From Escherichia coli (lineage in GTDB: Bacteria; Pseudomonadota; Gammaproteobacteria; Enterobacterales; Enterobacteriaceae): a DNA stretch of 64,000 nucleotides. Position numbers and translations under genes: made by a program. Positions 1-64,000 of this stretch are shown here, piece by piece. Within the stretch, counting starts at the first letter, position 1. Every line of letters starts with the position of its first letter. Where the stretch lies: NCBI RefSeq assembly GCF_003334355.1, contig NZ_QOWP01000018.1. The stretch is one strand, 5' to 3'. The notes below the pieces were generated by a model. The model made no database searches. It was not told the DNA's origin and saw only the letters and a program-made list of their open reading frames with translations.

Positions 1-23729: not shown

Positions 23730-25268
23730 TCAACGTTTACGTGCTCGCAGACTCATCAGCACAGCGGCAAAACCAAACAGCGCCGTCAGCACCCACAGCG
23801 GCCAGTTGCCGGTTCGTGCGTACGGTGTGAGTCCGGTCGTCGGCGTCACGTTAGTGGTCAACACCTCGCGGGTGAACTGCGGGATCATCGCCTGAATCTC
23901 ACCCTGCGGGCCAATCACCGCCGTAATGCCGTTGTTGGTGCTACGCAGCAATGGGCGCGCCAGCTCCAGCGCACGCATTCGCGCCATCTGGAAGTGCTGC
24001 CATGGACCAATAGACTTACCAAACCATGCATCGTTGGAGATAGTCAGCAGGTAGTCGGTATCCGGGCGGAAGTTATCGCGCACTTGCTCGCCGAGAATGA
24101 TCTCGTAGCAAATAGCCGCAGTAAGCTCAATACCATTTACCGACAGCGGCGGCTGGATATATGGCCCACGGCTGAACGACGACATCGGCAGATCAAAGAA
24201 CGGTGCTAACGGACGCAGAATCGACTCCAGCGGGACAAACTCGCCAAACGGCACCAGATGGTTTTTGTTATAGCGATCGGCTGATTCGTAGCTGTACGGT
24301 GCACCTTTACCCAGCGTGATGATGGTGTTGTAGGTATCGTAGCGGTTCTGCTTATTGAGACGCGCGTCGACAATCCCGGTTACCAGCGAGCTACCTTTAT
24401 CGCGCAACTCACCGTCCAGTGCTTTGAGGAACGGTTGCTGATTAATTTCCAGATCGGTTATCGCCGACTCCGGCCAGATAATCAACGATGATTTGCCCAT
24501 CAGCGGAGCCGTTGCGTTGTAGTAAATCTTCAGCGTATTAAGAAGCTGATCTCCATCCCATTTCAGTGATTGCGGAATATCGCCCTGAACCATCGAAACC
24601 TGAATGGTTTTCTCCGGTTGCGGGGTAAACCACTGGATGTAACGCAGCGGGAAGGGAAGGGCAAACAGCACGACGGCCACCACCAGCGGACGCCAGTTGC
24701 GTTTGACCAACGCCAGTGCCAGCAGGCCGCTAACCATCATCAGCAGGAAGTTAATGGCTTCCACGCCCATTATCGGTGCCAGCCCTTTTAACGGGCCATC
24801 AATCTGGCTATAGCCGAACTGTAACCACGGGAAGCCGGTCAGTACCCAACCGCGCAGAAACTCGGTCACTTGCCAGAGAGCAGGGGCGGCAATCGCCACG
24901 CGCAGCCAGGTGGTTTTCGGCCACAGACGCGACAGCACGCCAGCAAACAGTCCGGTATACAGCGACAAATACGCCGCCAGCAGCACCACCAGGAAGATGT
25001 TAACCGGGCCAGGCATTCCGCCAAAGGTCGCGATGCTGACATAGACCCAGTTAATACCGCTGCCAAAGAGACCAAATCCCCAGCAAAAGCCAATAGCGGC
25101 AGACTGGAGTGGACGACGGTTAAAGGTCAACGCCTGAAGCCCCATCAGCGAAATAATCGCCGCAGGCCAGACGTCGTAAGGAGAGAAGGCCAGCGTTCCG
25201 CAGGCACCGAATAATAACGCCAGCAGCAGGCGAATGCGCTGGCGTTCAATTAATGAGGCAAAAGCCAT
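23730..25268 (-). CDS. lnt: Apolipoprotein N-acyltransferase
   Basis: 512-aa ORF with N-terminal membrane domain and C-N hydrolase domain. Confidence 0.95.
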
Positions 25269-25292
25269 GTAGTTATCTATCCAGTTTCGGTT

Positions 25293-26171
25293 TTATTCAT
25301 CCAGCTTTGGCTGGGGTGAGTCATCCGGGATTTTGACATGAACCTGAATAATACGCCGACTGTCGGCCATCGCCACTTTGAACTGGTAACCGTCGATGTC
25401 GATGGTTTCGCCACGCGCCGGAAGATGCCCAAACGCCTGCATCACCAGACCACCGATAGTGTCGACTTCTTCATCGCTAAAGTGGGTGCCGAACGCTTCG
25501 TTGAAGTCTTCAATGGAAGCCAGTGCGCGCACGGTCCAGGTATGACGACTCAGCTGACGGAAGTCGATATCATCTTCTTCGTCATACTCGTCTTCAATCT
25601 CACCAACAATCAGTTCCAGGATGTCTTCAATGGTCACCAGACCGGAAACCCCACCGAATTCGTCAATAACGATCGCCATGTGGTAACGCTGAGAGCGAAA
25701 CTCTTTCAGCATCCGGTCTACGCGCTTACTTTCAGGAACGACAACCGCCTGACGTAACACTTTGTCCATGCTGAAGGCTTCAGCATCGCTGCGCATAAAC
25801 GGCAGCAAGTCTTTCGCCATCAGAATCCCTTCAATGTGATCTTTGTCTTCGCTAATCACCGGGAAACGTGAGTGGGCGGACTCGATGATGACATCAAGGC
25901 ATTCGTCCAGCGTCTGGTTGCGTTTCAGGGTAATCATCTGGGAGCGGGGGATCATGATGTCGCGAACGCGTTGGTCTGCGATGTCCATCACCCCTTCGAG
26001 CATATCGCGCGTATCTTCGTCGATAAGGTCGTTCTGCCCGGAATCACGGATCAGCGCCAGCAGTTCGTCACGGTTTTTCGGTTCACCGTGGAAAAGTTGG
26101 CTGAGTAACAGGGAGAAAAATCCCTTCTTGTTGCTTATCGTGTCACTACTGTGTGAATTGTCGTCGCTCAT
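25293..26171 (-). CDS. corC: Mg/Co efflux-associated CBS-domain protein
   Basis: 292-aa ORF; operon position. Confidence 0.95.
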
Positions 26172-26260
26172 GGCGTCGTATGGGTTCTCATGTTAGTTAA
26201 TCAAAACGCCGTCGTTAATCACCAACGGCGGGGACGTCTGCCAGTCAAATGCCTGGCAAA

Positions 26261-26728
26261 TTATTCTTTCTCGGCAATGTACGGATCCTCATAGCCCAGA
26301 GCAAGCATAATCTCTGTTTCGAGGGCTTCCATTTCTTCTGCTTCGTCATCTTCGATGTGATCGTAACCTAACAAATGCAGACTGCCGTGCACCACCATAT
26401 GCGCCCAGTGCGCCTCCAGTGGTTTGCCTTGCTCCTGAGCTTCCTTCTCAACCACCTGACGGCAGATAACCAGATCGCCCAGTAGCGACATCTCCATGCC
26501 AGGCGGCACTTCAAACGGGAAGGAGAGCACGTTGGTCGGCTTATCCTTACCGCGATAGGTCAGATTCAGACTGTGGCTTTCGGCGGTATCGACCACGCGA
26601 ATAGTCACTTCCGATTCTTTCTGAAACTGCGGGATCACCGCATTCAGCCATGTCTGAAACTGGCTCTCTTCCGGTAACCCGGAATTATCTTCACATGCCA
26701 GTTGTAAATCGAGGATCACCTGACTCAT
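26261..26728 (-). CDS. ybeY: Endoribonuclease YbeY (16S rRNA maturation)
   Basis: 155-aa ORF with [11 protein letters not shown] zinc motif. Confidence 0.95.
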
Positions 26729-27765
26729 TTTTGTTCCTGTTCTTCGCGCTTGCGTTCTGCCGCCAGCGCCGCTTTTCGTTTTTGTTCTGCTTCTTCCCAG
26801 GCTTCATAGGCGTTAACGATACGCGCCACCACCGGGTGACGAACCACGTCTTCGCTGTGGAAGAAGTTAAAGCTGATCTCTTCGACATCGGCCAGCACTT
26901 CGATGGCATGACGTAAGCCTGATTTAGTATTACGCGGCAGGTCGATCTGCGTGACGTCGCCGGTGATAACCGCTTTTGAGTTAAAACCGATACGGGTCAG
27001 GAACATCTTCATCTGTTCGATGGTGGTGTTCTGGCTCTCATCGAGAATGATAAACGCGTCGTTCAGCGTACGACCACGCATATAGGCCAGCGGCGCGACT
27101 TCAATAACGTTGCGCTCAATCAGTTTCTCGACTTTCTCAAAGCCCAGCATTTCAAACAGCGCGTCGTACAGTGGGCGCAGATACGGGTCTACTTTCTGGC
27201 TTAAATCGCCAGGCAGGAAGCCCAGTTTCTCACCGGCTTCGACCGCCGGACGAGTCAGCAGAATACGGCGAATTTCCTGACGCTCCAGGGCATCAACTGC
27301 TGCAGCCACTGCCAGGTAGGTTTTACCCGTACCCGCCGGGCCAACGCCGAAGGTAATGTCATGGTCGAGAATATTGGCGATGTACTGCGCCTGGTTTGGC
27401 GTGCGCGGCTTAATTACGCCGCGTTTGGTTTTGATATTGACCGCTTTGCCGTACTCCGGCACGCTCTCCGCGCTTTGCTCCAGTACCCGTGCTTCTTTAA
27501 TAGCAAGGTGGATCTGTTCCGGTTCGATATCCTGAATCTGACCGCGCATCGGGGCAGTATCGACATACAGGCTACGCAGAATGTCTGCCGCAGCGGTGAC
27601 GCAAATCGGACGGCCGGTCAGTTTAAAGTGGTTATCGCGGCGATTGATCTCGATGCCGAGACGGCGTTCGAGCTGCTTGATGTTGTCATCAAACGGGCCG
27701 CACAGGCTCAACAGACGCGCATTGTCTGCTGGCTCCAGGGTGATTTCGCGAGTGTCTATGTTCAA
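26725..27765 (-). CDS. ybeZ: PhoH-like ATPase
   Basis: Walker A GPAGTGKT; start placed at TTG 27763-27765 (SD AAGAGGAA upstream, 346 aa); ATG at 27804 lacks an SD. Confidence 0.85.
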
Positions 27766-27917
27766 ACCGTTCCTCTTATCTGTATGCCGCCGGAAGCTGA
27801 ACATTCACCGGCCTATAAGGAAATTATTCACGCCACAGGAAAAAGGCGCAAGCATTGCGATAAAGATGGGGATAAAGAGAGAAAAAACAAGGCCCACCGG
27901 AACGGCGGGCCTGAGAA

Positions 27918-29342
27918 TTACGGTTGATAATAACCCACGCCAAGGTCGTTTTCTTTGCGAGTACGGGCAATCACTGATTCCGGTGTTTCTGCCACGCGCA
28001 GACCCATTTCATCTTCAGTACGCACCACTTTACCGCGCAGAGAGTTCGGGTAGACGTCGGTAATTTCTACATCGACGAATTTACCGATCATATCCGGCGT
28101 ACCTTCGAAGTTGACCACGCGGTTATTTTCGGTACGCCCGGAAAGCTCCATGATGCTCTTACGCGATGTACCTTCTACCAGAATACGCTGGGTGGTGCCG
28201 AGCATCCGGCGGCTCCACGCCATCGCTTGCTGATTGATACGTTCTTGCAGAATATACAGACGCTGCTTCTTCTCTTCTTCCGGAACATCATCAACCATAT
28301 CGGCGGCTGGTGTACCCGGACGTGCAGAGAAGATAAAGCTGTAGCTCATGTCGAAATTGACGTCGGCAATCAGCTTCATCGTTTTCTCGAAGTCTTCGGT
28401 GGTTTCGCCAGGGAAGCCGACGATGAAGTCAGAACTGATCTGAATATCCGGGCGCGCCGCACGCAGTTTACGGATGATCGCTTTGTACTCCAGCGCCGTA
28501 TGGGTACGGCCCATCAGGTTCAGAATGCGATCGGAACCACTCTGTACCGGCAGGTGCAGGAAGCTCACCAGCTCCGGCGTGTCGCGGTACACTTCGATGA
28601 TATCGTCGGTGAATTCGATCGGATGGCTGGTGGTAAAGCGAATACGATCGATCCCGTCGATCGCAGCAACCAGACGCAACAGATCGGCAAACGATCCGGT
28701 GGTGCCGTCGTAGTTTTCACCACGCCAGGCGTTCACGTTCTGACCGAGCAGGTTGACTTCACGCACGCCCTGAGCCGCAAGCTGGGCAATCTCAAACAGA
28801 ATATCGTCGGACGGACGGCTTACCTCTTCACCACGGGTGTAAGGCACCACGCAGTAGGTGCAATATTTATTGCAGCCTTCCATGATGGAGACAAACGCGG
28901 TCGGCCCTTCGGCGCGCGGTTCCGGTAGACGGTCAAACTTCTCGATTTCCGGGAAGCTGATATCTACAACCGGGCTGCGGTCGCCACGCACGGAGTTGAT
29001 CATCTCCGGCAGACGGTGCAGCGTTTGCGGCCCAAAAATAATATCGACATAGTGGGCGCGCTGGCGAATGTGCTCGCCTTCTTGCGATGCCACGCAGCCA
29101 CCGACGCCGATAATCAGGTCTGGATTCTTCTCTTTTAACAGTTTCCAGCGACCCAACTGATGGAAGACTTTTTCCTGAGCCTTCTCGCGGATTGAGCAGG
29201 TGTTCAGCAGCAGCACATCCGCTTCTTCCGCCACGTCGGTCAGTTGATAGCCGTGGGTGGCATCCAGCAGATCGGCCATCTTCGATGAATCGTACTCGTT
29301 CATCTGACAGCCCCAGGTTTTAATATGGAGTTTTTTGGTCAT
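27918..29342 (-). CDS. miaB: tRNA-i6A37 methylthiotransferase (radical SAM)
   Basis: 474-aa ORF with CxxxCxxC (CNKYCTYC). Confidence 0.95.
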
Positions 29343-29487
29343 CGACTTGCTCTTGCGAAATAGTAGCCAGGAATGCAGGGCGCATAGTGTAATGCTTTGC
29401 TGCCGTTGTGACCAGTATGAGCGTTATCAGCCCTTAGGGGTAAAAATCCTGTAAACTTAAAGCATATTGCTAACAGGATGATTGACC

Positions 29488-30663
29488 ATGACAAATCAAC
29501 CAACGGAAATTGCCATTGTCGGCGGAGGAATGGTCGGCGGCGCACTGGCGCTGGGGCTGGCACAGCACGGATTTGCGGTAACGGTGATCGAGCACGCAGA
29601 ACCAGCGCCGTTTGTCGCTGATAGCCAACCGGACGTGCGGATCTCGGCGATCAGCGCGGCTTCGGTATCATTGCTTAAAGGGTTAGGGGTCTGGGATGCA
29701 GTACAGGCTATGCGTTGCCATCCTTACCGCAGACTGGAAACGTGGGAGTGGGAAACGGCGCATGTGGTGTTTGACGCCGCTGAACTTAAGCTACCGCTGC
29801 TTGGCTATATGGTGGAAAACACTATCCTGCAACAGGCGTTGTGGCAGGCGCTGGAAGCGCATCCGAAAGTAACGTTACGTGTGCCAGGCTCGCTGATTGC
29901 GCTGCATCGCCATGATGATCTTCAGGAGCTGGAGCTGAAAGGCGGTGAAGTGATTCGCGCGAAGCTGGTGATTGGTGCCGACGGCGCAAATTCGCAGGTG
30001 CGGCAGATGGCGGGAATTGGCGTTCATGCATGGCAGTATGCGCAGTCGTGCATGTTGATTAGCGTCCAGTGCGAGAACGATCCCGGCGACAGCACCTGGC
30101 AGCAATTTACTCCGGACGGACCGCGTGCGTTTCTGCCGTTGTTTGATAACTGGGCATCGCTGGTGTGGTATGACTCTCCGGCGCGTATTCGCCAGTTGCA
30201 GAATATGAATATGGCACAGCTCCAGGTGGAAATCGCGAAGCATTTCCCGTCGCGTCTGGGTTACGTTACACCGCTTGCCGCTGGTGCGTTTCCGCTGACG
30301 CGTCGCCATGCGTTGCAGTACGTGCAGCCAGGGCTTGCGCTGGTGGGCGATGCCGCGCATACCATCCATCCGCTGGCGGGGCAGGGAGTGAATCTTGGTT
30401 ATCGTGATGTCGATGCCCTGATTGATGTTCTGGTCAACGCCCGCAGCTACGGCGAAGCGTGGGCCAGTTATCCTGTCCTCAAGCGTTACCAGATGCGGCG
30501 CATGGCGGATAACTTCATTATGCAAAGCGGTATGGATCTGTTTTATGCCGGATTCAGCAATAATCTGCCACCACTGCGTTTTATGCGTAATCTCGGGTTA
30601 ATGGCGGCGGAGCGTGCTGGCGTGTTGAAACGTCAGGCGCTGAAATATGCGTTAGGGTTGTAG
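29488..30663 (+). CDS. ubiF: Ubiquinone biosynthesis hydroxylase (FAD monooxygenase)
   Basis: FAD-binding GGGMVG near N-terminus; start at ATG 29488 gives 391 aa. Confidence 0.9.
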   Translation: MTNQPTEIAIVGGGMVGGALALGLAQHGFAVTVIEHAEPAPFVADSQPDVRISAISAASVSLLKGLGVWDAVQAMRCHPYRRLETWEWETAHVVFDAAELKLPLLGYMVENTILQQALWQALEAHPKVTLRVPGSLIALHRHDDLQELELKGGEVIRAKLVIGADGANSQVRQMAGIGVHAWQYAQSCMLISVQCENDPGDSTWQQFTPDGPRAFLPLFDNWASLVWYDSPARIRQLQNMNMAQLQVEIAKHFPSRLGYVTPLAAGAFPLTRRHALQYVQPGLALVGDAAHTIHPLAGQGVNLGYRDVDALIDVLVNARSYGEAWASYPVLKRYQMRRMADNFIMQSGMDLFYAGFSNNLPPLRFMRNLGLMAAERAGVLKRQALKYALGL

Positions 30664-30675
30664 CCTTACAACATT

Positions 30676-30768
30676 GCCGGATGCGTGCCAACCGTAGGTC
30701 GGATAAGACGCGGCAGCGTCGCATCCGACATTGAAGGATAAGACGTGTCAACATCGCATTCGACATTG
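30676..30768. repeat. REP-like palindromic units
   Basis: gccggatgcg...gcatccgaca and a second degenerate unit, read directly. Confidence 0.5.
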
Positions 30769-30785
30769 AATGAACGCAGAAAAGC

Positions 30786-30812
30786 AAAAAGCTCGCCGAA
30801 GCGAGCTTTTTT
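30786..30812 (-). terminator. Intrinsic terminator at the 3' end of the tRNA operon
   Basis: Stem gctcgc / gcgagc, loop cgaa, flanked by A5 and T6. Confidence 0.8.
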
Positions 30813-30816
30813 AATG

Positions 30817-30891
30817 TGGCTGGGGTACGAGGATTCGAACCTCGGAATGCCGGAATCAGAATCCGGTGCCTTACCGCTTGGCGATACCCCA
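30817..30891 (-). tRNA. glnX: tRNA-Gln (anticodon CUG)
   Basis: 75-nt reverse complement ends in CCA and carries anticodon loop UUCUGAU. Confidence 0.9.
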
Positions 30892-30938
30892 ACAAATTGG
30901 TTTTGAATTTGCCGAACATATTCGACACATTCAGAATT

Positions 30939-31015
30939 TGGTGGCTACGACGGGATTCGAACCTGTGACCCCATCATTATGAGTGATGTGCTCTAACCGA
31001 CTGAGCTACGTAGCC
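30939..31015 (-). tRNA. metU: Elongator tRNA-Met (anticodon CAU)
   Basis: 77-nt reverse complement GGCUACGUAGCUCAG...ACCA with anticodon loop CUCAUAA. Confidence 0.9.
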
Positions 31016-31030
31016 AGATTGTTTCTTCGA

Positions 31031-31105
31031 TGGCTGGGGTACCTGGATTCGAACCAGGGAATGCCGGTATCAAAAACCGGTGCCTTACCGCTTGGCGATA
31101 CCCCA
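31031..31105 (-). tRNA. glnU: tRNA-Gln (anticodon UUG)
   Basis: 75-nt tRNA; anticodon loop UUUUGAU. Confidence 0.9.
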
Positions 31106-31128
31106 TCCGTACAACGCTTTCTGGTGAA

Positions 31129-31213
31129 TGGTGCGGGAGGCGAGACTTGAACTCGCACACCTTGCGGCGCCAGAACCTAAATCTGGTGCGTCTACCAATT
31201 TCGCCACTCCCGC
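31129..31213 (-). tRNA. leuW: tRNA-Leu (anticodon UAG)
   Basis: 85-nt type II tRNA GCGGGAGUGGCGAAAUUGG...ACCA. Confidence 0.9.
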
Positions 31214-31221
31214 AAAAAAGA

Positions 31222-31298
31222 TGGTGGCTACGACGGGATTCGAACCTGTGACCCCATCATTATGAGTGATGTGCTCTAACCAACTGAGCTACGTAGCC
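31222..31298 (-). tRNA. metT: Elongator tRNA-Met (anticodon CAU)
   Basis: 77-nt tRNA differing from the 30939 copy by one D-loop base. Confidence 0.9.
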
Positions 31299-31338
31299 AT
31301 CTTTTTTTTCGCGATACCTTATCGGCGTTGCGGGGCGC

Positions 31339-31367
31339 ATTATGCGTATAGAGCCTTGCAGCGTCAA
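31339..31367 (-). promoter_or_regulatory. Putative sigma70 promoter of the tRNA operon
   Basis: On the minus strand: TTGACG, 17-bp spacer, CATAAT, then GC-rich discriminator GCGCCCC; about 35 nt upstream of mature metT; inference only. Confidence 0.4.
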
Positions 31368-31642
31368 CCTCTTTTTCAAGGAAAATTGCTCGAAAGTGAC
31401 TGTTTGGTTAGGTTGCGAACAGCGTGGCGCTATATTCGTCAATTATTGTTTACTTTGTGTTTTTTCCCACCCTACAGCCATTCTTTTGTCATACAGGATG
31501 AAATTCGGAATTTAACAATAGTGGTGGGAAATTAATCTATGAAATACTGGCCTACAGTGATGAGTTGTCAAACAGTGATGTGGCAAACCCGGAACATTTC
31601 CTTACTGCATATCAGAATCAACAAGCACCTCAATAACTGAAA

Positions 31643-31670
31643 CAGCCCCGGATTTCACCGGGGCTGTTTC
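31643..31670. terminator. Bidirectional hairpin terminator downstream of asnB
   Basis: Stem cagccccgg / ccggggctg, loop atttca, U-rich on both sides. Confidence 0.7.
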
Positions 31671-31677
31671 GCATTTC

Positions 31678-33342
31678 TTACTTATACGCCGACTGGTGAA
31701 CACCAACCGCGCGACCAGACGGATCGTCCATTTTCTTGAACGCTTCATCCCATTCGATCGCTTTAGCGGAAGAACAAGCGACGGAAGGACCGCCCGGCAC
31801 GCACTCAGCGGCGCTCGGAAGCGGGAATAGTTCTTCAAAGATCTCCCGATACAAGTACGCTTCTTTAGAGGTTGGCGTGTTGTACGGGAAGCGGAAGCGG
31901 GCAGTTTCCAGTTGCTGATCAGAAACCTGCTGCGCAGCCACTTCTTTCAGGGTGTCGATCCAACTGTAACCGACGCCATCGGAGAACTGCTCTTTCTGCC
32001 GCCAGGCCACGCTTGCAGGCAGATACGCTTCAAAACATTCACGCAGGATGTGTTTTTCCATTTTGCCGTTACCGCACATTTTATCCTGTGGGTTAATACG
32101 CATCGCCACATCAAGGAATTTTTTGTCGAGGAACGGAACGCGTGCTTCCACGCCCCAGGCTGACATCGCTTTGTTGGCACGCGCGCAGTCATACATATGC
32201 AGGGCCAGCAGTTTACGCACCGTCTCTTCATGCAGTTCTTTGGCATTCGGTGCTTTGTGGAAGTAAAGATAACCGCCGAACACTTCATCAGAACCTTCAC
32301 CGGACAGCACCATTTTAATGCCCATCGCCTTGATCTTACGCGACATTAAATACATCGGTGTTGAAGCGCGAATAGTGGTCACATCATAAGTTTCGATGTG
32401 GTAAATCACGTCGCGGATGGCATCCAGACCTTCCTGTACAGTGAAGTGAATTTCGTGATGCACCGTGCCCAGATGGTTTGCCACTTCCTGGGCTGCTTTC
32501 AGATCCGGTGAACCCGGCAGACCTACAGCAAAGGAGTGTAACTGCGGCCACCAGGCTTCAGAGCGTTCCTGATCTTCCACGCGACGGGCTGCGTATTTCT
32601 TGGTGATAGCGGAAATAATTGAGGAATCCAGACCACCAGAAAGCAGCACACCGTAAGGCACATCAGACATCAGATGGCTTTTAACTGAATCTTCCAGTGC
32701 CTGACGCAGCTCGTTTTTGTCGGTCACGTTATCTTTCACCGCATCGTAGTCGAACCAGTCGCGATGATAGTAAGAACGGATTTCGCCGTCCTGGCTCCAC
32801 AAATAGCTCCCCGCCGGGAACTCTTTAATCGTGCGGCAAACTGGCACCAGCGCTTTCATTTCTGAGGCCACATACAGCTGACCGTGTTCGTCATACCCCA
32901 TATACAGTGGGATGATCCCCAGATGGTCGCGACCAATCAGGTAGGCATCTTTTTCGCTGTCGTACAGTGCAAAGGCAAACATGCCCTGCAAGTCGTCGAG
33001 AAATTCCGGCCCTTTTTCCTGATACAGCGCGAGGATCACTTCACAGTCAGACCCGGTCTGGAACTGGTAACGATCGCCATATTCGGCGCGCAATGCCTGG
33101 TGGTTGTAGATTTCACCGTTTACCGCCAGTACGTGGGTTTTTTGTTGGTTGTAGAGAGGTTGCGCCCCCGCGTTAACGTCAACAATTGACAGACGTTCGT
33201 GGGCGAGAATGGCGTTATCGCTGGCATAAATACCGGACCAGTCCGGGCCACGATGACGCATCAGACGTGACAGCTCGAGGGCTTTCTTACGCAGCTCAAC
33301 TGCGTCTGTTTTGATATCGAATACGCCAAAAATTGAACACAT
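31678..33342 (-). CDS. asnB: Asparagine synthetase B (glutamine-hydrolysing)
   Basis: Start trimmed to ATG 33340-33342 (MCSIFGVFD, Ntn Cys2), 554 aa. Confidence 0.95.
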   Translation of the reverse strand: MCSIFGVFDIKTDAVELRKKALELSRLMRHRGPDWSGIYASDNAILAHERLSIVDVNAGAQPLYNQQKTHVLAVNGEIYNHQALRAEYGDRYQFQTGSDCEVILALYQEKGPEFLDDLQGMFAFALYDSEKDAYLIGRDHLGIIPLYMGYDEHGQLYVASEMKALVPVCRTIKEFPAGSYLWSQDGEIRSYYHRDWFDYDAVKDNVTDKNELRQALEDSVKSHLMSDVPYGVLLSGGLDSSIISAITKKYAARRVEDQERSEAWWPQLHSFAVGLPGSPDLKAAQEVANHLGTVHHEIHFTVQEGLDAIRDVIYHIETYDVTTIRASTPMYLMSRKIKAMGIKMVLSGEGSDEVFGGYLYFHKAPNAKELHEETVRKLLALHMYDCARANKAMSAWGVEARVPFLDKKFLDVAMRINPQDKMCGNGKMEKHILRECFEAYLPASVAWRQKEQFSDGVGYSWIDTLKEVAAQQVSDQQLETARFRFPYNTPTSKEAYLYREIFEELFPLPSAAECVPGGPSVACSSAKAIEWDEAFKKMDDPSGRAVGVHQSAYK

Positions 33343-33587
33343 AACCTTCTCCGTTAACCTGGTATTTGTTGCTTGTTGTGTTTGCTTGTTTAAAAAAATG
33401 CCGCAAAGCAGCACTGTGCGCAAGCGATTTGGCGGTGAAAAAATAAAAAACGTAATGGTGATTGTCGATTGGTGAAAAAAGGTCTGGTGTGAGGATATAT
33501 TTATTGATGAATCGATAATTTTTAGCGGGTTTTATTGAATGTTTATATTTTACGGGGGCCAAATTGCTGACAAAGTGCGATTTGTTC

Positions 33588-33690
33588 ATGCCGGATGCGG
33601 CGTGAACGCCTTATCCGGCCTACAAAAGCATGAAAATTCAATATATTGCAGGAGCTGCGTAGGCCTGATAAGCGTAGCGCATCAGGCAGT
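33588..33690. repeat. BIME: two inverted REP units
   Basis: gccggatgcggcgtgaacgccttatccggcctac and tgcgtaggcctgataagcgtagcgcatcaggca. Confidence 0.75.
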
Positions 33691-33738
33691 TTGGCGTTTG
33701 TCATCAGAGCCAACCACGTCCTGAGACGTGGTTGCTAT

Positions 33739-34491
33739 TCAGATAACGTCGATTTCAGCGACTGACGGGTAAATCCAGCTGGGGCGGAAAGGCATACTGT
33801 CGATATCGTCGAGCGACGAAACACCAGAAAGCACCAGAATCGTCTCCAGACCTGCCTGGAAGCCGGCCAGAATATCGGTACGCAGGTTATCGCCGACAAT
33901 CACCGTTTCTTCCGAATGCGCCTGCATTTTGTTTAATGCTGCGCGGATGATCCACGGGCTGGGCTTACCAACATAGAACGGTTTGCGCCCGGAGATTTTC
34001 TCAATCCCTGCACACAACGCGCCACAAGCGGGATAAAAACCGCGCCCGTGGGTGTCCGGATTGGTGGCGATAAAACGTGCACCGTTAGCGACGAAATAGG
34101 CTGCTTTATGCATCATGTCCCAGTTGTAGGAACGCGTTTCGCCAACAATCACGAAATCAGGGTTCACATCGGTAATAGTGAAACCGGCTTTGTACAGTTC
34201 ATGAATCAGTGCGCCTTCGCCCACCACATACGCTTTCTTGCCTTCCTGGCGACGCAGGAAATCGGCAGTCGCCATCGCAGAGGTATAAAACACGCTGTCA
34301 GGTACATCGACACCTGCGGTGGCAAAGCGGTTCGCCAGATCTTGCCCAGTCTGCGAAGGATAGTTGGTCAGCAACACCAGCGGCAGGCCTTTATCCATAA
34401 TCCCGTGCAAAAATTCCGCTGCACCCGGTACGGCGACGTTATCGTGCATCAGCACGCCGTCGATATCGCAAATTACATTTTTAATGGTCAT
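33739..34491 (-). CDS. umpH: UMP phosphatase (HAD superfamily)
   Basis: 250-aa ORF with HAD motif DIDGVL near N-terminus; last gene of nag cluster. Confidence 0.95.
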   Translation of the reverse strand: MTIKNVICDIDGVLMHDNVAVPGAAEFLHGIMDKGLPLVLLTNYPSQTGQDLANRFATAGVDVPDSVFYTSAMATADFLRRQEGKKAYVVGEGALIHELYKAGFTITDVNPDFVIVGETRSYNWDMMHKAAYFVANGARFIATNPDTHGRGFYPACGALCAGIEKISGRKPFYVGKPSPWIIRAALNKMQAHSEETVIVGDNLRTDILAGFQAGLETILVLSGVSSLDDIDSMPFRPSWIYPSVAEIDVI

Positions 34492-34538
34492 GGACTACCC
34501 AGAATATTGACAACAATAAGCGCCACTATAAAAGCACA

Positions 34539-35759
34539 TTAATTTTCCAGCAAATGCTGGAGCAAAATACCGTTGAGCATGGCGCGTTTTACCAGCGCAA
34601 AAGCGCCGATTGCCGAGCGGTGATCCAGCTCAGAACGTACCACCGGCAGATTAGTGCGAAACGCCTTCAGCGCCTGGGTATTAATGCAGCTTTCAATAGC
34701 AGGGAGCAGCACTTTATCGGCTTCGGTGATTTCACCGGCAATAACAATTTTTTGCGGATTAAATAAGTTGATAGCAATGGCGATGGTTTTACCCAGATGA
34801 CGACCGACATACTCAATTACTTCCGACGCCAGACTATCGCCTTTGTTCGCGGCTTTGCAGATAGTTTTGATGGTGCAGTCGTCCAGCGGCACGCGGCTCT
34901 GGTAGCCCTGCTTTAACAGATTCAACACCCGTTGTTCAATGGCAGCGTTGGCGGCGATAGTTTCCAGGCAGCCAAAGTTGCCGCAGTGGCAGCGTTCACC
35001 CAGCGGTTCGACCTGAATATGGCCAATTTCACCGACGTTACCGTTGCGGCCAATAAAAATGCGCCCGTTAGAGATAATCCCGGCCCCGGTTCCGCGATGG
35101 ACACGCACCAGAATGGAGTCTTCGCAATCCTGACTTGCACCGAAGTAGTGCTCCGCCAGCGCCAGACTACGGATATCGTGACCAACGAAACAGGTCACTT
35201 TAAAACGTTCTTCCAGAGCTTCTACCAGCCCCCAGTTTTCTACCTGAATATGCGGCATGTAATGAATTTTGCCGCTGTCCGGGTCAACAAGCCCTGGCAG
35301 GATCACCGAAATCGCGATCAGCTCGCGCAGTTTGCGCTGGTAGCTATCAATAAACTGAGCAATGGCATTCAACAGGGCATGTTCCAGCGTTTGCTGGGTA
35401 CGTTCCGGCAGCGGGTAATGTTCTTCTGCCAGCACTTTGCTGCTGAGATCAAACAGGGTGATGGTGGCGTCGTGACGACCAAGCCGTACGCCGATTGCGT
35501 GGAAATTGCGGGTTTCGGTGACGATGGAGATAGCGCGGCGGCCCCCGGTGGAGGCCTGCTGATCAACTTCTTTGATCAGCCCGCGTTCGATAAGCTGACG
35601 CGTAATTTTGGTTACGCTGGCGGGGGCAAGCTGGCTTTGCTCGGCAATCTGAATCCGCGAGATTGGCCCGTACTGGTCAATCAGGCGATAAACCGCCGCG
35701 CTGTTAAGCTGTTTTACGAGATCAACATTACCTATCTGAGCTTGTCCGCCTGGTGTCAT
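34539..35759 (-). CDS. nagC: N-acetylglucosamine repressor (ROK family)
   Basis: 406-aa ORF with N-terminal HTH and ROK domain. Confidence 0.95.
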   Translation of the reverse strand: MTPGGQAQIGNVDLVKQLNSAAVYRLIDQYGPISRIQIAEQSQLAPASVTKITRQLIERGLIKEVDQQASTGGRRAISIVTETRNFHAIGVRLGRHDATITLFDLSSKVLAEEHYPLPERTQQTLEHALLNAIAQFIDSYQRKLRELIAISVILPGLVDPDSGKIHYMPHIQVENWGLVEALEERFKVTCFVGHDIRSLALAEHYFGASQDCEDSILVRVHRGTGAGIISNGRIFIGRNGNVGEIGHIQVEPLGERCHCGNFGCLETIAANAAIEQRVLNLLKQGYQSRVPLDDCTIKTICKAANKGDSLASEVIEYVGRHLGKTIAIAINLFNPQKIVIAGEITEADKVLLPAIESCINTQALKAFRTNLPVVRSELDHRSAIGAFALVKRAMLNGILLQHLLEN

Positions 35760-35767
35760 ACTTTCTC

Positions 35768-37776
<2,009 letters not shown>

Positions 37777-38108
37777 TATTCACCTCAATAAGTAAAATGT
37801 AAGCCGTTGGCGGATTAGGCATCTTTAAGCGTAACCTGGATTTGCGCAGACAGGCGTCAATCCGACCTGATTTTTTGAATGATAAAATAAGTTTTCTGGT
37901 TTAGCCAGTAAAAGGGAGTGATGATAACGATATTTGGTGACAAAACTCACAAAAGACACGCGTTTAATTTGCGATACGAATTAAATTTTCACACACTCTG
38001 TAGCAGATGATCTAACAATCTGATTACAGAACATCGGCAGTACAATTTGCAGCAAAATAAAAATACGGCTTTAAACGAGCCAAATAGGGTTCTCGTAGGG
38101 GGAATAAG
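37777..38108. promoter_or_regulatory. Divergent nagE / nagBACD control region with a CRP-like site
   Basis: Near-consensus CRP half-sites tGTGAcaaaacTCACa at about 37934-37954, flanked by AT-rich palindromic candidate NagC operators; exact operator bounds not resolved. Confidence 0.55.
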
Positions 38109-40055
38109 ATGAATATTTTAGGTTTTTTCCAGCGACTCGGTAGGGCGTTACAGCTCCCTATCGCGGTGCTGCCGGTGGCGGCACTGTTGCTGCGATTCGG
38201 TCAGCCAGATTTACTTAACGTTGCGTTTATTGCCCAGGCGGGCGGTGCGATTTTTGATAACCTCGCATTAATCTTCGCCATCGGTGTGGCATCCAGCTGG
38301 TCGAAAGACAGCGCAGGTGCGGCGGCGCTGGCGGGTGCGGTAGGTTACTTTGTGTTAACCAAAGCGATGGTGACCATCAACCCAGAAATAAACATGGGTG
38401 TACTGGCGGGTATCATTACCGGTCTGGTTGGTGGCGCAGCCTATAACCGTTGGTCCGATATTAAACTGCCGGACTTCCTGAGCTTCTTCGGCGGCAAACG
38501 CTTTGTGCCGATTGCCACCGGCTTCTTCTGCCTGGTGCTGGCGGCCATTTTTGGTTACGTCTGGCCGCCGGTACAGCACGCTATCCATGCAGGAGGCGAG
38601 TGGATCGTTTCTGCGGGCGCGCTGGGTTCCGGTATCTTTGGTTTCATCAACCGTCTGCTGATCCCAACCGGTCTGCATCAGGTGCTGAACACCATCGCCT
38701 GGTTCCAGATTGGTGAATTCACCAACGCGGCGGGTACGGTTTTCCACGGTGATATCAACCGCTTCTATGCCGGTGACGGCACCGCGGGGATGTTCATGTC
38801 CGGCTTCTTCCCGATTATGATGTTCGGTCTGCCGGGTGCGGCGCTGGCGATGTACTTCGCAGCACCGAAAGAGCGTCGTCCGATGGTTGGCGGGATGCTG
38901 CTTTCTGTTGCTGTTACTGCGTTCCTGACCGGTGTGACTGAGCCGCTGGAATTCCTGTTCATGTTCCTTGCACCGCTGCTGTACCTCCTGCACGCACTGC
39001 TGACCGGTATCAGCCTGTTTGTGGCAACACTGCTGGGTATCCATGCTGGCTTCTCTTTCTCTGCGGGGGCTATCGACTACGCGTTGATGTATAACCTGCC
39101 GGCCGCCAGCCAGAACGTCTGGATGCTGCTGGTGATGGGTGTTGTCTTCTTCGCTATCTACTTCGTGGTGTTCAGTTTGGTTATCCGCATGTTCAACCTG
39201 AAAACGCCGGGTCGTGAAGATAAAGAAGACGAGATCGTTACTGAAGAAGCCAACAGCAACACTGAAGAAGGCCTCAATCAACTGGCGACCAACTATATTG
39301 CTGCGGTTGGCGGCACTGACAACCTGAAAGCAATTGACGCCTGTATCACCCGTCTGCGCCTTACAGTGGCTGACTCTGCCCGCGTTAACGATACGATGTG
39401 TAAACGTCTGGGTGCTTCTGGTGTAGTAAAACTGAACAAACAGACTATTCAGGTGATTGTTGGCGCGAAAGCAGAATCCATCGGCGATGCGATGAAGAAA
39501 GTCGTTGCCCGCGGTCCGGTAGCAGCTGCGTCAGCTGAAGCAACTCCGGCAACTGCCGCGCCTGTAGCAAAACCGCAGGCTGTACCAAACGCGGTATCTA
39601 TCGCGGAGCTGGTATCGCCGATTACCGGTGATGTCGTGGCACTGGATCAGGTTCCTGACGAAGCATTCGCCAGCAAAGCGGTGGGTGACGGTGTGGCGGT
39701 GAAACCGACAGATAAAATCGTCGTATCACCAGCCGCAGGGACAATCGTGAAAATCTTCAACACCAACCACGCGTTCTGCCTGGAAACCGAAAAAGGCGCG
39801 GAGATCGTCGTCCATATGGGTATCGACACCGTAGCGCTGGAAGGTAAAGGCTTTAAACGTCTGGTGGAAGAGGGTGCGCAGGTAAGCGCAGGGCAACCGA
39901 TTCTGGAAATGGATCTGGATTACCTGAACGCTAACGCCCGCTCGATGATTAGCCCGGTGGTTTGCAGCAATATCGACGATTTCAGTGGCTTGATCATTAA
40001 AGCTCAGGGCCATGTTGTGGCGGGTCAAACACCGCTGTATGAAATCAAAAAGTAA
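38109..40055 (+). CDS. nagE: PTS N-acetylglucosamine-specific EIICBA
   Basis: 648-aa ORF: membrane EIIC, EIIB (CITRLR Cys), EIIA with conserved His. Confidence 0.95.
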   Translation: MNILGFFQRLGRALQLPIAVLPVAALLLRFGQPDLLNVAFIAQAGGAIFDNLALIFAIGVASSWSKDSAGAAALAGAVGYFVLTKAMVTINPEINMGVLAGIITGLVGGAAYNRWSDIKLPDFLSFFGGKRFVPIATGFFCLVLAAIFGYVWPPVQHAIHAGGEWIVSAGALGSGIFGFINRLLIPTGLHQVLNTIAWFQIGEFTNAAGTVFHGDINRFYAGDGTAGMFMSGFFPIMMFGLPGAALAMYFAAPKERRPMVGGMLLSVAVTAFLTGVTEPLEFLFMFLAPLLYLLHALLTGISLFVATLLGIHAGFSFSAGAIDYALMYNLPAASQNVWMLLVMGVVFFAIYFVVFSLVIRMFNLKTPGREDKEDEIVTEEANSNTEEGLNQLATNYIAAVGGTDNLKAIDACITRLRLTVADSARVNDTMCKRLGASGVVKLNKQTIQVIVGAKAESIGDAMKKVVARGPVAAASAEATPATAAPVAKPQAVPNAVSIAELVSPITGDVVALDQVPDEAFASKAVGDGVAVKPTDKIVVSPAAGTIVKIFNTNHAFCLETEKGAEIVVHMGIDTVALEGKGFKRLVEEGAQVSAGQPILEMDLDYLNANARSMISPVVCSNIDDFSGLIIKAQGHVVAGQTPLYEIKK

Positions 40056-40064
40056 TCTGCTTTA

Positions 40065-40094
40065 TGCCTGATGCGACGCTTGAGCGTCGCATCC
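40065..40094. repeat. REP-like palindrome
   Basis: tgcctgatgcgacgcttgagcgtcgcatcc. Confidence 0.5.
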
Positions 40095-40103
40095 AACAAT
40101 GAC

Positions 40104-40138
40104 AAGCGGTGGAGATCTTCTCTGCCGCTTTTTTTTTC
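40104..40138 (+). terminator. nagE intrinsic terminator
   Basis: Hairpin (aagcggtggaga...tctctgccgctt) followed by T9. Confidence 0.7.
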
Positions 40139-40257
40139 ATCAATCATCCCCATAATCCTTGTTAGATTATCAATTTTAAAAAACTAACAGTTGTCAGCCT
40201 GTCCCGCTTATAAGATCATACGCCGTTATACGTTGTTTACGCTTTGAGGAATCCACG

Positions 40258-41922
40258 ATGAGTGAGGCAGAAGCCCGCCCGACTAACTTTATCCGTCAGA
40301 TCATCGATGAAGATCTGGCCAGTGGTAAGCACACCACAGTACACACCCGTTTCCCGCCGGAGCCGAATGGCTATCTGCATATTGGCCATGCGAAATCTAT
40401 CTGCCTGAACTTCGGGATCGCCCAGGACTATAAAGGCCAGTGCAACCTGCGTTTCGACGACACTAACCCGGTAAAAGAAGATATCGAGTATGTTGAGTCG
40501 ATCAAAAACGACGTAGAGTGGTTAGGTTTTCACTGGTCTGGTAACGTCCGTTACTCCTCCGATTATTTTGATCAGCTCCACGCCTATGCGATCGAACTGA
40601 TCAATAAAGGCCTGGCGTACGTTGATGAACTGACGCCGGAACAGATCCGCGAATACCGCGGCACCCTGACGCAACCGGGTAAAAACAGCCCGTACCGCGA
40701 CCGCAGCGTTGAAGAGAACCTGGCGCTGTTCGAAAAAATGCGTGCCGGTGGTTTTGAAGAAGGTAAAGCCTGCCTGCGTGCGAAAATCGACATGGCTTCA
40801 CCGTTTATCGTGATGCGCGATCCGGTGCTGTACCGTATTAAATTTGCTGAACACCACCAGACTGGCAACAAGTGGTGCATCTACCCGATGTACGACTTCA
40901 CCCACTGCATCAGCGATGCCCTGGAAGGTATTACGCACTCTCTGTGTACGCTTGAGTTCCAGGACAACCGTCGTCTGTACGACTGGGTACTGGACAACAT
41001 CACGATTCCTGTTCACCCGCGCCAGTATGAGTTCTCGCGCCTGAATCTGGAATACACCGTGATGTCCAAGCGTAAGTTGAACCTGCTGGTGACCGACAAG
41101 CACGTTGAAGGCTGGGATGACCCGCGTATGCCGACCATTTCCGGTCTGCGTCGTCGTGGTTACACTGCGGCTTCTATTCGTGAGTTCTGCAAACGCATCG
41201 GCGTGACCAAGCAGGACAACACCATTGAGATGGCGTCGCTGGAATCCTGCATCCGTGAAGATCTCAACGAAAATGCGCCGCGCGCAATGGCGGTTATCGA
41301 TCCGGTGAAACTGGTTATCGAAAACTATCAGGGCGAAGGCGAAATGGTTACCATGCCGAACCATCCGAACAAACCGGAAATGGGCAGCCGTCAGGTGCCG
41401 TTTAGCGGTGAGATTTGGATTGATCGCGCCGATTTCCGCGAAGAAGCTAACAAGCAGTACAAACGTCTGGTGCTGGGTAAAGAAGTGCGTCTGCGTAATG
41501 CTTATGTGATTAAGGCAGAACGCGTCGAGAAAGATGCCGAAGGTAATATCACCACCATCTTCTGTACTTATGACGCCGATACCTTAAGCAAAGATCCGGC
41601 AGATGGTCGTAAAGTCAAAGGTGTTATTCACTGGGTGAGCGCGGCACATGCGCTGCCGGTTGAAATCCGTTTGTATGACCGTCTGTTCAGCGTGCCTAAC
41701 CCAGGTGCTGCGGATGATTTCCTGTCGGTGATTAACCCGGAATCGCTGGTGATCAAACAGGGCTTTGCTGAACCGTCGCTGAAAGATGCGGTTGCGGGTA
41801 AAGCATTCCAGTTTGAGCGTGAAGGTTACTTCTGCCTCGATAGCCGCCATTCTACGGCGGAAAAACCGGTATTTAACCGCACCGTTGGGCTGCGTGATAC
41901 CTGGGCGAAAGTAGGCGAGTAA
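40258..41922 (+). CDS. glnS: Glutamine--tRNA ligase
   Basis: 554-aa ORF with HIGH (HIGH at [10 protein letters not shown]) and VMSKR (KMSKS-like) motifs. Confidence 0.95.
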
Positions 41923-41937
41923 TTTTAAGTTTCGCTA

Positions 41938-42102
41938 TGCCGGATGGGGCGTTTACGTCGCATCCGGCAAGGAACAGACAAACAGTTTCAAACGCTAAAT
42001 TGCCTGATGCGCTACGCTTATCAGGCCTACATGATCTCTGCAATATATTGAGTTTGCGTGCTTTTGTAGGCCGGATAAGGCGTTCACGCCGCATCCGGTA
42101 AG
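41938..42102. repeat. BIME cluster of three REP units
   Basis: tgccggatggggcgtttacgtcgcatccggcaa, ttgcctgatgcgctacgcttatcaggcctac, gtaggccggataaggcgttcacgccgcatccggtaag. Confidence 0.75.
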
Positions 42103-42116
42103 AAACAGCAAACAAT

Positions 42117-42147
42117 CCAAAACGCCGCGTTCAGCGGCGTTTTTTCT
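42117..42147 (+). terminator. Intrinsic terminator after the glnS BIME
   Basis: Stem aacgccgc / gcggcgtt, loop gttca, then T6. Confidence 0.75.
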
Positions 42148-42498
42148 GCTTTTCTTCGCGAATTAATTCCGCTTCGCAATTTATCCATAAAATAAATTTA
42201 AAATAACAAAACATAATTAAATAAAATGTAACCGCTTTCATCTTGCTGGAATTTCACGCTTTTATTCTTCTGCAAGCCTTTCAACCGCAAACTTAAGCCT
42301 TGTAACAAAAATCATCAAAATATGTGCGGTTGCTCATGTTCTTACATTCTGGTTACAGAAAGAGATTGATAATTCGCGTCGCGAAAAATAGTCTGTTCCT
42401 GTAGTCAGCGAGACTTTTCTCAACGCTACTTTTTTAATTTTTATTTTTTCGCTGTTCACCTTTGGTGCAGCAATTTATACGTCAAAGAGGATTAACCC

Positions 42499-43905
42499 AT
42501 GCGTACGTTTAGTGGCAAACGTAGTACGCTGGCGCTGGCTATCGCCGGTGTTACAGCAATGTCGGGCTTTATGGCAATGCCGGAGGCTCGCGCCGAAGGA
42601 TTCATCGACGATTCAACCTTAACCGGCGGTATATATTACTGGCAGCGTGAACGCGACCGTAAAGATGTTACCGACGGCGACAAATACAAAACCAACCTTT
42701 CTCACTCCACCTGGAATGCCAACCTCGATTTTCAGTCTGGTTATGCTGCTGATATGTTCGGCCTTGATATTGCCGCGTTTACGGCGATTGAAATGGCGGA
42801 AAACGGCGACAGCTCTCACCCGAACGAAATCGCGTTTTCAAAAAGTAATAAAGCCTATGACGAAGACTGGTCCGGCGACAAAAGCGGTATAAGCCTGTAT
42901 AAAGCAGCGGCCAAATTTAAATACGGTCCGGTTTGGGCGAGGGCAGGTTATATTCAGCCAACCGGTCAGACGCTGTTAGCGCCTCACTGGAGCTTTATGC
43001 CGGGTACTTATCAGGGTGCGGAAGCCGGAGCGAATTTTGATTACGGCGATGCCGGTGCGTTGAGTTTCTCCTACATGTGGACCAACGAATACAAAGCGCC
43101 GTGGCATCTGGAAATGGATGAGTTTTATCAGAACGATAAAACCACCAAAGTTGATTATCTGCACTCCCTTGGGGCGAAATACGACTTCAAAAATAACTTC
43201 GTACTGGAAGCGGCTTTTGGTCAGGCGGAAGGGTATATCGATCAATATTTTGCCAAAGCCAGCTACAAATTTGATATCGCCGGTAGCCCGTTAACCACCA
43301 GCTACCAGTTCTACGGTACCCGCGATAAAGTTGACGATCGCAGCGTCAACGACCTTTATGACGGCACCGCCTGGCTGCAGGCGTTGACCTTTGGTTACCG
43401 GGCGGCTGACGTAGTGGATTTGCGCCTCGAAGGCACCTGGATTAAGGCTGACGGTCAGCAGGGATACTTCCTGCAACGTATGACTCCAACCTACGCTTCC
43501 TCAAACGGTCGCCTGGATATCTGGTGGGACAACCGTTCTGACTTCAACGCCAACGGCGAAAAAGCAGTCTTCTTCGGTGCGATGTATGACCTGAAAAACT
43601 GGAATCTTCCAGGCTTCGCCATCGGCGCTTCCTACGTTTACGCATGGGATGCTAAACCTGCGACCTGGCAGAGCAATCCGGATGCGTACTACGACAAAAA
43701 CCGGACTATTGAAGAGTCTGCATACAGCCTGGATGCGGTCTACACCATTCAGGACGGTCGCGCCAAAGGCACGATGTTCAAACTGCATTTCACCGAATAC
43801 GACAACCACTCCGACATCCCAAGCTGGGGCGGTGGTTACGGCAACATCTTCCAGGATGAGCGTGACGTGAAATTTATGGTAATCGCACCATTCACCATCT
43901 TCTGA
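42499..43905 (+). CDS. chiP: Chitooligosaccharide outer-membrane porin (OprD family)
   Basis: 468-aa ORF with signal peptide, C-terminal Phe; long AT-rich leader upstream. Confidence 0.9.
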
Positions 43906-43954
43906 TGCCCGACGCGGCAGGTTTTGTGCCTGCCGCACATTTGAGGAATTTGCT

Positions 43955-44281
43955 ATGAAAAAACTGATTCTCATCGCCATGATGGCATCGGGGCTGGTGG
44001 CTTGTGCGCAATCAACCGCGCCACAGGAAGACAGCCGTCTGAAAGAGGCATACAGCGCCTGTATCAACACCGCACAAGGTTCGCCAGAAAAAATTGAAGC
44101 CTGCCAGAGCGTGTTAAACGTGCTGAAGAAAGAGAAACAACATCAGCAGTTTGCCGACCAGGAAAGTGTACGCGTACTGGATTATCAGCAGTGTCTGCGT
44201 GCAACGCAAACCGGAAATGATCAGGCGGTGAAAGCCGATTGTGATAAAGTCTGGCAGGAAATTCGCAGTAATAACAAATAA
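43955..44281 (+). CDS. chiQ: Lipoprotein ChiQ
   Basis: 108-aa ORF with lipobox LVAC. Confidence 0.85.
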   Translation: MKKLILIAMMASGLVACAQSTAPQEDSRLKEAYSACINTAQGSPEKIEACQSVLNVLKKEKQHQQFADQESVRVLDYQQCLRATQTGNDQAVKADCDKVWQEIRSNNK

Positions 44282-44321
44282 GTGAGAGCTGTAACTCTCG
44301 CTTTTCTTATTTCCCTTGCAT

Positions 44322-44349
44322 AAAAAAGCCAACCCGCAGGTTGGCTTTT
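44322..44349. terminator. Bidirectional terminator between convergent chiQ and fur
   Basis: Stem agccaacc / ggttggct, loop cgca, A5 before and T3 after. Confidence 0.7.
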
Positions 44350-44364
44350 CTCGTTCAGGCTGGC

Positions 44365-44811
44365 TTATTTGCCTTCGTGCGCGTGCTCATCTTCGCGGCA
44401 ATCGCCTTCGGCACAGTGACCGTAAAGATAGAGACTGTGGTTAGTCAGGCGAATGCCATGTTTTGCGGCAATTTCACGCTGACGCGCTTCGATGGAATCA
44501 TCACTAAATTCGATAACCTTGCCGCAGTCGAGGCAGATCAGGTGATCGTGGTGATGTTGCTGTGTCAGTTCAAATACGGATTTACCGCCTTCAAAATTGT
44601 GGCGGGTGACGATACCAGCGTCGTCAAACTGGTTCAGTACGCGATATACCGTAGCCAGACCAATTTCTTCACCCATATCGATCAGACGTTTGTATAAATC
44701 TTCCGCACTGACGTGATGGTTGTCCGGCTCCTGAAGAACTTCCAGGATTTTTAAACGAGGAAGCGTTACTTTCAGGCCAGCTTTCTTTAGGGCGGTATTG
44801 TTATCAGTCAT
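44365..44811 (-). CDS. fur: Ferric uptake regulator
   Basis: 148-aa ORF (MTDNNTALKKAGLKVTLPRLKILEV...). Confidence 0.95.
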   Translation of the reverse strand: MTDNNTALKKAGLKVTLPRLKILEVLQEPDNHHVSAEDLYKRLIDMGEEIGLATVYRVLNQFDDAGIVTRHNFEGGKSVFELTQQHHHDHLICLDCGKVIEFSDDSIEARQREIAAKHGIRLTNHSLYLYGHCAEGDCREDEHAHEGK

Positions 44812-44890
44812 GCGGAATCTGTCCTGTTACTAAGCGGTTCACTTCATTAGAAGAAGTGACAGAATTTGCTCTTGAGATAATGCGTATCAT
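44804..44890 (-). CDS. uof: Fur upstream leader ORF (28 aa)
   Basis: MIRIISRANSVTSSNEVNRLVTGQIPHD; stop overlaps the fur start; a Fur-box-like palindrome gataatgcgtatcattat lies at 44876-44893. Confidence 0.55.
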   Translation of the reverse strand: MIRIISRANSVTSSNEVNRLVTGQIPHD

Positions 44891-45099
44891 TATAGAATTG
44901 CCACGCCTAAATGAAAACCACAAGTCCCTGGCAAATATTGTTAATAAAAACGTGGCATAGCTTACATTTACAACGGCAAGGCCACTTGAACACCGGGACA
45001 TTGTACAGGTACAACAGCAAAAGTTACAAATTTGTAGCAATTATTTTGATTGGCATTATCTATTAATACGGCGTAGACATGAGTCTACGCCGCATCACA

Positions 45100-45630
45100 T
45101 CAGGCATTGAGAATTTCGTCGAGATGCAACTCTTCAGAAATCTGTTTAACCCATTTTTCTACACGTTCAGCGGTCAGTTCCGGCTGACGGTCTTCGTCGA
45201 TAGCCAGACCGACAAAGTGGTCGTCATCTGCCAGACCTTTTGATGCTTCGAAATGATAGCCCGCAGTTGGCCAGTGACCAACGATGGTTGCACCGCGCGG
45301 TTCAATGATGTCGCGGATGGTGCCCAATGCGTCGCAGAAATATTCGGCGTAATCTTCCTGGTCACCACAACCAAACAGCGCAACCAGTTTGCCATTGAAA
45401 TCAATCTCTTCGAGAGTCGGGAAGAAGTCATCCCAGTCACACTGCGCTTCGCCGTAATACCAGGTTGGGATGCCCAGCAGCAGAATGTCATAAGCTTCCA
45501 GATCTTCTTTGCTGCTTTTTGCAATGTCATGGACATCGGCAACGTCTTTACCAAGCTGTTTTTGAATCATTTTTGCGATATTTTCGGTATTACCGGTGTC
45601 GCTGCCGAAAAAGATGCCAGTGATAGCCAT
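45100..45630 (-). CDS. fldA: Flavodoxin 1
   Basis: Start trimmed to ATG 45628-45630 ([19 protein letters not shown]-binding loop), 176 aa. Confidence 0.95.
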
Positions 45631-45769
45631 GAGTGAAATAACCTCTTGAAACTTATTGAAATGGGGGTGGAAAATTGCCCACGGATAAAGGCAATCATAG
45701 CAGAACAGGCAGTCTTGCGGAATCAGCAAACGAGCAGGACTGCACACTGTGCTACATGAAAGTGGAAAT

Positions 45770-46063
45770 TTAAACGATGCCCTGACTACGCAGCGCCGCC
45801 AGTTGCTGCATTAACATCTCTTCGATCAGTTCGCTACGGCTCATATTGCGCGATTCCGCCAGCTCGTTCAGCGCCTCGACAGCTTCCGCGTTCAGCTTCA
45901 GTTCGACACGCTTAAGGCCACGTACTTTGTCGCGTTTTAGCTGGTTGCGTTTATTAATACGCAGCTGTTCATCGCGCGAAAGCGGATTAGTTTTCGGTCG
46001 TCCCGGTCGACGCTCGTGCGCGAACAGATCTAATGTCGTACGGTCCGTTTGTTCTTTGGCCAT
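45770..46063 (-). CDS. ybfE: Small conserved protein YbfE
   Basis: Start trimmed to ATG 46061-46063 giving 97 aa; ribbon-helix-helix-like C-terminus. Confidence 0.75.
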
Positions 46064-46202
46064 GATCTTGGTGACTTCGGGGGAAACAATCAGCCAGGCC
46101 TCTGCCCGGATGGATAGCGCGCCATAATACATCAGCGCGATGAGTCACGCCAACGCCCACGCGCGGAAAGCGACGCGGACGCTGGGTTTTTAATCAGTTG
46201 TG

Positions 46203-46967
46203 TTAATCATTGAGATAGCGACGGATAGCGCGTAATACCGCATCCGGTTTTTCAGCATGGACCCAGTGACCCGCGCCTGCAATCACATGCGCCCGTGCCT
46301 GTGGAAATTGTGCCAGTAAATCATCACGGTACTGCTCGCTAACATACGGAGAATTACCACCAGGGATAAACAGGGCAGGGTGATCCCATGCCGGGATTTT
46401 CTCCCAACCCACAATATGCGGATACTGATCCCACAATACCGGCACGTTAAAGCGCCACTCCCCGTCAACAAAAGATTTCAACAGAAACTGAATCACCCCT
46501 TCTTCATTAAGATGCTGGCGCATTATTGCTGCTGCTTGCTGGCGAGTTTGTGCGTCCGATTCACTGACCGCGTTGATAGCTGCGAAAATCTCATCATGAC
46601 GGCGTACGTGATAGTCGACCGGTGCGATATCGATCGCCACCAGTTTATCGATGCGATCGGGGGCCAGTGCAGTAAGTGCCATTACCGCTTTACCGCCCAT
46701 GGAGTGACCGATAAATGTTGCTTTGTCGATCTGCAGTGCATCCAGGGTATCAACAAGATCCTGCGCCATCGCCGGGTAATTCATTACCGGCTCTCTCGGT
46801 GAAAGACCGTGGTTACGCATATCAACCTGGATGATATTGTGATCGTTTACCAGATCGCGAGCCAGTACGCCAAGGTTGTCGAGGCTACCAAACAGACCAT
46901 GGACAAGAACGATGGGAGAATTATTGTGCTGGTTTTGTGCAGTTTGCGCGCGGATATTCAATTTCAT
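46203..46967 (-). CDS. ybfF: Alpha/beta hydrolase esterase
   Basis: 254-aa ORF with GHSMGG nucleophile elbow. Confidence 0.9.
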   Translation of the reverse strand: MKLNIRAQTAQNQHNNSPIVLVHGLFGSLDNLGVLARDLVNDHNIIQVDMRNHGLSPREPVMNYPAMAQDLVDTLDALQIDKATFIGHSMGGKAVMALTALAPDRIDKLVAIDIAPVDYHVRRHDEIFAAINAVSESDAQTRQQAAAIMRQHLNEEGVIQFLLKSFVDGEWRFNVPVLWDQYPHIVGWEKIPAWDHPALFIPGGNSPYVSEQYRDDLLAQFPQARAHVIAGAGHWVHAEKPDAVLRAIRRYLND

Positions 46968-47151
46968 GGCAAAGTTCTTTTTTTCGCGTTGTCGGGTTAG
47001 GGTATTATGTTGACCATTGTGCCACAGGGCTGCAACAAATAAGGTTTATTCCGAGTTTTTCTGCAAGCCAGGCTTGACGCTATCCGCTGCCGGGATTTAT
47101 TCATATACTCCTGGCGACTTGTATTCAGCTAAGACACTGCACTGGATTAAG

Positions 47152-47697
47152 ATGAAAACGATTGAAGTTGATGATGAACTCTACAGCTATATTGCCAGCC
47201 ACACTAAGCATATCGGCGAGAGCGCATCCGACATTTTACGGCGTATGTTGAAATTTTCCGCCGCATCACAGCCTGCTGCTCCGGTGACGAAAGAGGTTCG
47301 CGTTGCGTCACCTGCTATCGTCGAAGCGAAGCCGGTCAAAACGATTAAAGACAAGGTTCGCGCAATGCGTGAACTTCTGCTTTCGGACGAATACGCAGAG
47401 CAAAAGCGAGCGGTCAATCGCTTTATGCTGCTGTTGTCTACACTATATTCTCTTGACGCCCAGGCGTTTGCCGAAGCAACGGAATCGTTGCACGGTCGTA
47501 CACGCGTTTACTTTGCGGCAGATGAACAAACGCTGCTGAAAAATGGTAATCAGACCAAGCCGAAACATGTGCCAGGCACGCCGTATTGGGTGATCACCAA
47601 CACCAACACCGGCCGTAAATGCAGCATGATCGAACACATCATGCAGTCGATGCAATTCCCGGCGGAATTGATTGAGAAGGTTTGCGGAACTATCTAA
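47152..47697 (+). CDS. seqA: Replication initiation negative regulator SeqA
   Basis: Start at ATG 47152 ([18 protein letters not shown]) giving 181 aa. Confidence 0.95.
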
Positions 47698-47722
47698 AAC
47701 GTTGCAGACAAAGGACAAAGCA

Positions 47723-64000: not shown

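Follow-up and report, generated by a model that had tools for sequence, protein, structure and literature searches.

The window, by which we mean the whole 64-kb stretch of Escherichia coli DNA analysed here, contains the metT tRNA operon in which five tRNA genes, all intact, stand between a normal promoter-like site and a normal terminator. Its neighbours are ubiF, which ends at 30663, and asnB; transcription runs towards ubiF, and the flanks match those of annotated genomes. ARAGORN and Rfam both found exactly five tRNA genes at 30817–31298, all on the (−) strand. This agrees with the initial annotation, which had read the span as Gln-CUG, Met, Gln-UUG, Leu-UAG and Met in plus-strand order and had called for a tRNA scan; run with ARAGORN, that scan returned five genes, not seven. 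All five genes scored 57.6–71.1 bits against RF00005, for which the gathering score is 29, placing the array far beyond chance, and ARAGORN found no tRNA genes outside the array in the rest of the 64-kb window.

As transcribed, the order is metT, leuW, Gln-UUG, metU, Gln-CUG, the reverse of that on the plus strand, and each gene was called by ARAGORN and Rfam. The first gene of the operon, metT (31222–31298, (−)), encodes an elongator tRNA-Met (CAU), scores 71.1 bits in Rfam, has the D-loop sequence UUGG and is identical to K-12 metT. It is followed by a single copy of leuW, encoding tRNA-Leu (UAG) (31129–31213, (−)), which is identical to the leuW of K-12 and of the nearest complete genome, PSS-12 (NZ_AP027697.1). 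A single tRNA-Gln (UUG) gene (31031–31105, (−)) then takes the place of K-12 glnU and glnW. Next comes metU, the second elongator tRNA-Met (CAU) gene (30939–31015, (−)), with C for U at tRNA position 17, and last a single tRNA-Gln (CUG) gene (30817–30891, (−)) in the place of K-12 glnV and glnX. Approximately 40 nt upstream of metT is a sigma-70 promoter-like site (31339–31367, (−)) made up of TTGACG, a 17-nt spacer and CATAAT, followed by the G+C-rich GCGCCCCGC. It is the sole promoter-like site within 30600–31700, its position suggests that it functions as the operon’s promoter, and the sequence of the region is the same in the window, in TUM9757 and in two K-12 derivatives (alignment A1). 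Downstream of Gln-CUG is a Rho-independent terminator (30786–30811, (−)) with an 11-bp stem, a GC-rich core and a T run, identical in sequence to that of K-12. Between the ubiF stop and this terminator, at 30664–30785, are REP-like palindromic units (GCCGGATGCG...CGCATCCGAC motifs); the sequence here differs from strain to strain, and many BLAST alignments were broken by it at query position ~314.

The K-12 operon had been given in the initial annotation as having seven tRNA genes with both Gln isoacceptors duplicated, and published descriptions bear this out (PMC6265465, PMC2241853, PMC11480407). The window shares with K-12 the ubiF–asnB position, the promoter region, the terminator and the gene order, and four of its five genes (metT, leuW, Gln-UUG and Gln-CUG) are identical in sequence to their K-12 counterparts. 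It differs in having five genes, with one copy per Gln isoacceptor, where K-12 has seven, and in the U17C change of its metU, whereas K-12 metT and metU are identical (PMC6265465). Alignment A1 and a direct comparison of the sequences showed that the window retains every outer spacer, the promoter region and the terminator. What it lacks is one Gln-UUG unit of 109 nt (a 75-nt gene plus the 34-nt glnU–glnW spacer) and one Gln-CUG unit of 112 nt (a 75-nt gene plus the 37-nt glnV–glnX spacer), the inter-Gln spacers of the seven-gene form being TCTTCTTCGAGTAAGCGGTTCACCGCCCGGTTAT and ATTTATTCAAGACGCTTACCTTGTAAGTGCACCCAGT. On its leuW side the single Gln-UUG gene has the spacer that adjoins glnU in K-12, and on its metU side the one that adjoins glnW. 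Within each K-12 Gln pair the two copies do not differ, and two flanking bases that they also have in common extend the match to a 77-nt perfect direct repeat; in PSS-12 the exact Gln repeats likewise measure 77 nt, spaced 109 nt (UUG) and 112 nt (CUG) apart. Each loss amounts to exactly one repeat unit with breakpoints within the perfect repeats and, since the copies are identical, the breakpoints can be placed only to the inside of the repeat. The window does not have the canonical seven-gene form with tandem Gln pairs; it is a copy-number variant of the metT operon.

The two tRNA-Met genes of the window differ at a single base, gene position 17, which is T in metT (UUGG) and C in metU (UCGG), as the initial annotation had noticed. 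The variant base of metU lies at window position 30999, as G on the plus strand. Among the 5,426 complete E. coli genomes, metU C17 was found elsewhere only once, in PSS-12, and the draft GCA_027353005.1 also carries it. As these assemblies share the variant, metU C17 is a lineage marker, with no bearing on the loss of Gln copies. We considered gene conversion from another tRNA as its source and rejected it, as no other E. coli tRNA is known to have a D-arm that matches across the site; that the variant is common to three assemblies of the lineage also disfavours conversion. It is a simple inherited point mutation. U17 is normally a dihydrouridine, and the change, in the variable part of the D-loop, is probably neutral. 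A second difference lies at window position 30899, in the metU–Gln(CUG) spacer 8 nt upstream of the Gln gene, where the transcribed strand has C in the window and in K-12 and T in PSS-12 and GCA_027353005.1; the window isolate therefore branches outside both of these, within the metU-C17 lineage.

The initial annotation had offered collapse or non-expansion as the origin of the single Gln copies, and the window’s relatives bear directly on this choice. Under non-expansion, the lineage would never have duplicated its Gln genes, the five-gene array would be primitive and the seven-gene array of K-12 expanded. Reference arrays of five genes in the same order do occur, in Morganella psychrotolerans (L042) and in a Pluralibacter MAG (L082). 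The nearest relatives of the window (99.7–99.97% identity), however, are seven-gene. PSS-12 differs from it by 18 SNPs over 64 kb, with the two tRNA units as the only indels, and has a seven-gene metT array. In the two genomes that come next, with 99.8% and 99.7% identity over 25 kb, the matching stretch is longer than the query by exactly 221 nt, and the first of these, PRO_A-1412-6M-A_ESBL, had seven genes when checked. The draft GCA_027353005.1 has the window’s UbiF allele and, like PSS-12, combines this lineage-specific allele and metU C17 with seven genes. Among the 40 genomes nearest to the window over 25 kb there is no five-gene E. coli, and of the complete E. coli genomes 98.5% have the Gln-UUG duplicate and 97.1% the Gln-CUG one. 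Beyond the species, E. albertii has both Gln duplications with an identical glnU–glnW spacer, and Citrobacter koseri and C. werkmanii share both, with spacers whose homology can be recognised, indicating that the duplications predate Escherichia. The seven-gene relatives and the outgroup duplications together exclude non-expansion for practical purposes, and we give it next to no weight. Of the two origins offered, collapse thus stands, in the sense of a derived loss of exact units from an array that is seven-gene in the relatives, and non-expansion falls, given the duplications in E. albertii, Citrobacter and most E. coli. Whatever brought it about, we are highly confident that the five-gene state is derived by the loss of one unit from each Gln pair, and comparison with these sequences places the loss recently, at the very end of a lineage whose arrays have seven genes.

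Two further observations were made in the course of these comparisons. In E. albertii NBRC 107761 (L035), the leuW–glnU spacer is 104 nt long against the usual 23 nt; the normal 23 nt are followed by TGGGG, with which a Gln gene begins, and after that by unrelated sequence, as if a Gln copy had been disrupted or replaced and had left a remnant. In the window itself, 7 of the 18 substitutions relative to PSS-12 fall within the last 800 nt (63197–63995), at the contig end and adjoining an rhsC element. This cluster could be a recombination tract or could stem from mixing of paralogues at the contig end.

We compared copy number across strains, as the initial annotation had proposed. Spacer-specific queries were used to count the duplicates, in place of coverage counting with a 1,101-nt query, which is confounded because BLAST joins pieces of repeated genes and the REP region near ubiF varies. 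The glnU–glnW spacer was present in 5,342 of the 5,426 complete E. coli genomes (98.5%; absent from 84) and the glnV–glnX spacer in 5,268 (97.1%; absent from 158), while in some genomes the inter-Gln spacers reach 3–4 copies, so that expansions occur too. A contiguous leuW–Gln(UUG)x1–metU–Gln(CUG)x1–terminator core was found in 20 of the 5,426 genomes, on several haplotypes. This count was made with a query of 359 nt and an E-value limit of 1e-172, conditions that only the contiguous single-single core satisfies, and the set of 20 includes expanded arrays such as that of TUM2805. The exact five-gene array was found in ~13 of the 5,426 genomes, on at least six haplotypes, a figure read from the one-piece full-length rows of the 1,101-nt BLAST query. 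Examples are TUM9757 (NZ_CP128931.1), ECCTRSRTH03, FDAARGOS_1077, CEA106S, STK39-3-E, IPCEC31 and AVS0543. These genomes share the genes, junctions and flanks of the window, at 97.5–99.9% identity over 1,101 nt, but belong to other lineages, and none of them has metU C17. They are independent occurrences, real or artefactual, and since no five-gene genome is found among the window’s nearest relatives, the form must arise repeatedly. The five-gene form is, in this sense, already known, being present in public complete genomes.

A wider survey took in 94 complete arrays from species-representative genomes of the Enterobacterales and a few relatives. Seven-gene, K-12-like arrays made up 34 of the 94, and six-gene arrays were of two kinds, with Gln(UUG)x2 and Gln(CUG)x1 in 24 and Gln(UUG)x1 and Gln(CUG)x2 in 10. 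The five-gene, window-like form was found in 2, and the remaining 24 had other forms. The metT array belongs to a recognised class of unstable tandem tRNA clusters. An expansion of another sort was seen in TUM2805 (NZ_CP128950.1; L008), whose genome is only 4.09 Mb: at 2536–3586 it has an eleven-gene array, (Met–Leu–Gln(UUG))x3 followed by Met–Gln(CUG), in which a 284-nt Met–Leu–Gln unit is expanded between Met repeats and the Gln copies are single.

Two accounts of how the units were lost divide nearly all of the probability, and any reading besides these has only a very small share. Under the first, the isolate itself underwent a real contraction, through two independent events in its recent ancestry that removed one unit each from glnU/glnW and glnV/glnX. 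Starting from a seven-gene ancestor, one unit per Gln pair would be lost by misalignment of the 77-nt direct repeats, which lie 109 and 112 nt apart, and each event could be either a RecA-dependent unequal sister-chromatid exchange or RecA-independent replication slippage between the repeats. Short tandem repeats often undergo deletion in E. coli, and classical genetics showed unequal recombination in the tandem tRNA duplicates tyrT/tyrV (su3) and supE/supB. The metT array resembles these in its perfect tRNA-length repeats ~110 nt apart, in the loss of one unit and in the presence of expansions in the population; the likeness here, however, comes from anatomy and population counts. Exact unit losses with breakpoints inside perfect repeats are what such a contraction would leave. 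The array also varies in both directions within E. coli, as the spacers missing from 84 and 158 genomes and present in 3–4 copies in others, and the eleven-gene array of TUM2805, attest. The ~13 complete genomes with the exact five-gene array, spread over at least six haplotypes, and the variable Gln copy number among the 94 species-representative arrays also speak for this account, and a five-gene operon keeps every anticodon and all signals. The loss of a redundant tRNA copy is costly in rich media and can help in poor ones (PMC9981150), and the contracted form would be a transient polymorphism, with a mild cost in rich medium and possibly a benefit in poor medium. Against a real contraction, two events would have to have taken place within a lineage only 18 SNPs per 64 kb away from PSS-12, and an independent double loss is expected in only ~0.045% of genomes. 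Moreover, the sequence comes from a draft contig, every other lineage assembly that could be checked has seven genes, and some of the supporting “natural” variation is artefactual or clustered by sequencing project. We put the chance of a real contraction a little short of even.

Under the second account the contraction is a collapse by the assembler, and the isolate may carry seven genes. In a short-read de Bruijn graph, each tandem Gln pair would form a loop that the assembler could skip, in which case the isolate may really hold the full seven-gene array. The skipped loops, at <200 nt, would be left out of a submitted assembly. The window matches the draft WGS contig QOWP01000018.1 (GCA_003334355.1; 84,865 nt) at 100% identity over 9,176 nt and makes up its terminal 64 kb, window position 64000 falling on the last base of the contig. 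In the 64 kb of PSS-12 the only exact direct repeats of >60 nt are the two 77-nt Gln repeats. The window has each of these in one copy only, keeps the 60-nt Met repeat, and there are no further repeats of >40 nt in the region. An effective k of ~61–77 in the assembler would give exactly this pattern. A draft contig in which both 77-nt repeats are collapsed and the 60-nt one is resolved resembles short-read de Bruijn collapse of tandem repeats; the array did, however, come through intact in other drafts of the lineage. The same threshold would, however, also be expected from recombination that depends on repeat length and distance, and a Met–Met deletion would remove the essential leuW and be non-survivable.

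A hint at the level of reads comes from Logan, which uses k=31. Logan contigs with the lineage’s UbiF allele stop exactly 30 nt into Gln-CUG, a point at which a k=31 graph branches only if there are at least two Gln-CUG copies. These stops would hint at assembler collapse if the runs include the window isolate. Products of ORFs spanning the junction of a single Gln-CUG (53 aa and 115 aa) gave no record on look-up, a result that is uninformative.

Several observations count against assembler collapse. A genuine deletion predicts the identical sequence, and apart from the missing units the consensus is clean, being free of indels relative to PSS-12 across 64 kb. The array was resolved in most drafts of the lineage (L129), so that collapse is not the default outcome. 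Single-copy states are seen on several haplotypes among complete genomes, and elsewhere in the Enterobacterales they are the reference state; the five-gene set decodes every codon, which makes the configuration viable. On balance, we put the chance that the window’s contraction is the work of the assembler at about one half, and would regard collapse as at least as likely as a biological deletion, and slightly the likelier of the two.

The population counts contain a signal that touches both accounts. If the losses of the two spacers were independent, ~2.4 single-single cores would be expected (84 x 158 / 5,426), and 20 were observed, an approximately eight-fold excess. This excess points to pipeline effects or correlated biology. 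Nine of the 20 single-single cores come from the GF-series of chicken-meat strains, which belong to one sequencing project. The same series (CP1721xx; hits H50–H59, H76, H80, H86–H89, H93, H96 and H99) contributes a large share of the variant metT arrays, in five-gene, six-gene, Met+Gln-only and expanded forms, and this concentration suggests a pipeline effect rather than biology. Were the double contraction real and the eight-fold excess biological, the metT array would act as a reversible dosage dial, moving between five and eleven genes by repeat misalignment; we consider this unlikely. Selection for balance of the two tRNA-Gln isoacceptors after one contraction is one possibility for how biology might produce the excess, and selection for lower tRNA-Gln dosage in slow-growth niches is another.

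Complete genomes that lack an essential tRNA show that collapse at this array does happen. According to PMC11480407, the metT transcription unit holds all of the elongator tRNA-Met genes, all of the tRNA-Gln genes and the only tRNA-Leu(UAG) gene of the cell, and leuW and glnUW are among the predicted essential elements of this undeletable unit. We found leuW in 5,414 of 5,426 complete E. coli genomes; the other 12, “complete” in RefSeq, are without any tRNA-Leu(UAG). In the MC1061 assembly (NZ_CP195014.1; L136), only Met and one Gln gene are found at 1818–2016, the latter being Gln-CUG by its ubiF-proximal position. As an MC1061-type set lacks the only decoders of CUA and CAA, a collapse between metT and metU is almost certain for the leuW-less assemblies. 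Draft contigs of species-representative genomes, for their part, were seen to end in the array or at its edge in many cases (L010, L024, L026, L028, L066, L073, L078, L083, L088 and L104), and two of these contigs, L073 (276 nt) and L104 (323 nt), consist of array fragments only. Short-read assemblers, it appears, commonly fail at the metT array.

In K-12, RNase E removes the terminator from the transcript and RNase P then separates the tRNAs (PMC2241853); with the promoter-like site and terminator unchanged in the window, we infer the same RNase E/RNase P processing. A real contraction would halve the dosage of Gln genes from four to two, because all E. coli Gln tRNA genes are in the metT operon, and would leave that of Met and Leu unchanged. 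A smaller share of the tRNA pool for tRNA-Gln would then be expected, with a small cost in rapid growth, judging from PMC9981150, a study of tRNA genes other than those for Gln. The finding has little biological weight in itself, as the operon, its canonical seven-gene form and repeat-mediated change in tRNA copy number are textbook knowledge. It does carry a caution, that tRNA gene counts at the metT locus are unreliable when taken from drafts and from some “complete” assemblies.

Annotation can distort such counts as well. THB42-F1 (NZ_CP104326.1; L002) would be a six-gene form according to its annotation, which we rejected on alignment, as this gives seven genes, one of them with a CTA anticodon. 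The gene concerned is the promoter-distal Gln gene, which at column ~786 of alignment A1 has CTA in place of CTG; it is an amber-suppressor allele of the supE44 kind, left unannotated by the RefSeq pipeline. Because this Gln gene is skipped, annotated tRNA counts under-report such strains.

Follow-up and report, generated by a model that had tools for sequence, protein, structure and literature searches.

A palindrome over the uof start codon of Escherichia coli read as the Fur operator of the fur promoter

A palindrome that covers the start codon of uof, the short open reading frame immediately upstream of fur in Escherichia coli, is very probably a DNA operator: by binding it, iron-loaded Fur represses one promoter of its own gene. 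Operator, promoter, uof and the control exerted by RyhB are already published and in part annotated. An earlier reading of the same DNA, made from the sequence only, had left undecided whether the palindrome serves as a Fur operator or as an RNA pairing site; that question is answered by a published footprint at 44873..44902 and by a gel shift carried out on the exact fragment.

The window analysed, a stretch of 64,000 nt, spans the chiP-chiQ-fur-uof-fldA region of E. coli. A 1.4-kb query taken from it (44300-45700) was matched at 95-100% identity in 5,425 of 5,426 complete E. coli genomes, with the best match at 100%, and fldA, fur and uof are annotated beneath these matches. The 60-nt core that holds the promoter and the Fur box was 100% identical in 4,706 of the 5,425 matching genomes. 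Addition of 665,835 to a window coordinate gives the position in NC_000913.3, and the numbering of NC_000913.2 is 777 lower, both offsets having been verified on the fur coordinates. The genes of interest are:

44365..44811, minus strand: fur coding sequence, from the list of open reading frames and annotation, with its ATG at 44811..44809
44804..44890, minus strand: uof, 28 codons and a stop, MIRIISRANSVTSSNEVNRLVTGQIPHD, from its translation and the RefSeq label 'fur leader peptide'
45630..45100, minus strand: fldA

In MG1655, uof is annotated as b4637, 'RyhB-regulated fur leader peptide'. The fur locus of the window strain differs from that of MG1655 by one base, which lies approximately 65 nt upstream of the box. 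At this position (44958), within the 5' leader of the upstream promoter Puof, the minus strand carries an A here and a G in MG1655, and the A creates an ATG (44958..44956) that is absent from K-12.

The letters of the palindrome that the sequence-only reading had placed at 44876-44893 were confirmed (GATAATGCGTATCATTAT, plus strand). Whilst the palindrome is real, its proposed extent of 18 nt required correction, in that the symmetric core is a 17-mer (44877-44893) with perfect 6-nt arms, ATAATG and CATTAT, flanking a 5-nt centre, and the canonical 19-bp box extends over 44876-44894:

44876..44894, TATAATGATACGCATTATC on the minus strand: autoregulatory operator of fur, a 19-bp Fur box, from consensus, matrix and its naming in gel-shift work

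This sequence agrees with the 19-bp Fur consensus GATAATGATAATCATTATC at 16 of 19 positions (3 mismatches), and was the sole match at up to three mismatches in the 64 kb; 100 dinucleotide-preserving shuffles gave none. Nine of the 11 other footprinted Fur sites have more mismatches than the fur box and two have an equal number, with only fhuF1 lying nearer to the consensus. A palindromic matrix was also built from the 11 footprinted sites of Chen 2007 (PMC2189734, Table 3), with fur omitted, for which the regions were taken from MG1655 and the best consensus match was picked in each. The fur box scored 18.9 bits and ranked first among 63,982 window positions, within the range of the training sites (12.6-23.0 bits) and near the ryhB promoter box (19.7 bits), which was likewise outside the training set. 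The sequence-only reading had proposed a Fur weight matrix as a check, naming a low score as evidence against the box; the score obtained is high. A site of at least 18.9 bits was present in 2.5% of simulated 64-kb sequences. Four other matrix matches (51973, 19162, 17096 and 63333; 13.5-15.1 bits) were dismissed as chance, the best score in random 64-kb sequence being 14.3 +/- 2.0 bits.

Binding of Fur to this DNA has been published, with the protected region converting to window coordinates as follows:

44873..44902: DNase I footprint of Fur at fur (NC_000913.2 709931-709960), as given in Chen 2007, Table 3, citing de Lorenzo 1988

The footprint encloses the Fur box, the uof ATG and the hexamer TATAAT. 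In the authors' own model (Chen 2007, PMC2189734) the strongest fur site has 12.3 bits, near the bottom of a footprinted set that ranges from 11.5 to 23.3. The 110-bp 'fur promoter' fragment of Fontenot et al. 2023 (PMC10318462) corresponds to window 44911..44802; it was shifted in gels by [2Fe-2S]-Fur and not by apo-Fur, and TATAATGATACGCATTATC was named as its Fur box. Autoregulation of fur is stated in reviews, and a plasmid-borne EcPfur::lacZ fusion showed no effect of iron in the wild type (PMC7867234); the autoregulation may be weak or modest. Nothing useful on Fur ChIP at uof came from a literature search, and neither fur autoregulation nor uof is mentioned in two papers on the Fur regulon.

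The box coincides with a promoter. A promoter scan returned the following elements:

44889..44894, minus strand: perfect -10 hexamer TATAAT of Pfur, which is the left arm of the Fur box
44912..44917, minus strand: -35 hexamer TTTTCA of Pfur
44993..45029, minus strand: Puof, comprising TTGTAA (45029..45024), an 18-nt spacer, TACAAT (45005..45000) and a start at 44993

Pfur, with TTTTCA, a 17-nt spacer and TATAAT, agrees with the promoter consensus at 10 of 12 positions, and the TTGTAA-18-TACAAT arrangement of Puof was identified as the constitutive 'uof-fur' promoter by genomic SELEX with RNA polymerase (Shimada 2014). Transcription starts were taken from Kim et al. 2012 (PMC3415461), who enriched primary transcripts with terminator exonuclease from mid-log cells grown in M9 glucose, and whose printed flanking sequences equal the window exactly:

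44881, minus strand, NC_000913.2 709939(-): 46 reads, an A, the strongest fur start, inside uof
44818, minus strand, NC_000913.2 709876(-): 28 reads, 7 nt before the fur ATG
44993, minus strand, NC_000913.2 710051(-): 8 reads, upstream of uof
45024, minus strand, NC_000913.2 710082(-): 5 reads, upstream of uof

Relative to the Pfur start at 44881, the Fur box covers -13..+6, where repressors classically bind, and the uof ATG falls at -9..-7. The comparison with mapped starts suggested by the sequence-only reading therefore places the motif on a promoter rather than outside any. The same arrangement has been described before, namely Pfur within the uof frame, a separate Puof upstream and a Fur box overlapping the -10 element of Pfur (PMC7867234; PMC6191717). 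The first base of Pfur transcripts is the tenth of uof, 9 nt past the A of its ATG, and these transcripts lack that codon. Puof transcripts carry it, with the Fur box at +100..+118. The supplement of a Cappable-seq study contained no starts in the fur/uof region. Cotranscription of ybfE-fldA-uof-fur has also been reported (Conway 2014). A 13-nt inverted repeat (45066-45095, 92% complementary) stands directly after the fldA stop and has no T-run, and a terminator scan of 44700-45200 reported none, which together fit the published read-through from fldA into uof-fur. Two further observations concern the starts and the upstream promoter. The second strong 5' end, at 44818, may mark a promoter or a processing product resistant to exonuclease, and an mRNA beginning there would be nearly leaderless and devoid of a Shine-Dalgarno sequence. 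Just upstream of the -35 element of Puof lies a weak Fur-like site, GATAATGCCAATCAAAATA (45042-45060, minus strand; 10.8 bits, rank 8 in the window). Zheng 1999 reportedly described an OxyR site in this region.

The uof ATG (44890..44888) lies inside the Fur box (44876..44894) and the frame of 28 codons is borne out by translation, as the sequence-only reading had it. Its statement that the uof stop overlaps the fur start holds for the frames, which share 8 nt (ATGACTGA), although the TGA itself (44806..44804) falls just past the fur ATG; with this 8-nt overlap of the uof stop and the fur start region, the locus has the arrangement expected of translational coupling. None of the Shine-Dalgarno-like tetramers AGGA, GGAG, GAGG or AAGG occurs in the 25 nt before the uof ATG (44891-44915, minus strand), and fur has AGGA. 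The -10 hexamer ends on the A and T of the uof ATG, and the G follows directly after it. The overlap between box and start codon is thus a by-product of the promoter arrangement.

A search with the Fur protein retrieved 80 Enterobacterales loci, of which 79 unique upstream regions were compared. Per-base conservation was 81-100% for the -35 element TTTTCA and 96-100% for the -10 element TATAAT, and the two hexamers, the GAnACGC that follows and the start A were together about 90-100% conserved as far as Dickeya, Pantoea and Hafnia. In the same set, identity drops from 97% to 51% in the right arm of the box, which across genera decays to 51-73%. At position 9 of the box most genera carry a G, and a T is present in E. 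coli and some relatives (Citrobacter, Salmonella arizonae). The Fur matrix gave 16-19 bits for Escherichia, Citrobacter, Salmonella arizonae and Enterobacter; in Pantoea and Yersinia-type sequences the score fell to 3-7 bits.

The fate of the uof frame was followed in the 71 species with TATAATG. The frame reaches a stop that overlaps the fur start in 42 of the 71, and falls short of the fur ATG by 18 nt or more in another 24, among them Salmonella arizonae, Citrobacter sedlakii, Klebsiella oxytoca and Raoultella; four species have it in frame with fur, and one has lost the overlapping stop. From these comparisons the ATG appears to be conserved as part of the promoter, with the uof frame a clade-level addition laid over it, and it is the reading as a promoter that seems to drive conservation of the segment. 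In Buttiauxella and its relatives (L063, L064, L066 and L069), where the ATG of TATAATG opens a frame that runs into fur uninterrupted by a stop, it could give Fur an N-terminal extension of 22-23 residues instead of a separate upstream frame.

Pairing between RyhB and the leader was predicted with a RyhB sequence that matches E. coli genomes at 100% identity, where Rfam RF00057 scores 83 bits at that locus. Duplexes were scanned in 24-nt windows with accessibility costs; RNAduplex on the full-length RNAs was rejected, as it returned unrealistic duplexes of 80-160 nt with huge loops. The two best predicted sites and a stem-loop within uof are:

44857..44871, minus strand: GAGCAAAUUCUGUCA, best predicted site, pairing with RyhB nt 38-48; rank 1, total -6.3 kcal/mol
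44897..44905, minus strand: CGUGGCAAU, second predicted site, pairing with RyhB nt 40-50; rank 2 in the duplex scan
44839..44859, minus strand: stem-loop UCACUUC-UUCUAAU-GAAGUGA inside uof; -8.5 kcal/mol, z = -4.6

The first site exceeds its shuffles (p = 0.004), begins 5 nt after the box and is carried by long and short transcripts alike; in it, C at 44868 is predicted to pair with G44 of RyhB and G at 44869 with C45. The second does not differ significantly from shuffles (p = 0.11), stops 6 nt short of the uof ATG and occurs on long transcripts only. Both use G44 and C45, residues of RyhB reported to be essential (PMC6191717). The RNA of the Fur box itself pairs with RyhB at -7.9 kcal/mol, shuffles giving -6.8 +/- 1.9 (p = 0.26), hence the palindrome does not qualify as a seed site. 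The pairing of RyhB within the palindrome, which the sequence-only reading had considered, is thus displaced to predicted sites on either side of the box (44871..44857 and 44905..44897). The duplex can be drawn further, adding to the seed helix base pairs between GUAUUA (RyhB 60-65) and UGAUAC, which takes in the final two bases of the AUG and the four that follow. This extended duplex may resemble the published model of RyhB-uof pairing, which is said to reach the terminator stem of RyhB and which several programs reportedly failed to reproduce.

The whole palindrome is present on long transcripts only, as the strongest mapped transcript starts within it. On long transcripts the palindrome is predicted, in both the minimum-energy and the centroid structure, to fold into a 6-bp A-U hairpin that includes the AUG, at -2.1 kcal/mol, which is too weak to matter much. 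The stem-loop at 44839..44859 has counterparts at the equal place in other genera, with different stems (ACUUCC/GGAAGU, GCUCC/GGAGC, GCCC/GGGC and GCUC/GAGC), and the retention of a hairpin with differing stems suggests a conserved structure of the fur leader rather than a conserved peptide. It was recognized by folding each sequence separately; RNAalifold on a plain MAFFT alignment of 20 leaders missed it, the stems not being in structural register. In the centroid fold of the short transcript, UCUGUC (44858-44863) pairs with GACAGA (44818-44823, minus strand), which overlaps the Shine-Dalgarno region of fur (AGGACAGA), and the best predicted RyhB site overlaps the UCUGUC arm. A permissive Rfam scan of 44300-45700 detected no known RNA family, and the sub-threshold matches to isrD (E = 0.35) and a snoRNA (E = 0.39) were put down to chance.

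These data allow the alternatives to be weighed. It is very improbable, in our estimation, that the palindrome acts mainly in RNA, either as part of the RyhB-uof duplex or as a hairpin hiding the AUG, and so controls uof initiation directly. Such a role could draw on the extended duplex, which reaches UGAUAC at the AUG and fits the published model, said to extend to the RyhB terminator stem, and on the AUG-containing hairpin of long transcripts. Against this, RyhB pairs with the box no more strongly than with shuffles, the two best accessibility-corrected sites fall outside it, the strongest transcript (44881) lacks the 5' arm and the AUG, an A-U hairpin of so little stability is a trivial barrier to a ribosome, and several methods reportedly failed to reproduce the published duplex. 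The symmetry of the palindrome moreover fits the Fur DNA consensus base for base.

That the segment is only a promoter core (-10 TATAAT, discriminator and start), its resemblance to a Fur box being incidental and physiologically unimportant, we hold to be very unlikely. The -10 element alone explains the left arm fully and the right arm is poorly conserved; TATAATGAnACGCA is kept as far as Pantoea and Dickeya, where the Fur score is approximately 3 bits, and the EcPfur::lacZ fusion without an iron effect in the wild type (PMC7867234) points the same way. Yet Fur protects and shifts this very DNA in vitro, the right arm ATTATC is kept in Escherichia, Citrobacter, Salmonella and Enterobacter together with scores of 16-19 bits, and the T at position 9 of the box adds approximately 3 bits toward the Fur consensus. 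A chance match in A/T-rich DNA, devoid of function, is scarcely credible: whilst 2.5% of simulated 64-kb sequences hold an equal-scoring site, the palindrome sits exactly on the mapped promoter of the Fur gene itself and is invariant in thousands of E. coli genomes, and the published binding data refute such a reading.

The operator interpretation has close precedents. The E. coli K-12 fur autoregulatory operator (de Lorenzo et al. 1988, as cited in Chen 2007 and Fontenot 2023) is the identical element at the identical locus. The Fur box of the ryhB promoter is likewise a 19-bp operator over the -10 and start region of a sigma-70 promoter, of similar score (19.7 against 18.9 bits), but has no embedded start codon of a reading frame and controls a small RNA rather than the regulator's own gene. 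The Pfur Fur box of Yersinia enterocolitica, TATAATGAGACGCAATTGA, is homologous, in that it overlaps the -10 element at an equal distance from fur, although its right arm is degenerate (8 mismatches; 6.9 bits in our matrix) and, unlike in E. coli, fur has no uof frame there (PMC7867234). The coupling of uof to fur with repression by RyhB (Vecerek et al. 2007, as described in later papers) belongs to the same locus and involves pairing of G44 and C45 of RyhB with uof RNA; that mechanism differs in acting on RNA and in requiring a transcript with the uof AUG, and the seed site is predicted elsewhere than in the palindrome.

In the operator mechanism we favour, iron-loaded Fur would bind 44873..44902 as a dimer and thereby hide the -10 element and start site of the sigma-70 promoter Pfur; that repression proceeds by such occlusion we infer from the position of the box, and bound Fur may also act as a roadblock to the long transcripts from Puof or fldA. 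The uof ATG is transcribed only from Puof (start 44993) or by read-through from fldA and ybfE, and control by RyhB would work through RNA flanking the box rather than through the palindrome. The notion of the sequence-only reading that Fur binding and translational control share one segment does not hold in this form, in that Pfur transcripts lack the uof codon and the RyhB sites are adjacent to the box. That reading is thus supported in part: it is right on the Fur box and on its overlap with the start codon, but the two controls act on different transcript isoforms, and on RNA segments that are adjacent and not identical.

As the uof AUG lies at -9..-7 of a Fur-controlled promoter, Fur occupancy could select between isoforms. 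It is a tentative and rather doubtful proposal that occupancy sets which fur mRNA is made, beyond its amount, with the two isoforms obeying different post-transcriptional rules: a short, uof-less mRNA starting at 44881, which RyhB reportedly lowers, and a long, uof-bearing set from Puof and fldA that depends on translational coupling.

As a discovery the palindrome is of little importance, and its value is that of a worked example, in which one 19-bp segment is at once a repressor operator, a -10 element, a transcription start and the start codon of an upstream frame. For work on uof it matters that the Fur-regulated transcript lacks the uof AUG. Since the uof ATG overlaps the -10 element, a change of its A or T also damages the hexamer and a change of its G alters the next base, and the phenotypes of uof start-codon mutants expressed from native DNA may thus confound lost coupling with lost promoter activity.
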